A stretch of 64,000 nt of DNA. Source: an uncultured Acidimicrobiaceae bacterium (GTDB lineage: Bacteria; Actinomycetota; Acidimicrobiia; Acidimicrobiales; SZUA-35). A program made the position numbers and the translations under genes. The stretch spans positions 7,615 through 71,614 of the forward strand of contig CAZKEM010000054.1 in NCBI GenBank assembly GCA_964551835.1. The letters run 5' to 3'. Positions 1 to 64,000 of the stretch are shown piece after piece. Positions within the stretch are counted from its first letter, which is position 1. Every line of letters begins with the position of its first letter. The notes beneath the pieces were generated by a model, which saw only the letters and a list, made by a program, of their open reading frames with translations, was not told where the DNA came from and did no database searches.

Positions 1-282
1 CGGCACCGGACCTTCGGCGGTCAGCACAGAGATGTTTGCTGTGGCTGGCGAATCAGAAAGATTGACGATCACAATTTCGTGGTCGGCAGGCCCGTCAGCG
101 TTGCTAGAACCTGTGGCGCAGAACCACGAACCGTTCAGTCGTGGTTCGACGGACAACGACGGATTCACTTCGACGGACGCCGCAACCTGCGCTTCGGCCA
201 GATCGATCGGGTTTATTCGGTCGAAGGCAACGGCTCCAACCGCTAACAGTACAACCAGGCCAATAGACAACCATCGGGTCAT
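1..282 (-). CDS. DUF5719-like secreted/membrane-anchored protein, 5' part only (runs off the window start)
   Basis: ATG at 282 overlaps the TGA of the GT2 gene (ATGA). Translation MTRWLSIGLVVLLAVGAVAFDRINP...GSWFCATGSS...HEIVIVNLSD has an N-terminal TM and a WFC motif. This family usually follows the GT2 gene in actinobacteria. Not in the ORF track. Confidence 0.7.
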   Translation of the reverse strand, partial: MTRWLSIGLVVLLAVGAVAFDRINPIDLAEAQVAASVEVNPSLSVEPRLNGSWFCATGSSNADGPADHEIVIVNLSDSPATANISVLTAEGPVP

Positions 283-3200
283 AGGGTGACTTCTTCCTTA
301 CGTGTCTGGGCCAGAACTATACCTACAGCGACAATCAGAACCTGACCAAATATGCCGAGCCTACGCTTCCATTTAGATCCATATTGGAGCTCGACCAACC
401 CCGCTTCACCAGCCGGGATAATCGCCATATCGTCAAATCCAGAAAACACTTCGTCACGCGCTCCTGAAACCACCAGGTCGGAGCTGGGTATAGCCACCAA
501 CACCGGAGTATCTTCCGGGACATCGACAATCCAGCGTCCCGGCTGCGGGTTAACGGCAACCACTGGAGTACCGCCCAAGTCGACCCCGAGTTGCTGGCTC
601 GGGGTTCGAGAACTCACAGCTTCAGAAGAATTCATCGCGACTGCGATCCCACTCGACGCCGTGTTTTCGAACACACCTAGCTCAGCAAATCCACCAATCC
701 GCTTGAGGTCCAGTTGACGGCTAAAAACGACACTGGCATTGCCCCCAGGCGAAAGACGAAGACCTTCGTACGGGGCTGGTGCTAGCTGCTCGATGACAAC
801 AATTAGATCGACCCCGTACGGCGCAAGCAGGTGGCCGACGTTTGACACCTGGCCTGCGACCGCCAGATCGAGCTGCGCAGCGACTCCAGCTTCAGAACCG
901 ACCGCCTTTGGAGACCAGCGACCGCGCACATCAGGCATTCCGCCGTCGGTCATCGCAAAGTTGACTCCAGAATCAGATCGAGTACCGTCGAGCGGCAACA
1001 CAGCCGGGTCCCCGATCCAGAGTATTCGGCTGGTCGCTTCGCTACGTTGATTTAGTAGTTCAGTAAACGATCGATAGCCCTGTTCAGGCATGTCCCAGTC
1101 TCCATCAAGCGATGAGCGAAGCCCGGTAATCGTTACTGCCATGGCCAAGGCGATCGTTCCCAAGACCGTAGCTAATCGTGTCCCCCTGCTCAAATCGAGT
1201 TCCGTCTCTTCAAACCATCGAATTCCGACCGCTGCCGACAAGGCCAAGCCAACCGCTCCCAAAGCCAAGATCGTTTCAGGCGCTGGCAAAGAAAACGGGA
1301 CCCACCCACGCCTTGCAGCCCAGACCAATAAGAATGCCAGGATGGCCAGCCACATACATCGAACGACCAACGGCCGGTACTGTCTCATGGCGACCACCAT
1401 GCCCCAAAGCCCAGCAACAAAAAAACTGACCGCGAGGATGCTCGGCGAGATCGAACCCGGAGCGAATCGAACCAGGTCAGCGAACGAGTCGAAGAAGCTC
1501 TCAGCCGAGCCGGGCCCAGTTAACCAATCCCAGGAAAATTCCTGAATAACGTCGAACGTCCATGGGGCATGTAGCACTGCTGGAACGACGAAACTTGCGC
1601 CACCCGCCGCTACTAGGTAGGGCACCTGCCGAAATTGTTGTAGTAGTAAGGCCGACGCAACTAAGAAGATACAAAGCGTCAACGCAACCGGTATGACCGT
1701 TGGGGCGAACGAGGTGACAAAGGCAACCAAAAGGCCGAACCTGATAATCCGCAGCTGGACAGACCGGTCGACTACCCACTCTTTAGCCAGCGAACTGTCA
1801 TCTCGTTCGGCCGGAACAAACGGGTAAACGTCGAGCAACCGCAATGCTGAGCCGAGTAAAAACGGTGCCGAGGCCCAGACGACCAGCGAGTCCCATCCAC
1901 CAGAAGCAAAGACCGACGGGACCAATGGGTTTAGGCCGTAGACCGCCGCCGCCACGGCGGCAGCACGAGGACTACCTAACGGGCGGGCGAGCCTATATGC
2001 ACCTATGGTGCCAACAAATAGCGGGCCGACGGCCAAGAGGGAATCAAAAAGGCCGGTCGACCAAAAGAAGGGCAAACGAGCAAGACCGAGCAGGAGAAGC
2101 CCAGTTGGCGGGTTGCCAGGGCCACCCGTTCCAGTCGTTCGCCAACCGCCGACCCATTCCCGCAGCATAGTGGACGTACCGGGTAACGCCGGAAAGGTTC
2201 CGACCGCGTCTACGCCCTGAGCCAGCAGCTGTCGAGACCCGAGGATAAGAATCGCCAACAAACTAGTCAAGACAATTGCAGCATCTCGAAGACTACCGGC
2301 ATCTTCACCGGCGAAAGACGACCGGACCGAACCGACTAACCCACTAAAGCGGTCCTGTCCTGCGTTGAATTGACCCCGAGAGAAATCGTTAATTCTGGCT
2401 GAACCGCCGACTTGAAGCGACCGAATATCTGCGTCAGAGGCATTACGGACACCCATCAGATCGCGTCGACGCTGCCGGATATCTCCCAAGCGAGCAAAGT
2501 TCCAGGCAATGGTGCCAAACGCTGCCTTCGCTTGACGTCGACGACCGAGCAACAGGTTGTAAATCGCCTCTAAGACAATAAGGAAAATTGTTGCCGGTAC
2601 GATGGTGAATTGCGCTTTTCGAGAAGCGGTAATCATCACTGTTCTCAGACGATGTTGAGTGGCGAAACGACGGCGCTCGGCTAGAGGAAACCGCGTTGAC
2701 ATCGATTCGAGATGACGGGCCGACGCGCTCGGAACGATAAGGACCCGAGCCCCGGCCAAATGAGCACGCCAGCATAGATCAAGATCTTCACCGATGACGG
2801 AGATACCACGATCGAACCCATTGAGCTCTTCAAAGAGGTCGGCTCGAACGAGTTGGACACCACCGGGAATGACAAAAATATCTCTGACCGCGTCGTACTG
2901 ATCTTGGTCATATTCGCCACGTTCGACCGGTTCGACTGCAACACCGAACCGATCGGAACTCATCCCGACCTGAAGAAGACGGTCTGGATTGTCCCATTGA
3001 ACCAACTTCGGCCCAGCTATGCCAGCGTTGCGGCGGTACAGCTCCCCCATCAAGGTAGTTACACACTCGGGATCCAAAGCTACGTCGTCATGACAAAAAA
3101 GTAGGAAGGGCGAGCCAGAGACGAGTTCCATCGCCTGGTTCGCAGCGATGCTCCAGCCAGGGGTTCCAGCGAGGCGGTGAATATAGGCTTCCGGAAGTAC

Positions 3201-3401
3201 TTCAGCTACCTGGTCGGCGATCGGGGCATCGCTGCCAGCATCAATCACCAGGACTGACAAATTGTCGTAGTCTTGAGCGCCCAACGAGTCCAGCATTTCG
3301 GCAAAATGTTCGCCAGGGTTGGAGGCTACGACAACGGCCACCACCGGTGGGGGGTCGAAGACTTCGTCTTCCTCTTCTGCTTGGGGTTCATACTCTTCCA
3401 T
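279..3401 (-). CDS. GT2 glycosyltransferase fused to a large polytopic membrane domain
   Basis: N-terminal GT-A fold (VIDAGSD, FCHDDV, GEDLDLCWRA), then many TM helices and an extracytoplasmic C-terminal domain; 1040 aa. Confidence 0.85.
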   Translation of the reverse strand: MEEYEPQAEEEDEVFDPPPVVAVVVASNPGEHFAEMLDSLGAQDYDNLSVLVIDAGSDAPIADQVAEVLPEAYIHRLAGTPGWSIAANQAMELVSGSPFLLFCHDDVALDPECVTTLMGELYRRNAGIAGPKLVQWDNPDRLLQVGMSSDRFGVAVEPVERGEYDQDQYDAVRDIFVIPGGVQLVRADLFEELNGFDRGISVIGEDLDLCWRAHLAGARVLIVPSASARHLESMSTRFPLAERRRFATQHRLRTVMITASRKAQFTIVPATIFLIVLEAIYNLLLGRRRQAKAAFGTIAWNFARLGDIRQRRRDLMGVRNASDADIRSLQVGGSARINDFSRGQFNAGQDRFSGLVGSVRSSFAGEDAGSLRDAAIVLTSLLAILILGSRQLLAQGVDAVGTFPALPGTSTMLREWVGGWRTTGTGGPGNPPTGLLLLGLARLPFFWSTGLFDSLLAVGPLFVGTIGAYRLARPLGSPRAAAVAAAVYGLNPLVPSVFASGGWDSLVVWASAPFLLGSALRLLDVYPFVPAERDDSSLAKEWVVDRSVQLRIIRFGLLVAFVTSFAPTVIPVALTLCIFLVASALLLQQFRQVPYLVAAGGASFVVPAVLHAPWTFDVIQEFSWDWLTGPGSAESFFDSFADLVRFAPGSISPSILAVSFFVAGLWGMVVAMRQYRPLVVRCMWLAILAFLLVWAARRGWVPFSLPAPETILALGAVGLALSAAVGIRWFEETELDLSRGTRLATVLGTIALAMAVTITGLRSSLDGDWDMPEQGYRSFTELLNQRSEATSRILWIGDPAVLPLDGTRSDSGVNFAMTDGGMPDVRGRWSPKAVGSEAGVAAQLDLAVAGQVSNVGHLLAPYGVDLIVVIEQLAPAPYEGLRLSPGGNASVVFSRQLDLKRIGGFAELGVFENTASSGIAVAMNSSEAVSSRTPSQQLGVDLGGTPVVAVNPQPGRWIVDVPEDTPVLVAIPSSDLVVSGARDEVFSGFDDMAIIPAGEAGLVELQYGSKWKRRLGIFGQVLIVAVGIVLAQTRKEEVTL

Positions 3402-3592
3402 GCGGTGAGACGCCAGGTTCTTTCGTCGACTGCAAAACTATCCTGTTGATGGACGGACTAATCCTACAAGCGTAACTCATCTGTGCCGCCCCAGTCCTTC
3501 GATACCAGCCACATCGACGTACGTTGGCGCTCTTGTAGGGTCGTTCTTGCTAGTATCTAGCCATGCCGATTCCGTCAAACACCTAAGGTTCT

Positions 3593-5490
<1,898 letters not shown>

Positions 5491-5498
5491 TTCCGACC

Positions 5499-6467
5499 TT
5501 GGGCATCGAGACAGGCCCGGTATCCAACGCCAATATCGTTGTGTTGAGCGGCGGCGTCGGAGCCGCCCGCCTTCTGCAGGGGCTTGTTCAGCTCGTGCCC
5601 GCGTCACGGTTAACGGCCATTGTCAATGTTGGCGACGACCTGACACTACACGGGCTACATATAAGTCCCGATATCGACACCATCGTTTATACCTTGGCCG
5701 GCCAGGTTAGCACGAGCCGAGGTTGGGGCTTGACGGGTGAGTCGTGGCTGGCGATGGAAATGCTCGAACGGTACAACGGCCAGACGTGGTTTAGCATTGG
5801 AGATCAGGACCTCGGAACTCACCTATACCGTACGCAACGGCTCCACGAAGGAGCCTCGTTGTCAGAGGTTACTGCCGAGGTCGCTGCGGCGTGGCGCCTC
5901 CCGTTGACGCTCCTACCGGCAACCGACGATGAGGTCCGTACCATCATCGAGACCGACGAACATGGCGACCTTTCGTTTCAAGAGTACTTCGTTAAACATC
6001 GTCATGCTGTCGCAGCACACGGTGTTCGCTTTGAAGGAGCGCCTCGAGCTACGGCGCTTCCAGCTGCGATCGAGGCCCTCGATGCCGCCGACCTGATCAT
6101 TATCGCCCCATCTAACCCAGTCGTATCGATAGACCCAATCTTGGCTATTTCAGAACTGTCAGATGTCGTAAAGCAACGTCGCGCCTCGACATGCGCCGTC
6201 TCCCCAATCGTTGGAGGAAAAGCGATCAAGGGCCCAGCTGCTCGGTTGATGGTCGAGAGAGGCGGCGAGGCTTCAGCCGTTGGGGTCGCCAAGTGGTACG
6301 GACAATATTGTTCGGCTCTGGTCTTCGACAACGTAGATGCTGAACACCGGGCTGGCGTTGCTGAGCTTGGACTACAACCGGTGGTGACCAATACGATAAT
6401 GTCGGACAGAGCAAAGGCGGCTGGGTTGGCAGCCGCTTTACTTTCGCTTCTCGATACTTCTAATTAG
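5499..6467 (+). CDS. cofD: 2-phospho-L-lactate transferase (F420 biosynthesis)
   Basis: [49 protein letters not shown]. Confidence 0.95.
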
Positions 6468-7348
6468 CCAGGAGACGTTTCTGAGGGGCCCGTGTCATCT
6501 GGATCTTCTTCGTCTTGTGTCGTGGTATCGGATCCATCAGCCGTAGTATCGGCACCATCGACTGTAGTATCGGCACCATCAACTGTAGTATCGGCGCCAT
6601 CGACTGTAGTATCGGCACCATCGACTGTGGTGTCCTCGGTTCCGGGATCATCGCCTGGGGTGACCGGCAGCTCTCCGGTCGGAAGATTTGATGCCCCGGC
6701 CAGTCGCTGGACCCGGTCAGCTGGTGGAGGCGGGATCTCTTCGCCTGCCGCGACAAGGGCCAGGGTGATCATTCCACCGTCGCTATCAAAAACAAAATCG
6801 GCCAGACCCTCGTCAATGATTGTCGGCTCGGCGTCCAGATCCGTCGCATCTTCCCAGATCGCCAATTTGAGGGTAGCTGGCTTACCATCACAGCCCTCTT
6901 CTTCGGAAAGCGTTACCTTTTCCTCTGTCGGGCCCGGCGTATAGGATTCGTCGGTCAATTCTGCACCGGATGCTTCGAAAAAGACGCCAAGTTTAGCGTT
7001 CGCTCCAGAGACGTCTGGCCTGAACGGGTGGATATGAACCAACCCGTCCCCGTGAGTATGGATACCGGCGGATTCAGGCGGCTCCGCAGCCGGGCTCAAG
7101 ATGGTGCCGCAGTGATTTATGCTATAAGCCCAGTGCCAATGGTCGCCTACTCCTTCGCCCCCGGCTAACGGTGCCACGTCAATGTTTGATTCTCGAGCCT
7201 GCGCAAGGTACAGCACTGCGCCAGCGGCACCGACGACAAGCAGACCGATCAGAGCGACGAAGAAGAAGCTACCTTTTTCTGCGTCGACGTCAACTTTCTT
7301 TATTTTCTTACCAATATTTGCGTCTTTAGAACCGGCTTTTTTACTCAC
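6464..7348 (-). CDS. Membrane-anchored protein with His motifs (DHWH, GIHTHGDGLVHIH) and an acidic repeat tail
   Basis: One N-terminal TM, His-rich motifs, C-terminal (DTTVDGA)n; TAAACT -10 box 6 nt before the GTG. Confidence 0.75.
   Translation of the reverse strand: MSKKAGSKDANIGKKIKKVDVDAEKGSFFFVALIGLLVVGAAGAVLYLAQARESNIDVAPLAGGEGVGDHWHWAYSINHCGTILSPAAEPPESAGIHTHGDGLVHIHPFRPDVSGANAKLGVFFEASGAELTDESYTPGPTEEKVTLSEEEGCDGKPATLKLAIWEDATDLDAEPTIIDEGLADFVFDSDGGMITLALVAAGEEIPPPPADRVQRLAGASNLPTGELPVTPGDDPGTEDTTVDGADTTVDGADTTVDGADTTVDGADTTADGSDTTTQDEEDPDDTGPSETSPG
6522..6632. repeat. 21-bp tandem repeat, about 5 copies (GTAGTATCGGCACCATCGACT), encoding DTTVDGA
   Basis: Near-identical units start at 6543, 6564, 6585 and 6606, with a degenerate unit at 6522. 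Confidence 0.95.
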
Positions 7349-7402
7349 GCTCGTAGTTTAGAGAGCTAACAGCCCAATGTGGGTTCATGGGATGAGAAAC
7401 GT

Positions 7403-8098
7403 ATGACTAGCGAAATATCGATCCGGGCCATTTCGGGCTTGCCAGAGATTTCTGCTGGTACGAATCTGGCTGACTGCATCCTCGAGTATTTCGAACCGGA
7501 ACACCATGATGTTTTGGTCATCAGTCAGAAATTGGTTTCCAAGGCCGAGTCCCGGGTTGTTCCGCTGAATGACCAAAAGACCTACGATGACCTGATTCGT
7601 GCTGAAGCTGTACGTATCGTTCGCCAACGGGGCGATTTGATCATTACAGAAACAAAGCATGGCTTTGTCTGCGCTAACAGCGGAGTCGATCGTTCAAATA
7701 TTGAGCCAGGCCACGTTGTCCTGCTGCCTGAGGACCCCGACTATTCGGCGCAACGAATTTGTGATCGGATAAAGGGCGTGAGCAACGTGTCGGTTGGAAT
7801 CATCGTAACCGACACCTTCGGTCGCCCCTGGCGCCGCGGGGTTACCGATATCGCACTCGGATGTGCTGGCATTGCCCCAATCTTGAACCTGTCGGGTACC
7901 GTCGATAGACACGGCAACACGATGACGACAACAGAGATTTGCCTCGCAGATGAACTCGCGTCGGCGGCCGAGCTCGTACGAGGCAAATCCACCGGTAATG
8001 GGGTCGTCCTAATTCGTGGCGGCGACGACGGTTGGTTCGGGAAGGGAACGATACGAGATGCCGTAGTCCGCCCGCCTGAGGAAGACCTGTTCCGCTAG
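7403..8098 (+). CDS. cofE: Coenzyme F420-0:L-glutamate ligase
   Basis: GLPEI, SQKLVSKAE, ANSGVDRSN, LLPEDPD, TDTFGRPWRRG, ADELASAAELV, EEDLFR; ATG at 7403 preferred over the track start at 7379. Confidence 0.95.
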   Translation: MTSEISIRAISGLPEISAGTNLADCILEYFEPEHHDVLVISQKLVSKAESRVVPLNDQKTYDDLIRAEAVRIVRQRGDLIITETKHGFVCANSGVDRSNIEPGHVVLLPEDPDYSAQRICDRIKGVSNVSVGIIVTDTFGRPWRRGVTDIALGCAGIAPILNLSGTVDRHGNTMTTTEICLADELASAAELVRGKSTGNGVVLIRGGDDGWFGKGTIRDAVVRPPEEDLFR

Positions 8099-8152
8099 GA
8101 GCCCGCCAAGCGGTAGTGGGACAGGCCTCATACTGCGTAGCCTGGGGTTCCC

Positions 8153-10663
8153 ATGACTAGTTCCGGACCGACAAATCAGCTGATCGACTATCTCCCAGAA
8201 GCCGCTGATGGGGATTCACTAATCGAGGCCTTCGTCGACTACGTCAACGATCGAGAGATCAGCCTGTATGACGCCCAGGAAGAAGCGATTCTCGAGTTGC
8301 TGGACGGCAACAACGTCATTCTCAACACGCCGACCGGTTCGGGGAAGTCGTTGGTTGCGACCGCAGCTCACTTTGCGGCATTGGCCACCGGTCAGGTTTC
8401 GGTGTACACGGCCCCGATAAAGGCGTTGGTCTCAGAAAAATTCTTCGACCTACGTTCCCAGTTCGGTGCCGACAACGTCGGAATGATAACTGGCGACACG
8501 CGGGTCAATGCCGAAGCTCCGATCATTTGTTGCACCGCCGAAATTCTGGCCAACTGGGCCCTACGTGACGGTGTTGATGCCGATGTCGATGTCGTCATTG
8601 CCGACGAGTTTCACTACTATGCAGACCCGCAACGGGGCTGGGCATGGCAATTACCACTGCTCGAACTGACCAATTGTCAATTTCTGTTGATGTCGGCAAC
8701 CCTGGGCGAAACGAAGTTCTTCGAGGCAGACCTCACAAGGCGTACCGGTCTTACCACGGCGTTAGTTACGTCGGATGTTCGACCGGTTCCGTTGGAGTTC
8801 GAATACCGGCGGACAACGCTACATCAGTCCATTTCAGACTTGTTGGATTCCGGCCGCGCCCCTATCTACCTCGTCCACTTCACCCAACGAGAAGCTACCG
8901 AAGCCGCTCAAAGTTACCTTTCGCTCGACCCTCTCACCAAAGAAGAGAAGACCCAAGTCAAACGAGCCATCCATGATTTCCGGTTCGACTCCCCCATTGG
9001 CAAAGACATTCGACGTTATCTCTCCGGCGGGGTCGGCATTCACCATGCCGGCCTGCTACCCAAGTATCGTCTCCTGGTCGAGAAACTTGCGCAACAGGGA
9101 CTGCTGAAAATTATCTGCGGGACCGACACATTGGGCATCGGGGTCAACATTCCTATTCGCACCGTCTTGTTCACCCAGCTCTGCAAATATGATGGGCAAC
9201 AAAACCGACAGCTCCGTCGGAGGGAGTTCAAACAAATCGCCGGGCGAGCTGGGCGTAAAGGCTTTGACGACCAAGGCTACGTTTGGGCCCAGGCTCCGGC
9301 TCATGTCGTTGACAACGAAGTGGCGGCTGCCAAGGCGGCGACCGACGCCAAGAAGAAAAAGAAGCTGGTGAAGAAAAAGCCACCAGAGCGTGGCTATACC
9401 CACTGGGACGACAAGACCTTCACAAAGTTAACTGAGGGCGAACCCGAACCGTTGGTCAGTTCGTTCCGGGTCAACCACCAGATGATTCTGAGTCTGCTCG
9501 ATCGGCCCGGAGATGGCTGTGCGGCGGTTAAGCATCTGCTCATGAATAGTCATGAACCGGATCGACGACGACGCAAACATATCAAGAGGTCGATAGCCAT
9601 TTACCGCTCACTTCTCGACGCGGAGCTTCTCGAACGCCTCGATGAACCCGACGATCAAGGTCGGATGATTCGGGTGATGCTTGATTTGCAAGACGAGTTC
9701 GCTTTACATCAACCACTTTCGTTGTGGGCGGTCGAAGCGGTCAACCAAGTCGCCGAAGACGACCCCGAGAGAGGTCTGTCAGTCCTGTCGATCATCGAAT
9801 CGGTCCTCGAATCACCGGGCGCTATCATCTACGCCCAACTCAATAAGGCCAAGGACGAACTGATGGCCGAGATGAAGGCCGACGGCGTCGAATACGAAGA
9901 ACGAATGGAACGGCTTGAAAAAGTCGAGCCGCCTAAGCCTAACAAGGAGTGGATATACAACAGCTTCGACAACTTCCGAGAAAACCACCCGTGGCTGGCC
10001 GGCGAGAATGTCAAACCGAAAGGTATCGCCCGGGACGCTTACGAACGGGGATTGTCGTTCACCGAATACATCGAGTTTTACAAACTAAAGCAAACCGAAG
10101 GTGTCCTGCTTCGCTATATGTCCGACGTTTACAAGGGGATGGTTCAGAACATCCCTGAAGACGAAAAAGACGATGAGCTACTCGACGTTATGGCTTGGTT
10201 GGGTGAACTGGTCCGCCAAGTAGATTCGAGCCTAATCGACGAGTGGGATAACTTGGCTGGGGTCGGCGACAGCTCCGCCGAGGTTACAAGGCAACACGAG
10301 CGTAAGCGTCTGATCAGCGAGAACAAACGAGCGTTTGTTGTGATGGTTCGCAACGAGTCATTCTCTGCGGTCAAACAGCTTGCCCGCCGCAAGGCCCTTG
10401 GTTTTGCGATACCAAAAGAGACTCAAGAGTCATTCGAAGAACGGTTCGAGCACTATTGGGATGAGTTTGACGCTATCGACGACGGCCCCGCTGCTCGTTC
10501 GAGCGAATTGTTTAGCTACGACGAAAAGACCGGCGTAGCGACTCAAACACTACTCGACCCGGATGACTCCGGATCATGGCAGATCAGGTTGTCGGTTGAT
10601 ATCGAGGCGTCTAACGACCAAGGATCGATAGTCGTGGTTGAACGCCAGCTCGTTCAGCTCTAG
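8153..10663 (+). CDS. Ski2-like DEAD/DEAH helicase with DUF3516 C-terminus
   Basis: TPTGSGKS, APIKAL, DEFH, MSAT, HHAGLLP, QIAGRAGR, VDSSLIDEW. Confidence 0.92.
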   Translation: MTSSGPTNQLIDYLPEAADGDSLIEAFVDYVNDREISLYDAQEEAILELLDGNNVILNTPTGSGKSLVATAAHFAALATGQVSVYTAPIKALVSEKFFDLRSQFGADNVGMITGDTRVNAEAPIICCTAEILANWALRDGVDADVDVVIADEFHYYADPQRGWAWQLPLLELTNCQFLLMSATLGETKFFEADLTRRTGLTTALVTSDVRPVPLEFEYRRTTLHQSISDLLDSGRAPIYLVHFTQREATEAAQSYLSLDPLTKEEKTQVKRAIHDFRFDSPIGKDIRRYLSGGVGIHHAGLLPKYRLLVEKLAQQGLLKIICGTDTLGIGVNIPIRTVLFTQLCKYDGQQNRQLRRREFKQIAGRAGRKGFDDQGYVWAQAPAHVVDNEVAAAKAATDAKKKKKLVKKKPPERGYTHWDDKTFTKLTEGEPEPLVSSFRVNHQMILSLLDRPGDGCAAVKHLLMNSHEPDRRRRKHIKRSIAIYRSLLDAELLERLDEPDDQGRMIRVMLDLQDEFALHQPLSLWAVEAVNQVAEDDPERGLSVLSIIESVLESPGAIIYAQLNKAKDELMAEMKADGVEYEERMERLEKVEPPKPNKEWIYNSFDNFRENHPWLAGENVKPKGIARDAYERGLSFTEYIEFYKLKQTEGVLLRYMSDVYKGMVQNIPEDEKDDELLDVMAWLGELVRQVDSSLIDEWDNLAGVGDSSAEVTRQHERKRLISENKRAFVVMVRNESFSAVKQLARRKALGFAIPKETQESFEERFEHYWDEFDAIDDGPAARSSELFSYDEKTGVATQTLLDPDDSGSWQIRLSVDIEASNDQGSIVVVERQLVQL

Positions 10664-10716
10664 CAACCAAGGCCGCATTTAGACCTTTATCGAACGGCCG
10701 TTTTGGGTAGACGGCT

Positions 10717-10755
10717 TTGACATAATTACATAATTACGCGACAATATAGTAATTG
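10717..10755 (+). promoter_or_regulatory. Sigma70-type promoter overlapped by TAATTAC repeats (candidate operator)
   Basis: TTGACA (10717-22), 17 nt, GACAAT (10740-45); TAATTAC at 10723 and 10731, near-inverted GTAATTG at 10749. Confidence 0.55.
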
Positions 10756-10781
10756 CCAAGCTCCGAACAGAGGAAGTTCTA

Positions 10782-11303
10782 ATGGCGGCCCGTCCCGACT
10801 GTGATGAAGCAGAAGTTATATCGTGGTTCGCCGGGCAGCTACCTGACGACTGGTTCACCGAACCCGTTTCAGTCATTATCGACCGAGACGAGCTGTTGAT
10901 AACGGGCAAACTCCCGGAACCAACATCGGTGCCGGACGGAGAAGAAAACGCCAGAGTTGCGGCCGAATCACGTATAGCGTCGTTTCGCGACAGCAGCCGA
11001 AACCAACGTATTCAAATCGCTCGAGCGGCTCAAACCCGCTGGCTACGGGTCGTGTCTTGGGCGGTCTCGTGCGGCGATGAAGTAAAGGCGTTCAAAACCG
11101 CATCGGTGCCCGTCATGACCCGTCTTTATATGCCGGAACGACAAATTCTTGACACGCTAATCGAAGCTGGTGTAGCGCGAAGCCGTTCCGATGGTCTCGG
11201 CTGGTGTGTACGCCAGGTACAGCAGCATCAATCTGAATGGATCGAAGAGTTACAAGATGCCGTTAAGACCGTCGAGGCAATCCGGTCAAAAGGCCCGGCC
11301 TAA
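10782..11303 (+). CDS. Conserved actinobacterial protein with a possible ribbon-helix-helix C-terminus
   Basis: WFAGQLPDDWF...PVMTRLYMPERQILDTLIEAGVARSRSDGLGWCV; SD GAGGAAG upstream. Confidence 0.75.
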   Translation: MAARPDCDEAEVISWFAGQLPDDWFTEPVSVIIDRDELLITGKLPEPTSVPDGEENARVAAESRIASFRDSSRNQRIQIARAAQTRWLRVVSWAVSCGDEVKAFKTASVPVMTRLYMPERQILDTLIEAGVARSRSDGLGWCVRQVQQHQSEWIEELQDAVKTVEAIRSKGPA

Positions 11304-12310
11304 CTTACCGTCGACGGATCAGGTTGTTTGACGCCGGAAAATTCTACACCCGCCTCGACCTTTTCGCCGTCTCCGATCACACATAGATCGCTGAGCGAAG
11401 CCTTTGAACCGATCACGGCGTTCGGAGCGATAATCGAGCCCGAAACGGTGGCTCCGGGTTCAACGACAACACCTGAATGCAGCATCGAATTGACGATGAC
11501 GGCACCTTCGCCGATAACACAATCTGCACCGACCACTGAGTTTGTAACCGAGGCTGAGACGTCGACTTCGGCAGAAGCATTTACGGCGGTTTCCGACGCC
11601 CTGACGCCGTTCACAAGATCAAGCCCAATTTGTAGATACGTCTGAGGCGTACCAGCGTCCACCCAATATCCTTCGGCTTCCATTGCATAGAGCGCTGAGG
11701 ACGCCACCATCTCAGGAAACACTTGTCGCTCGATCGAACAGCGCTCACCCTCAGGGATGCGGTCGAGAACCGACGGCTCCAGTACGTAGGTGCCACCGTT
11801 GATCCAGTTACTCGGCGCTGTTCCAGGGTCCGGTTTCTCAATAAACGCTTCAACCCGGTTGTCGCCGTCGATAGGCACCACACCGTATCGAGAAGGATCG
11901 TCGACTGGGGTGAGATGAATGGTTCCCTCTCCCCCTCTCGCCTTGTGTAGTTCAACTAACTTCCCGACATCGAGATCATTGATAACGTCGCCGTTCAGAG
12001 CCACAAAAGTGTCCTTGACGTCTAGTTCGCGGGCGGCGAAACCAATAGCACCAGCAGTGTCGAGCGGCTCAGGTTCGACGGCGTAGCGCACGGGCACCCC
12101 GGCAATTTTGTTGTCCGGGTAGGCATCGGTGAACTTATCCGGCTGATAGCCGAGCGACAAAATCACTTCGGTAATCCCCTGCTTAGCGAGGTGGGCCACG
12201 ACGAGTTCAATCATGGGCCGGTTGCCGACAGGCAGCATCTGCTTCGGTGTCCCATAGGTAAGGGGACGAAGACGAGTTCCGAACCCACCAACAAGAATGA
12301 CTGCCTGCAT
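11300..12310 (-). CDS. NDP-sugar synthase, mannose-1-phosphate guanylyltransferase-like
   Basis: GGFGTRLRPLT..PKQMLP, EPLDTAG, NGDV, FIEKP, WVDAGTP, C-terminal hexapeptide beta-helix. Confidence 0.9.
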   Translation of the reverse strand: MQAVILVGGFGTRLRPLTYGTPKQMLPVGNRPMIELVVAHLAKQGITEVILSLGYQPDKFTDAYPDNKIAGVPVRYAVEPEPLDTAGAIGFAARELDVKDTFVALNGDVINDLDVGKLVELHKARGGEGTIHLTPVDDPSRYGVVPIDGDNRVEAFIEKPDPGTAPSNWINGGTYVLEPSVLDRIPEGERCSIERQVFPEMVASSALYAMEAEGYWVDAGTPQTYLQIGLDLVNGVRASETAVNASAEVDVSASVTNSVVGADCVIGEGAVIVNSMLHSGVVVEPGATVSGSIIAPNAVIGSKASLSDLCVIGDGEKVEAGVEFSGVKQPDPSTVS

Positions 12311-12437
12311 GAAGAACCTCCGAAGGAAACAAATTAGAGCGGTAGGACGATACGAACAGAGACTAGCCGATCAAGCTGCCATTGTAAGCCCTGCGGATCG
12401 CACGGCAATCAGACCGATACGTAAGTTGTCAACCCGC

Positions 12438-13691
12438 CTACCGGCTTCTGACCAGAGTTTCAAACAGTTGCTCGTAGCGTTCTGCCTGCACAGCGGGGGT
12501 CAGCCAGGTCTCGACAAACGACCGACCCCGGCGTCCCATCGCAACTAGCTCGTCGGGTTGATCCAGCAGTCTGGCCAGCGACGCACAAAACGCCTCGGTG
12601 TCCTCCGGGGGAACTGCGGTGCCACACCCAGCCTTCTCTACGACACTGGCCACCTCACTGCCCTCATCAATACTCGCCAGGACTGGACGACCCGCGGCCA
12701 GAATTCCGTATAGTTTCGACGGGGTCGAGGACTTAGCTAACCCGGTCTTCAACAAGACGAGATGTAAATCAGCTGCTCCAAGGACTTCGCTAACTTCAGA
12801 CCTTGGGGCAAAATCGGCGACGGTCACATTGTCGAACTCCGCAGCCCACCCGTCTACTTCGGGGCGAGCCGCTCCCTCACCGTTGATAACAAAATGAACG
12901 TCTTTGACATCAATCCAACGTCTCGCAGCCGCACGAATAAGTTCAAATGGCTGAGACAACCCCACGTTGCCTGAATACATTACGACTCGCTTGCCACCAA
13001 GGTTGTGTTTCGCTCGATAGGAATTGTTTCGATCAACTATCTCAACCCGGCTCAGGTCAGCGAAGTTGTGAATAATGTGAACCTTGTCATGGATGTCCTT
13101 CTTAGAGTCGCCGCTACCCGTGGCAAGCTTTCTTGATACATTGAGCGCCTGGTCTTGAGACAACACGGTCACCGCGTCGGATCGACGGTAGATGGACCGT
13201 TCATGCTTCTTTGCAAGGCCAATAACTCTCGGATTGTTTAACGCACCAAGGTCAACAGCCACATCAGGAAAAATATCTTGCGTATTAAACACCAATGGAA
13301 TGTTCCAACGTTTACTTAGCAACCATGCGGCATCGCCCAGGAACACCGGTGGGGACATTCCCATAACAACATGAGGCCGCCCGATTCGAAGCGCTGCCAA
13401 TGAAACCAGAGTAGTAAATCCTGCAAAACCGGCGGCTCGAGCGGGAATGTTTGTCTTGTCCGTCGGAAATGGCCAGACCCGAACGATCTTCCCCCATTCG
13501 GTCTTCTCGGTCCGCCAGGGTCTGCCCTTCCAGCCACTCTCAACTGCGTGATCCTTGTACCACGGCAACGCTGTCACGACCGCAACTTCATGGCCACGCT
13601 CGGCCAACGCCCCAACCAGCTGTGTCATCACTTCCCCAGTGGCGGCGTGGAGGTCAGGGGTGAAGTGGGGGCAAAGTAGAAGGATCTTCAT
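12438..13691 (-). CDS. GT4 glycosyltransferase (WcaI/WbuB-like)
   Basis: QDIFPD, YSGNVG, PSKLYGILAAGRPV. Confidence 0.9.
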   Translation of the reverse strand: MKILLLCPHFTPDLHAATGEVMTQLVGALAERGHEVAVVTALPWYKDHAVESGWKGRPWRTEKTEWGKIVRVWPFPTDKTNIPARAAGFAGFTTLVSLAALRIGRPHVVMGMSPPVFLGDAAWLLSKRWNIPLVFNTQDIFPDVAVDLGALNNPRVIGLAKKHERSIYRRSDAVTVLSQDQALNVSRKLATGSGDSKKDIHDKVHIIHNFADLSRVEIVDRNNSYRAKHNLGGKRVVMYSGNVGLSQPFELIRAAARRWIDVKDVHFVINGEGAARPEVDGWAAEFDNVTVADFAPRSEVSEVLGAADLHLVLLKTGLAKSSTPSKLYGILAAGRPVLASIDEGSEVASVVEKAGCGTAVPPEDTEAFCASLARLLDQPDELVAMGRRGRSFVETWLTPAVQAERYEQLFETLVRSR

Positions 13692-14866
13692 ACGTCTTCT
13701 TGTTGGTTGCGACGATACGGTCTAAGGGCGTCTCTATATACCTGCAACAACGTCGAACCCGCAGTTGCCCAATCATAACTGGCCGCCCGTTCAAGGCCGG
13801 CTTCGGCGAGCCGCTCGGCCTTCTTTGGATTCGAAACGACCTCTTCGATAACATCTGCCCAGCCGCTAACGTCTCCGACCGGCACCTTTTCGGCGTGCTC
13901 GCCGACAACCTCCGGGAGGGCAGCAGCATCGGCTACGATAACCGGACATCCACGCGCCATCGCTTCCAAAGCCGGGTTTCCGAAACCCTCGTAACTAGAA
14001 GGGATCACCGTCGCAGCCGCCGTTCTATATAACGAATCTAACTCGGCGGCGGGGATACGGTCCAAGAAATGGATCCGGTCACCCAAGCCCAGAGTATCGA
14101 CAAGTCGAGACACCGTTTCGAACTCGGGGCCCCGCCGACCGGTGAATACAACGTTGAGGTCTCCGAGTCGATCTCGAAGATGGTCGAGCGCACGCACGAT
14201 ATCCACATGACGTTTGTGTTTATACATGATTGCCGGATACAGCAGGAACTGCCCGAACCGTTTTGTCGAAGAACTCGCCGAACTAGCTTCGGTCGACTCC
14301 ATGGCCTGGTACCCCTGAGAAACCACGACGGTCTTTTCTGGACTTACTCCTAACAGTTCCACTATCCGGTCAGCGGTAAATTGACTCGGGCAAATTACCG
14401 TTCTTGCAGCAGTGATCGCTTTCGGGATCATCGAACCTAACCAGAGCCGCTTGACGGCCGAGAAATTCTCAGGGTACTCCAGCGGCTGCAAGTCGTGGAC
14501 CGTCACGACAGTTGTGGTAGACCGCACCAATGGCACGGTTCCTCCGGCGTGGTGCAGTAGCGAATCACACCGACTTTGCGCGGTCAACCAGGAATGTTCC
14601 AGGCCGATCCGCAGCCCTTTTTGACCCATCGAGAATCTGTCCATTCCAGGGGCGACGTTGCAATAAAACCGATCTTGCAGGTCTGGGTAGGCGACCAACA
14701 ATTCCGGAGTGAGGTACAGGCGAAACGACAACCTCTTCTCGGGGGAGCACCCCTGATTAATGTCATCAGCTGAACGCAAAAGCCGGACGGTGTACTCTTC
14801 CGAGCCGCCCACGACTCCCGGGTTCAACCATAGGAGATTTACGCCAACGGTCTTCGGATTCGCCAT
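13688..14866 (-). CDS. GT4 glycosyltransferase
   Basis: TVHDL, HKRH, PSSYEGFGNPALEAMARG. Confidence 0.9.
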   Translation of the reverse strand: MANPKTVGVNLLWLNPGVVGGSEEYTVRLLRSADDINQGCSPEKRLSFRLYLTPELLVAYPDLQDRFYCNVAPGMDRFSMGQKGLRIGLEHSWLTAQSRCDSLLHHAGGTVPLVRSTTTVVTVHDLQPLEYPENFSAVKRLWLGSMIPKAITAARTVICPSQFTADRIVELLGVSPEKTVVVSQGYQAMESTEASSASSSTKRFGQFLLYPAIMYKHKRHVDIVRALDHLRDRLGDLNVVFTGRRGPEFETVSRLVDTLGLGDRIHFLDRIPAAELDSLYRTAAATVIPSSYEGFGNPALEAMARGCPVIVADAAALPEVVGEHAEKVPVGDVSGWADVIEEVVSNPKKAERLAEAGLERAASYDWATAGSTLLQVYRDALRPYRRNQQEDV

Positions 14867-14871
14867 TTAGG

Positions 14872-15963
14872 TTAGACCTCGTGAAACACTTCCGAGTAAC
14901 TCTCGGCTGAAGCTGACCATGATAGCTTTTGTGCCCTCTCGAGACCCGCCTCAACCAAAGTTGATTGAAGTATTGGATCGTGTGCCAGTTCTTTGATCGC
15001 TTGGGACAGGGCGGCCGTGTCGGTTGGGTCGATCAAGATAGCGGCTCCGCCGGCGACCTCCTCAGTGGCTGTTGCATCGGAGGTGATTACGGGCGTTTCG
15101 TGAGCCATAGCTTCTAGCACTGGCAAGCCGAAACCTTCAAGTAACGATGGGAACGCGAATATAGTGGCAGCTCGATACAGGCTGCTCAACGTTTGCTCAT
15201 CAACCCAACCCAATCGATGGACTCGGCCTTCAATCGGTGCAAAAACCTCTTCGACAGTCAGTTCCCACCCTTTGGGACCAACAGCCACCAAATGGAGATC
15301 TTCGTCTTGCTGCTTCATAGCGGCAACTAACGCCGGCAAATTTTTCCGAGGCTCTAACGTGCCGACCCAAAGAACGAACCGTTCGGGCAGTTCCAAGCTT
15401 TTTCGAACCTGATCTGCTTCTTCGTCAGATGGACACAGGGGCTCTGAAACACCCCACGGAATTACTCGGAGCCGTTTCGCTGCTACACCATGGCGCGCAC
15501 AATCATCGGCCACGACGTTCGATGGGCAGACTATAATTCCCGCTTTCTCTTTAACCCCTGCCCAAGCTCTCGGAAAGAAAGATTTCCCACGTCGGCTCAG
15601 ATGTTCTGGCCGATCAAGGAATCCGAGATCATGGACAGTCGCTACTATAGGTGCATGCGTGGGAGGAGCGATCATGCTCGCCGCCCAGACAACATCGACG
15701 CTTCCGGTGTCTCGCTCGATTGAAGGCACCCCGAACCGTAGCCAGGCCTCGTAGAGAACCCGTCTGTGGGCCTCGACATAGTGGGTCCTCAAACCCGGGA
15801 TTGCGATCTCTCGTTGTTGGCGTCCATGCCAAGCTGCCACGCCGTGAAGTTCAAGTTCTGGGTCGTCCAATAGACGTCCTAAGATCTCTCGGGTGACGCG
15901 CGCTGTTCCACCGGGCACGGTGTGCCACAACTGTTCGACGATGGTAGCTACTCGAAGGGTCAC
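14872..15963 (-). CDS. GT4 glycosyltransferase (WbpY/mannosyltransferase-like)
   Basis: TVHDL, GTLEPRKN, PSLLEGFGLPVLEAMA. Confidence 0.9.
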   Translation of the reverse strand: MTLRVATIVEQLWHTVPGGTARVTREILGRLLDDPELELHGVAAWHGRQQREIAIPGLRTHYVEAHRRVLYEAWLRFGVPSIERDTGSVDVVWAASMIAPPTHAPIVATVHDLGFLDRPEHLSRRGKSFFPRAWAGVKEKAGIIVCPSNVVADDCARHGVAAKRLRVIPWGVSEPLCPSDEEADQVRKSLELPERFVLWVGTLEPRKNLPALVAAMKQQDEDLHLVAVGPKGWELTVEEVFAPIEGRVHRLGWVDEQTLSSLYRAATIFAFPSLLEGFGLPVLEAMAHETPVITSDATATEEVAGGAAILIDPTDTAALSQAIKELAHDPILQSTLVEAGLERAQKLSWSASAESYSEVFHEV

Positions 15964-16028
15964 ACCTGAATTCTTACATCAAATTTTGTAGGAACGTGTG
16001 ACTTTGGCAAAGATATAACAGCAAACGC

Positions 16029-16982
16029 TCAGTTCGAGAGACTATCGAAATAAGAAATTGTCTTGGCGAGGCCTTCTTCTAAGCCGATCTGTGGTTTCCA
16101 CCCCAACTGCTCTCTGGCCAACGTTAAGTCCGGGCGTCGCCGTACTGGGTCATCGATCGGGAGCGGTTCGTAGACGACCTGACTTGAACTGTTCGTCAAT
16201 TTGACTACCAGCAACGCCAGCTCTTTTATAGTCGATTCGACCTCGCCGCCGATGTTTATTGGACCGATGTAGTCTCCATCGAGTAGGGCCAGCTGACCGA
16301 GAACCTGATCATCGACGAAACAGAAGCTACGCGTTTGTGATCCGTCCCCATAGACGGTGATCGGCCTGCCAGCTAGAGCCTGGGTAACGAAGTTTGACAC
16401 TACCCGGCCATCATCGGGGCGCATTCGAGGCCCGTACGTATTGAAAACTCTTGATATACGAACATCGATGCCATGGGTCCGGTGATAGGCCATCGTCGTA
16501 GCTTCACCGAATCGCTTGGCTTCGTCATAGACACCTCGAGGGCCGACCGGGTTTACGTTGCCCCAATACGATTCTGGTTGGGGGTGAACCAATGGATCTC
16601 CGTAGACCTCGCTGGTCGATGTCATCAGGAAAACCGCGTCTTTAGCTTTGGACAAGCCCAAACAGTTTTGGGTTCCCCGGCTGCCCGCCTTAAGGATCTG
16701 GATCGGCACCCGAAGGAAGTCTCGGGGCGACGCTGGCGAGGCAAGATGCATTACCACGTCCACGTCACCGTCAATCGAAAAGTGGTTAGAGACATCTAGA
16801 TCAAGAAAGGTAAACTCCGATTTGCCGAGTAGATGCTCGATGTTCTCATAGCGCCCGGTGATGAAATTGTCGACGCAAACCACTTCGTTGCCGCTGTCGA
16901 CCAGAGACTCACACAAGTGCGAACCTAAAAACCCGGCTCCTCCGGCAATAACAAATCTTCGGGAGGGGCGGGCATCGTTCAC
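16029..16982 (-). CDS. UDP-glucuronate decarboxylase (UDP-xylose synthase)
   Basis: GGAGFLGSH, HLASPASP, STSEVYGDP, YWGNVNPVGPRGVYDEAKR, DGRVVSNF. Confidence 0.9.
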   Translation of the reverse strand: MNDARPSRRFVIAGGAGFLGSHLCESLVDSGNEVVCVDNFITGRYENIEHLLGKSEFTFLDLDVSNHFSIDGDVDVVMHLASPASPRDFLRVPIQILKAGSRGTQNCLGLSKAKDAVFLMTSTSEVYGDPLVHPQPESYWGNVNPVGPRGVYDEAKRFGEATTMAYHRTHGIDVRISRVFNTYGPRMRPDDGRVVSNFVTQALAGRPITVYGDGSQTRSFCFVDDQVLGQLALLDGDYIGPINIGGEVESTIKELALLVVKLTNSSSQVVYEPLPIDDPVRRRPDLTLAREQLGWKPQIGLEEGLAKTISYFDSLSN

Positions 16983-18259
16983 AAACCTACTCCTTTGTAG
17001 TCAAAGCCCCGCCGTTTGACCATGACCGGGTCGAGGTGATTTCGGCCGTCAACAATTTTGTTGCTACTCATAATTTCGGACACCTTGTCAAAGTCCAGCC
17101 ATTTAAACTGGTCCCATTCGGTCAACACAACAAGAACCGATGCGTCTTGTGCTGCAACATAGGGGTCCGGGCAAACCCGAATCCTCGAGCCCAGGTCTCC
17201 TAACTTGTCGCTGTCCAACACGGTCGGATCGTAGGCGTGTACCGATATGCCAGCCTCCACGACCTGTTCGATCACCTTTATCGCTGGGGAATTCCTCAAA
17301 TCGTCGGTGCCAGCTTTGAAGGTGAGACCGAGAACCGCAACATGTTCATTCGAGCTGCCAGCGGCGTCGATGACCTTTTGAGACGTTCGTTGATACTGCT
17401 CTTCATTAGCCAGAATAACCTCTTTGAGGAACTTGAAATCATAGCCTGCAGCTTCGGCAATTAGCGTCAGAGCTTCGGTGTCTTTAGGGAAACAGCTACC
17501 TCCCCAACCGGGGCCCGGTGATAGATACTCCCGGCCGATGCGAGCATCGTAGCCCATGCCTGCAACTACATCACCGACGTCGGCGCCGACCGCTTCACAC
17601 AGGTTAGCAATCGAATTGATAAACGATAGTTTCGAAGCTAAGAACGCATTGGACGCGTACTTTATCGTTTCGGCTGAAACCGGATCCGTGATCATGACTG
17701 GAGCGTTAAGGCGACTGTAGAGCGCCGCTACCCTCGATGCTGCGTGCTCATCGAGGGCGCCCACGACAACCCTGTCTGGGTTTAAGAAGTCATGTACCGC
17801 CGAACCTTCTCGAAGAAATTCGGGGTTCGAGACGACCGCTATGTCGGGCCGCCTTAGCACATCGGAAACTACCGAGGCCGAACCGACAGGAACAGTTGAC
17901 TTGTTTACCACTACGCAGTCCGGCTTCAACACCGGGCCGATGACGTCCAAGGCAGCTTCAAGATAGGAGGTGTCGGCTGAGCCATCTGAGCGAGAAGGGG
18001 TCGGCACGCACAAATAGTGAAATTCGGCGTCTCTGGATGCTTCAGCTGCATCGGTTACGAACGATAACTGCCCCGACCGGAGTCCTTCGTTCACCACCCG
18101 ATCCAAACCTTGTTCAACTATCGGGATTTCACCCCGCTGGAGGCGTTCGATCTTGCCCTTGTCGATGTCGGCGCAAACTACCTTGTGACCTAGATACGCC
18201 AGACACGCGCCAGTTGTCAGACCTACATAGCCTGTTCCAATTACTGCTATTCTTGCCAT
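16979..18259 (-). CDS. ugd: UDP-glucose 6-dehydrogenase
   Basis: GTGYVG, KSTVPVG, SNPEFLREG, GWGGSCFPKD, FKAGTDDLRNSP. Confidence 0.93.
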   Translation of the reverse strand: MARIAVIGTGYVGLTTGACLAYLGHKVVCADIDKGKIERLQRGEIPIVEQGLDRVVNEGLRSGQLSFVTDAAEASRDAEFHYLCVPTPSRSDGSADTSYLEAALDVIGPVLKPDCVVVNKSTVPVGSASVVSDVLRRPDIAVVSNPEFLREGSAVHDFLNPDRVVVGALDEHAASRVAALYSRLNAPVMITDPVSAETIKYASNAFLASKLSFINSIANLCEAVGADVGDVVAGMGYDARIGREYLSPGPGWGGSCFPKDTEALTLIAEAAGYDFKFLKEVILANEEQYQRTSQKVIDAAGSSNEHVAVLGLTFKAGTDDLRNSPAIKVIEQVVEAGISVHAYDPTVLDSDKLGDLGSRIRVCPDPYVAAQDASVLVVLTEWDQFKWLDFDKVSEIMSSNKIVDGRNHLDPVMVKRRGFDYKGVGL

Positions 18260-18297
18260 TGCTCACCTCTTAGATGGGTCTCTCTTCGTAGACGGCC

Positions 18298-19836
18298 TCA
18301 TCCGCACGATCCGCCAACCTTTTGGGTGTCTACCTGTGATGATTCTTCGGATTTCGACGAACCCACAGTTGTTCCGGTTTCTTGTTCCGCATCGTCATCT
18401 CCAAACGCCAACTCAGCTCTAGGAGAGTGCGTTGTTGAGACCACCAGCCGAGTGTGTCGCGCTGCCAACGCTGGGTCTTCAACAACCAGTACCTCTCCGG
18501 ACAGGTCGCCCGTGGCCGCGACGACGATCTCGGCGGCTTTGCGATCGGAGGTCGCGTGATAAACGGTGACCTGAACGGGTCCGGAAGCTTCGGAGTTGGG
18601 TGAAGGACTACTCGAGAGATCTTCCGAAGACTTCGGAGTGACGCCAAAATCTGCATCTTTGAGCGTGCTGTGCAACTCCAAAGCCACTGGGGCCGCTCGT
18701 TCATCATCGGCTACGAGTTTCAAACCAATCGTCTCCGGCGCCTCAAACTGGTAGCCGACAAAAAGTCTGAGTACTGGCTCAAGCTGACTCTCGATCGGTA
18801 TTAGAACTTGGCCGCCGGACACGGTCGCTTCGGTGACTGGCAGGCTGTACATGTTGAGCTCGCCCGGCTCAAATCTGGCAAACGTACGGCCGAGGTCGAT
18901 CAGCATCTGAGGGGTCAAATCTTGGTCGATGGTTACGTTCTCCAGCCCGGCGTCGATCAGGTCCCTCAGCACAATCGGATTTCGTGCACCCATTTCGATC
19001 GAGCGGCTCATCAATTGCGCCAAGAAATCCTGTTGACGTTTAATTCGGCCGAGGTCCGAACTCGGGTCGGTGATCCACGAACCGTCTTCGTCCTTAGTTT
19101 GGTAGTAACGAGAACGTACATAAGCTAGAGCCTGGTCGGGCTCTAGGCTGACACACCCTGGTCGTTGCACTTCAAACCCGGTTTGGCTGCGCGACGTAAT
19201 CGGGTTCCAATCTCGGGCTGGGGTGTCGAAGTATACGTCAACCGAACCGACGGCGTCAACGACGCCTTTGAATCCGGCGAAGTCAATATTGACATAGTGA
19301 TGAATTGGGACCGCAAAGTTCTCCTCGATTGTTCGTATCAGCCGAGCAGGGCCGCCGCTAGCGAACGTGTTGTTGATTCGACCTGAAGCGGAGGAGCCAC
19401 CAATTGGCAACCATAGGTCCCGAGGCAGCGAGAGCAAGGCGACCTCGCCGCTTCGCTCGTCGAGGTGCGCAATTATGATGACGTCGCCAAGTTGTTGACC
19501 GTTGCGGTTGTTGCGCACCGGGTCGTCTTCGTCCAAATTTGCCGCCGAATCGGACCCCACCAGCAGAATGTTGAGCACTCGTGTTCCGGGCTCACCGATA
19601 GGTTTCGAGAGCTGGTCGTCCAAAGCGATTCGATTGATAGACGACGCCCTAATATGGCCATAACTCAAACTGACCGCGACAAGCAGGGACGCCAAAAAGG
19701 CGACAATATTGAGGGTAAGGATCAAGCGTTGCCCGGTCGTTCTGCGACCAATCTGAAGTTCTGCACATCGCTGCTCGAGCATGTTGAAGGGTCTAACAAG
19801 CTCGTCGTTGAACTCCGGTGATGACCCCTCAGCCAT
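18298..19836 (-). CDS. LCP (LytR-CpsA-Psr) glycopolymer-peptidoglycan ligase
   Basis: TM followed by NILLVGSD, LSLPRDLW, ALAYVRSR, DLGRIKRQQ; ATG at 19836 overlaps the thiN stop by 8 nt. Confidence 0.92.
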   Translation of the reverse strand: MAEGSSPEFNDELVRPFNMLEQRCAELQIGRRTTGQRLILTLNIVAFLASLLVAVSLSYGHIRASSINRIALDDQLSKPIGEPGTRVLNILLVGSDSAANLDEDDPVRNNRNGQQLGDVIIIAHLDERSGEVALLSLPRDLWLPIGGSSASGRINNTFASGGPARLIRTIEENFAVPIHHYVNIDFAGFKGVVDAVGSVDVYFDTPARDWNPITSRSQTGFEVQRPGCVSLEPDQALAYVRSRYYQTKDEDGSWITDPSSDLGRIKRQQDFLAQLMSRSIEMGARNPIVLRDLIDAGLENVTIDQDLTPQMLIDLGRTFARFEPGELNMYSLPVTEATVSGGQVLIPIESQLEPVLRLFVGYQFEAPETIGLKLVADDERAAPVALELHSTLKDADFGVTPKSSEDLSSSPSPNSEASGPVQVTVYHATSDRKAAEIVVAATGDLSGEVLVVEDPALAARHTRLVVSTTHSPRAELAFGDDDAEQETGTTVGSSKSEESSQVDTQKVGGSCG

Positions 19837-20503
19837 CGGCGGTCCGTCCTTCGGCTGGTTTCCCAAGATGGTTCGGCTGGATCACCATCAACACACCCTC
19901 GTCGACCTCGACCGACGCGGATTTTTCAGTCAATTCATTGCTAACTCCAAGGCTTGAACCAGCCCGCAGTCGTGCACGGTCGAGAACGTACCGCAACCCT
20001 GTGGTGGTGACGCCGGCGGCGTCTCCGTTCAGAGCGAAGAGAGACAACACTTCGCCGGGAGTACCCACAAGCGTCTTCGAATCGTGGATAATCGAGACTT
20101 TCGCAGACCCAACAAGCGCAACGATTTCCACCCCAGAAAACTCTGGGTTGCCAAGGAGGTTCAGATTGGCGAATAGATGGTCGAGGCGACCACCTCCGAT
20201 GCCGATCACGACAACGGTTTCGCAGGACTGCTCACAGGCTAGCTCGAGAGCCAGCGCCAAGTCGGTTTTGTCTTTATCGAATGGGAATCGATAGACCTCG
20301 GTATCGGAGGCCTCGACTTCGGCGAGAACCTCTGGAGAGACAGAGTCGAAGTCTCCGACGCAGGCGTCGATATGCCAGCCGTTCGCCAAAGCGTGCTCAA
20401 TACCCTTATCCGCGCAAATTACGGCCGCCACCCTCGGCAGAGAAGCGACTACCTCGGGTTCTGGTGGGTTTCCCCCGGCTACAACAAGAACTACATTTGC
20501 CAT
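19829..20503 (-). CDS. thiN: Thiamine diphosphokinase
   Basis: CADKG, VGDFDS, DKDKTDL, GGGRLDH, GLRY, SLGVSNE. Confidence 0.92.
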   Translation of the reverse strand: MANVVLVVAGGNPPEPEVVASLPRVAAVICADKGIEHALANGWHIDACVGDFDSVSPEVLAEVEASDTEVYRFPFDKDKTDLALALELACEQSCETVVVIGIGGGRLDHLFANLNLLGNPEFSGVEIVALVGSAKVSIIHDSKTLVGTPGEVLSLFALNGDAAGVTTTGLRYVLDRARLRAGSSLGVSNELTEKSASVEVDEGVLMVIQPNHLGKPAEGRTADG

Positions 20504-20641
20504 TCGTGATAGATCCTATGTCAAACAAGACGATAGAATCAGCTCATTCGGAAACTATCTCGGCCACCGATAGTGCGATCAGGTAAAGGTGGGCTGTGCG
20601 AGCTCGCATTTAGCTATCAATCTCCTCGTAGACTAGGACAA

Positions 20642-21019
20642 ATGCACGGTGCTGTCGCATGGCCATTGGCGGCTATTCTCTTAGTTACGGCTGGATCCGT
20701 CGAGTATCTCGCTAGCGCTGGATATTTAGGGCTGGTTCTACGCTCCCGGCGCTTCGGCCTACGGACGCCAGCCACCATGATGTCAGACGCTTCCTGGAAC
20801 GCGGGGCACCGAGCTGCTGCGCCACTTCTCGCGATCGCGGGTTTAGGTGCTGGATTGCCCGGGCTAGCTCTTGTCTTCCGGCCCTCGACTCAATCGGCTA
20901 CCTTGCTCGTCATGGTTGGCTCAGCTGTCTTGGTCGCGTTCTTTGGTCTGGCCCTATTCACGGCCGACCGGGCGGCCCAAAAGACGCACTCCACGAGCAG
21001 TGTAGATGACTCGACCTAA
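20642..21019 (+). CDS. SdpI/YhfL-family membrane protein
   Basis: FGLRTPATMMSDASWNAGHR motif and three TM segments; TAGACT -10 box 7 nt before ATG 20642. Confidence 0.75.
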   Translation: MHGAVAWPLAAILLVTAGSVEYLASAGYLGLVLRSRRFGLRTPATMMSDASWNAGHRAAAPLLAIAGLGAGLPGLALVFRPSTQSATLLVMVGSAVLVAFFGLALFTADRAAQKTHSTSSVDDST

Positions 21020-21120
21020 CTCAAACCTGATGCGCAGGTCAAATACCGATATTGGTGGAATATTCGAGGCCGCCACGGAAGCCAATATAGGGTTGCTCTA
21101 ACCAGTGCAACGTAAGGGGA

Positions 21121-21783
21121 CTAGTCATCAACGCCAAGCGACAACTCTAGAGCCGCCAAGCGACGTTCAAGTTCGGCGACCCGATCGGCGAGGTTGGCTC
21201 CGCCGCCTACGCTACTCGCGGACGCTGGGCGTTGTTGAACTACGGCTTCACTTGAAACGGCTGACGACGTCGACGCTTGAGATTCCGACGCGATGGCCGT
21301 AGACATCGTATGCCGCCAACGGTCCTGGGCCTGGCCTGCCTCCCGACCGATATTGGCGACGAACCGCTCGGGCCTCGCCTCTAGCGCTGAGAGGATTTCT
21401 AGAACCGCGTTGTTGTCGGCAAACTGCACATAGCGTTCCGTTCTGGTCCGAAGCTCGCCATGGGACTGCGGGCCGCGAAGCATCAATACCGCCAACACTG
21501 CTAGTTCATGCGAAGAGAGGTTGAGGGCTTCGTCTAAAATGTGTTTGTGTTTATGCGTCCGCATACCGGCGCCACGAACAACCCTAACCAAACCTTCCTC
21601 ACGGAGATCTGTCGAGACCTGATCTACCTCTCGTTCTGTGAACGAAACGATTGGATCTCGGCTACTTTTCTGGTTGCAGGCGGCCACCAACGCGTTGGTT
21701 GAAAGAGGGTAGTGGTCAGGCGTCGTCTGCGATTTCTCAATCAGGCATCCGAGCACTCGAATTTCTTCCGGGGTGAGGTCCAT
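21121..21783 (-). CDS. YceH/DUF480 family protein
   Basis: RVLGCLIEK.TTPDHYPLSTNALVAACNQKSSRDP, LMLRGPQSHGELRTRTER. Confidence 0.92.
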   Translation of the reverse strand: MDLTPEEIRVLGCLIEKSQTTPDHYPLSTNALVAACNQKSSRDPIVSFTEREVDQVSTDLREEGLVRVVRGAGMRTHKHKHILDEALNLSSHELAVLAVLMLRGPQSHGELRTRTERYVQFADNNAVLEILSALEARPERFVANIGREAGQAQDRWRHTMSTAIASESQASTSSAVSSEAVVQQRPASASSVGGGANLADRVAELERRLAALELSLGVDD

Positions 21784-21857
21784 TGCGCTAACCTAACGGA
21801 TTTGTGGTGGAAGTTGACTTCACATGACTTCGGCTCGTCCAATATGACGGGTTAAGC

Positions 21858-22283
21858 CTATTCATGAACTCTAGATCCATGCCCGGCGTCGCGTAAGCCC
21901 ACCCGCAGCGCATGGGCTACCTCATCTAATTCCTCGTCGGTCACCGCCGAGTTGGCATTCGCAAAATCAAGGTCACGCATCGAATCGATAGGGGTCAAGT
22001 GAATATGAGTATGAGGGACCTCAAAGCCGGCGATCAGTAAGCCGATACGTTCACCGTCGAGAATCGCCGACTGGACCTTAGCCACTTTCGACGCGACCGT
22101 CATTAGGTGGGCGGCCACACCGACGTCAAGGTCGACCCAATGGTCGACTTCCTTCCTAGGAATAACCAAACAGTGACCTCGTTTCAACGGCCGAATATCA
22201 ACCATCACCACACAGAGGTCGTCATCCCAAATGAGTCGGCCTGGGATCTCACCGTCTATGATCCGAGAAAATATTGAAGGCAT
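21858..22283 (-). CDS. HIT family hydrolase
   Basis: SIFSRII, DIRP, GHCLVIP, VPHTHIH histidine triad. Confidence 0.95.
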   Translation of the reverse strand: MPSIFSRIIDGEIPGRLIWDDDLCVVMVDIRPLKRGHCLVIPRKEVDHWVDLDVGVAAHLMTVASKVAKVQSAILDGERIGLLIAGFEVPHTHIHLTPIDSMRDLDFANANSAVTDEELDEVAHALRVGLRDAGHGSRVHE

Positions 22284-22341
22284 AGCCGAAGACTAGCGGA
22301 GAATCATCCGCACTAATACTGACAGTACACCAAGATTCGGT

Positions 22342-23931
22342 CTAACCGGCGACTGGCGCAGCTCGTTCGTTTAACGCTCGGTCGATGGCCTCGGCTATCT
22401 TGGCGTCGGAATCGTTTGGGCCTCCCGATGTCGAGACACTTCTTGGAGCGATGTCAACGGCAAGCGCTGAAATGGTTTCGATTGTCGAGATATCGACCGA
22501 CACAACGGCCGAAAGGTCGACCTCGATATGGTCCACCTCACTGGCGATGGCTTTAGCCCGCAGCTGCTGAGCAAACTGCTTCTGCGACAGCAGCCAAAGG
22601 AGGCCAACCGGTTTCAACACGGTCGACGCAACCGGCTCGTCCCCTCCTCCAAGCCCCGTGGTCACGGTCTCGGTTTGGTCAACCACAAAACGGCGACCCA
22701 CATGAAGAACAACCGAAAGCCCGATGCCGAGTATGACCGCCCATTGGATATTCGGAGTGGCCGCTACGGTCGCTACCATCGTTAGCCAGGCTATCAACGC
22801 CTGTTTTGGGTCTCGTTTCCACAGTCGATAGAGCTCCTTCGGCTTAATGAGGCGATAGACGGCTGCGAGAACGATGCCGCCAAGAACAGCCAGCGGCAAG
22901 TCCTCAAGAATAGACGCAAAGCCTAAAAAAGCCAGGACAACTAGACCGGTGATGCCGCCACTCCAACGCGTCCGAGCGCCCGCAAGACGATTGACTGAAC
23001 TGCGAGAAAACGAGCCACCCACCGGGTAGCCGCCAGAGACACCTGAGGCCAAATTGGCCAAGCCCGAACTAAACAGCTCTCGACTTGGGTTCCATGTCGT
23101 CCTATCTTCGTTGGCAAAAACCCGAGCTATCGCCGATGGCTCGGCAAACCCGACAAAGGCGATGACGACGGCCGCCACGAATAGTGCCGGAATATCCGAC
23201 CAAGGTAAATCGAATGAAAGAGCGGGAAAGCCTTCAGGAATTCCTACTCTTCCCTCACCGGGCACGGGTATCCCGACCGTTGGACCGCGGTAGCCAAACC
23301 ATCGGGTCGCCGCCCACCCAGTAAAAACCGCGAACAAGACGCCGGGAAACAAGCGATGGAGCTTCCGTCCCCCAACCATCATTAGCACCGTGACAGCCGC
23401 CAACCCTACAGCCGCAATCGACCACGTGCTGGGGTTTCTGACCGCCCATATCGCTGAAGGAATCGTTCCGATGTCAGGAACGTGCTGCGAAGCCCCAACC
23501 GACTTCGGGAACTGAGATGCCATAATCACCACGGCAGCTCCCGAGGTAAAGCCAATCATCACCGGATCAGAAATTAGGTAAGCAACCCAGCCAAACCGGA
23601 CGAGCCCGCACACCAATCTAATCACGCCGACCATGACTGCCAGGAGCGCTCCGGCCAACACATAGTCTTGATCGCCAGCAGAATAGTCTGCGGCATGAAG
23701 AGCGCCGAAGGTCAACAAACTGGTCATGGCCACTGGACCTGTCTGCAAGTACGGCGACGAAGCAAACAATGCAAATATTATGGCGGGAAGCGCCGCAGCA
23801 AACAGCCCGACGTAAAGCGGCATTCCTGCAATTTGGGCGTAGGCCAACGACTGTGGAATAACGACTAACGCGACACTGAGGCCGGCTAGGAGATCCGCCG
23901 GGTGCGGTCTCGGGAAGTCAACTCGAGGAAT
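22342..23931 (-). CDS. SulP-family anion transporter with a degenerate STAS domain (5' end ambiguous)
   Basis: DLLAGLSVALVVIPQSLAYAQIAGMP, QTGPVA, GSFSRS. The conserved TM1 lies upstream of the track's TTG start at 23847; see findings. Confidence 0.85.
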   Translation of the reverse strand: MPRVDFPRPHPADLLAGLSVALVVIPQSLAYAQIAGMPLYVGLFAAALPAIIFALFASSPYLQTGPVAMTSLLTFGALHAADYSAGDQDYVLAGALLAVMVGVIRLVCGLVRFGWVAYLISDPVMIGFTSGAAVVIMASQFPKSVGASQHVPDIGTIPSAIWAVRNPSTWSIAAVGLAAVTVLMMVGGRKLHRLFPGVLFAVFTGWAATRWFGYRGPTVGIPVPGEGRVGIPEGFPALSFDLPWSDIPALFVAAVVIAFVGFAEPSAIARVFANEDRTTWNPSRELFSSGLANLASGVSGGYPVGGSFSRSSVNRLAGARTRWSGGITGLVVLAFLGFASILEDLPLAVLGGIVLAAVYRLIKPKELYRLWKRDPKQALIAWLTMVATVAATPNIQWAVILGIGLSVVLHVGRRFVVDQTETVTTGLGGGDEPVASTVLKPVGLLWLLSQKQFAQQLRAKAIASEVDHIEVDLSAVVSVDISTIETISALAVDIAPRSVSTSGGPNDSDAKIAEAIDRALNERAAPVAG

Positions 23932-23997
23932 CGTCGTAAACCTGCCCTTCTACTAGCACTCGTCTCTTGCACCTTAGAAGAGATTCCCACCCGCGCA

Positions 23998-24028
23998 AGC
24001 CTTAGGAGCTAAAATCCTTCCTAAGGCT
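23998..24028. terminator. Perfect 10-bp inverted repeat AGCCTTAGGA-N11-TCCTAAGGCT (terminator or operator)
   Basis: Lies between the microprotein stop and sulP; no clear U-tract. Confidence 0.45.
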
Positions 24029-24064
24029 AATGTCTTGTGGGCCAAATACTTGGGACGATTTACC

Positions 24065-24241
24065 CTATTCAAACGTCGGGTATATCGACGGTGGCGGGCC
24101 CGGCGTTCCGAGATCGCCACACACCCAACAATGAGAATTCGCTGAACCGGTCCAGGCGACCTCGCAGGGCATGCAGTTCATCCGCAAACCAACCCTACGT
24201 TGACGACCAGACCTGTTCGAATTCGGAACATAAACCTTCAC
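24065..24241 (-). CDS. Small Zn-ribbon protein (CxxC-x11-CxxC), 38-58 aa
   Basis: GTG 24241 or ATG 24181 to TAG 24065; MNCMPCEVAWTGSANSHCWVCGDLGTPGPPPSIYPTFE; AGGAG upstream; shorter than the ORF-track cutoff. Confidence 0.7.
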   Translation of the reverse strand: MKVYVPNSNRSGRQRRVGLRMNCMPCEVAWTGSANSHCWVCGDLGTPGPPPSIYPTFE

Positions 24242-24307
24242 TCAATTCTTATCGGCTCCTGTCCAGATCTCTAAAGAGTATTGCTCATATGGACACGTTC
24301 GAAGAAA

Positions 24308-25066
24308 TCAGTTGCGTCCGAACAGCCGAGTCCCAAACGGTATGAAGATAGCAAGAAGGGCGGCCATCCAAGCCATCGACCACAGTAAAGGCTTCGCAAC
24401 GGGCAGACCAGCCTCGGTCAGACCCCGAATAGAATCAACAACTACCGTGACGGGTTGGCGTTTCGCGAACACCTGTAACCACCCGGGCAAACTATCGACG
24501 GGGACAAAGGCCGAAGAGGCAAAGGTTGTAAACAGGGTCGGAACAAATGAAGCCGACTGAACGGTCTCCACGTTTGTACTCAACAGTCCTAGAGTGACGT
24601 AGACCCATGAGAACGTGAACCCAAAAAGAACAGCCAGGCCCAGCGCCGCCACCCCAGCCAGGAAGCCGTTTCCGAACCGAAACCCAATTGCGACCCCCAT
24701 CAGGACAATGACGATCGATGTCAGAACGAATCGAGTGGAGTCCGCCAATGTCCGCCCAATCAACACCGCAGAGCGCCTAATAGGCAATGAAAGGAATCTG
24801 TCGGTCGAACCCTCGTTAGCGTCATGAGCGAGAACGATGGCGGTATTAGAACCGGCAAAAGCTAGTGTCTGAATCAAGACACCTGGGATCAAATAGTTTG
24901 CGTAATCCGTCGTTTCGGTCTGAATGCTTCCGCCAAAAACGAAGTTGAATATTAAGACAAAAAAGACAGGCTGGACGAGCGTGAAGAAGATCATCTGCGG
25001 GTTTCGACGAAGCCGAAGAATATTTCGCCCAGCCATGGTCATCGAATCATTCCATAGTTGGATCAT
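24308..25066 (-). CDS. ABC-2 type exporter permease (DrrB-like)
   Basis: TLVQPV, YLIPG, DRFLSLPI, SSAFVPVDSLPGWLQ. Confidence 0.92.
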   Translation of the reverse strand: MIQLWNDSMTMAGRNILRLRRNPQMIFFTLVQPVFFVLIFNFVFGGSIQTETTDYANYLIPGVLIQTLAFAGSNTAIVLAHDANEGSTDRFLSLPIRRSAVLIGRTLADSTRFVLTSIVIVLMGVAIGFRFGNGFLAGVAALGLAVLFGFTFSWVYVTLGLLSTNVETVQSASFVPTLFTTFASSAFVPVDSLPGWLQVFAKRQPVTVVVDSIRGLTEAGLPVAKPLLWSMAWMAALLAIFIPFGTRLFGRN

Positions 25067-26067
25067 TGCTCAACCTTTTGGTCATCGCCTGCAGCTGAGG
25101 CCGGCCCAGACCGCCCGGTGAGACTGAGAAAGACATCGTCCAGTGTTGGCCGCTTAACTGCAAGGTCAGAGAGCTCAATGCCTTGCCTGTCGACGTCTTG
25201 GCTTACCGACACCAGGGCGGCGACCCGATCGTTGACTGGCACAGACACCTGCCCCTGCCGTTCGTCGTGTCTGGCCGGCGACGTGCCCACTCGAGACAAG
25301 ATCTCCAACACCTTTTGGCAGTCCTGCTGTCGGGATGGTGTAGCCAGAAGGTAGTCACCGCCGACACGTTGTTTAAGAGATTCGGGTGTACCTTCGGCGA
25401 TGACGGCGCCTTGATCGATCACTGTTATGGAATCTGCCAAGGCATCTGCTTCCTCCAAATACTGAGTCGTGAGAAGGACCGTCGTCCCTTGATCTTGAAG
25501 CGTCCGCAGAAACTCCCACAGTTGCTGACGCGTTCGTGGGTCAAGCCCTGTGGTTGGTTCGTCGAGCAACAAGATCTTCGGATAGCCGACCAGACTTGCG
25601 CCGAGGTCAAGCCGGCGCCGCATACCGCCAGAATACGTCTTGACTAGACGGTCGGCGGCGTCCTCTAAGTCGAGGCGTTCCAACGTTTCGTTAGCGCGCT
25701 CACGAGCCGTCTTGCGTCCCAGCTGGTACAGGCGACCGACAATTTCGAGGTTTTCTCTACCGGTTAAGAATTCATCGACTGCCGCTGACTGGCCAGCCAG
25801 GCCAATGGTCTTTCTAATCAGGCCAGCTTCCAAACGAAGGTCGTGTCCGGCGACGGCCACGGACCCGCTTTGCAGCCCTAATAGAGTCGCCAGTAAACGG
25901 ACTAGTGTCGTTTTTCCAGCGCCGTTCGGCCCGAGCAGACCACGCACCTCACCTTGTTCAATTTCTAACGACAGCCGCTTTAACGCTGATACGTCGTCAA
26001 ACTGATGCGAGACATCATTCACTTCGATGATAGTTGACACTTGGCCCAGGCTAGCCGAGTCCTTCAA
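25063..26067 (-). CDS. ABC exporter ATP-binding subunit (DrrA-like)
   Basis: GPNGAGKTT, YSGGMRRRLDL, LDEPTTGLDP, PTLDDVFL; the true start may be GTG 26040. Confidence 0.93.
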   Translation of the reverse strand: MKDSASLGQVSTIIEVNDVSHQFDDVSALKRLSLEIEQGEVRGLLGPNGAGKTTLVRLLATLLGLQSGSVAVAGHDLRLEAGLIRKTIGLAGQSAAVDEFLTGRENLEIVGRLYQLGRKTARERANETLERLDLEDAADRLVKTYSGGMRRRLDLGASLVGYPKILLLDEPTTGLDPRTRQQLWEFLRTLQDQGTTVLLTTQYLEEADALADSITVIDQGAVIAEGTPESLKQRVGGDYLLATPSRQQDCQKVLEILSRVGTSPARHDERQGQVSVPVNDRVAALVSVSQDVDRQGIELSDLAVKRPTLDDVFLSLTGRSGPASAAGDDQKVEQ

Positions 26068-26090
26068 TCACGTCCTATGATTATTAGTAC

Positions 26091-26699
26091 GTGACTGATA
26101 AACCACTATGTCGACTGTTGCGGAGAGGTTCAGGCTGTTCGAGTGCGATCTCGCGCCTGGACTCGTTGCTGTTAAGTTCCGTGGGAGCGCTTGTCGCCCA
26201 CCAAGTCGCCTACTCAGTAGCACCATTGTTTGGTCAAGCATCTTCAGTTGGTCATGGTCATATGGCTTTGGTCTGGAAACTAGCTTTTCTACTGGCAACC
26301 GTAGGCATGACCGGATTTGTCCTACGCAGTCTTCGATCTCGTAACTATCGACTCACAAACCCGTTCTATACCGGTTCGATGATCGCTGGTAGTTTCACGA
26401 CGTTGGAGCTCGTCGAACGGGCTGTAGCAGGTATTGCGCCGGCGGCGCTTCTAACCGAACTGGTTTTTTGGCTAGGGGTCGCTGCTACGATTCCGATCAC
26501 GTTCGCCTACGTCGTGGTGTTGCGAACCGTCTCGGAGACTGCTGGCAAGATTTTGGATCGCCGGGTCGCCGTTACATGGCCGTTGGTGGGCGCGGTTAAG
26601 CCACGGACCACCGAAGTGTGCTGTCTTGGCGGGTTTGACTGTGTTTCGTCGCGGTGGAGCCGTGGCCCCCCGGCCCTGAATGTGTCTATACCTTTATAG
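26091..26699 (+). CDS. Membrane protein with His motifs and a C-terminal Cys-rich/RGPP tail (candidate regulatory leader)
   Basis: AHQVAY, GHGH, about 4 TMs, ends EVCCLGGFDCVSSRWSRGPPALNVSIPL. Confidence 0.65.
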   Translation: MTDKPLCRLLRRGSGCSSAISRLDSLLLSSVGALVAHQVAYSVAPLFGQASSVGHGHMALVWKLAFLLATVGMTGFVLRSLRSRNYRLTNPFYTGSMIAGSFTTLELVERAVAGIAPAALLTELVFWLGVAATIPITFAYVVVLRTVSETAGKILDRRVAVTWPLVGAVKPRTTEVCCLGGFDCVSSRWSRGPPALNVSIPL

Positions 26700-26793
26700 C
26701 AGGCCGATTTAGCGGCTAGCCATTTCGGGCGCTCGTACACAAACATCGACGCGCCGTTCGACCATTCATGCACAAATCTTTAAGGACGTAACT

Positions 26794-28029
26794 ATGAAAT
26801 ACCCATTCTTGGGACGAAAGATCGCGGTTGGGGTTGTGGTCGCGTTGACCGCGGCCGCATGCGGTTCGTCTAACGCTTCAAGCAGCGATACGACCGCGCC
26901 ACGCACCGAATCCACCGACACAACATCAGACGGTACCGAAGTGAGCCGCGACCTTCCCGTACCCACAATCGATGTCACCGTCGAACAAGACGCTAAGGCT
27001 GGTCAGAACCTGACGGTTGACGTCAACAACTTCGAGGTCGCCCCTGAAGCTGCAAGCACCGAAACCGTCCAGGGGGAAGGCCACTTTCACCTCTATGTCG
27101 ACGGCGAACGGACGCTTCGCTTTTACAACGAAGCCATTCATCTCGAACTCGAGCCAGGCTCCCATGAGGTAATGGTCGAACTGAGCTCGAATGACCACTC
27201 AGCTTGGACGCTCGACGGCGAACCTATTACAGCCATGGCATCGATAGATGTTCCAGAGACTGGCGGAGAGGGACACGGACACTCTGAGACCAACGGCCAA
27301 GACGTCGCTGGCTTCGAATCTGAACCATCGGTCGAGATAACGATTACCAAAGACCCGAAGTCCGGTTGGAACGTTCATGCTCCTGTCGAGAATTTCAGGC
27401 TCAGTGCTGAGAATGCTAGCGGTGAACCAGTTGATGGTGAGGGACACGCTTACCTTCTAGTGGACGGCGAAAACGTTGAGCGCCTGTACGGGCCTTGGTG
27501 GCATATCAGCAATCTCGAAGAGGGCGACCATGACATTACGGTCGAACTTCGAGCCAATGACCACGCTGCGTTGACCCTGGATGGTGAGACTATTGCGGCC
27601 TCCGCCGACGTAACTGTTTCGGCTGAAGAAGCCGCCGAACAGGGACACGATCACGGTGATGACCACTCGAAAGAAGAAGACGGCGGACACAACCATGGCG
27701 AAAGCTCAGGCTCGCTAGCTATTGAAGATGGGCTAACAGAAGCCGATGCTGAATCAACCATCGAATTTGTTGTAGCTGATGGAGACATCGAAGCGAGACT
27801 CGACGGCGAGGTCGTCGATGGGGCTATCGAAATCGACTCCGGAACAGTCGTTAAAATCACGACGACCAGCGACGTCGAGGAGCAAGTTCACCTGCACGGC
27901 CATGACGTCTTGGTGGACGTTTCGCCCGGAACTGACGGAGCGATAATCTTCACCGCTGACATACAGGGTACGCTCGAGGTCGAACTCGAGGGCTCCGGCA
28001 CCCTGTTAGCTAACCTTCGAGTCAGCTAA
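26794..28029 (+). CDS. His-rich lipoprotein with two repeated domains and a cupredoxin-like C-terminus
   Basis: Lipobox LTAAAC; duplicated GEGHxxLxVDG..R.Y...H...G.H...VEL..NDH domain; GHDHGDDH linker; EQVHLHGHD...GTLEVELE. Confidence 0.8.
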   Translation: MKYPFLGRKIAVGVVVALTAAACGSSNASSSDTTAPRTESTDTTSDGTEVSRDLPVPTIDVTVEQDAKAGQNLTVDVNNFEVAPEAASTETVQGEGHFHLYVDGERTLRFYNEAIHLELEPGSHEVMVELSSNDHSAWTLDGEPITAMASIDVPETGGEGHGHSETNGQDVAGFESEPSVEITITKDPKSGWNVHAPVENFRLSAENASGEPVDGEGHAYLLVDGENVERLYGPWWHISNLEEGDHDITVELRANDHAALTLDGETIAASADVTVSAEEAAEQGHDHGDDHSKEEDGGHNHGESSGSLAIEDGLTEADAESTIEFVVADGDIEARLDGEVVDGAIEIDSGTVVKITTTSDVEEQVHLHGHDVLVDVSPGTDGAIIFTADIQGTLEVELEGSGTLLANLRVS

Positions 28030-28045
28030 CAGATCGTATTTACTC

Positions 28046-29368
28046 ATGGATATCCCAACCATCGTTGCGCATGGAATAGGCTCAAGGACAGCGTTACCGC
28101 TGCCTCTTTGGCAACTTGCCTGGGCGGCAATAGCCGCTCTCGGGTTCTCGTTTTTGGGACTCTCACTACTTTGGAAGAGCCCAATAATGGCTTCTGCCGC
28201 CGACGGTCGGTCCGTCGGCGGCGCAACGCTGGCCCGGGCATGTACGATTGTCGCCCGTTCGGCGTCGTTTGTGCTGTTCCTCGTTTGCATCGCATCTGGG
28301 CTGTTCGGAGAAGACCAAGCCTTACAGAACCTGACTCCAGTCACCATCTATGTGATGGTTTGGGTTGCTGTACCGTTCCTTTCAGCCTTTGCCGGTGACC
28401 TTTGGAAGGTGGTCAGTCCGTTTGAAACAATCGGCCTAGTCGTCGAACAGCTTCGGGACTCAAAAAGTAGCAAAACTCTGGAACACCACTTGTTTGCCGT
28501 TGCTACCATCTTTGGGTTTCTCTTTCTTGAACTAGCCCATCCTTCGGGAAGCTCACCTCGAGTCCTGGCATACGCCATGGTGGTCTATACGTTAATTGCT
28601 ACTGGTGGAATACTCATTTGGGGCAACTCTTGGCTTCGTAACGGTGAAGGTTTTGGTGTTCTGTTTCGCTTGATCGCTGCGATGTCTCCCGTTTATCGGT
28701 CACCGTCCGGCGAAATACGGCTTCGGGTCCCACTTGCAGGTCTGTCAACTATTGAGGTTCTCCCGGGGACTGTTGCGCTCATACTCTTAGCCTTAGCTGG
28801 AACGAGCTTCGACGGCTTCTCTGAAAGTGAGGACTTCGTCGATTTAGTCGGGCAGCAGTCGGGTTGGGCTGGGGTATCACCGACCGTGATCGGCTTGCTG
28901 GCCATGTTTGTAATCGCGGCCGGGTTGTATTGGCTGGGTTCGAAGTTTACCTCTAACGTGACCGGCATGTCGGCGACAGATGCGATGCGCCTGTTTGCGC
29001 CCTCGCTTGTTCCGATTGTTTGGGGCTATCTCTTGGCCCACTACGCACTACTTCTGATTGATGAAACCCAGCGATTCTGGTACCTGCTGTCGAATCCGTA
29101 TGGGTCCATCGACGACGCAGGCAATCCGGTTGTGAATATCTTCGGTGCCGCCGGAGGCACGATCGACTTCGAACTTGTCAACCTTGACGTGGTTGCCTGG
29201 ATCCAAACCATCGCAATCTTAGTCGGCCATATCGCCGGCGTCATGGTCGCCCACGACATCGGGATCGACCGGTATGACCGAGTCCAAGCGATCCGAAGCC
29301 AATACGCCATGTTGTTCGTCATGATGATATACAGCGTCGGTGGTTTAGCCCTACTATTTAACGGATAA
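28046..29368 (+). CDS. Polytopic membrane protein of the family often labelled 'fenitrothion hydrolase' (FedB-like)
   Basis: N-terminal AHGIGSRTALPLP, SPF, GTSFDGF, SLVPIVWGYLLAHY, GHIAGVMVAHD, SQYAML. Confidence 0.75.
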   Translation: MDIPTIVAHGIGSRTALPLPLWQLAWAAIAALGFSFLGLSLLWKSPIMASAADGRSVGGATLARACTIVARSASFVLFLVCIASGLFGEDQALQNLTPVTIYVMVWVAVPFLSAFAGDLWKVVSPFETIGLVVEQLRDSKSSKTLEHHLFAVATIFGFLFLELAHPSGSSPRVLAYAMVVYTLIATGGILIWGNSWLRNGEGFGVLFRLIAAMSPVYRSPSGEIRLRVPLAGLSTIEVLPGTVALILLALAGTSFDGFSESEDFVDLVGQQSGWAGVSPTVIGLLAMFVIAAGLYWLGSKFTSNVTGMSATDAMRLFAPSLVPIVWGYLLAHYALLLIDETQRFWYLLSNPYGSIDDAGNPVVNIFGAAGGTIDFELVNLDVVAWIQTIAILVGHIAGVMVAHDIGIDRYDRVQAIRSQYAMLFVMMIYSVGGLALLFNG

Positions 29369-29428
29369 TGTCGCCGGCCGTGGACGGCGCGAACCTACAG
29401 TGTCACAGCTCCCGTTCATACTGGCTAC

Positions 29429-29665
29429 ATGGCAGTTACGCAACTACAACTACCGATGACACCCAGCCGCTGGAAGCTCGACCATTCAACTATTCACAAG
29501 GGCAAAACCGGCCTCGCGCGGGCTCGTGAGATCCTGGCGTCGTGCCAGTCACGAGAAGACGAGCTGCTCGCTACGAGAGAGGCCCTTAGCACGTTGACTC
29601 ACGCCACGATCACAGGCGGCCCGGAGCGCCAGACCAGCGCGGCCAGTCAGGTCCTGGCCGCCTAA
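29429..29665 (+). CDS. Small hypothetical protein
   Basis: WKLDHSTIHKGKTGLARAREIL; CATACT -10 box 6 nt before the ATG; fills the gap before the convergent gltD. Confidence 0.6.
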   Translation: MAVTQLQLPMTPSRWKLDHSTIHKGKTGLARAREILASCQSREDELLATREALSTLTHATITGGPERQTSAASQVLAA

Positions 29666-29693
29666 GTTCCTGCTCGGCGTTGTTCGCTGTCAG

Positions 29694-31130
29694 TTAGGCG
29701 TTCGTAAACGACTGTTCGGCAAGCGACTTATCAACGGCCTCTGCGCACTGACGACCCTCGGCGATAGCCCACACGATTAGCGACTGACCACGACTCATAT
29801 CACCGCAGACAAACACGTCATCGGCTGAGGTTTTCCAATTCTCGTCTTTGTCGACGTTACCGCGAGGAGTCAGTTCAACGTCGAACTGCTCAAGCAACGG
29901 AGACCGCTCAGGTCCGGTGAAACCAATAGCGAGCAAAACCATGTCAGCTTTGATTTCGCGTTCAGAGCCCGCAACGGTCTCGAAGCTCATTCGACCATCA
30001 TTAAAAACAGTCTCGACTTCGACCGTATTGATGGCTCGAACTCGCCCGTTCTCGTCCGAGAGAAACTCTGTGCTGTTGACGTTAAAGATCCGCTCGCTGC
30101 CGCTCTCTTCATGTGATGTTGAGGTCCGTAGCATTATTGGCCACGTCGGCCACGGAGACTTCGGAGATCGAGTGTCAGGTGGGCGTTCGGTAATTTCGAA
30201 TTGGGTGACCGAGTTCGCGCCGTGGCGAGCCGACGTTCCCATACAATCCGATCCGGTATCTCCGCCACCAATTATTACTACGTCGCGACCTTTGGCACTG
30301 AACGGATGGGCATCGAGGTCGCCAACCGCAACTTTGTTTGCCTGTGGTAGGAACTCCATCGCCTGATATATTCCTTCGGCGTCGCGGCCGGGAATCGGAA
30401 GGTCTCGAGACTGAGTGGCACCGCCGGCCAACACGACGACGTCGAACTGAGCCTTCAGCTCCTCGGCGGAAATGTCGATCCCGACTTCGGTACTGGTAAT
30501 GAACGTTGTGCCTTCAGCTTCCATCTGTTCAAGCCGGCGGTCAATGACGTTCTTCTCCATCTTGAATTCGGGAATTCCGTAGCGGAGAAGCCCACCAATG
30601 CGGTCTGCACGCTCGTAAACGGTAACGTCGTGACCGGCCCTGGTCAACTGTTGGGCCGCGGCCAAACCAGCGGGGCCCGAACCGACCACGGCTACTGATT
30701 TGCCGGACTTCACCGTTGGAGGAAGAGGCACGATCCAGCCCTCTTCGAAGGCACGCTCGATTATTGAAACCTCGACTTGTTTGATCGAAACGGGGTCCTC
30801 GTTGATACCGAGGACGCACGCGCCCTCACATGGCGCAGGGCAAAGCCGGCCCGTGAACTCCGGGAAGTTGTTTGTTGCGTGGAGCTGCTCGATCGCTTCT
30901 CGCCACTGATTTGTGTAGACAAGGTCGTTCCAGTCAGGAATGAGGTTGCCTAACGGACACCCGCTATTACAGAACGGAATGCCGCAATCCATGCAGCGAG
31001 ACGCTTGAACTTTAATTTCGTTCTCGGTCAGCGGCACCGGCAGTTCTTTCCAGTCCCGGAGACGAACCGGAACAGGCCGGTACTCGGGTACCTGCCGCTC
31101 GTGTTTCATGAATCCTCTACTATCACCCAT
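29694..31130 (-). CDS. gltD: Glutamate synthase small subunit
   Basis: RCMDCGIPFC, NNFPEFTGRLCPAPCE, GSGPAG, GGGDTGSDC, RGQSLIVWAIAEGR. Confidence 0.97.
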   Translation of the reverse strand: MGDSRGFMKHERQVPEYRPVPVRLRDWKELPVPLTENEIKVQASRCMDCGIPFCNSGCPLGNLIPDWNDLVYTNQWREAIEQLHATNNFPEFTGRLCPAPCEGACVLGINEDPVSIKQVEVSIIERAFEEGWIVPLPPTVKSGKSVAVVGSGPAGLAAAQQLTRAGHDVTVYERADRIGGLLRYGIPEFKMEKNVIDRRLEQMEAEGTTFITSTEVGIDISAEELKAQFDVVVLAGGATQSRDLPIPGRDAEGIYQAMEFLPQANKVAVGDLDAHPFSAKGRDVVIIGGGDTGSDCMGTSARHGANSVTQFEITERPPDTRSPKSPWPTWPIMLRTSTSHEESGSERIFNVNSTEFLSDENGRVRAINTVEVETVFNDGRMSFETVAGSEREIKADMVLLAIGFTGPERSPLLEQFDVELTPRGNVDKDENWKTSADDVFVCGDMSRGQSLIVWAIAEGRQCAEAVDKSLAEQSFTNA

Positions 31131-31142
31131 GTCGTCTCTCCC

Positions 31143-34100
31143 CTAGCCTTGTGTCGCGGCCATAATTGCCGCTACTTCGTCGGTGCCGTCGGCTTTCGCT
31201 TGGGCCTTTGCTTCCAGAACCGCTTTGAAGTCGGTCGGCATGACCTTCACGAACTTGGCGCTAGCTTGTTCCCACTCATCGAGCAAGGACTGGCCCAAGG
31301 TCGATTCCGTTTCGGTGACGTGGGTTCTAATGCGGTCCTGTAGCCATATTTTGTCGTCGGCAGAAAGCTCTTCGAGAGCCACCATCTCCATATTCACATT
31401 GGAGCTGAACGTCGCCTCAACGTCGTAAACATAGGCGATGCCGCCTGACATGCCGGCAGCGAAGTTACGACCGGTCGCCCCAAGGACAACGGCGCGCCCT
31501 CCTGTCATATACTCGCAGCCGTGATCGCCGATACCTTCGACAACGGCAATGGCTCCGGAGTTACGCACGCAGAACCGTTCGCCGACCTGTCCTCGCACGT
31601 AGAGTTCACCAGCCGTCGCTCCATAAAGAGTCACGTTGCCAGCGATGATCTGTTCTTCCGGCACGAAGGAAACATCAACCGGCGGTTTGACGATTAGACG
31701 CGCTCCGGAGAGGCCCTTACCGAGAAAGTCGTTGGCGTCACCAGTGAGCCGCATCGTGACACCAGCCGGCACAAAAGCACCGAAGCTGTTTCCCGCCGAC
31801 CCTTCGAAGTCGATCTGGATGGTGTCGTCAGCCAACCCCGCGCCGCCGTATTTCTTGGTCAGTTGATACCCAAGCATGGTGCCGGTCGAGCGGTCGGTGT
31901 TGTTGATTTCGCTCGCGAAGGTAACCGATTCTTGACTATCCAGGGCCGCCGCTGACTCTTCGATCAATGTGTTGTCGAGCACGGCCTCGAGCCCATGATC
32001 CTGCCCCGTCACGTTGCTACGAGGCGCGTCTTCGGCAATGTCTGGAAGATGTAGAATTGGTGATAGATCGAGGCCATCGGCTTTCCAGTGCTCGATGGCG
32101 TTGTTCACGTCGAGCGCTTCGACCTGGCCAATGGCTTCCTCGACCGAGCGGAACCCGAGTTCGGCCAAATACTCTCGGACTTCCTCGGCAATATATTCGA
32201 AGAAATTAACGACGAATTCTGGCTTGCCGCTGAACTTGCGACGCAACTCTGGGTTCTGGGTTGCGACGCCTACCGGGCAGGTGTCGAGGTGGCAGACCCG
32301 CATCATGATGCAGCCCGAGACCACAAGCGGTGCCGTAGCAAAGCCGAATTCGTCGGCGCCTAGCAACGCAGCGATAACAACGTCTCGTCCGGTTTTTAGC
32401 TGACCGTCGACTTGGACAACGATTCGACCGCGGAGATCGTTGAGCATCAGGGTTTGTTGGGTTTCGGCCAATCCGATTTCCCATGGCGTACCAGCGTGTT
32501 TGATCGAAGTGAGAGCGGCCGCTCCCGTGCCGCCGTCGTGACCACTAATCAAGACCACGTCCGCGTGCGCCTTTGACACACCAGCGGCTACTGTGCCGAC
32601 TCCTACCTCAGAAACGAGCTTGACGTGTACCCGTGCTTCAGGGTTCGCATTCTTAAGATCGAAAATCAGCTGGGCCAGGTCCTCGATCGAATAAATGTCG
32701 TGGTGCGGGGGAGGCGAGATTAGACCCACACCCGGAGTCGAGTGGCGGGTTTTTGCGATCCACGGCCATACTTTGTTACCGGGAAGCTGGCCACCTTCGC
32801 CAGGTTTTGCGCCCTGCGCCATCTTTATCTGGATGTCGTCGGAGTTGACTAAGTATTCACTCGTCACACCAAACCTGCCGGAAGCGACCTGTTTGATCGA
32901 GCTTCGACGTAAATCGCCGTTTTCGTCTGGAGTGAAACGATCCGGGTCTTCGCCGCCTTCGCCCGTGTTCGACTTGCCACCAATGCGATTCATGGCAATG
33001 GCTAAGTTCTGGTGAGCTTCTTGTGAGATAGAGCCATAGGACATCGCTCCGGTCGAGAACCGTTTGAAGATCTCTGAAGCTGGTTCGACCTGGTCGAGGG
33101 GAACCGGTGGGCGCGTGCCAGGGCGAAGCTTAATGAGCCCACGCAACGTCGCCAGTTTGACCGCCTGGTCATCTACCGCCGAGGTGTACTCTTTGAAAAT
33201 ATCGTATCGACCTGACCGCGTTGAGTGCTGAAGTTTGAACACGGTTTCTGGGTTAAATAGGTGGTGCTCGCCTTCTCCGCGCCATTTGTATTCTCCGCCG
33301 ACTTCGAGCGAGCGATGAGACCGGGTTTCTGGGTTAGGGGCAAACGCCAATGCGTGACGCTTCTCTAACTCAGCAGCGATGAGGTCGAGGCCGATCCCGT
33401 CGAGCTTGCTTGACGTCCCAGTGAAGTATTCTTCGACCAGTTCGTGGCTTAACCCGATCGCCTCAAAAATTTGGGCACCCGTGTAGGACATCACGGTTGA
33501 GATGCCCATTTTCGACAGCACCTTCAGCAAGCCCAGGTCAACCGACTTAACAAAATTTGTTCGCGCTTGTTGTGGGGTTACCTGTCCGAGCCCATAGCGG
33601 TCTTCACTAATCAGGTGGTCGAGGGCGTCGAAGGCCAGATACGGGTTAATGGCCGATGCCCCGTAGCCGATCAACATCGCAAAGTGGTGAACCTGACGGG
33701 CTTCACCAGATTCGACGACTAAGCCAACTCGGGTGCGGGTGCGTTCACGAACCAAATGGTGGTGCACGCCGCTGGTAGCCAACAGCGAAGGAATCGGAAT
33801 TAGATTTTCATTCGCACCCCGGTCGGAGAGAACCAAAATCGACGTTCCGTCAGCGACTGCTTCAGATGCTTTGGCCCGAATCGAGGTGAGTGCCGCCTCA
33901 AGGCCCGCTCCCCCACTACCTGCTTCGTACAGACATGGAATGACCACGGTAGAGAAATCTTCGAGACCTTCGGACGTATCGACTTCAATCAAACTCGCAA
34001 GTTGATCGTTGGTGATAATTGGGTGAGGCAAATAAATCTGGCGGCAAGACTCTGCTACCGGGTTCAGCAGGTTGATTTCGGGTCCGAGTGTTGAACAGAC

Positions 34101-35702
34101 CGAGGTGATCAGTTGTTCTCGAATAGCGTCGAGGGGCGGGTTCGTGACTTGAGCGAAATGCTGTTTGAAATAGTCGTACAACAGACGGGACTTGTCAGAC
34201 AATACCGCTAGCGGCGTGTCTGTTCCCATCGAACCGATCGCTTCCTTGCCTTTGGTAGCCATTGGCGTCAAGATCATCTTGTGCTCTTCAAGCGTGTACC
34301 CAAAGACTTGTTGCTGTTGTAGCAACGTCGCTTCGTCAGATAGTAGGTTGCGGTCGCTCGAACGAGTTTGTATGTCGTCTAGTTCGACGAGGTTTTGGTC
34401 TAGCCAGTCCTGGTACGGGCGTGCGGCAGCCAATTTCTCTTTGATTTCGTCGTCTCGAATAATCCGGCCTTCGTCGGTGTCGATGAGGAACATGCGACCC
34501 GGCTGCAGCCGACCCTTCTCGATAACTTTCGAAGAGTCAACCTGTACGACGCCAACTTCTGACGCCATAATGACCACATCGTCATCGGTGACCCAATAAC
34601 GTGATGGTCGGAGCCCGTTGCGATCTAGGACAGCACCGATGAGGGAACCATCGGTGAAGGCGATCGAAGCTGGGCCATCCCACGGCTCCATCAGCGAAGC
34701 GTGATACTGATAGAAAGCACGTCGTTCAGCCGACAATGACTCATGGTTCTCCCATGGCTCTGGGATCATCATCATGACCGCTTCAGGCATGCTGTAACCA
34801 CCGAGGCAGAGCAATTCGAGAACTTCGTCAAAGGCAGCCGTGTCGCTGCCACCCGGAGCACATATCGGCAGGATCCGGGAAATGTCTCCTGGAATCAAGT
34901 CGGTTTCGAGAAGCGCCTCACGTGCCCGCATCCAGTTTCGGTTACCTCGGTCCGTATTTATTTCACCGTTGTGGGCAACCATGCGAAATGGGTGAGCTAA
35001 CGGCCATGCCGGAAACGTGTTGGTCGAGAAACGGGAGTGGACAATGGCCAACGCCGATTCGCAACGCTCGTCAACCAGGTCAGGAAAGAAGTCGGCTAAC
35101 TGTGCTGTGGTTAGCATCCCTTTGTACGTAATCGTCCGGCTCGACAGAGACGGGAAGTAGACGGGAACGTCTAGGTTTATTTCGCGTTCGAACCGCTTTC
35201 TAGCAACATAGACCTGCCGATCGAGATCGATTCCGCCAACACCGTCGCCAGCGATAAAGACCTGGCTGAACTGTGGCATCGTTACCAACGCTTGACTTCC
35301 TACGCCCTCGGTATTAACCGGTGTTTGTCGCCACCCGAGAACCCGCAGACCTTCTTCTTTGGTAATCCGCTCGATCTCTTCTCGTGACTTATCAGCCGCG
35401 TCGTCTGACTGAGGAAGGAAACCTATCCCGGTTGCGTACCGACCAGCGGGCGGGAGCTCGAAGTCGACGACTTCCCGAAAGAGTCTGTCCGGAACTTGCA
35501 ACAGAATTCCTGCACCATCGCCTGTGTTGATCTCGGCGCCTTTTGCGCCTCGATGATCCAAACGACACAGCGCACCGACGGCCTGTTGAACTATTGAATG
35601 ACTGATGCGACCTTTAAGATCGCATACAAAATTTAGTCCACACGAATCGTGTTCGTTTGCTGGGTCATACAGACCTTGCTTCGGTGGAAATTCAGACCGC
35701 AT
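31143..35702 (-). CDS. gltB: Glutamate synthase large subunit
   Basis: [55 protein letters not shown] domain. Confidence 0.98.
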
Positions 35703-35890
35703 TTGGGCTCCTGGAGTAAAAAGACCTGTTCAGGCATAGGGACTCCGTTGGCCCTCGGCCTTCCCACGATACCACCAAACAACCGGTTCAAGCCAACCGT
35801 TAACGAGTCTCAACAACTAGAATGTCGAAGGTCCGAGTCATACAACCGTGGATCGCCAGAAATCGAGCACGACGTGTGACTAATGCCCAC

Positions 35891-36316
35891 TCAGGCACCC
35901 GGTGGCTGGCCAGACGGTTCACCCAAAGTCAGCAAGTATCCATCGGGATCCACTGCCCAGACTTCTCTCATTCCGTACCATGAGAGTTTCGGCTGTTTGA
36001 TTACGGCGCTTCCGAGAGCTTCTATTAAGCGGTCCAAATCTTCAACCCGGAGGTAGATACTCGCGGTGGCTGAAGGCTGATCATCAACACCGACGCCTGG
36101 AGCCTCACCGCTGAAGCTTTCGCGGCATTGCAACATCAACTCGCCGGACCCAAGCTTTATGTTCGCAAAAATGAGAGGCTGGTCAGGCTCATTGTCGCCG
36201 AGGACCTCCCCTTCCGCTGGAACGCGAGTCACGACTTCGAAGCCAAGTAAGTCGCGGTAGAACCCAACTGATTGCTCGACGTCGGTGACCATCAGATTCG
36301 TTACAACAGTTGCCAT
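35891..36316 (-). CDS. VOC/glyoxalase family protein
   Basis: NLMVTDVEQSVGFYRDLLGF, WYGMRE, DPDGYLLT; ATG directly follows the upstream TAG. Confidence 0.9.
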   Translation of the reverse strand: MATVVTNLMVTDVEQSVGFYRDLLGFEVVTRVPAEGEVLGDNEPDQPLIFANIKLGSGELMLQCRESFSGEAPGVGVDDQPSATASIYLRVEDLDRLIEALGSAVIKQPKLSWYGMREVWAVDPDGYLLTLGEPSGQPPGA

Positions 36317-37057
36317 CTAGTTTCCTTCGCTATCTTGAGATTTGAGACGTTTCACATGGTCGTCGACCGATTGTTTCATCCGATCGACGTGATCACTAAA
36401 AATTGCATCGACATTCATTTCGAGAAGCCGCTTTAGGTCTGCAGGGCGCTGCAAGTCCCACGCCATGGCGAGCAGCCCCTTAGCATGAACCATCTCTACG
36501 TACGAAGCGGTCCAATCCGTGTGGTGCATATTCACAGCGTCGGTTCGCGCTTCGACTAACGAGACCAGTCTATGTTCGAATCCTTCCTTAACATGTTTGA
36601 TTCGGGTACTGTCGACCAGTTTTATTTCATCGGAAAGACTCCGCCAACCAGCCACGACCCGCCAGTCAGGATGACATAGCCAGAGCCGCCTCAAAATTGC
36701 GGGGTCAAACTTCCGAGAGACGTTTACAACTTCGGCCGCCGCTTTTGCATCCTTGACATCAAGCGAAAGGTCGAAGTTGGTTCCGCAGTGCTGATAGAAC
36801 TCTAACAAAGATGGGATGTGTGAAGGAAGGTCCGACCGACGAACATCTCGGATCTTGACTGTCTTACGCCATTTGCGGACTACCCCGTCATGGTCCATCA
36901 CGATGTACCCGTCAGATGAAATCCAGACATCTGATTCAAGGGCAGTTGCACCCATTTTGAGCGCCAACATGAACGACTCAATCGTGTTGTCAACAGAATG
37001 GGCACGCGCACCCCTATGGGCAAACCCGACTGGCGGTCTTCTAGATTCGATACTCAC
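36317..37057 (-). CDS. Glycerophosphodiester phosphodiesterase
   Basis: AHRGA, NTIESF, LESDVW, HDG, DAIFSD. Confidence 0.9.
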   Translation of the reverse strand: MSIESRRPPVGFAHRGARAHSVDNTIESFMLALKMGATALESDVWISSDGYIVMDHDGVVRKWRKTVKIRDVRRSDLPSHIPSLLEFYQHCGTNFDLSLDVKDAKAAAEVVNVSRKFDPAILRRLWLCHPDWRVVAGWRSLSDEIKLVDSTRIKHVKEGFEHRLVSLVEARTDAVNMHHTDWTASYVEMVHAKGLLAMAWDLQRPADLKRLLEMNVDAIFSDHVDRMKQSVDDHVKRLKSQDSEGN

Positions 37058-37349
37058 AAGAATATCTTAGAATACGCAGCTCCCATTAGGTCAACAGGGT
37101 CAACGGCCAGCCGTCGATGCCAACTCCGTCCGCTTTCTCGACAATCTAGAGCTACAATTACGTAAGAGTAAGAAGTTTCCAAATAATCACGACGTCGGTT
37201 TGATTCCTGCTTTTGTCCACCAGAAGTGGTTACGAAGCTCAATCGTTCAGCATCTTTGTTGCGGTATGTCCCGAACTTTGACTAGTTTTATATGTACAAA
37301 TTTGTTTCGGGCGAACGTGTCGGACCTTGGCAATCGAGGAAGGTGTCTT

Positions 37350-38312
37350 GTGGGCGAAAACGGTAAGAAATCCAAAAACTCAGACGACAAGAAGAAGACT
37401 GGGGTCAACACGACCAAAAAGTCACGCTTGGTTAAAGATGGCGCCGTAGTCGAGGACGCGGCAGGTCACGGTGCCGGTTCAGCTACCGCCAAGAAGGACA
37501 AGCCAACGGCCGAAAAGAAGTCATCTGACTCGCGGCCAGCCGGTAGGAGCAGAAAGTCGAAGCGTCCCAACGTTGGTTCAAACTCAGCGAAGTCTTTGGA
37601 CTCGACCAAGTCCACTAAACCAACCAGTACATCATCGTCAAGCGCCAAAACCGTCAAATCCACCACAGCAACCAGCACATCATCAAGCGCCAAAACCGCC
37701 AAATCCACCGCAGCAACCAGCACATCATCGAGCGCCGCTAGCACCGTCAACTACGCCGAATACGATCTAGATGCCGGAATCGCTCGATACATTTGGTGGG
37801 GGCTCGCCTGCCTTGCCCTACTTCTCGCCGTTGGGCTCGCAGCCACCCAACGGTTCGGATCAACCGACGACTCGGCGGCGAACAGTTCGAACCAAGCAGC
37901 CAATGGTGCCGGACCTACCACGGTCGACGATACCACGGCTCCAGCTGACGGCATTGTCGCAAACAATGACGAAACCCCATCTAGCGATTCAGGCCCAGCC
38001 GGACCAGTTTCAGAACTCGAAGCGAGTTCGGTTGCCGCCCTTAGTGCCGTCGCACTTGACGAACGTGTAAACGTAGCTATCGATGGCGATACGGCAACGC
38101 TGACTGGCTCGGTAACAACCGAGGCTGACAAGGCCAGCGCGGAGAAGTCGGTTGAAGCCGTAGACGGTGTCAACAACGTCGTCAACGACCTTGAGGTCGA
38201 CCCCGAAGCCAAACCTCCGTCGACTGAAGAGACCGCTCCGACGTCAACCGACGAACCGGCCGAGACGCCAGTAGCCGAACCGGAGCCAGCAGAACCATCC
38301 TACAACGGCTAG
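37350..38312 (+). CDS. Membrane-anchored BON-domain protein with a Lys/Ser/Thr low-complexity N-terminus
   Basis: GTG 37350 after GAGGAAGG; TM YIWWGLACLALLLAVGL; BON motif ATLTGSV...VDGVNNVVNDL. Confidence 0.8.
   Translation: MGENGKKSKNSDDKKKTGVNTTKKSRLVKDGAVVEDAAGHGAGSATAKKDKPTAEKKSSDSRPAGRSRKSKRPNVGSNSAKSLDSTKSTKPTSTSSSSAKTVKSTTATSTSSSAKTAKSTAATSTSSSAASTVNYAEYDLDAGIARYIWWGLACLALLLAVGLAATQRFGSTDDSAANSSNQAANGAGPTTVDDTTAPADGIVANNDETPSSDSGPAGPVSELEASSVAALSAVALDERVNVAIDGDTATLTGSVTTEADKASAEKSVEAVDGVNNVVNDLEVDPEAKPPSTEETAPTSTDEPAETPVAEPEPAEPSYNG
37622..37738. repeat. 45-48 bp tandem repeat, about 2.5 copies, encoding TSTSSSAKT(A/V)KST(T/A)A
   Basis: Repeated AACCAGCACATCATC..GCGCCAAAACCG.CAAATCCACC.CAGC. 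Confidence 0.85.
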
Positions 38313-38321
38313 TCGTCTGAC

Positions 38322-39092
38322 GTGAGAGCCGTAAAATATGCGCCGGTTGCAATTCTGTTGCTGGCGGTATTTACGGCATCAACTTTTCCCGGGGCTAACC
38401 CCCGTCGCCAGGCTGAACCCAACCTACTACGGGCATCAGCGGTCCAAGTTCAACCAGTCGCCGCCCTTCAGGTCCTTAGAAGTAATCCGACGAGCACCTT
38501 GGTAGCTCACGCAACAACGACCGAATCGGTTGTCTTTGAACGCGCAACAGAGACTTCCGCCGTTCTCACGACCTTGTCCAACCCAACCACAACCGGCGGG
38601 CCACTGGTTTTTCAGGTAGTCGACGGAAGTTCAGACTGGCTAAAAGTCAAGCTGCCAATCCGCCCAAACGGGTCTGTCGGCTGGGTAAAGGAAAGTTCGG
38701 TTGACCTGACCATAAACCACTACCGCGTTGCTATCGACGCTTCCGACCACGTCATCCAGGTCACCTATCGAGGCGAGACCATTCTCGAAACCGAGGTGGC
38801 AATCGGCAAAGGATCCACGCCAACCCCAATAGGATCGTTCTATCTAACTGAACTCTTAGAACCCAGCAGCCCAAACGGGATTTACGGACCGTTCGCATTC
38901 GGGCTTTCAGGGTACTCTGAGACACTCCAGTCCTTCAACGGAGGTGACGGGGTCATCGGCCTCCATGGAACTAACGACCCTTCGGCGCTCGGCACAGACG
39001 TTAGTCATGGCTGCGTTCGCATCGACAATGAGGTCATAACCGAACTCGCGAGTCTTCTGCCGTTAGGTACGCCCGTAAGAATTACCGCATAG
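38322..39092 (+). CDS. L,D-transpeptidase (YkuD domain)
   Basis: LPIRPNGSVGWV, TPTPIGSF, IGLHGT...SHGCVRI. Confidence 0.93.
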   Translation: MRAVKYAPVAILLLAVFTASTFPGANPRRQAEPNLLRASAVQVQPVAALQVLRSNPTSTLVAHATTTESVVFERATETSAVLTTLSNPTTTGGPLVFQVVDGSSDWLKVKLPIRPNGSVGWVKESSVDLTINHYRVAIDASDHVIQVTYRGETILETEVAIGKGSTPTPIGSFYLTELLEPSSPNGIYGPFAFGLSGYSETLQSFNGGDGVIGLHGTNDPSALGTDVSHGCVRIDNEVITELASLLPLGTPVRITA

Positions 39093-39169
39093 ACCCTGAT
39101 CACAAACGAACGGCGGCTCGAGAACGTCAATTCGTCTCACAACGGACTCGTCAGTCCCGATAGTAAGAG

Positions 39170-40933
39170 ATGGGCTACCTTCCGTCTCTTCCATCGATGC
39201 GCGACAACCGTTCACGAACTCACAGACCGCTCAGGAACTTCACCGGATTGTGGGCAATTGTTGCCGCTGTGGCCTTACTCACCTCGCTCTACGACGCAGA
39301 TGTCGCCACCGCAGAGAACCAGCCACCGATGGACACAGGGTTCGAAGAAACATCCACCGAGGCATTCATAAAGGAACCGGTAACCGTCGAGCTAACACCG
39401 GGCGACGAGATACTCATACTTGAAGACGTCTCACTGGACATCCACTTCGAGGTCAGGAGCAAGAACGCTGGAGTTTGGAGCGAGGCAATAGCGCTCGACG
39501 GCCACGGGGACGAAGGGCCAGATGCCGTTGCCACAGGCGAAGGCGCTGGAGCCGATCCGTTCGTTACGAACATAGGGCCCATCTGGCTCGGCGACGACGC
39601 CGAAGCCGTTGAACTACGAGCGTCGGTTCCCACTCGGGTAATGGTGACGACCCTACGGCCCTCAACATCTCCGGCACAGTTCGCTGAAACACGTGTAAAC
39701 GGAACGCAACTCTCCGCTGCCCAACCGGCAATTCAGCCACGATCGGCCTGGGCGACCAGTGGCTGGGCCTACGAAACTGGCGGGTGCGAAAACGGACCGA
39801 TCGTGGCCGACAGAACCAACGCGGTCGTCGTGCACCATACGGTAACCTCTAACAACTACAGCCGAGACCAGGTCGACGACATAATTCGAAGCATCTATCA
39901 CCTCCACGTAAACATCAACGGCTGGTGCGACATCGGATACAACTTTGTGGTCGACCGGTTCGGCGCAATTTGGGAAGCGCGGTCAGGGGGAACACATAAC
40001 TCGGTCGTAGGTGGTCACGCCAGGGGGTTCAACACCAACACCGCAGGTGTCGCCCTCCTTGGCCAGCACCATTCCGGCGCAAACCCGCCAGCGAGCGCTC
40101 CGACTCAGAGCGCCAAAGACGCTGTCGCCAAACTGGCGGCATGGAAACTGTCCTTAAGCGACGTTAGACCAACTCAGCAAGTCAGCCTCACGAACGGATC
40201 GACTGGGGCTGCCGGAAGTTACCCAGCAATTCTTGCTCACAGGGACCTGGGTCAAACATCGTGTCCAGGAAGTTTGTCGATGGCATTCGTGCGGGCGCTT
40301 CCCCAAATCGCCAACGAATATGTAAACCATAGCTCGTATGTCAACGCCCTTTCCGAGACCTTTGATGGTCGCCCGCTGCATAACAACGAAATCGAATATT
40401 GGCAGTCAGTTCTCAAACGGCAAGGCTACGAATCAACGGCGAACGAATTCGCTCGATCGTCGCACAACGTTGGCCGACTCGTCGACCGTCTCTACCAGAC
40501 CGCTCTTGGTCGAGCAGCCGATACGGAAGGACGAGCCCAGTGGGTTAGCTGGCTTCAGGCCGACCACACCTACGCCCAGGTCGCCCTCCATTTTCATGGG
40601 TCCGACGAAATTTCTCAGCAACACCCCGGAGACACGAGTTACGTGACCCAGCTCTACCGATCGATCCTGGGACGAGAACCCGATGCTGCAGGTCGGGCTG
40701 ACTGGGTCCGACGACTGCAAACAGGTCAAACCACCCGTCACCAAGCAGCCCATCTGTTTATCCAGTCCGAAGAAGGTCGCCAGCAACGAGTCGACGCGCT
40801 GTACCGGGACATCTTAGGTAGGCCTGCAGGCCAAGCAGGGTACGACGCCTGGGCGGACTATTTACTGACCGGTGACGACCGTTCGCTGGCAGTCAAATTT
40901 GCCATTTCAACGGAGTACCAAAACAACATTTGA
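39170..40933 (+). CDS. N-acetylmuramoyl-L-alanine amidase (Amidase_2/PGRP-like) with C-terminal DUF4214-like repeats
   Basis: VVHHT, GWCDIGYNF, GGHARGFN, AHRD, TSCPG; repeats LY..LGR.(A/P)D..G...W. Confidence 0.9.
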   Translation: MGYLPSLPSMRDNRSRTHRPLRNFTGLWAIVAAVALLTSLYDADVATAENQPPMDTGFEETSTEAFIKEPVTVELTPGDEILILEDVSLDIHFEVRSKNAGVWSEAIALDGHGDEGPDAVATGEGAGADPFVTNIGPIWLGDDAEAVELRASVPTRVMVTTLRPSTSPAQFAETRVNGTQLSAAQPAIQPRSAWATSGWAYETGGCENGPIVADRTNAVVVHHTVTSNNYSRDQVDDIIRSIYHLHVNINGWCDIGYNFVVDRFGAIWEARSGGTHNSVVGGHARGFNTNTAGVALLGQHHSGANPPASAPTQSAKDAVAKLAAWKLSLSDVRPTQQVSLTNGSTGAAGSYPAILAHRDLGQTSCPGSLSMAFVRALPQIANEYVNHSSYVNALSETFDGRPLHNNEIEYWQSVLKRQGYESTANEFARSSHNVGRLVDRLYQTALGRAADTEGRAQWVSWLQADHTYAQVALHFHGSDEISQQHPGDTSYVTQLYRSILGREPDAAGRADWVRRLQTGQTTRHQAAHLFIQSEEGRQQRVDALYRDILGRPAGQAGYDAWADYLLTGDDRSLAVKFAISTEYQNNI

Positions 40934-40974
40934 TTGCCGATCTTCAAAAAGGCGTGGCCTCGTCGTAGGCGGAT

Positions 40975-41652
40975 TCATCCGTCAGAGCTCAGCAACGGCC
41001 CCAAACATACGATTAGACCGTTTGAGTACGTGACTGTCTCGGTAGATTCCGCTGGGCATTCGCCACTGACATTCGCCGACCCGACAATTTTACCGTCGGC
41101 GGTAGCGTTACACGGACGGCCGATGAGCTGAGGGCCAGTGGTTATGTCAACACAGTCACCTACCTCAAGTCCGCCTCCAATCGCAGGTCCCGTCGATTCT
41201 GGTTCGTTCTCGTCGTCATTGGCATCCGCACTGTAGATAAAGACGAGTAGAAGAGCCGCGATAATTCCCACCACTGGCAATGCTCGCAATACGGACGAAT
41301 GACGGTTCGAAATTTCTTCCTGTTCGGCGTTACGACGATTGTGAAGGTGGTCGCGATTGAGTAATCGCGGGTCGATTCGGGTGACACCATCATCGGTCGA
41401 ATACAGTCTTGGCCCCGACGTTGAGCTTCGACGTAGCTCATCATCGTAGGTTCGACGTTTAGCCGTATCACCCAAAACACTCCATGCCTCATTAACGCGA
41501 CGCATCGACTCTTCGGCCTTCTTCGCCTGCGCTGGTGAACTCCCCGAGTGACTATCAGGGTGCCACCTACGGGCAGCCCGATAATAGGCTGCCTGGAGTG
41601 TCTTGTGGTCAGCATCGTCTCCTACGCCAAGTACCTGGTAGTGAGTCTTCAA
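40975..41652 (-). CDS. Membrane-anchored J-domain (DnaJ-like) protein with a Cys-containing extracytoplasmic domain
   Basis: HYQVLGV, RWHPD, VNEAWSVL, RRTYD; one TM; four Cys in the C-terminal domain. Confidence 0.88.
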   Translation of the reverse strand: MKTHYQVLGVGDDADHKTLQAAYYRAARRWHPDSHSGSSPAQAKKAEESMRRVNEAWSVLGDTAKRRTYDDELRRSSTSGPRLYSTDDGVTRIDPRLLNRDHLHNRRNAEQEEISNRHSSVLRALPVVGIIAALLLVFIYSADANDDENEPESTGPAIGGGLEVGDCVDITTGPQLIGRPCNATADGKIVGSANVSGECPAESTETVTYSNGLIVCLGPLLSSDG

Positions 41653-41740
41653 GTTCGGGAGTCTCCTATTCTCCTGCTAATGGTAGGACGAACATCGCCT
41701 AGTGCCCTCATCAAACAACACCTGAAGGCAATTCAACTTG

Positions 41741-42616
41741 TCACAGTGAAACACCTAAGGCCAACGCCAGACCGACGACAATCTGAACCCGCCCCGTCGC
41801 TCCAAGGACCCCGATCAACTGCTCGCCTACAGCACCGGAAAGAACGACCTTGGCTGGCTGGATCGCTAATAACAACCCAATCATCGCCACCCCTACGAAC
41901 GGATGATTGATGGCCGTGACTCCACACGTTACCGCCGCGCCGGCAAACAAGGCCACGTATAGAAACCTGGTTGAACGATCACCCAATTTCACTGCCAATG
42001 TTTGCTTGCCACTGGCACGATCGGTCGGGATGTCACGAAGGTTGTTGATCACCAGCAGTGCTACAGCAAGAAAACCTACGGGAACCGACACCAAAACGGC
42101 CAGCCAGGTAACCGACTCGGTGTGTACATAGGCCGAACCAACCGTCGCCACTACGCCAAAGAAGACGAAGACAAAAACCTCACCCAGTCCGTAGTAGCCA
42201 TATGGAGCGGGGCCACCCGTATACGCCCAACCGGCCAGCATCGAGACGGCCCCTACCATAAGCAGCTCCCAACCAACTACAGCAGCTAGCATGAGGCCGG
42301 CCAAACCGGCAACAACAAACGCCGTTCCGGCAGCGATCTTTACCACTCGAGACGAAACCAAACCTGAACCGACAAGCCGAACCGGCCCAACCCGGTCGTC
42401 ATCGGTGCCTCTGTCACCATCGGCATAGTCGTTTACGTAGTTCGTCGCGACCTGCAACCCAAGGGATACAACCATGGCCGCTACAGCTCGCCACCATATA
42501 AGCGGCCCGACGGTCGAAGCCGCAGCTGTACCGACCAAGACCGGAACCACTGCCGCCGGTAGGGTTTTCAGGCGAGCTCCGATGAGCAAGTTGTGAGTTA
42601 ATGAGTTAGAACTCAT
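41741..42616 (-). CDS. menA: 1,4-dihydroxy-2-naphthoate polyprenyltransferase
   Basis: ARLKTLPAA, NYVNDYADG.RGTD, YTGGPAPYGY.GLGE, NNLRDI.TD..SGKQTL. Confidence 0.96.
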   Translation of the reverse strand: MSSNSLTHNLLIGARLKTLPAAVVPVLVGTAAASTVGPLIWWRAVAAMVVSLGLQVATNYVNDYADGDRGTDDDRVGPVRLVGSGLVSSRVVKIAAGTAFVVAGLAGLMLAAVVGWELLMVGAVSMLAGWAYTGGPAPYGYYGLGEVFVFVFFGVVATVGSAYVHTESVTWLAVLVSVPVGFLAVALLVINNLRDIPTDRASGKQTLAVKLGDRSTRFLYVALFAGAAVTCGVTAINHPFVGVAMIGLLLAIQPAKVVLSGAVGEQLIGVLGATGRVQIVVGLALALGVSL

Positions 42617-42637
42617 CTAGCCAATGTAGTGGCACCG

Positions 42638-43972
42638 TTATCGTTCGGTTCGGTCGACGTCATCGGCGTCAGCCAATAGTCTTGTCGCCAGTCGTTCCAA
42701 ACCTGCCGAACGAGAGCCTTTGACCAAAATAGCGGTGTCAGCTCCAGCCGGACCAATGGCCGAGACCGCTTCGTCAATCGACTTCACGTGAGTCGCCGAG
42801 TCCCCATACTGCGGCGCCGCTATCGCAAGCACGTCAACACCGCGCGAACAAGCTTCTTCGACGATGTTTAGATGCTCGGCTGCACCTTCGTCTCCGAGTT
42901 CGCCCATGACGCCGATCGCCGCCACCTTGTTCGGCGCGTCCAAGCCGTACAACGTGTCGAGGGCGGCGCGCATCGATGTGGGGTTAGCGTTGTACGAATC
43001 GTTGATAACCACCAGTCCGGTTGACGTTGTGTCGATTTCCATCCGCCATGGCGACATCTCGAGCTGGCTCAAACCAGATGCGGCGGCTTCAAGAGAAACT
43101 CCGACCGATAACGCAGTCGCCAGAGCGGCACAGGCGTTGAAGACCATATGCTCGCCACTGACATTTAAGGAAACTTCGGTTCGCTCGTCATGGGTGTTGA
43201 CCACAAATCTGGCTCGACGGAATGAGTCGAACATAACGTCGCTGGGATGGACGTCGCCGCCGTGACCAAAGGTGAGAACCGACGCGTCGGTGCGAGCCGC
43301 CATCGCCGACACCAAAGGGTCGGCGGCGTTAAGGATCGCAGTTCCGCTGGACGGTAACGATTCGACCAGCTCGCCCTTAGCCTCAGCGACCGCTTCGATC
43401 GTTCCGAACAGTTCGGAATGGGCTAATGCCACGGTCGTCACAACGCCGATTGTCGGCAGTGCGATCCCACAAAGATGCGAAATGTGGCCGATTCCGCGTG
43501 CCCCCATCTCGGTAACTGTGACCTCAGCATCGGAGGGTGCATTCGCTAACGTAAGCGGCAAACCTATTTCGTTGTTGAAAGAACCAACGTTGACGTGAGT
43601 CGATTTCGATGCTGCGCAAACACTCTTGATCATGTCTTTGACCGAGGTCTTTCCAACGCTTCCTGTCACCCCCACAACCTCGGCTGTCAGCCTTCGTCGC
43701 GCCACGCGGCCAAGCTCGGACAGTGCTTCTGCGGTATCGGGAACTACGATCGAAGAACCTTTCTGAGGGGGCCGTGACGTCAAATATCCACCTGCGCCGC
43801 CTTTGAGCGCAGCGGGAACATAGTCGTGGCCGTCTCTTTCAGCAACGATCGGCACAAACAGCTGGCCGTCGGCGATGTTGCGACTGTCAGTCGAAACACC
43901 TGAAACGGTCACATCCGGTCCGCTTAGTCGGCCATTGAGTTCGGTAGCGAGGTCAGAAAGTAGAAACTGCAC
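42638..43972 (-). CDS. murF: UDP-MurNAc-tripeptide--D-Ala-D-Ala ligase
   Basis: TDSR, TGSVGKTS, NNEIGLP, EMG, NDSYNANP, ELG, KGSR. Confidence 0.96.
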   Translation of the reverse strand: MQFLLSDLATELNGRLSGPDVTVSGVSTDSRNIADGQLFVPIVAERDGHDYVPAALKGGAGGYLTSRPPQKGSSIVVPDTAEALSELGRVARRRLTAEVVGVTGSVGKTSVKDMIKSVCAASKSTHVNVGSFNNEIGLPLTLANAPSDAEVTVTEMGARGIGHISHLCGIALPTIGVVTTVALAHSELFGTIEAVAEAKGELVESLPSSGTAILNAADPLVSAMAARTDASVLTFGHGGDVHPSDVMFDSFRRARFVVNTHDERTEVSLNVSGEHMVFNACAALATALSVGVSLEAAASGLSQLEMSPWRMEIDTTSTGLVVINDSYNANPTSMRAALDTLYGLDAPNKVAAIGVMGELGDEGAAEHLNIVEEACSRGVDVLAIAAPQYGDSATHVKSIDEAVSAIGPAGADTAILVKGSRSAGLERLATRLLADADDVDRTER

Positions 43973-44034
43973 ACGCCAGGTTTACCCGAAAATATGCCAA
44001 GTAAAACACTTGGCGAGTAAAAACTAGTGAGATG

Positions 44035-44484
44035 TTACCGGTTCGCACCGTTACAGTCGGCACTTTTGGGCGGTGGAACACCAAATTTGAGGTGCGTGTG
44101 GTTGATCCCGTCGGTCCGTTCAAGATCGAAACCGGTGGTCAGTCTCTTAATAATCATGACACCATAGCCTCCTACCTGAAGGTCTTCTATGCACGGCAGC
44201 GCAACCGCTTCAGGGTCGTAGGCAGATCCAGTATCTGTAAAGTACAGGTCGATAGTTTCGGGGGATACTTTAACCTCGACGCCAATACTTCCGCTTTCGG
44301 TTGCCCGGTAGCCATGGGTGACAATGTTGACCGCTAGTTCTTGAACTACGAGTTCGATGGTGGGCATAACCGACGCAATCTGAGATTGGGTCAGACTCGA
44401 TCTCAACCTCGCCGATATCCACGGTCCGAGTCGCCGCACTTCTTCAAGGTCTGCGAACACTTCAAGTTTGTGCTTTTGAGACAT
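44035..44484 (-). CDS. RsbW-like anti-sigma factor / Ser kinase (HATPase_c_2)
   Basis: ELAVNIVTHGY, FTDTG, GGYGVMII. Confidence 0.88.
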   Translation of the reverse strand: MSQKHKLEVFADLEEVRRLGPWISARLRSSLTQSQIASVMPTIELVVQELAVNIVTHGYRATESGSIGVEVKVSPETIDLYFTDTGSAYDPEAVALPCIEDLQVGGYGVMIIKRLTTGFDLERTDGINHTHLKFGVPPPKSADCNGANR

Positions 44485-44752
44485 CGAGGAGCTCCTAAGA
44501 TTCCAACTACGGTCAGGCAGCTAGCAAACGGCTGCTTCGCAGATAGATCGAAAACTATCTCGCCTCAAACACAACCTACTCAACGATACCAACACCAAGA
44601 GCCGAGCGCTAGCGGGCAGACTGCCGATGCCTTACTCCGCCTGCTCGGGAGCCGGCAGCGTGGTCAGACTTCGCCGGCGAGCGTTCACTCAGGATCCGAG
44701 GATTCCGCAATTGGCGAGCTCTTCTTGCATGCAACCGACTAGTCTGTGGAAG

Positions 44753-45835
44753 GTGACGACGACTGACGCCAAAATTCGCCTCTTGATAGTGTTTGGAGGG
44801 CAATCGGCTGAGCGGGACGTCTCGTGCCTTACCGCCGCTCACGTCCTCCAAGCGGTTAACCCGGACCGCTACGAGATTCTCGCTGTCGGCATAGACAAGA
44901 CCGGCCAGTTCGTATCGGTCGATGTGCCCGATATTGAGGACTCGAGTCCCGGGACCGAAATTGCACCGATGGTTCCGGTAGGCGTCGACTGTGTAATCTC
45001 GGAACTGATCACAGGACCAACCAGTGACGTCGAAACCGTAGTCTTCCCACTCTTACACGGGCCACTCGGCGAAGACGGAACCATTCAAGGCATGTTAGAG
45101 ATGGCTGATGTGGCATACGTGGGAGCTGGCGTGCTCGGTTCAGCTGCCACGATGGACAAGGCCATGGCCAAGACCATCCTTGACGCTCACGGGATCCCGC
45201 AAACAAAGTGGGTCAGCTACTTCGAACACGAAACTGACATTACATCCATGGCGGCTGACGCTGTCGAGGCCGTTGGGCTTCCTTGTTTCGTTAAGCCAGC
45301 AAACATGGGTTCATCGATTGGGGTATCCAAGGCCTCCAACACACAAGAACTGACTGCGGCCCTAGCTGAAGCGTTTCGCTACGACGAGGTCATCGTGGTC
45401 GAGGAAGCGGTTGTGGCCAGGGAAATAGAGTTTGCGGTGTTAGGCAACAACGACCCAGAGCTGTCAGTGCCTGGCGAAATCAAACCAGGAGCCGACTTCT
45501 ACAACTACGAAGACAAGTATTTTGACGGAACAGCCGAACTTGCCATCCCGGCTTCGCTGCCAACATCGACCGTCGAGCAAATGCGAACTATTGCGTTGGC
45601 GACCTACAAGGCTTTGCGAGTTGAGGGCCTCGCCCGAGCAGACTTCTTATTCGAGGAAGGCGGGCGTGGTCCACTACTCAACGAGCTCAACACGATTCCT
45701 GGATTCACACCAATATCGATGTATCCCAAATTGTGGGAAGCATCAGGGCTGCGCTATTCCACCCTTATCGACAGGCTGGTCGGACTGGCTCTGGAACGGC
45801 ACAGGCGCCGCTCGACCAAGCGGGCGGCGAGCTAG
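44753..45835 (+). CDS. ddl: D-alanine--D-alanine ligase
   Basis: FGGQSAERDVS, LHGPLGEDG, MDK, KPANMGSSIG, YNYEDKY, NELNTIPG; TAGTCT -10 box 7 nt before GTG 44753. Confidence 0.96.
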   Translation: MTTTDAKIRLLIVFGGQSAERDVSCLTAAHVLQAVNPDRYEILAVGIDKTGQFVSVDVPDIEDSSPGTEIAPMVPVGVDCVISELITGPTSDVETVVFPLLHGPLGEDGTIQGMLEMADVAYVGAGVLGSAATMDKAMAKTILDAHGIPQTKWVSYFEHETDITSMAADAVEAVGLPCFVKPANMGSSIGVSKASNTQELTAALAEAFRYDEVIVVEEAVVAREIEFAVLGNNDPELSVPGEIKPGADFYNYEDKYFDGTAELAIPASLPTSTVEQMRTIALATYKALRVEGLARADFLFEEGGRGPLLNELNTIPGFTPISMYPKLWEASGLRYSTLIDRLVGLALERHRRRSTKRAAS

Positions 45836-45847
45836 CAACACCTCGGC

Positions 45848-47731
45848 TCACCAACTTCGACTGCTGCGACCCCCGCCAAAGGACCCGCAGCCGATCCGTT
45901 CGGAGAACCCGACAAAGGAGCTGCCAGCACTCGTAGATGATCTTCCTGACCATCCAGAGCTAGTTGACCAACTACTACCTGACCAGCTCGAACCTCCATC
46001 GATGACAATCCAGGCAGCCTTCCGCCTCCGTCTCGCAATGATTCGCTCCTGGACCGCCATGGCGGCATCTGCGGTTCTCGATGCTGCATCCAGAGCTGCT
46101 GAATGTTCCGAGGGAAGGTTCAGCAGCCTCTGTGCCAGCTGATCCAGAGCTTCGGAGTCCGGGGACTCAACTACCTGCCAACCCATCGAAGCTCTGGTTC
46201 GCTGCAGCGAACGTTGCGCTCTTGCAACCTCGCGAGTTACAGCTCGATCGAGGGCACCCTCTACAGGCTCGCCGTCGGCCTCGATCATTACGTCATCGAT
46301 TTCCCGGTTCAAACGATCTGCGGCTTGCGCAACGCGCAAATAGTTTGGACGAGCGAGCCCTAATTCGTGGTCTAGTTCTGAAATAGTAATAGCTAGCTGG
46401 TCTGAGGTGTCGATCAATTCGGGTGTCAGGTCGTCGGCATGTGTGGCCACAAATGAAGCGAAGGACTCAAAGACCGCCTTCGACTGCTCTATCATTCCGT
46501 GTGATTCGATTCGCGCCCTATCGAGGTCCACTAACAAGTCGTCCATCTGGTCCATTAGATCGTCGGCGACGAGCAGTTCTAAACCAGCAGCCTCCAATGT
46601 CTGTCCTACTTCATCCAGCGTTGAGTCTGGTGACTGTCCGATGGTCACCACCCGAAGTAGTGTCATGGCCGACTCGAGCTGACCCAAAGCACGGTCAGGG
46701 TGCTCGAGTGCCCAAGTGAACGACTCTTCGGAATGGACGTCGGTTACCTCGCCGAGACGTCGCCTAGCTTGGTCGATGCGACCTAACTCTAGATCATAGA
46801 ACGCGTCAAGCTGGTCACGCCACTCCAATAGCGGCCCGGTCTTGTTGGGCCAACTCTGCAGCCTATGGGTTGCCGAGAATAGCGTCGCCTCGAGTTTTTC
46901 TTGCTCATCATGGAGTTCGAAAACATCTACTACAGGCGGATCATCGACCTCAAAGTCTGTGAGGTCCGCCAATAGTCTTACCAGTATTGCTTTCTCGTCG
47001 CTAACATCTAGATCGGCGCTCGCTCTCTCGTCACTAAGTTGGGTGGCTGAAAGAACCTCGTCGAGTAATAGCTCACGCTTGGCGGGGACAGCAACTCGAA
47101 GGTGGCCAATCTTGGCGCCCAGGTTGACCAGCCTGTCGAGGGCAACCCGCTGATCGGCGAGAGACTCTTCCAAAATTGCTAAGAAGCCAGAAGCCTTGTC
47201 GAGTTCATCATCGGATGCGTTGTCGACGCCGTTTGGTGTCGCTCCCGCCAACGACGTGAGATTTTCGCGGATCCGCTGACTGAGTTCGTCTGCTCGACGT
47301 TGATGACTGTCGAGCTCTTGAGCGGTCGTGCCGGTACTAAACTGTTTCCAGGCGTCGACCTGGTTTGTTAACTGTGCGTAGCGCTGTTCGACGACGCGAG
47401 CCCCGGTTTCTGGACCCGAAATATTGGCTGCCAAAGCGGTGCGTTTGACTGTTAGATCTCGACGTCGTCTAAGGACGATTACTGCGCCTGCTCCACCAGC
47501 GGTCGCCAATGCCGCTGTTCCGAGCAATAGGCCTCGACTCCCACGATTGTCTTCACCGACCTTGGTGAGGTCAGCCTGGGCAAGAACCCGCCCTTGTTCG
47601 CTGGTCAAAGATTCGACCCCTTCGAGCATTCCCCCGGAAGCGACCCCAAATGGGAGAACGACAAACCCAACGGTTGCGGCAGCTACAGCTAGCGACCAAC
47701 GGACATTTGGCACGACTGTCTGATTGAACAC
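45848..47731 (-). CDS. Membrane-anchored coiled-coil protein with a Gly/Ser-rich C-terminal tail
   Basis: Signal-like N-terminus, TM followed by RRRR, long helical region, ends GSFGGGRSSRSW like TPM-domain proteins. Confidence 0.7.
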   Translation of the reverse strand: MFNQTVVPNVRWSLAVAAATVGFVVLPFGVASGGMLEGVESLTSEQGRVLAQADLTKVGEDNRGSRGLLLGTAALATAGGAGAVIVLRRRRDLTVKRTALAANISGPETGARVVEQRYAQLTNQVDAWKQFSTGTTAQELDSHQRRADELSQRIRENLTSLAGATPNGVDNASDDELDKASGFLAILEESLADQRVALDRLVNLGAKIGHLRVAVPAKRELLLDEVLSATQLSDERASADLDVSDEKAILVRLLADLTDFEVDDPPVVDVFELHDEQEKLEATLFSATHRLQSWPNKTGPLLEWRDQLDAFYDLELGRIDQARRRLGEVTDVHSEESFTWALEHPDRALGQLESAMTLLRVVTIGQSPDSTLDEVGQTLEAAGLELLVADDLMDQMDDLLVDLDRARIESHGMIEQSKAVFESFASFVATHADDLTPELIDTSDQLAITISELDHELGLARPNYLRVAQAADRLNREIDDVMIEADGEPVEGALDRAVTREVARAQRSLQRTRASMGWQVVESPDSEALDQLAQRLLNLPSEHSAALDAASRTADAAMAVQERIIARRRRKAAWIVIDGGSSWSGSSWSTSSGWSGRSSTSAGSSFVGFSERIGCGSFGGGRSSRSW

Positions 47732-47824
47732 GATCTAACCGTAGCGATTCAATGGACGTGGTCCGACCATAAAAACATTGTTCGGGGCGGCCGACTGTCA
47801 CAATTTTTACCAACCCTGACCTAA

Positions 47825-48415
47825 TTAGACCGTCTCAGGCGAGAGGGCCGCTTCCAGAAATGACAAAACTGTGGTTCGTAGACGCACCGCGACCCGGGTG
47901 TCGAGGTTTAGGCCGAGTGCACGGAGCGCCTCGGTATCGGAAACCACGGCGGTAATCGCAGCATACGTGGTGAACAAAACCAAGCGACTATCAGATCGTT
48001 TGAAGATACCGGCGTCCATACCTTCATCAAGGTAGTGTATTGCTTCATCTATCAGTGGTTGGAAGACTTCTAAGACTTCGGTCGACCAAGGTTTGCCCAT
48101 ACGGCTAACTTCGCGAAGTAGGCCCATCAGCTCGGGGTTTCTCAGTGCTAGGCCAAACGATGCTCGTACCATTGTCTGGATGCTTGGCCAGCCAGGGGCG
48201 CTGCGGCCACTAGCCGATTGCAGTTCTGTTGTTAAGACCTGAGCTGAGTTTGCGAAAACGGCCGAAACAAGCCCTTGTTTCGATCCGAAGTGGTAGAGGA
48301 CGGTTTGTTTCGTGACACCCATCTGGTTGGCGATCTCCTCCAGAGAGGTGGCGGCGACGCCCTTCTTAGCGAACCCGACGGATGCAGCCGCCATCGCTCT
48401 ATGCTTAGTAGTCAC
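47825..48415 (-). CDS. TetR/AcrR family regulator
   Basis: FAKKGVAATSLEEIA...GVTKQTVLYHFGSK. Confidence 0.93.
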   Translation of the reverse strand: MTTKHRAMAAASVGFAKKGVAATSLEEIANQMGVTKQTVLYHFGSKQGLVSAVFANSAQVLTTELQSASGRSAPGWPSIQTMVRASFGLALRNPELMGLLREVSRMGKPWSTEVLEVFQPLIDEAIHYLDEGMDAGIFKRSDSRLVLFTTYAAITAVVSDTEALRALGLNLDTRVAVRLRTTVLSFLEAALSPETV

Positions 48416-48416
48416 T

Positions 48417-48437
48417 TACCAAATGGTAGAGACCATT
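48417..48437. promoter_or_regulatory. Overlapping palindromes (candidate TetR operator) over the tetR leaderless -10 box
   Basis: TACCA-AA-TGGTA (48417-28) and AATGGT-AGAG-ACCATT (48422-37); minus-strand TACCAT lies 7 nt before the GTG. Confidence 0.55.
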
Positions 48438-48567
48438 GCGCAGCATTACAATAGGTGTTCATCATTGCTTCGAAGTCGTTCTGCGGCAACGACAGTTTAG
48501 AAATACCGCAACATTCATGAGGATTTATGCGAATGAACAAAGCCAAAGAGCCCAAGGTGATCGTTGA

Positions 48568-50904
48568 ATGATCGCCAACAATCTCGCCGGTAAACGTATC
48601 GCCATCACTGGAGCGACCGGCTTCTTAGGCACAGCGTTGGTCGAGCGCCTTGTGCGGTCCGTACCTGACTGTGAGATCGTCCTTCTGATACGGCCTGGCA
48701 AGCGCTCAACGGTAACTCAACGCGCTCGCCGAGAAATTTTCCGCAATGATGCCTTCGACCGCCTCGTCGAGGTACATGGCAAAGAGGGTTTCTTTGCCAT
48801 GATCGACGACCGAGTTACCGTTATCGAAGGCGACATTGGAACCGATGGTCTCAACCTTGACGCCAATGGCCGCGAAGTGTTGGCATCTTGTGACATCGTG
48901 ATCCATTCGGCTGCAACCGTAAGCTTCGACGCAGCCATAAGCACCGCCGTTGAAGTCAACCTGCTAGGCCCAACCCGAGTCGTCGAGACCCTTCAAGACC
49001 TTGACGCGAACCCACACGTCATCGCGGTCTCGACCTGCTATGTTGCCGGCAACCAGCGCGGAACGGCGAACGAAGCACTGTTAACCGATAGCCCATTCCA
49101 CATCGACGTCGATTGGAGATCAGAGGTCAAAGCAGCTCGACGACTCCGGTCAGACTTTGATGCTGAGAGTCGCTCGACAGACCGCCTAGCCGAGTTCGGC
49201 AAGCGAGCCCAGTATGAAATCGGGGCTGCTGGCACTCCCCTATTAGCTGCCAAGACCGAGACGTTGAGACAGCGGTGGGTTTCAGATCAGCTGGTCGAGG
49301 CTGGACGGGCTCGGGCTGCATCGCTTGGGTGGCCTGATGCCTACGCCTATACCAAGGCACTCGGCGAGCGAGCCTTAGCGGAAAGCAAAGCCGACATCGA
49401 CGTCTCGATCGTACGCCCATCGATAATCGAGTCTGCATGGGCAGAGCCGAATCCAGGGTGGATAAAGGGCTTCCGAATGGCCGAACCCATCATCATTTCC
49501 TACGCCCGCGGATTACTGAAAGAGTTCCCCGGCGTGCCCGAAGGCATCGTCGACGTTATTCCCGTTGACATGGTTGTCGCCGCCATCATCGGCGTCGCCG
49601 CTCGAGGCCATGCCGGCGACCACAACATCGACGTCACGCAGGTGGCCTCCGGAACCCGAAACCCGCTCCACTATCGTGACCTTGTCAAGTTAGTCGGAGG
49701 CTGGTTCCAAGAACACCCATTGTACGACGATAAGGGTCAGCCAATTTCGGCACCTGAATGGTCATTTCCTGGCCGTGGTGCCGTCGAGCGTCAGCTCGGC
49801 CGGGTCCACCGCCAACTAGATACTGCTGACAAGGTCATGAAGCGGCTGCCGCTACGAGGCAAACAGGCCAGATTCAACGCCTATGTCGAAAGCCAAAAAG
49901 AAGTCGTCGAGACCGCCATCGGTTACGTGAAGATTTACGGCGCATATGCTGAATGCGAAGCCCTCTATGGGGTTGAAAACCTCATGGAAATGCACGAATC
50001 CCATACCGAAGACGACAAGACGACGTTTTGCTGCGACCCTGGCGTAGTTAACTGGGAAACCTACGTCACCAAAATTCATCTACCGACCGTCGTCGATCAT
50101 GCACGAGCAAAGACCACCAGCCGTCGCACAGACCCAGATGCCCGAACCAAGAGGCTGCGCAAACGAGTGCTCGACCCGGAACGCCAACTGGCGGCCTTTG
50201 ACCTTGAAAACACGCTGATCTCCTCTAATGTGGTTTTCAGCTACTCATGGTTGGCGACCCGTAACCTGTGCGCACGTGAACGAGTAAAATTCGCTGCGAA
50301 CCTCTTACGGGAGGGCCCGAGTTTATTAGCTTTGGACAACCGGGATCGGACCGACTTCCTCCGCCATTTCTATCGCCGGTATGAGGGGGCCTCAGTTCAA
50401 GAACTCGACCGACTCGGGTCTGAACTACTGGCAGACCACATTCTGACCAAGGCGTTTCCAGCTGCCCTTCGACGCGTTCGCAAGCACCGTCAGCTCGGAC
50501 ACCGAACGCTACTGATCACGGGTGCTCTCGATGTAGTCGTCAACCCGCTACGGCCGCTGTTTGACGACATCATTTGTGCTGAGATGACCCAGCGGGACGG
50601 ATATTACACCGGCGAGCTAACCCAAGTCCCCCCAACCGGCGAAGTCCGGGCTCGGGAACTTCAGGATTATGCTGCCACTCATGATCTCGACCTTAACGAG
50701 GCGGTAGCATATGCTGATTCTTCTTCAGATCTACCACTTCTTGACGCCGTCGGATTCCCGGTGGCGGTCAACCCTGAAACACGCCTGACCTCGATGGCGC
50801 TTACACGAGGCTGGTTGATCGAATATTGGGCTAAGTCAGACGGCCGATCTGACCGAACCCTGCCCCTAGGTCCTCTTCCTTCACTACGTCGGAGTCGCAA
50901 GTGA
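48568..50904 (+). CDS. Fatty acyl-CoA reductase (male-sterility SDR) fused to a HAD-IB hydrolase
   Basis: TGATGFLG, IHSAATVSF, YAYTKALGE, RPSII, DVIPVD; C-terminal FDLENTL, LITG, YADSSSDLPLL, AVNP. Confidence 0.88.
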   Translation: MIANNLAGKRIAITGATGFLGTALVERLVRSVPDCEIVLLIRPGKRSTVTQRARREIFRNDAFDRLVEVHGKEGFFAMIDDRVTVIEGDIGTDGLNLDANGREVLASCDIVIHSAATVSFDAAISTAVEVNLLGPTRVVETLQDLDANPHVIAVSTCYVAGNQRGTANEALLTDSPFHIDVDWRSEVKAARRLRSDFDAESRSTDRLAEFGKRAQYEIGAAGTPLLAAKTETLRQRWVSDQLVEAGRARAASLGWPDAYAYTKALGERALAESKADIDVSIVRPSIIESAWAEPNPGWIKGFRMAEPIIISYARGLLKEFPGVPEGIVDVIPVDMVVAAIIGVAARGHAGDHNIDVTQVASGTRNPLHYRDLVKLVGGWFQEHPLYDDKGQPISAPEWSFPGRGAVERQLGRVHRQLDTADKVMKRLPLRGKQARFNAYVESQKEVVETAIGYVKIYGAYAECEALYGVENLMEMHESHTEDDKTTFCCDPGVVNWETYVTKIHLPTVVDHARAKTTSRRTDPDARTKRLRKRVLDPERQLAAFDLENTLISSNVVFSYSWLATRNLCARERVKFAANLLREGPSLLALDNRDRTDFLRHFYRRYEGASVQELDRLGSELLADHILTKAFPAALRRVRKHRQLGHRTLLITGALDVVVNPLRPLFDDIICAEMTQRDGYYTGELTQVPPTGEVRARELQDYAATHDLDLNEAVAYADSSSDLPLLDAVGFPVAVNPETRLTSMALTRGWLIEYWAKSDGRSDRTLPLGPLPSLRRSRK

Positions 50905-52511
50905 GTAAACAACCAACTGCCCCTCGTCCCGGATTCGTCCTCGAGGTGGATAGACAAACTCCCCCAATTCTGTTTCACCATGGAGAGGGTTTCCGCATGG
51001 AAAAACTCCCTGTGGGACGGACCAGGGTGATCTATGCCCCCGAACCACTTCGAGGTTTAGATGACCCGGATGCAGCTATTGTCGATGCGCTGAATAACCC
51101 GATTGAAGACGACCCTTTACCTTCACTACTGAAGCCAGGGATGAAATTGACGATTGCGTTCGACGATGTCTCGCTGCCATTGCCGCCTATGCAACGTCCA
51201 GATGTTCGACAGAGAATAATCGAAGCTGTGCTCGATATGGCGGCCGAAGCTGGAGTTGACGACGTCCACTTGATCGCAGCACTGGCCTTACACCGGAGAA
51301 TGACCGAAGCCGAACTTCGCCACGCGTTAGGTGACCGAATCTATGAGTCGTTCGCTCCAGATGGTCAGCTCTACAATCACGATGCTGAAGACCCAGACGG
51401 AATGGTCATTCTGGGTGAAACGAAACATGGCGAAGCCGTGGAAATGAACAAGCGGGCTGCCGACTCCGACCTCGTCATCTATGTAAACATCAACATTGTG
51501 TCGATGGATGGCGGCTGGAAAAGCACTGCCACAGGGCTATCTGGCTACAAGGGAGTGAGCGCCCACCACAATGTTCACACGATGGAGAAATCCAAGTCGT
51601 TCATGGACCAGAAGAAGTCTGAACTCCACAAATCAAACTGGCGTCAAGGTGAGGTCATTAAGGAGCACGGCCCCCGTATTTTCCAGATCGAAACCACGAT
51701 CAACACCAACTCGTTTGGCGATTCCGGGCCAATGTCGTTCCTCCAAAAACGTGAATGGGAATGGTCGATAAAGGACCGAGCCTCATTTACCGCTATGAAC
51801 ACCGGGCTAAAGGCGATGTCCTCAGCCAGTCGACGCAAGGTGTTCCATTCGTGGAAAGCACCGTATGATATCACCTCTGTCCAAGCGGGCGAAGTTGAAG
51901 CCGTTCACAAGAAGACGACCGAAATGGTCTATAAGCAACATCTCGTTCCCGTCGAAGGCCAGACCGACATTTTGACAATGGGCCTGCCGTATCTGACGCC
52001 GTACAACGTCAACTCGATCATGAACCCTATTTTGGTTATGGTCCAAGGCCTCGGGTACTTCTTCAACTTATACAAAGGAAAACCTCTGGTCCGGGAAGGT
52101 GGCGTGCTCATTATGAGCCACCCAACGCCGTGGGAGTTCCATCCAGTGCATCACCCTTCCTACATCGACTTTTTTGAACAAGTCCTCGCCGATACGACCA
52201 ACCCAGCAGAAATAGAAAAGAAATACGAGCAGCAATTCGCCGAGGACGAGTGGTACCGACACCTCTACCGGACCAGCTACGCATACCACGGCGTTCACCC
52301 GTTCTATATGTGGTACTGGGGTGCGCACGCCATGAAGCACCTCGGTCAAGTCATCATCGTCGGCGGCGACCAACGAGCGGTTCGTCGCCTCGGTTTCAAG
52401 CCTGCTACCACCCTTCAAGATGGTCTAGAAATGGCTGAAGATGTCGTGGGGCCACAGCCTACGATTACTCACTATCACAACCCTCCGATCTTGATGGCTG
52501 ATGTGAAATGA
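50901..52511 (+). CDS. LarA/DUF2088 (lactate racemase superfamily) domain protein
   Basis: ALNNPI, IAFDD, ALALHRRMT, NHDAED, GGWKS; GTGA overlap with the upstream gene. Confidence 0.8.
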   Translation: MSKQPTAPRPGFVLEVDRQTPPILFHHGEGFRMEKLPVGRTRVIYAPEPLRGLDDPDAAIVDALNNPIEDDPLPSLLKPGMKLTIAFDDVSLPLPPMQRPDVRQRIIEAVLDMAAEAGVDDVHLIAALALHRRMTEAELRHALGDRIYESFAPDGQLYNHDAEDPDGMVILGETKHGEAVEMNKRAADSDLVIYVNINIVSMDGGWKSTATGLSGYKGVSAHHNVHTMEKSKSFMDQKKSELHKSNWRQGEVIKEHGPRIFQIETTINTNSFGDSGPMSFLQKREWEWSIKDRASFTAMNTGLKAMSSASRRKVFHSWKAPYDITSVQAGEVEAVHKKTTEMVYKQHLVPVEGQTDILTMGLPYLTPYNVNSIMNPILVMVQGLGYFFNLYKGKPLVREGGVLIMSHPTPWEFHPVHHPSYIDFFEQVLADTTNPAEIEKKYEQQFAEDEWYRHLYRTSYAYHGVHPFYMWYWGAHAMKHLGQVIIVGGDQRAVRRLGFKPATTLQDGLEMAEDVVGPQPTITHYHNPPILMADVK

Positions 52512-53401
52512 GCTGGCTTAAGTTCATTCTCGATAAACCCGCTACCCCCGAAGGGGTTGAGCAGCGAAACGAACAACCAACGACGGGCGTCTACTACGAC
52601 ACTGAGTGGTCGAACGGCAAAGCCGCAAGGTTGGTCCGCGCGGTCAGCGTTTGGGGGTTCATGAAACCCGCGATCGGCCTGTATGGGTCACCAAAGGTAA
52701 TCGGTGCCGACAGGCTGGAAGAAGTCGATGGGCCGGTCGTTTTTGCATCTAATCACCACAGCCACGCCGACACGACGCTGCTGCTGGCAACAATCCCGTC
52801 CCACCTCCGCCAAGATCTAGCCATCGCAGCTGGAGCGGACTATTTCTTTAACAACCGAGTGACTTCGGTTCTTTCAACACTATTCCTGGGAGCGATTCCG
52901 ATCGAACGCACCCGACTTTCCAAGTTGTCCATCAAAAACACCGAATCTGCCCTTGACGCAGGTCGATCGTTGTTGATTTTCCCCGAAGGTGGCAGGAGTA
53001 ACGACGGCTGGGCGGGGGAACACCAGCCCGGAGCTGCGTTCGTCGCCAAGCGCAAAAACGTTCCAATTGTACCGGTTTACATTGACGGCACGGGATCAGT
53101 CCTGCCTAAGGGAAGTAACTGGCCCACCAGGGCCAAATGTGCCGTGGTATTCGGCGCACCGATGACGATTTCGGACGACGAAAACCCGCGAGAGATCGCC
53201 AAGAAGGTAGAGTCCCGGGTCGCCGAACTGGCACATGAGTTTAGTGTCGGCTGGTGGGAAGCTAAGAAGCAGTCATACCGGGACCAGACACCAGACGAAA
53301 AAGGACCTGATGCGGGCGCTTGGAGGCGTAGGTGGGCCCTCGGTCCGAAACCGTCGGAGAAGCGCAACTCCCCTTCGAAACGCCGGTGGCCTAAGGTCTA
53401 G
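52508..53401 (+). CDS. PlsC-type lysophospholipid acyltransferase
   Basis: NHHSHAD, AAGADYFF, IFPEGGRS, VPIVPV; ATGA overlap. Confidence 0.92.
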   Translation: MSWLKFILDKPATPEGVEQRNEQPTTGVYYDTEWSNGKAARLVRAVSVWGFMKPAIGLYGSPKVIGADRLEEVDGPVVFASNHHSHADTTLLLATIPSHLRQDLAIAAGADYFFNNRVTSVLSTLFLGAIPIERTRLSKLSIKNTESALDAGRSLLIFPEGGRSNDGWAGEHQPGAAFVAKRKNVPIVPVYIDGTGSVLPKGSNWPTRAKCAVVFGAPMTISDDENPREIAKKVESRVAELAHEFSVGWWEAKKQSYRDQTPDEKGPDAGAWRRRWALGPKPSEKRNSPSKRRWPKV

Positions 53402-53552
53402 ACACCGATGAACATTAGGGTCCACCAGGTCACGTAACGGACATACATCTTTGTCATTGCGTCTACTCGACGACGAACCTACCGGGTTCGACTCGTTACT
53501 GTAACCCTCAGGGGTGACGTCCGATACCCCCGACAAGTATTCCCGCGTGACT

Positions 53553-53578
53553 GCATCTACATTGCTTGAACGGCCGAA
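53553..53578 (+). promoter_or_regulatory. SigK-like ECF sigma promoter
   Basis: GCATCT-N15-CCGAA upstream of an MPT70/83-like gene, close to the mycobacterial SigK consensus CCATCC-N15-CCGAA as I recall it. Confidence 0.5.
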
Positions 53579-53615
53579 AGACCGTGCGTAGACAGACATA
53601 ACAATGGAGAGACAC

Positions 53616-54230
53616 ATGAAGAGTAAAATGCTTGCCCGTTCGATTGGAGCAGCCCTAGCTGTTTCACTTATTGCCAGCGCTTGCGCTGGAGACGAAGAAT
53701 CAGCGGTCACGACAGCCGCTGATACTGGCGACACCACCGGAACCACGACTGGGTTACCAGCAGATACAGAGCCAGAAGCCACCGACACCACGGTTGCCGA
53801 GGCAGAAGTTGGAAACATTGTTGAGGTTGCTCAAGGTAACGATGACTTCTCGATTCTCGTTGAAGCTGTTGTTGCAGCTGACTTGGTTGAGGATCTAAGC
53901 GCTGACGGTGAGCTCACCGTTTTCGCTCCGACCAATGACGCATTCGAAGCATTCCTAACTGAAAATGATACGACCAAAGATGAACTTCTCGCTCGAGAAG
54001 ATCTAGCCGACATCCTCCTGTTCCACGTCTTAGGCGTTGAGGTTGACGGTGCAGCCGCCACCACGGCTGCCGAAGGTGCAGAATCAGTAGCGACTCTTCA
54101 GGGCGGAGAGCTTGCTCTTTCTCTCGACGGTGACGCCATTAAAGTTGGCGAAGCCACGGTCGTAACTGCCGACGATGAAGCTAGCAACGGCGTCATCCAC
54201 GCCATCGACACGGTTCTTATCCCAGCATAG
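53616..54230 (+). CDS. Fasciclin (FAS1) lipoprotein, MPT70/MPT83-like
   Basis: Lipobox IASAC; LTVFAPTNDAF, ILLFHV, ASNGVIHAIDTVLIP; SD GGAGAG before ATG 53616. Confidence 0.93.
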   Translation: MKSKMLARSIGAALAVSLIASACAGDEESAVTTAADTGDTTGTTTGLPADTEPEATDTTVAEAEVGNIVEVAQGNDDFSILVEAVVAADLVEDLSADGELTVFAPTNDAFEAFLTENDTTKDELLAREDLADILLFHVLGVEVDGAAATTAAEGAESVATLQGGELALSLDGDAIKVGEATVVTADDEASNGVIHAIDTVLIPA

Positions 54231-54250
54231 TATCTACGACATAGTAAAGA

Positions 54251-54287
54251 GACGAAGGGCGTATCCGACAAAGATGCGCCCTTCGTC
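54251..54287 (+). terminator. 15-bp stem hairpin after the fasciclin gene
   Basis: GACGAAGGGCGTATC-CGACAAA-GATGCGCCCTTCGTC with one G-U pair. Confidence 0.7.
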
Positions 54288-54312
54288 GCGCCTGGTCTCT
54301 ACTATTGTCCTC

Positions 54313-55098
54313 ATGGGCATTACGGACAGGCAGCCAAGATGGCAGGTAGTTCTAGGAGCGGCAGCTCTAGCTCTTCTCGTTCTGCCCACCATCGCCCTTC
54401 TTACACAAGCTCCCTGGTCCGATGCTCTAGGCTTGGTCACTGATTCCCAGTCGCTACAGGCACTTAGAGTTTCGATTGTTGTCAGTCTGGGCGCTGCGGC
54501 CTTGGCGACCTTGTTTGGGATTCCGTTGGCACTCGTACTTACCCGTACAACGTCGAGGGCAGTCTCATTCTTGCGGACGGCAGTGGTTATACCTCTCATC
54601 CTTCCACCCGTGGCTACCGGGGTCGGACTCTTGGCTGCCTTCGGACGTCTTGGCCTAACCGGTCGTCTCTTTGGGTTTGGCCTCGCCAACACCACCCTCG
54701 GGGCAATTCTTGCCTCCACGGTTGCCGCCATGCCCTTCCTAGTCTTATCGGTCGAAGGTGGACTCCGAGACGTCGACAACGGCTATTGCGACGTGGCGAC
54801 CGGCCTCGGCGCTACTCCGAACCAGAAACTGTGGCATGTCACGCTTCCGCTAGCTCGTCGGTCAATTTTGGCGGGCGTCGTGTTGGCGTGGGCACGGGCC
54901 TTAGGCGAATTCGGAGCGACGATCACGTTCGCAGGAAATATCGAGGGAGTAACCCGAACCCTTCCCCTTCAAATCGCGCTCTCACTCGAACAAGACCGAG
55001 GTCAGGCACTCGTCTTGAGTCTCTTGATGATCTTCATTTCGTTGGTCGTCTTGTTTGCTCTCAGACGAACCTGGTTTCACCCGATCGGGGCGAGTTAG
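54313..55098 (+). CDS. modB: Molybdate ABC transporter permease
   Basis: PLILPPVATG, AMPFLV, WARALGEFGATITFAGNIEG.TRTLP; TACTAT -10 box 7 nt before ATG 54313. Confidence 0.9.
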   Translation: MGITDRQPRWQVVLGAAALALLVLPTIALLTQAPWSDALGLVTDSQSLQALRVSIVVSLGAAALATLFGIPLALVLTRTTSRAVSFLRTAVVIPLILPPVATGVGLLAAFGRLGLTGRLFGFGLANTTLGAILASTVAAMPFLVLSVEGGLRDVDNGYCDVATGLGATPNQKLWHVTLPLARRSILAGVVLAWARALGEFGATITFAGNIEGVTRTLPLQIALSLEQDRGQALVLSLLMIFISLVVLFALRRTWFHPIGAS

Positions 55099-55367
55099 AG
55101 AAATCGCCCAAGGTTCAACAACACGGTCAGGACGACCGAGGCGATCAACATAACCTTCCACGGGAAGAATACCTTGACGCCCCCGGACGAACTCTGCCGG
55201 CCTGTTTCCTTCCCCACGGGCCTGCTCATTGAGGCGACGTCTTGCATCCGTCGATGCAATTTGGCCTCAGCCTTGCGGGTCGCGTTGGGGAACAGGCGCG
55301 GTACAACATTCAACACGAAGGTGAACCCCAGCGACAGAACCAACGAAGTCAGCAGAAAGTCTTTCAA
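55095..55367 (-). CDS. Small two-TM membrane protein
   Basis: SLVLSLGFTFVLN ... VKVFFPWKVMLIASVVLTVLLN; GGAG SD. Confidence 0.7.
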   Translation of the reverse strand: MKDFLLTSLVLSLGFTFVLNVVPRLFPNATRKAEAKLHRRMQDVASMSRPVGKETGRQSSSGGVKVFFPWKVMLIASVVLTVLLNLGRFL

Positions 55368-55415
55368 CGTGGCCTACTCCTATTAGGTGGCGCAGCTATA
55401 CGGCCCAAACTTGGG

Positions 55416-55925
55416 TTATGAGATCGCGTCGATCGCGGCGTCGTAGTCCGGTTCGTCGGCTACCTCCGAGACCAGCTCGCTATAGACGACCTGACCGTCC
55501 GGGTCTATCGCAACGACAGCCCGCGCGCAGAGACCTTGAAGTGGACCGTCGGTCATCGAAACGCCGTAGCTTTCTAGAAACTCCGGGTTCTTGAAAGTTG
55601 AGGCTGTCTGAACATTTTCGATATTCTCAGCTCCACAAAAACGACCTTGCGCAAACGGAAGATCCGCCGAAACGCAAAGCACAGCTGTGTTATCAAGCTG
55701 GGCCGCGCGCTCGTTGAACGCTCGGACACTCGATGCGCACGTTGGTGTATCGACACTAGGAAAAATATTGAGTAACAAGTTCTGACCACCAAAGTCAGCT
55801 TTGGACACTGGTCCGAGATCTTTGTTTGTAAGGCAAAAATCAGGAGCGGGGCCAGATGTGGGCACTGCACCGGCAGTGTGGATAGGGTCTCCGCCAAGTG
55901 AGATTTGGGCCATTGGTCTTCTCAT
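55416..55925 (-). CDS. tpx: Thiol peroxidase (atypical 2-Cys peroxiredoxin)
   Basis: NIFPSVDTPTCASSVRAFN, SADLPFAQGRFCG, EPDYDAA; the start may be ATG 55913. Confidence 0.96.
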   Translation of the reverse strand: MRRPMAQISLGGDPIHTAGAVPTSGPAPDFCLTNKDLGPVSKADFGGQNLLLNIFPSVDTPTCASSVRAFNERAAQLDNTAVLCVSADLPFAQGRFCGAENIENVQTASTFKNPEFLESYGVSMTDGPLQGLCARAVVAIDPDGQVVYSELVSEVADEPDYDAAIDAIS

Positions 55926-56032
55926 TTCTAGTAGCGTTTAACGCCTTTGACCATAGCGCGATTCGCCGGGAGAGATTCAACTTCGCCGTAACTTAGTCGG
56001 CAGTCCTGGCCCATCTGAACTAGTCGACGTAG

Positions 56033-56673
56033 CCGTCGGGACCTTCCGCGACAACCACCGATGCTTACGCTCCGAATCTGGACCCCGACGGCAACCCAAT
56101 CGAGGTTGAAGCCACCGACGATAGCCATTACGTCGGCGCCGGGCCAGGTATCGACATCGAAAGGCGACCAACGGTTCTGACTCCGACACCGCCCCAGGCG
56201 AAAACATACAAACCGGCGACCCCGTCACCTGGACTTATGTGGTTGAAAACACTGGCAACACGGCTCTTGCTGACGCCACCATCACCGATGACCATGGGGT
56301 CACCGTCGACCGCGATATCGACGGCGACGGAACCCTTTACGGAACCAACGCAATCCCATTCCTACTACCGGGTGCATCAGTTACCTGCGAAGGTAGCGGA
56401 ACCTCTGTCGGTGGACCGTACACCAACAACGCCACCGTCACCGGTAACCCGATCATGCCCGACTTCGAAACCTGTGGCTGCGACCCCGAAAAACCAGAGA
56501 CCTGGCCCGAGGACCCAACCGCATATGTGGCACTACTCGGCAGCGACGGCGAACCCGTCGACCCGGTCACTGACCAAGACCCGTCAAACTACACCGGGAC
56601 CCAACAGATATCGGGAACCATCCTCGGCGCCACCCTCACTATCACCGGACGCCGCAAACGCCAAACAACTTAG
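56033..56673 (+). pseudogene. Frameshifted remnant of a repeat-domain (DUF11/DUF7507-like) surface protein
   Basis: One frame reads ...IEVEATDDSHYVGAGPGIDI(E); a base is missing at 56159-56161; the next frame reads KATNGSDSDTAPG...VTWTYVVENTGN...YTNNATVTG...DPSNYTG. No signal peptide. Confidence 0.75.
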
Positions 56674-56782
56674 CCAACCGCAACACGCCAAAATGGCGGC
56701 GTTGCATCTCAACATAAAAGGTGGTCGAACGACCAGTTCCACATTCCCAGGCGACGATCGTTTTGACGCTACGCTTGAAAGC

Positions 56783-57967
56783 GTGTCAGAAAAACACTCA
56801 ATGCTCATTCGGTTATCTGGACCTGACAAGCCAGGCATTGCGGCTGCTCTATTCGACCTACTCTCGCATCATGAAGCGACTCTTCAAGACGTTGAACAAA
56901 TTACGATCCGTGGCCATCTCACCCTCGGCGTGGTAGTCGCCGATTGTAAATGGGCTGACATCCAACGAGATCTTTTGATGTTCGGCTACGACCGAGAAAT
57001 CGCGGTCGACTTTGAAGAGGTTTCATCGACATCGACAACTACAAGGCAGGGGCTTGTTGCGACACTCATTGGAAACACTATCGACCCTTCCGAGTTCAGC
57101 GCATTCGCTTCGGTCATAGCAGCCGAAGGGGGCAACATTCGACGGATAGTCCGCCTGGCTCAATACCCGGTTATGGCGTTCGAATTGTTGATTTCTGGTG
57201 CTGATACAGAAAAGATGCGGTTGGCTAGCCTGCAGCTTGGTCAAGATATGCGCTGCGACGTCGCTGTCCACCACCGCGGAATCGGTCGAAGAGCGGCCCG
57301 TTTGGTCGTTCTCGATGTAGATTCAACCCTAATCCAGGACGAAGCGGTCGAGTTACTCGCTAAAGAGGCGGACTGCCTCGAGCAAGTTAAGAAAATCACC
57401 GACCAGGCAATGGCTGGCGAGCTCGACTTTGCAGAGTCGTTGGAGGCTCGTGTCGCCCTTCTCGCTGGGCTCGAGGCCGAAGCCCTCGACAGAGTCAAGT
57501 ATCAGATCACGCTGACTCGAGGAGCTCGCACCTTTATGCGCACGCTGCGACGTCTCGGCTATCGAACCGGTATTGTCTCTGGTGGCTTTACGTGCATTAC
57601 CGATCACCTAAGCGGCGAGCTGTCGATTGACCATTCGTTAGCTAACACCCTTGAGGTCGTCGACGGTAAACTTACTGGCAGAATCAGCGGTGAGATTGTC
57701 GATCGAGCGAGGAAGGCTCAGTTCGTCCGAGAAATATCTGCCGCCGAAAAGATCCCTCTGGATCAGGTCGTTGCCATCGGCGACGGAGCCAACGACCTGG
57801 ACATGCTAAATGTGGCTGGTCTCGGCATTGCATTCAATGCTAAACCAGTCGTTCGCAAGGCTGCCGACACCACGGTCAACGTACCGTACCTTGATGCCGT
57901 CCTGTTTGTTCTCGGGGTTAGTCGCGACGATATCGAAGATGCTGACACTAAGAATTCCGAGGCTTAG
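56783..57967 (+). CDS. serB: Phosphoserine phosphatase with two ACT domains
   Basis: SGPDKPG, LDVDSTLIQDE, AMAGELDF, VSGGF, GDGANDL, AFNAKP; TACGCT -10 box 7 nt before GTG 56783. Confidence 0.96.
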   Translation: MSEKHSMLIRLSGPDKPGIAAALFDLLSHHEATLQDVEQITIRGHLTLGVVVADCKWADIQRDLLMFGYDREIAVDFEEVSSTSTTTRQGLVATLIGNTIDPSEFSAFASVIAAEGGNIRRIVRLAQYPVMAFELLISGADTEKMRLASLQLGQDMRCDVAVHHRGIGRRAARLVVLDVDSTLIQDEAVELLAKEADCLEQVKKITDQAMAGELDFAESLEARVALLAGLEAEALDRVKYQITLTRGARTFMRTLRRLGYRTGIVSGGFTCITDHLSGELSIDHSLANTLEVVDGKLTGRISGEIVDRARKAQFVREISAAEKIPLDQVVAIGDGANDLDMLNVAGLGIAFNAKPVVRKAADTTVNVPYLDAVLFVLGVSRDDIEDADTKNSEA

Positions 57968-57983
57968 ACCCTACGAGCGTTAC

Positions 57984-58412
57984 CTAATCTACGGCCGTTA
58001 AGGCAACGTCGTCGGTCGTCAACCGCGATAATGCGTCGGTGAACCACCGGGGACTTCGGGTAGGTTTACCGGCCTTGTTAACCGTTACCCCGACTACCAC
58101 CGCCGTAGTGATAACCTTCTCGCCGCAAAGGATACGTTGGGACCATTGGGTGGTAGCCCGACGATTCTGGGTGCCTTCAGACGTTTCAACTATCAGCCGG
58201 TCACCGGCAGAGGCAGGTGCCTTATAGTTCACTTCTATTGATGTAATAAACACTCGGATACCGCGTTCGCTGAGCGACTCCAGCGGCACCCCACACCATT
58301 GAAGGGCTTCTGCGCGACCAACCTCGAAATAGGTTACGTAGCTGGCGTGGTTAACGTGGTTGTTAGGGTCGAGTTCATTGAAGCGAACGTTGACGATGCA
58401 TCGATGAGCCAT
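57984..58412 (-). CDS. 4HBT-like acyl-CoA thioesterase
   Basis: VRFNELDPNNHVNHASYVTYFEVGR. Confidence 0.92.
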   Translation of the reverse strand: MAHRCIVNVRFNELDPNNHVNHASYVTYFEVGRAEALQWCGVPLESLSERGIRVFITSIEVNYKAPASAGDRLIVETSEGTQNRRATTQWSQRILCGEKVITTAVVVGVTVNKAGKPTRSPRWFTDALSRLTTDDVALTAVD

Positions 58413-58485
58413 CGGCGTCTACCATATCGTTACGGGTGGGACATCAAGCGAAGGTCACGGTCAAACGTCGTGGCAGAATAGGTTC

Positions 58486-59085
58486 ATGACCTACGAGACT
58501 GGCAGCTCATCTGCCTTAACGCCACTCCAGCGACAAATCTATGATTCGGCCAACCACCGATACGCTGCTAAACACTTTTCTACGGCGTCAGTTGAGATAG
58601 TCGATTCCGAACCCAGCCACTACGAACCCATCAAGGGATTGAGTCTCCGGGCGTACGAACCCGTGGTCCCAACCATGTACTCGGACGGATATTCCGAGCA
58701 ACTGACCGACATCGAAGGCCGCGCCAAGAGCGCCAAAATATATACCGCCTTGTTGAATGGCCATATCGTTGGAACCATCACCTATGTCAAAGAGAGCTCG
58801 AGCCCATTGCACGTCTTTGCGGACACGTCGGCCGTGTACCTACGTTACCTGGCCGTCGACCCGTCAGCCCACCGGTTAGGGGCTGGCAGACTTCTAACCG
58901 AACGATGCCTTGACGAGGCCGTAGCCGACCAAATGCCTGCGGTCGGTTTACACACACTGCCAGCTATGTCAGCGGCAATGGGGTTATATAAGTCGTTGGG
59001 GTTCGTTCGAAGCAAACCCAACGATGGGTTAACCCACGTGGGCTATCACGGCGAAGCGCCGGCGTTTATCAAGACGTTGCCTTAA
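58486..59085 (+). CDS. GNAT acetyltransferase
   Basis: LRYLAVDPSAHRLGAGRLL, LHT, AMGLYKSLGF. Confidence 0.88.
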   Translation: MTYETGSSSALTPLQRQIYDSANHRYAAKHFSTASVEIVDSEPSHYEPIKGLSLRAYEPVVPTMYSDGYSEQLTDIEGRAKSAKIYTALLNGHIVGTITYVKESSSPLHVFADTSAVYLRYLAVDPSAHRLGAGRLLTERCLDEAVADQMPAVGLHTLPAMSAAMGLYKSLGFVRSKPNDGLTHVGYHGEAPAFIKTLP

Positions 59086-59780
59086 CGCTTGCTCCAGCAA
59101 CTCTCGCTGGCTTTCCATGGCTTCGTCCCATCTGCCTGCCACGTTATTACCGCGGCCTCATCTTGTTGGGCCGGGGATGCTTGGTCAGCCGTTGACACAC
59201 CGTACCGTTCGGCATGGCCGTAGGCTCTCCAGCTCCCGGTCAGGAACTGGTACCCGCCAGCCGCCGTCGAATTTGGGTTCTTCGCGGTGTAGTTGTCTGT
59301 CGATTCGCAGAACCTGATTTTTAGCATTACGGGCGGAACTAGAACGCCGTTTCCGGCGTCAACAAAGTCCTCTTCGCCTACCACGGGCTCTGGAGCGGGG
59401 ACTGGCTCAGCAGCGGTCGGTTCGGGCGCCGGAGTCGGCTCGGGGGTCGCAGTCGTCGGAGGAACCGTGGTCGTGGTTGTGGCAATTCCAAGTCCGGCCG
59501 CTTGACCAGGGGCTGCTGGTTGGTCCAACAAATTCTCATCTTGTGATTCGGCTATTTCGGGACCACTCGGTTCATCAGCAGTTGGCTCTTCAGATCCGTC
59601 TTCCCCAGATTCTTGAGAAACGCGTTCCGAGGCTTCAGCCGATGCCGAAACCGTACGTTCGCCTGGTCCGTATTTGTTTATCGCAACCATGGTTACGAGC
59701 AAAGCCAGAACCGCAACCAAGCCAAGGAGAATGAACGAAAGCTTCCGATCATCCTGCAATTTGAGTAGAAACTCGTTCAT
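59082..59780 (-). CDS. Membrane-anchored resuscitation-promoting factor (Rpf) transglycosylase
   Basis: N-terminal TM, Pro/Thr/Glu linker, C-terminal CESTDNY...GGYQF...W...ASPAQQD...PW..C. Confidence 0.88.
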   Translation of the reverse strand: MNEFLLKLQDDRKLSFILLGLVAVLALLVTMVAINKYGPGERTVSASAEASERVSQESGEDGSEEPTADEPSGPEIAESQDENLLDQPAAPGQAAGLGIATTTTTVPPTTATPEPTPAPEPTAAEPVPAPEPVVGEEDFVDAGNGVLVPPVMLKIRFCESTDNYTAKNPNSTAAGGYQFLTGSWRAYGHAERYGVSTADQASPAQQDEAAVITWQADGTKPWKASESCWSKR

Positions 59781-60029
59781 TTTAGTACCGCCTTGCAGCC
59801 CTCACCACAAACCAAATCCTTGATTCCTAGCCGCATAAAGATTGTCAGTTCTTATATTTCGTTGGTTAATAGGGAACTGCATTACGAAACCATTACCAAC
59901 CCATGGTGACGATGTTCATACTTGTCACTGTAGCTAGATGGTAGACGTTTGAACTATCACTACGCGTTCAACCACGTCCTAGCCAGAAGTCATGCCATTT
60001 TGGGGGCATTGAGCCGTACGCTTAGGGCT

Positions 60030-61826
60030 GTGGCAGTCGCCCTAGAAACCCCAGATAGACGTGCCGGAGTCGCTCGCCGAGGCCTGCGGCTTATCGTCAG
60101 AAGCTTCAAAGCCGACCCCAGAAATCATGCGATTGCGATGGCTGGAGCCACGTTATATTCTCTGACTCTCGTCCAGTTCACCCGGACGATCAGTTGGGCG
60201 GCGGACACGACGGTCATCCCAGCCCTCAACGGTGAACGTGTTTCTCGAACGGATGCCCTTGTCTGTGCCGCAGTCGTTATCGGGATTCTCTTACTACGAG
60301 GTCTCGGCACATCAGCCAGGAGATACTTCTTAGCCATTGCAGAATTTAGAACCGAAGAACTCTGGCGGTCAGACCTATTTGCCCACGTCATCGACCAGCC
60401 GCTCAAAGTTGTGCGCGCCCACCCAGCTGGGCGACTGATCGCCCATGTTGACAGCGATGTCAACACAGCAGGAACGGTTATAAAACCTCTGGCCTTTGCC
60501 GTTGGCACAGTCGTCCTGGCTATTACTGGTTTGTTGAGTCTATTCGAGATTCATCTTTGGTTCGGGTTGGTCGGAAGCGTATTGTTCCCAACACTTGCAC
60601 TACTGAATCAACGGTTTTCTCGCATCGTCGAGCAACCTGCGGCCGATGTTCAGCGGACAGTGGCCAACGTTACGTCGGTCGCCCACGAAAGCTTCGACGG
60701 CGTAATCATGGTGAAAACGCTAGGACGAGAAGACGCCGAGGTCGAACGATTTCGGTCCAAGTCCGAGTCCTTGAACCGCCGACGACAGCTGCTTGGCCGG
60801 ATCAATACCTTCTATCAACCATTGCTCCGGTTACTTCCAAACGTCGGAGCGATTTTGATGATCGTAGTTGGCGCCGCGATGATTGACCGAGGATCGGTTT
60901 CGCTCGGCGAGCTAATCGGCGCTGTAACACTACTGAGCATCATGGCGTTGCCGCTTCGAGTCTTCGCGTTCTTTCTTCAGTCATTGCCGCCTTCAGTAGT
61001 CGCACTAGACCGGATCGATGCATTCCTTGCCTACGACGGTCGAACTGACGATGCCGTGGACCACGCCGAAGAAGCATTGGAACCACCTGAGGTTATGCGG
61101 TTCGACAACGTAGGCCTCGCCTACGTCAGCTCATCGGACCCCGTTCCCGCTAACGCAGACCAGGATAGTGAACCGCCGAATAACGCAGTACTTGACGGTC
61201 TTTCGTTTTCGGTACGACAAGGCGAAGTAGTTGCCGTAGTTGGCAAAACCGGTGCCGGTAAAACGACCTTGGCCGAGCTTGCATCTGGACTGTTGGAACC
61301 TTCCGAAGGCATCGTTCTAAAACAAGGCGGGTTGACAGTGGTCCCCGTACTGCAAGAAGCATTCCTATTCAACGATTCAGTCGTCAGCAACATTACGCTC
61401 GGTCATGAAGTCAGTGACGAACAGCTCCACCTAACCGCCGAATCGGCTCAAGCTCACAAGTTCATTTCGGACCTTCCAACGGGCTACCAAACCGTTATCG
61501 GCGAACGAGGGGTGACACTTTCGGGCGGACAACGTCAACGAGTTGCCCTTGTGCGAGCGCTCGTCCGTCAACCTGGGCTTCTAGTCCTTGACGACGCTAC
61601 TTCAGCGATCGATCCGGTCATCGAGTCCGCAATTCTTGAATCTCTCCGCGACCAGAGATTGACGATGTTGGTCGTCGCCAACCGGCTGTCAACAATTAGT
61701 CTTGCCGACCGAGTTTTGTTCCTGCAGGCAGGGGCGATAGCGGCCGAGGGAACACACGAAGAGCTGTTACAAAACGCCGACTACCGTTCACTTGTGGCCG
61801 CCGAATTTGACGGGACGACCCCATGA
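60030..61826 (+). CDS. ABC exporter subunit (TMD+NBD), heterodimer partner 1
   Basis: GKTGAGKT, LSGGQRQR, LDDATS; TACGCT -10 box 7 nt before GTG 60030. Confidence 0.92.
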   Translation: MAVALETPDRRAGVARRGLRLIVRSFKADPRNHAIAMAGATLYSLTLVQFTRTISWAADTTVIPALNGERVSRTDALVCAAVVIGILLLRGLGTSARRYFLAIAEFRTEELWRSDLFAHVIDQPLKVVRAHPAGRLIAHVDSDVNTAGTVIKPLAFAVGTVVLAITGLLSLFEIHLWFGLVGSVLFPTLALLNQRFSRIVEQPAADVQRTVANVTSVAHESFDGVIMVKTLGREDAEVERFRSKSESLNRRRQLLGRINTFYQPLLRLLPNVGAILMIVVGAAMIDRGSVSLGELIGAVTLLSIMALPLRVFAFFLQSLPPSVVALDRIDAFLAYDGRTDDAVDHAEEALEPPEVMRFDNVGLAYVSSSDPVPANADQDSEPPNNAVLDGLSFSVRQGEVVAVVGKTGAGKTTLAELASGLLEPSEGIVLKQGGLTVVPVLQEAFLFNDSVVSNITLGHEVSDEQLHLTAESAQAHKFISDLPTGYQTVIGERGVTLSGGQRQRVALVRALVRQPGLLVLDDATSAIDPVIESAILESLRDQRLTMLVVANRLSTISLADRVLFLQAGAIAAEGTHEELLQNADYRSLVAAEFDGTTP

Positions 61827-63610
61827 ACCAACCGGAGGTCAGAGCATGGGCGGTTTTGCGTCGCGGAGTCGCTGAAACCCCAGAGATTAAGCGCGGCCTG
61901 ATACCAACCATCGCTGCCGCGCTACTCGGCTCCGCCGGGCAACTGATCCTTCCGATTGTGGTACAACAAGCGTTCGATCGCGGCTTCGATGAAGGCTCTG
62001 ATGGATCCGTTGACGTCGATATGGAACGTATCGGTATGATCTGCGCAGTCGCCGCGATCACGGCATTGTTTGTCTTTGTCATGGACCGGCTGGCGTTGTG
62101 GCGTCTTTTGGTCGCCGGAGAAAGCGCTCTCTCAGCGTTGCGAGTCAGAGCCTTCACCCATATCCATCAATTAAGCATGGCTGAGCACTCCGAGAGCCAG
62201 CGGGGTCAGCTGACCGCTCGAGTAACGAGCGACACTGAGACACTTTCGCGCTTCCTTCAATGGGGTGCCCTGACCTGGATCCGACAATCCGCCGTTATCG
62301 CTGGCTCCCTACTCGCGATGGCTTGGTTCAGTTGGCAACTTACACTTGTCGTTCTCGTCGCGTATTCACCACTGTTCCCATCGCTTCGATACATTCAGCG
62401 CCGCCAGTTTGACGCGTATGGCCAGGTCAGAACAAGTGTGGGCGAAATGATCGGCCTTGCAGCGGAGAGTATAAGTGGGGCGGCGACGATTCGCGGGTAC
62501 GGGTACCAAAAGGTGGTTTCGCAACGGCTACTCGAAAGCTCCAGTTCGCTAACCAGAAACCAGATCGATGCTCATCGGTACTTCGCACTTCTCTCCCCTG
62601 TTCTGGCATTCTTCAGTGCAATCGCTTTTTCGGCGTCGATTCTTGTCGCGCTCTGGCTCGGACCGAGCGAGCTTACAATAGGCCAATTCGGCGCATTCAT
62701 ATTTCTGTTGACTATTGTTAATGGGCCGGTGAGTCAGATCGCTGAAGTGCTCGATCAGACTCAGACCGCCATGGCAGGTTGGGCTAAGGTCCAAAAACTG
62801 TTCGACATCGAAATAGACCTCGTTGAACCGTCCGATGCCGACGCTGTCGTTCTCGATTCCGCTCCCCCACGAGTCGAATTCTCCGCTGTCGGGTTTCGGT
62901 ACCGAACGGGCGACCAGATTCTTGATGATCTGACCTTCGAGGTTCCCGCCAGGGCATCGGTCGCTATTGTCGGCGAAACCGGAGCGGGGAAAACCACCGT
63001 TGCAAAGCTAATCTCTCGATTGATCGACCCCACCAGCGGCACTGTGAGCGTCGGCGGCCATGACCTTCGCAACGTAACCAAGTCGAGTCGAAATAGCGCC
63101 ATTCGGATGGTTACACAAGACGGATTTCTCTTCGATACGACGGTCCGTGAGAATATTCGGTTTGGTCGTCCCGGAGCCACCGACCACGAGATCGTCGAGG
63201 CTGCTGCCAAGCTTGGTCTGGACAAACGGTTGGCATCTCTTCCTCAGGGCCTCGAAACCCCGGTCGGCGAACGAGGAGACAACGTTTCGGTCGGTGAACG
63301 GCAACTTATCGCTCTCGTACGGGCGCAGGTAGCGGGAGCTGGACTTCTAATACTCGACGAAGCAACTAGCTCGGTCGACCCAGAGGTAGAAAAGGATTTA
63401 GCCGAAGCGCTGACCAGACTCAGCCAGGACCGAACGACCATCACGATCGCTCATCGCATGTCGACGGCCGAACGTGCTGACATGGTTCTCGTCTTAGATC
63501 GAGGCAAGCTCGTAGAGCAGGGAACCCATGCCGAATTGCTCGAAGCTAAACAATTCTACCACAGCTTGTACTACGCGTTAGATGCCGCCGAGGCCAACTT
63601 ACTCAGGTAG
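61823..63610 (+). CDS. ABC exporter subunit (TMD+NBD), heterodimer partner 2
   Basis: GETGAGKT, VSVGERQL, LDEATS, IAHR; ATGA overlap. Confidence 0.92.
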   Translation: MNQPEVRAWAVLRRGVAETPEIKRGLIPTIAAALLGSAGQLILPIVVQQAFDRGFDEGSDGSVDVDMERIGMICAVAAITALFVFVMDRLALWRLLVAGESALSALRVRAFTHIHQLSMAEHSESQRGQLTARVTSDTETLSRFLQWGALTWIRQSAVIAGSLLAMAWFSWQLTLVVLVAYSPLFPSLRYIQRRQFDAYGQVRTSVGEMIGLAAESISGAATIRGYGYQKVVSQRLLESSSSLTRNQIDAHRYFALLSPVLAFFSAIAFSASILVALWLGPSELTIGQFGAFIFLLTIVNGPVSQIAEVLDQTQTAMAGWAKVQKLFDIEIDLVEPSDADAVVLDSAPPRVEFSAVGFRYRTGDQILDDLTFEVPARASVAIVGETGAGKTTVAKLISRLIDPTSGTVSVGGHDLRNVTKSSRNSAIRMVTQDGFLFDTTVRENIRFGRPGATDHEIVEAAAKLGLDKRLASLPQGLETPVGERGDNVSVGERQLIALVRAQVAGAGLLILDEATSSVDPEVEKDLAEALTRLSQDRTTITIAHRMSTAERADMVLVLDRGKLVEQGTHAELLEAKQFYHSLYYALDAAEANLLR

Positions 63611-63669
63611 CCAAGCCTCTCCGAGGCGAACCAACTACACTTGGCCAAAATTCGTACCGATAACGATAT

Positions 63670-64000
63670 ATGAGTGAGCCAAGGCTGGGTGACAACCATA
63701 TGGATACTTCAAATTCACCCTGGACGTTCGACAACGAAAGTGCACCCCTGAACACGTCGGGCCCTTTGCTGACCTTGGTCGATGGCCGTTCTTTTTCATT
63801 GAGTAGCGTCTGTGGCGACATCAGTGGAGCCGACCCGCAGGGGTTTTTTTACCTCGACACAAGAATTCTGAAGAAATTCCAACTCTTACTCAATGGGCAG
63901 CCGATCGAACCTCTTGGCCATGATGTGATCGATAGTTTCAGCGCTCAATTTGTTGGGCGTTTTCATGGCGCCAAACGAGTTGCAGATGCCCCCATCGTCG
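63670..64000 (+). CDS. Glycogen-debranching / amylo-alpha-1,6-glucosidase N-terminal domain (truncated by the window end)
   Basis: ...SPWTF...LTLVDGRSFSLSSVCGDI...QGFFYLDTRIL...LNGQPIEPL; start ATG 63670 or 63700; not in the ORF track. Confidence 0.75.
   Translation, partial: MSEPRLGDNHMDTSNSPWTFDNESAPLNTSGPLLTLVDGRSFSLSSVCGDISGADPQGFFYLDTRILKKFQLLLNGQPIEPLGHDVIDSFSAQFVGRFHGAKRVADAPIV

Follow-up and report, generated by a model that had tools for sequence, protein, structure and literature searches.

The closest described system is the elbA-elbE cluster of Myxococcus xanthus (Lorenzen et al. 2014, via PMC9131029). In the available sections of PMC9131029, elbD was required for alkyl and vinyl ether lipids and its mutants lost the ether lipids, elbC coded for a protein whose function was not known, and what elbB insertions did in M. 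xanthus was attributed to polarity. The formation of the alkyl ether bond via elb genes in aerobic bacteria has been open since 2014, and the accessible parts of the literature still describe ether-bond formation by the cluster as not conclusively shown. Bacterial 1-alkyl glycerol monoethers are also produced by Ger, a modified PlsA found in Thermotoga maritima (PMC13159169, available sections), but Ger belongs to an enzyme family unrelated to those described below and is active only anaerobically. For the LarA superfamily, the characterised enzymes in the accessible literature were all racemases or epimerases, LarA groups 14-16 have been without a substrate since 2020 (PMC7583248, available sections), and groups 14 and 15 lacked an equivalent of His174 (PMC12611868, available sections).

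The window (the whole 64-kb stretch of DNA that was analysed) contained three ORFs on the plus strand, at 48568-50904 (gene 1, 778 aa), 50901-52511 (gene 2, 536 aa), and 52508-53401 (gene 3, 297 aa). Genes 1 and 2 overlapped by 4 nt (GTGA, 50901-50904), as did genes 2 and 3 (ATGA, 52508-52511). The ORFs, overlaps, and family matches confirmed the preliminary description of three coupled genes for a reductase-HAD-IB protein, a LarA-superfamily protein, and a PlsC-type acyltransferase. The features of the locus were as follows:

47825..48415, minus strand, TetR-family regulator, divergent from the operon (TetR_N 46.9 bits; alternative start ATG at 48394)
48417..48428, no strand, palindrome of two 5-base arms and a 2-base spacer, putative TetR operator (conserved pattern)
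48568..50127, plus strand, reductase domain of gene 1, ElbD-type fatty-acyl reductase, residues 1-520 (NAD_binding_4, PDB 7eoz)
50188..50784, plus strand, HAD-IB hydrolase domain of gene 1, residues 541-739, ElbB counterpart (TIGR01490 112.9 bits, cut-off 98.3)
50901..52511, plus strand, gene 2, LarA homologue of the LarAH14/15/16 family, ElbC counterpart by position (NF052592, Lar_N)
52508..53401, plus strand, gene 3, PlsC/AGPAT-type acyltransferase with a conserved C-terminal extension (PF01553 75.2 bits)

The reading considered probable, at moderate confidence, was that of a TetR-controlled elb-type operon making 1-O-alkyl-glycerol (ether) lipids, for which we infer both the product and the role of the LarA homologue.

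Gene 1 matched NAD_binding_4 over residues 13-340 (190 bits) and the Sterile domain weakly (22.8 bits, under the cut-off of 35.4). Its reductase domain matched the fatty acyl-CoA reductase PDB 7eoz (E 2.4e-59) and carried the Rossmann motif GATGFLG and the active-site motif YAYTK. Against ElbD-type proteins, 97-98% of the 520 residues aligned, with E down to 2e-83. NAD_binding_4, AMP-binding, and Acyltransferase occurred together in 114 of the 120 longer relatives listed, most of the 114 showing 26-36% identity over 96-100% of the region. In ElbD-type loci, HAD genes standing alone upstream of the LarA homologue were 31-39% identical to the HAD-IB domain, in which motifs II-IV were present and motif I read D-x-E-x-T (D-x-[DE]-G-T across the family). 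This motif I has Glu where a second Asp is usual (DxDxT), an observation that counts against the preferred reading. Two proteins (P0014 and P0051) considered as reductase-HAD-dehydrogenase(-LarA) fusions were rejected; their domain matches were partial, P0014 ended inside Lar_N, and both were taken as read-through gene calls.

Gene 3 contained the acyltransferase motifs NHHSHAD (HX4D) and FPEGGRS (FPEGTRS-type), and PDB 5kym (PlsC) matched it at E 1e-8. It had the NHxSHxD motif in common with the acyltransferase domain of ElbD, was 28-38% identical to that domain in ElbD-type proteins, and ended in an extension (residues 243-284) that was kept in stand-alone actinobacterial copies. TIGR00530 gave 51.1 bits against a cut-off of 102.95, and gene 3 is therefore not a housekeeping PlsC equivalog. 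The products of genes 1 and 3 had no AMP-binding or PP-binding domain, so the multidomain chain of ElbD was not found in them.

Among 12 ElbD-type metagenome loci, a LarA homologue (43-52% identical) lay directly upstream of elbD in nine, and seven of these had a HAD-IB gene upstream of the LarA homologue, which matches the order elbB-elbC-elbD. The HAD-IB and DUF2088 genes that the preliminary description had placed beside elbD were thus found there. One such locus (L128) read TetR, HAD, Lar_N, and a protein with NAD_binding_4, Sterile, AMP-binding, PP-binding, and Acyltransferase. The eight complete LarA copies from ElbD loci scored 460-540 bits, and on one ElbD-type contig the LarA homologue was 93% identical to a Myxococcales MAG protein. 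NF052592 gave 764-850 bits on five cluster-linked LarA homologues, including those of cultured Anaeromyxobacter and Polyangium, and all passed its cut-off of 740, while two unlinked paralogues (442 and 525 bits) fell below it. In the phylogenetic tree, cluster-linked LarA copies formed one clade (100/100), within which the actinobacterial copies (97/98) and the ElbD-linked copies (100/98) each grouped as a clade of their own.

Sequence comparison showed homology for all four catalytic modules: the reductase and acyltransferase with ElbD, the HAD-IB domain with ElbB, and the LarA homologue with the gene in the ElbC position. Homology to elb genes, proposed earlier, was accordingly present in the reductase, acyltransferase, HAD, and LarA modules alike. 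The M. xanthus cluster has the same kinds of module, the ElbC position being read from the ElbD-type metagenome loci; these loci comprise HAD, LarA homologue, and reductase plus acyltransferase, and the LarA homologues on both sides share an NCBIfam family and a clade. The operon differs from elb in having no adenylation or carrier domain and in its reductase being fused to HAD, whereas in elb it is fused to the acyltransferase. An ElbA/ElbE-type NAD-dependent epimerase/dehydratase was absent from the nine flanking genes scanned; in its place, related operons have an MDR dehydrogenase, unlinked in this genome, which may take the ElbA/ElbE role. The assignment as a compact, split elb-type operon typical of Actinomycetota holds by homology.

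The same parts could serve another product. In other bacteria, wax-ester synthesis draws on reductases of this family, and the operon might make non-ether fatty-alcohol lipids (wax esters, alkyl phosphates, or long-chain diol lipids), its link to elb being one of shared parts only. For isolated ElbD, moreover, neither fatty alcohol nor acyltransferase activity was demonstrable according to the available sections of PMC9131029. However, the operon and the elb clusters have four modules in common with their order kept, and the elbD mutants of M. xanthus lost ether lipids (PMC9131029, available sections). No WS/DGAT gene was found in the 91% complete genome, a result of little or no weight as the control search matched no genome. 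A non-ether product was considered very unlikely. Two further reports bear on ElbD itself: a sponge preprint gave gene-cluster families with elbD and elbB homologues only, and in the available sections of PMC11868695 Pontiella strains with ElbD homologues had no ether lipids; both reports count against the preferred elb-type ether-lipid reading.

The product of gene 2 matched Lar_N (133.7 bits) and, over profile positions 1-520, NF052592 (883.8 bits, cut-off 740). Residues D89, H131, K207, and H223 were invariant in 27 of 27 sequences and aligned with D72, H108, K184, and H200 of LarA. In the NPN site these four serve, respectively, to contact the ribose, as the first catalytic His, for the covalent link, and to hold nickel. 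The position of the second catalytic His (LarA H174), a defining residue of the racemases, was occupied by an invariant Asn198. Where LarA has Arg75, a ligand of both the cofactor phosphate and the substrate carboxylate, gene 2 has Leu, and this counts against the preferred reading. Five further histidines of the C-terminal domain were invariant (H336, H407, H418, H463, and H466). The AlphaFold model had a pLDDT of 92.9, with 9q3k as its best fold match (target-normalised TM-score 0.86). LarA_Sp (PDB 9q2u/9q3k) and LarA_Bw (9q3j), described in PMC12611868 (available sections), came closest in both sequence (E 2e-42) and fold (target-normalised TM-score 0.86 and 0.85). Like gene 2, both are about 500 residues long, carry Asn where the second catalytic His would be, and retain the NPN-site Lys, His, and Asp. 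They are only 21-25% identical to gene 2, however, and stand amid sugar-metabolism genes with carbohydrates as proposed substrates, whereas gene 2 stands amid lipid genes. Lactiplantibacillus plantarum LarA (PDB 5huq) has the N-terminal cofactor domain in common with gene 2, with the equivalents of D72, H108, K184, and H200 kept, but gene 2 has Asn for H174 and Leu for R75, and the C-terminal substrate domain was unalignable by sequence; the fold comparison gave a target-normalised TM-score of 0.78 at 17% identity. The gene 2 product is probably a nickel-pincer (NPN) enzyme, and the match of a LarA-like gene to the functionally uncharacterised elb gene points to a nickel-cofactor enzyme in ether-lipid synthesis.

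The genome contained a single Lar_N gene, gene 2, and a larE-larB-larC operon on another contig (C33), with all three genes above their cut-offs. By its gene content, the genome is predicted to be able to make the nickel-pincer cofactor, with gene 2 as the sole LarA-family client. Across the phylum, the LarA marker (NF052592) was above cut-off in 73 of 301 sampled genomes, and LarC was present in 67 of the 73 carriers. The remaining six carriers all belonged to one family and were 92-98% complete; in five of them a second test yielded neither LarC at E <= 0.01 nor LarB above 26 bits, and the LarA homologue of the LarC-less carriers still retained the cofactor residues. These carriers count against the preferred reading. 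Within the order of this genome, the LarA homologue and LarC were both present in 11 genomes and both absent in 3, with 0 discordant. In two of 13 phylum-level loci (L107 and L122), larE-larB-larC directly followed the acyltransferase gene.

The known chemistry of the superfamily allows a different role for gene 2 in a pathway that still makes ether lipids. The LarA homologue might act as an epimerase or isomerase on a backbone or head-group precursor (e.g. C2 inversion of a glycerol phosphate derivative or a hydroxy acid), with the ether arising through reductase/acyltransferase chemistry or the MDR dehydrogenase. The uniform racemase or epimerase activity of characterised LarA enzymes and the NCBIfam name of the NF052592 family, hydroxyacid isomerase, agree with this, any of the five C-terminal histidines listed above could give a second base, and three of the 12 ElbD-type loci had no LarA homologue near elbD (L124 and L135, with 10 kb upstream each, and L127, with 1.7 kb), which also weighs against the preferred reading. 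The invariant Asn at the His174 position and the loss of the carboxylate-binding Arg75, on the other hand, argue against an epimerase or isomerase, and neither cluster type encodes another candidate for forming the ether. None of the seven hydroxy-acid assays showed activity for the LarAH14 member from Frankia (PMC7583248, available sections). An epimerase or isomerase role was judged unlikely.

In the preferred pathway to 1-O-alkyl-glycerol lipids, the reductase would convert acyl-CoA or acyl-ACP to a fatty alcohol, and the acyltransferase would place an acyl group onto sn-1 of glycerol-3-phosphate or dihydroxyacetone phosphate. The LarA homologue, with NPN and His131 as a single base, would remove a hydride from the glycerol backbone at its C2 hydroxyl or use the keto form directly; the bound acyl-DHAP would then exchange its acyl group for the fatty alcohol in the manner of an alkyl-DHAP synthase, and the hydride would go back to the same face. 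Because of this proposed return to the same face, the second histidine would be dispensable. Supply of the keto intermediate, or its reduction, may fall to the unlinked MDR dehydrogenase, and the HAD domain would dephosphorylate the alkyl(acyl)glycerol phosphate. The peroxisomal route (FAR1, GNPAT, AGPS, acyl/alkyl-DHAP reductase) and the MXAN_1676 operon of M. xanthus have an alcohol-forming reductase and an sn-1 acyltransferase, the activities also predicted for this operon, and follow a logic like the one proposed here, in which acyl is exchanged for alcohol on a keto-glycerol backbone. Unlike the peroxisomal route, the operon has no homologue of the flavin-dependent AGPS, in whose place the LarA homologue is proposed.

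The acyltransferase probably docks on the LarA homologue. The docking model of this pair scored 0.66, against 0.00 for the best of three controls, and its runs agreed in at least 84% of contacts with a partner pLDDT of at least 68. Of 80 solved complexes, 58 attained this mark, against 2 of 110 mismatched pairs; as our own alignments were used for the pair, these rates apply approximately. The model supports predicted binding of the two proteins to each other. A bolder proposal, put forward tentatively as a possibility, is that ElbC (LarAH14/15/16) supplies the ether-bond-forming activity still missing from the aerobic bacterial pathway. In complex with the acyltransferase, this nickel-pincer enzyme would borrow the C2 hydride from 1-acyl-glycerol-3-phosphate (or capture the acyl-DHAP enolate), swap acyl for fatty alcohol, and return the hydride. 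If true, the LarA superfamily would gain its first non-racemase reaction, and some bacterial membrane lipids would be nickel-dependent. The orphan LarAH14-16 group and the proteins in the ElbC position being the same, one concrete experiment would serve both fields. The literature searched had no paper pairing 'ether lipid' with 'DUF2088' or 'lactate racemase'; supplementary tables on the neighbours of LarA groups 14-16 may list lipid genes.

Of the 69 Acidimicrobiales loci with the reductase start present, 51 had a homologous divergent TetR gene no more than 400 bp away, and a TetR homologue flanked 7 of 13 phylum-level loci. The TetR beside ElbD-type loci (as in L128) showed no similarity to that of the window at E 1e-3, and TetR therefore lies outside the shared elb core. 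The palindrome sits within an invariant 18-base block (48413-48430), which was unchanged in 8 aligned loci with surroundings only 43% identical. Its pattern occurred once in the 64-kb window (0.01 expected); of the 51 loci with an adjacent TetR, 47 had it upstream of the reductase gene at a distance of at most 300 bp. The palindrome is the probable TetR operator. It was detected by alignment and pattern search, the repeat finder (seed 6) having returned nothing in the intergenic region. A consensus scan for promoters and terminators gave fewer sites than shuffles and no useful site.

TetR-gated operons are often catabolic, and the genes downstream here coded for a fasciclin-domain protein and an ABC permease. 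These features would suit an operon for the uptake or recycling of alkylglycerols, lysolipids, or fatty alcohols, with TetR sensing the substrate. The downstream genes were not conserved with the operon, however (a fasciclin match in 1 of 80 Acidimicrobiales loci), the reductase and acyltransferase run biosynthetically in the elb pathway, and family matches of the operon and flanking genes revealed no oxygenase or lipase in the cluster. A catabolic or remodelling function was rated extremely unlikely.

The cluster co-occurrence survey that had been suggested for the locus was run on loci found via the LarA homologue. Reductase, HAD, LarA homologue, and acyltransferase stood in the same order in 75 of 80 Acidimicrobiales loci, the other 5 being cut on the missing side by a contig end, and other families of the phylum gave 13 orthologous loci, 11 of which had the four genes in line. 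Because the order was kept at both levels, the arrangement is not due to chance. One gene (L083) considered as interrupted by a stop was found intact, the stop codon lying upstream of its start. The cluster included a Zn-dependent MDR dehydrogenase in all 13 phylum loci and in 40 of the 80 Acidimicrobiales loci, and the orthologue in this genome was on another contig. Judged by this distribution, the ancestral actinobacterial operon included the dehydrogenase. The preliminary elb-like interpretation was supported, but its 'minimal' needs correction, the ancestral operon having also had the MDR dehydrogenase.

Sinninghe Damste et al. (2023, Syst Appl Microbiol 46:126404) reportedly found that five Rubrobacter species, members of the same phylum, were dominated by mixed ether/ester lipids and shared a putative 1-O-alkyl glycerol phosphate operon said to resemble elb. 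That Rubrobacterales study may already describe the actinobacterial operon; a literature search for a description of it found nothing useful. Accessible parts of the literature on Acidimicrobiia and ether lipids listed the class among abundant taxa. Surveys look for producers by ElbD or antiSMASH rules, by which a split form without an adenylation domain may be missed, and carriers could be overlooked producers of the monoalkyl glycerol ethers that serve as environmental markers. Cultured carriers include Aquihabitans and Salinilacustrithrix strains. No RNA runs containing the operon were listed, the only listed runs being two DNA runs from one marine metagenome sample, from which this DNA may have come. 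The complete operon was also present in records of marine Acidimicrobiales and of sponge-associated 'Candidatus Poriferisocius' (L048 and L052).

Three forward-strand open reading frames make up the operon, and a divergent TetR gene lies upstream of it:

47825-48415, divergent, TetR gene upstream of the operon
48417-48428, palindrome of two 5-base arms with a 2-base spacer, the core of an 18-base block adjoining the TetR start
48568-50904, +, gene 1, ORF of 778 aa, reductase-HAD fusion
50901-52511, +, gene 2, ORF of 536 aa, LarA homologue
52508-53401, +, gene 3, ORF of 297 aa, PlsC-type acyltransferase

At both junctions (GTGA between genes 1 and 2, ATGA between genes 2 and 3) the start codon overlaps the preceding stop. 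The ORFs, overlaps and family matches agree with the preliminary description, which had correctly described three overlapping genes. Gene 1 contained NAD_binding_4 at residues 13-340, a weak Sterile match and a HAD-IB domain at residues 541-739 (TIGR01490, above cut-off). Its reductase matched the solved fatty acyl-CoA reductase 7eoz at an E-value of 2.4e-59 and is the sole full-length member of its family in the window's genome. Gene 2 contained Lar_N and matched the NCBIfam family NF052592, entitled 'NPN-dependent hydroxyacid isomerase, LarAH14/15/16 family' (NPN, nickel-pincer cofactor), at 883.8 bits (cut-off 740), and gene 3 matched PF01553. The G+C content was even along the window (0.53-0.57).

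The 18-base block was invariant in 8 aligned loci, in surroundings that were only 43% identical, and the palindrome pattern occurred once in the window, with 0.01 occurrences expected. A divergent TetR gene was found within 400 bp in 51 of the 69 Acidimicrobiales loci that have the reductase start, and in 47 of these 51 the pattern lay no more than 300 bp upstream of the reductase gene. The palindrome is read as the TetR operator, at which the regulator would bind.

A search with the LarA homologue, in one genome per species, confirmed 588 relatives; the best 80 of the 588 were retained, nearly all of them labelled Acidimicrobiales or close kin. Carriers in culture include Aquihabitans sp. and Salinilacustrithrix flava. 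The order reductase, HAD, LarA homologue, acyltransferase was kept in 75 of these best 80 loci, and in the remaining 5 (L029, L032, L041, L088 and L101) a contig end cuts the missing side. The NF052592 cut-off was exceeded in the genomes of 29 of 41 relatives and in 73 of the 301 genomes of a phylum-wide sample; the phylum tally takes in the genomes G121, G127, G187, G213 and G265, flagged as unpublished. Twenty regions were taken from the phylum sample, and a tblastn score above 570 bits defined the true orthologues (n=13); all four genes stood in line in 11 of these loci, and in the other loci, L112 and L113 (family f36), the cluster was loosened and the acyltransferase was not found nearby. 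The 7 paralogue loci of lower score (L114-L120) had neither a reductase nor an acyltransferase as neighbour. The loci examined include none from the unpublished-flagged genomes. The operon is a real and widely conserved feature. Another group of LarA homologues, of about 465-600 aa, is common in the phylum (L114-L120 and numerous sites in the phylum sample); its members scored 140-540 bits on NF052592, below the cut-off, and stand without lipid-gene neighbours.

A review covering the ether-lipid (elb) genes of Myxococcus xanthus gives elbA and elbE as NAD-dependent epimerase/dehydratase genes, elbB as a HAD-like gene, elbC as a gene of unknown function and elbD as a gene with reductase, acyl-CoA synthetase, carrier and acyltransferase domains, whose mutants lost alkyl and vinyl ether lipids (PMC9131029). 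With residues 1-520 of gene 1 as the query, 7996 candidate proteins of 1363-3890 residues were scored and 141 were obtained at E <= 1e-5. NAD_binding_4, AMP-binding and Acyltransferase domains occurred together in 114 of the 120 listed among these 141 long relatives, whose sources include Acidobacteriota, Pyrinomonadaceae, Myxococcota, Gemmatimonadota and Binataceae. Two single-contig gene calls joining reductase, HAD and dehydrogenase, P0014 (1460 aa, also with Lar_N) and P0051 (1542 aa), were set aside, since their domain matches are partial and they are probably read-through calls across overlapping genes.

An alignment of 12 ElbD-type proteins (with reductase, adenylation, carrier and acyltransferase domains) was used to scan metagenome contigs, and 80 loci were returned, 12 of which contained the N-terminus of the ElbD-type gene. 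Directly upstream of it, 9 of the 12 loci (L123, L125, L128-L132, L137 and L161) had a gene 2 homologue of 43-52% identity, with eight complete copies matching over the full length at 460-540 bits, and 7 of these 9 had a HAD-IB homologue further upstream. Neither a LarA homologue nor a HAD-IB gene was found in the 10 kb of upstream DNA of L124 and L135, and L127 has only 1.7 kb upstream. In L128 the order was TetR, HAD, Lar_N and then a protein of NAD_binding_4, Sterile, AMP-binding, PP-binding and Acyltransferase domains. The statement in the preliminary description that HAD-IB and DUF2088 genes flank elbD was thus borne out in the ElbD-type loci, with the LarA homologue in 9 of 12. The LarA homologue of L130 shared 93% identity with a Myxococcales MAG protein; proteins of cultured Anaeromyxobacter and Polyangium species were 55-57% identical. 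All five ElbD-linked or myxobacterial LarA copies tested passed NF052592 (764-850 bits); two unlinked actinobacterial paralogues scored 442 and 525 bits, below the cut-off.

A phylogenetic tree of 40 rows was built from the window's copy, 20 actinobacterial copies chosen to represent the range of loci, 8 ElbD-linked copies (all 9 except the partial one of L125), 6 paralogues (all 7 except L117, which was too weak) and 5 named proteins. All cluster-linked LarA copies fell in one clade (support 100/100) with two branches, one actinobacterial (97/98) and one ElbD-linked (100/98). In gene 3, the motif NHHSHAD fits NHxSHxD, a pattern that all 12 aligned ElbD-type proteins have in their acyltransferase domain; a C-terminal extension is common to the stand-alone actinobacterial acyltransferases and absent from the ElbD-fused domains. 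These sequence comparisons support an elb reading of the operon at the level of homology.

In many loci the HAD domain and the LarA homologue are 1.2-1.9 kb apart, and between them lies the gene of an MDR dehydrogenase, Zn-dependent and composed of ADH_N and ADH_zinc_N domains. Of the 80 Acidimicrobiales loci (best 80 of 588), 40 carry this dehydrogenase within the cluster, as do all 13 phylum-level loci. The orthologue of the window's own genome, 46-56% identical to the in-cluster Acidimicrobiales copies, is on a separate contig (G000:C3:15175-16329, fetched as locus L204, 6170-7333), where it stands alone, adjoining genes unrelated to the operon. The window thus holds a reduced form of a four-enzyme operon. 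The nearest solved relatives of the dehydrogenase were ketose reductase and sorbitol dehydrogenases, and none of the equivalog models fits it. Its neighbours in L204 are QueG-like and QueF-like genes, an EgtD-like methyltransferase gene, an EgtB-like gene (DinB_2 and FGE-sulfatase) and a GT4 glycosyltransferase gene.

In an alignment of 27 members of the LarA homologue's family, D88, D89, H131, N196, N198, K207, H222 and H223 were invariant, as were several C-terminal histidines. A profile comparison with solved LarA sequences placed D89 at D72, H131 at H108, K207 at K184 and H223 at H200, with N198 at the position of H174 and L92 at that of R75. The His174 equivalent is said to be missing from groups 14 and 15 (PMC12611868).

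The window's genome has one Lar_N gene, and larE, larB and larC lie in a row on its contig C33, all above their cut-offs. Among the sampled genomes of its order, 11 had both the LarA homologue and LarC, 3 had neither and none was discordant. In L107 (4781-6986, -) and L122 (10727-12998, +), larE-larB-larC directly follows the acyltransferase gene; the cofactor genes of this family are contiguous with the lipid operon. LarC was not found in 6 of the 73 carriers across the phylum (G054, G113, G155, G222, G261 and G326), all of one family, and a repeated test of five of these detected neither LarC (E <= 0.01) nor LarB (above 26 bits). Of the six, G054 carries the entire cluster at locus L121, with every cofactor-site residue in place. 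These LarC-less carriers count against the cofactor-supply argument. The LarC tally takes in the unpublished-flagged genomes G041, G058, G088, G121, G127, G159, G187, G265 and G278; G127, G187 and G265 are among the 73 carriers, and without these 64 of 70 carriers have LarC. A control with Corynebacterium glutamicum gave matches for LarC, LarB and LarE and none for Lar_N, yet a 2020 paper lists LarAH19/GntE1 from this species (PMC7583248); either the strains are not the same or some members escape a whole-genome Lar_N search.

The operon shows homology to the elb core, with a conserved probable operator, an intact cofactor site and a cofactor-competent genome. From the enzyme families, the reductase would form a fatty alcohol, the acyltransferase would acylate sn-1 of G3P or DHAP, and the HAD domain would remove a phosphate. 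The boldest proposal is an acyl-for-alkyl exchange by the LarA homologue, the job of alkyl-DHAP synthase in eukaryotes, in which NPN might either hold the hydride while C2 is a ketone or act as an electrophile for an enolate. The invariant Asn in place of the second histidine would agree with a single base and a return of the hydride to the same face, and the MDR dehydrogenase, like ElbA and ElbE, may produce or reduce the keto form. In the main rival reading, the LarA homologue would be an epimerase or isomerase acting on another intermediate. The confident AlphaFold model of the LarA homologue (pLDDT 92.9) was closest to the two single-histidine LarA-like structures 9q3k (TM-score 0.86) and 9q3j (0.85), normalised to the target, for which carbohydrate substrates were proposed and lactate racemisation was not found (PMC12611868); its C-terminal substrate domain gave no alignment with lactate racemase. 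A Frankia LarAH14 was inactive in seven assays (PMC7583248). Co-expression systems for obtaining NPN-loaded protein are described in PMC11796402.

Complex prediction for the LarA homologue and the acyltransferase scored 0.66, and the best of 3 controls scored 0.00; 58 of 80 solved complexes and 2 of 110 mismatched pairs attain this mark, counts that are only a rough calibration because own alignments were used. The runs agreed in at least 84% of contacts, with a partner pLDDT of at least 68. In the predicted interface, the LarA homologue contributes residues 99-100, 111-120 and 144-151 and the acyltransferase residues 65-71 and 248-258, the latter stretch lying within the C-terminal extension. 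The acyltransferase tail has a conserved aromatic pair at residues 249-250. Structure-sequence searches found LarA and PlsC structures as separate entries only, and we know of no solved LarA-PlsC complex, so that a score drawn from model memory seems unlikely. The prediction supports binding between the two proteins and does not show it.

A literature search returned no paper pairing 'ether lipid' with 'DUF2088' or with 'lactate racemase', and the ether-lipid literature surveyed uses ElbD as a marker and does not discuss elbC. A 2023 paper on Rubrobacterales reportedly describes 1-O-alkyl glycerol lipids in abundance and a putative elb-like operon; it may already describe the window's operon type, in the same phylum.

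Other features were observed beside the operon. A 627-aa ORF (45848-47731, -) between ddl and the TetR gene had no Pfam match, and its tblastn matches (33-37% identity) were confined to positions next to the operon in the four nearest relatives (L023, L024, L025 and L091). A 576-aa SerB-like protein (56237-57967, +) with two ACT domains, a HAD domain and about 185 extra N-terminal residues is encoded convergently with an adjoining 4HBT-type thioesterase (57984-58412, -), and neither gene is conserved with the operon. A fasciclin-domain ORF (53604-54230, +) overlaps the start of an ABC-permease ORF (54175-55098, +) by 56 bases, and the start of one of the two was probably called too early.
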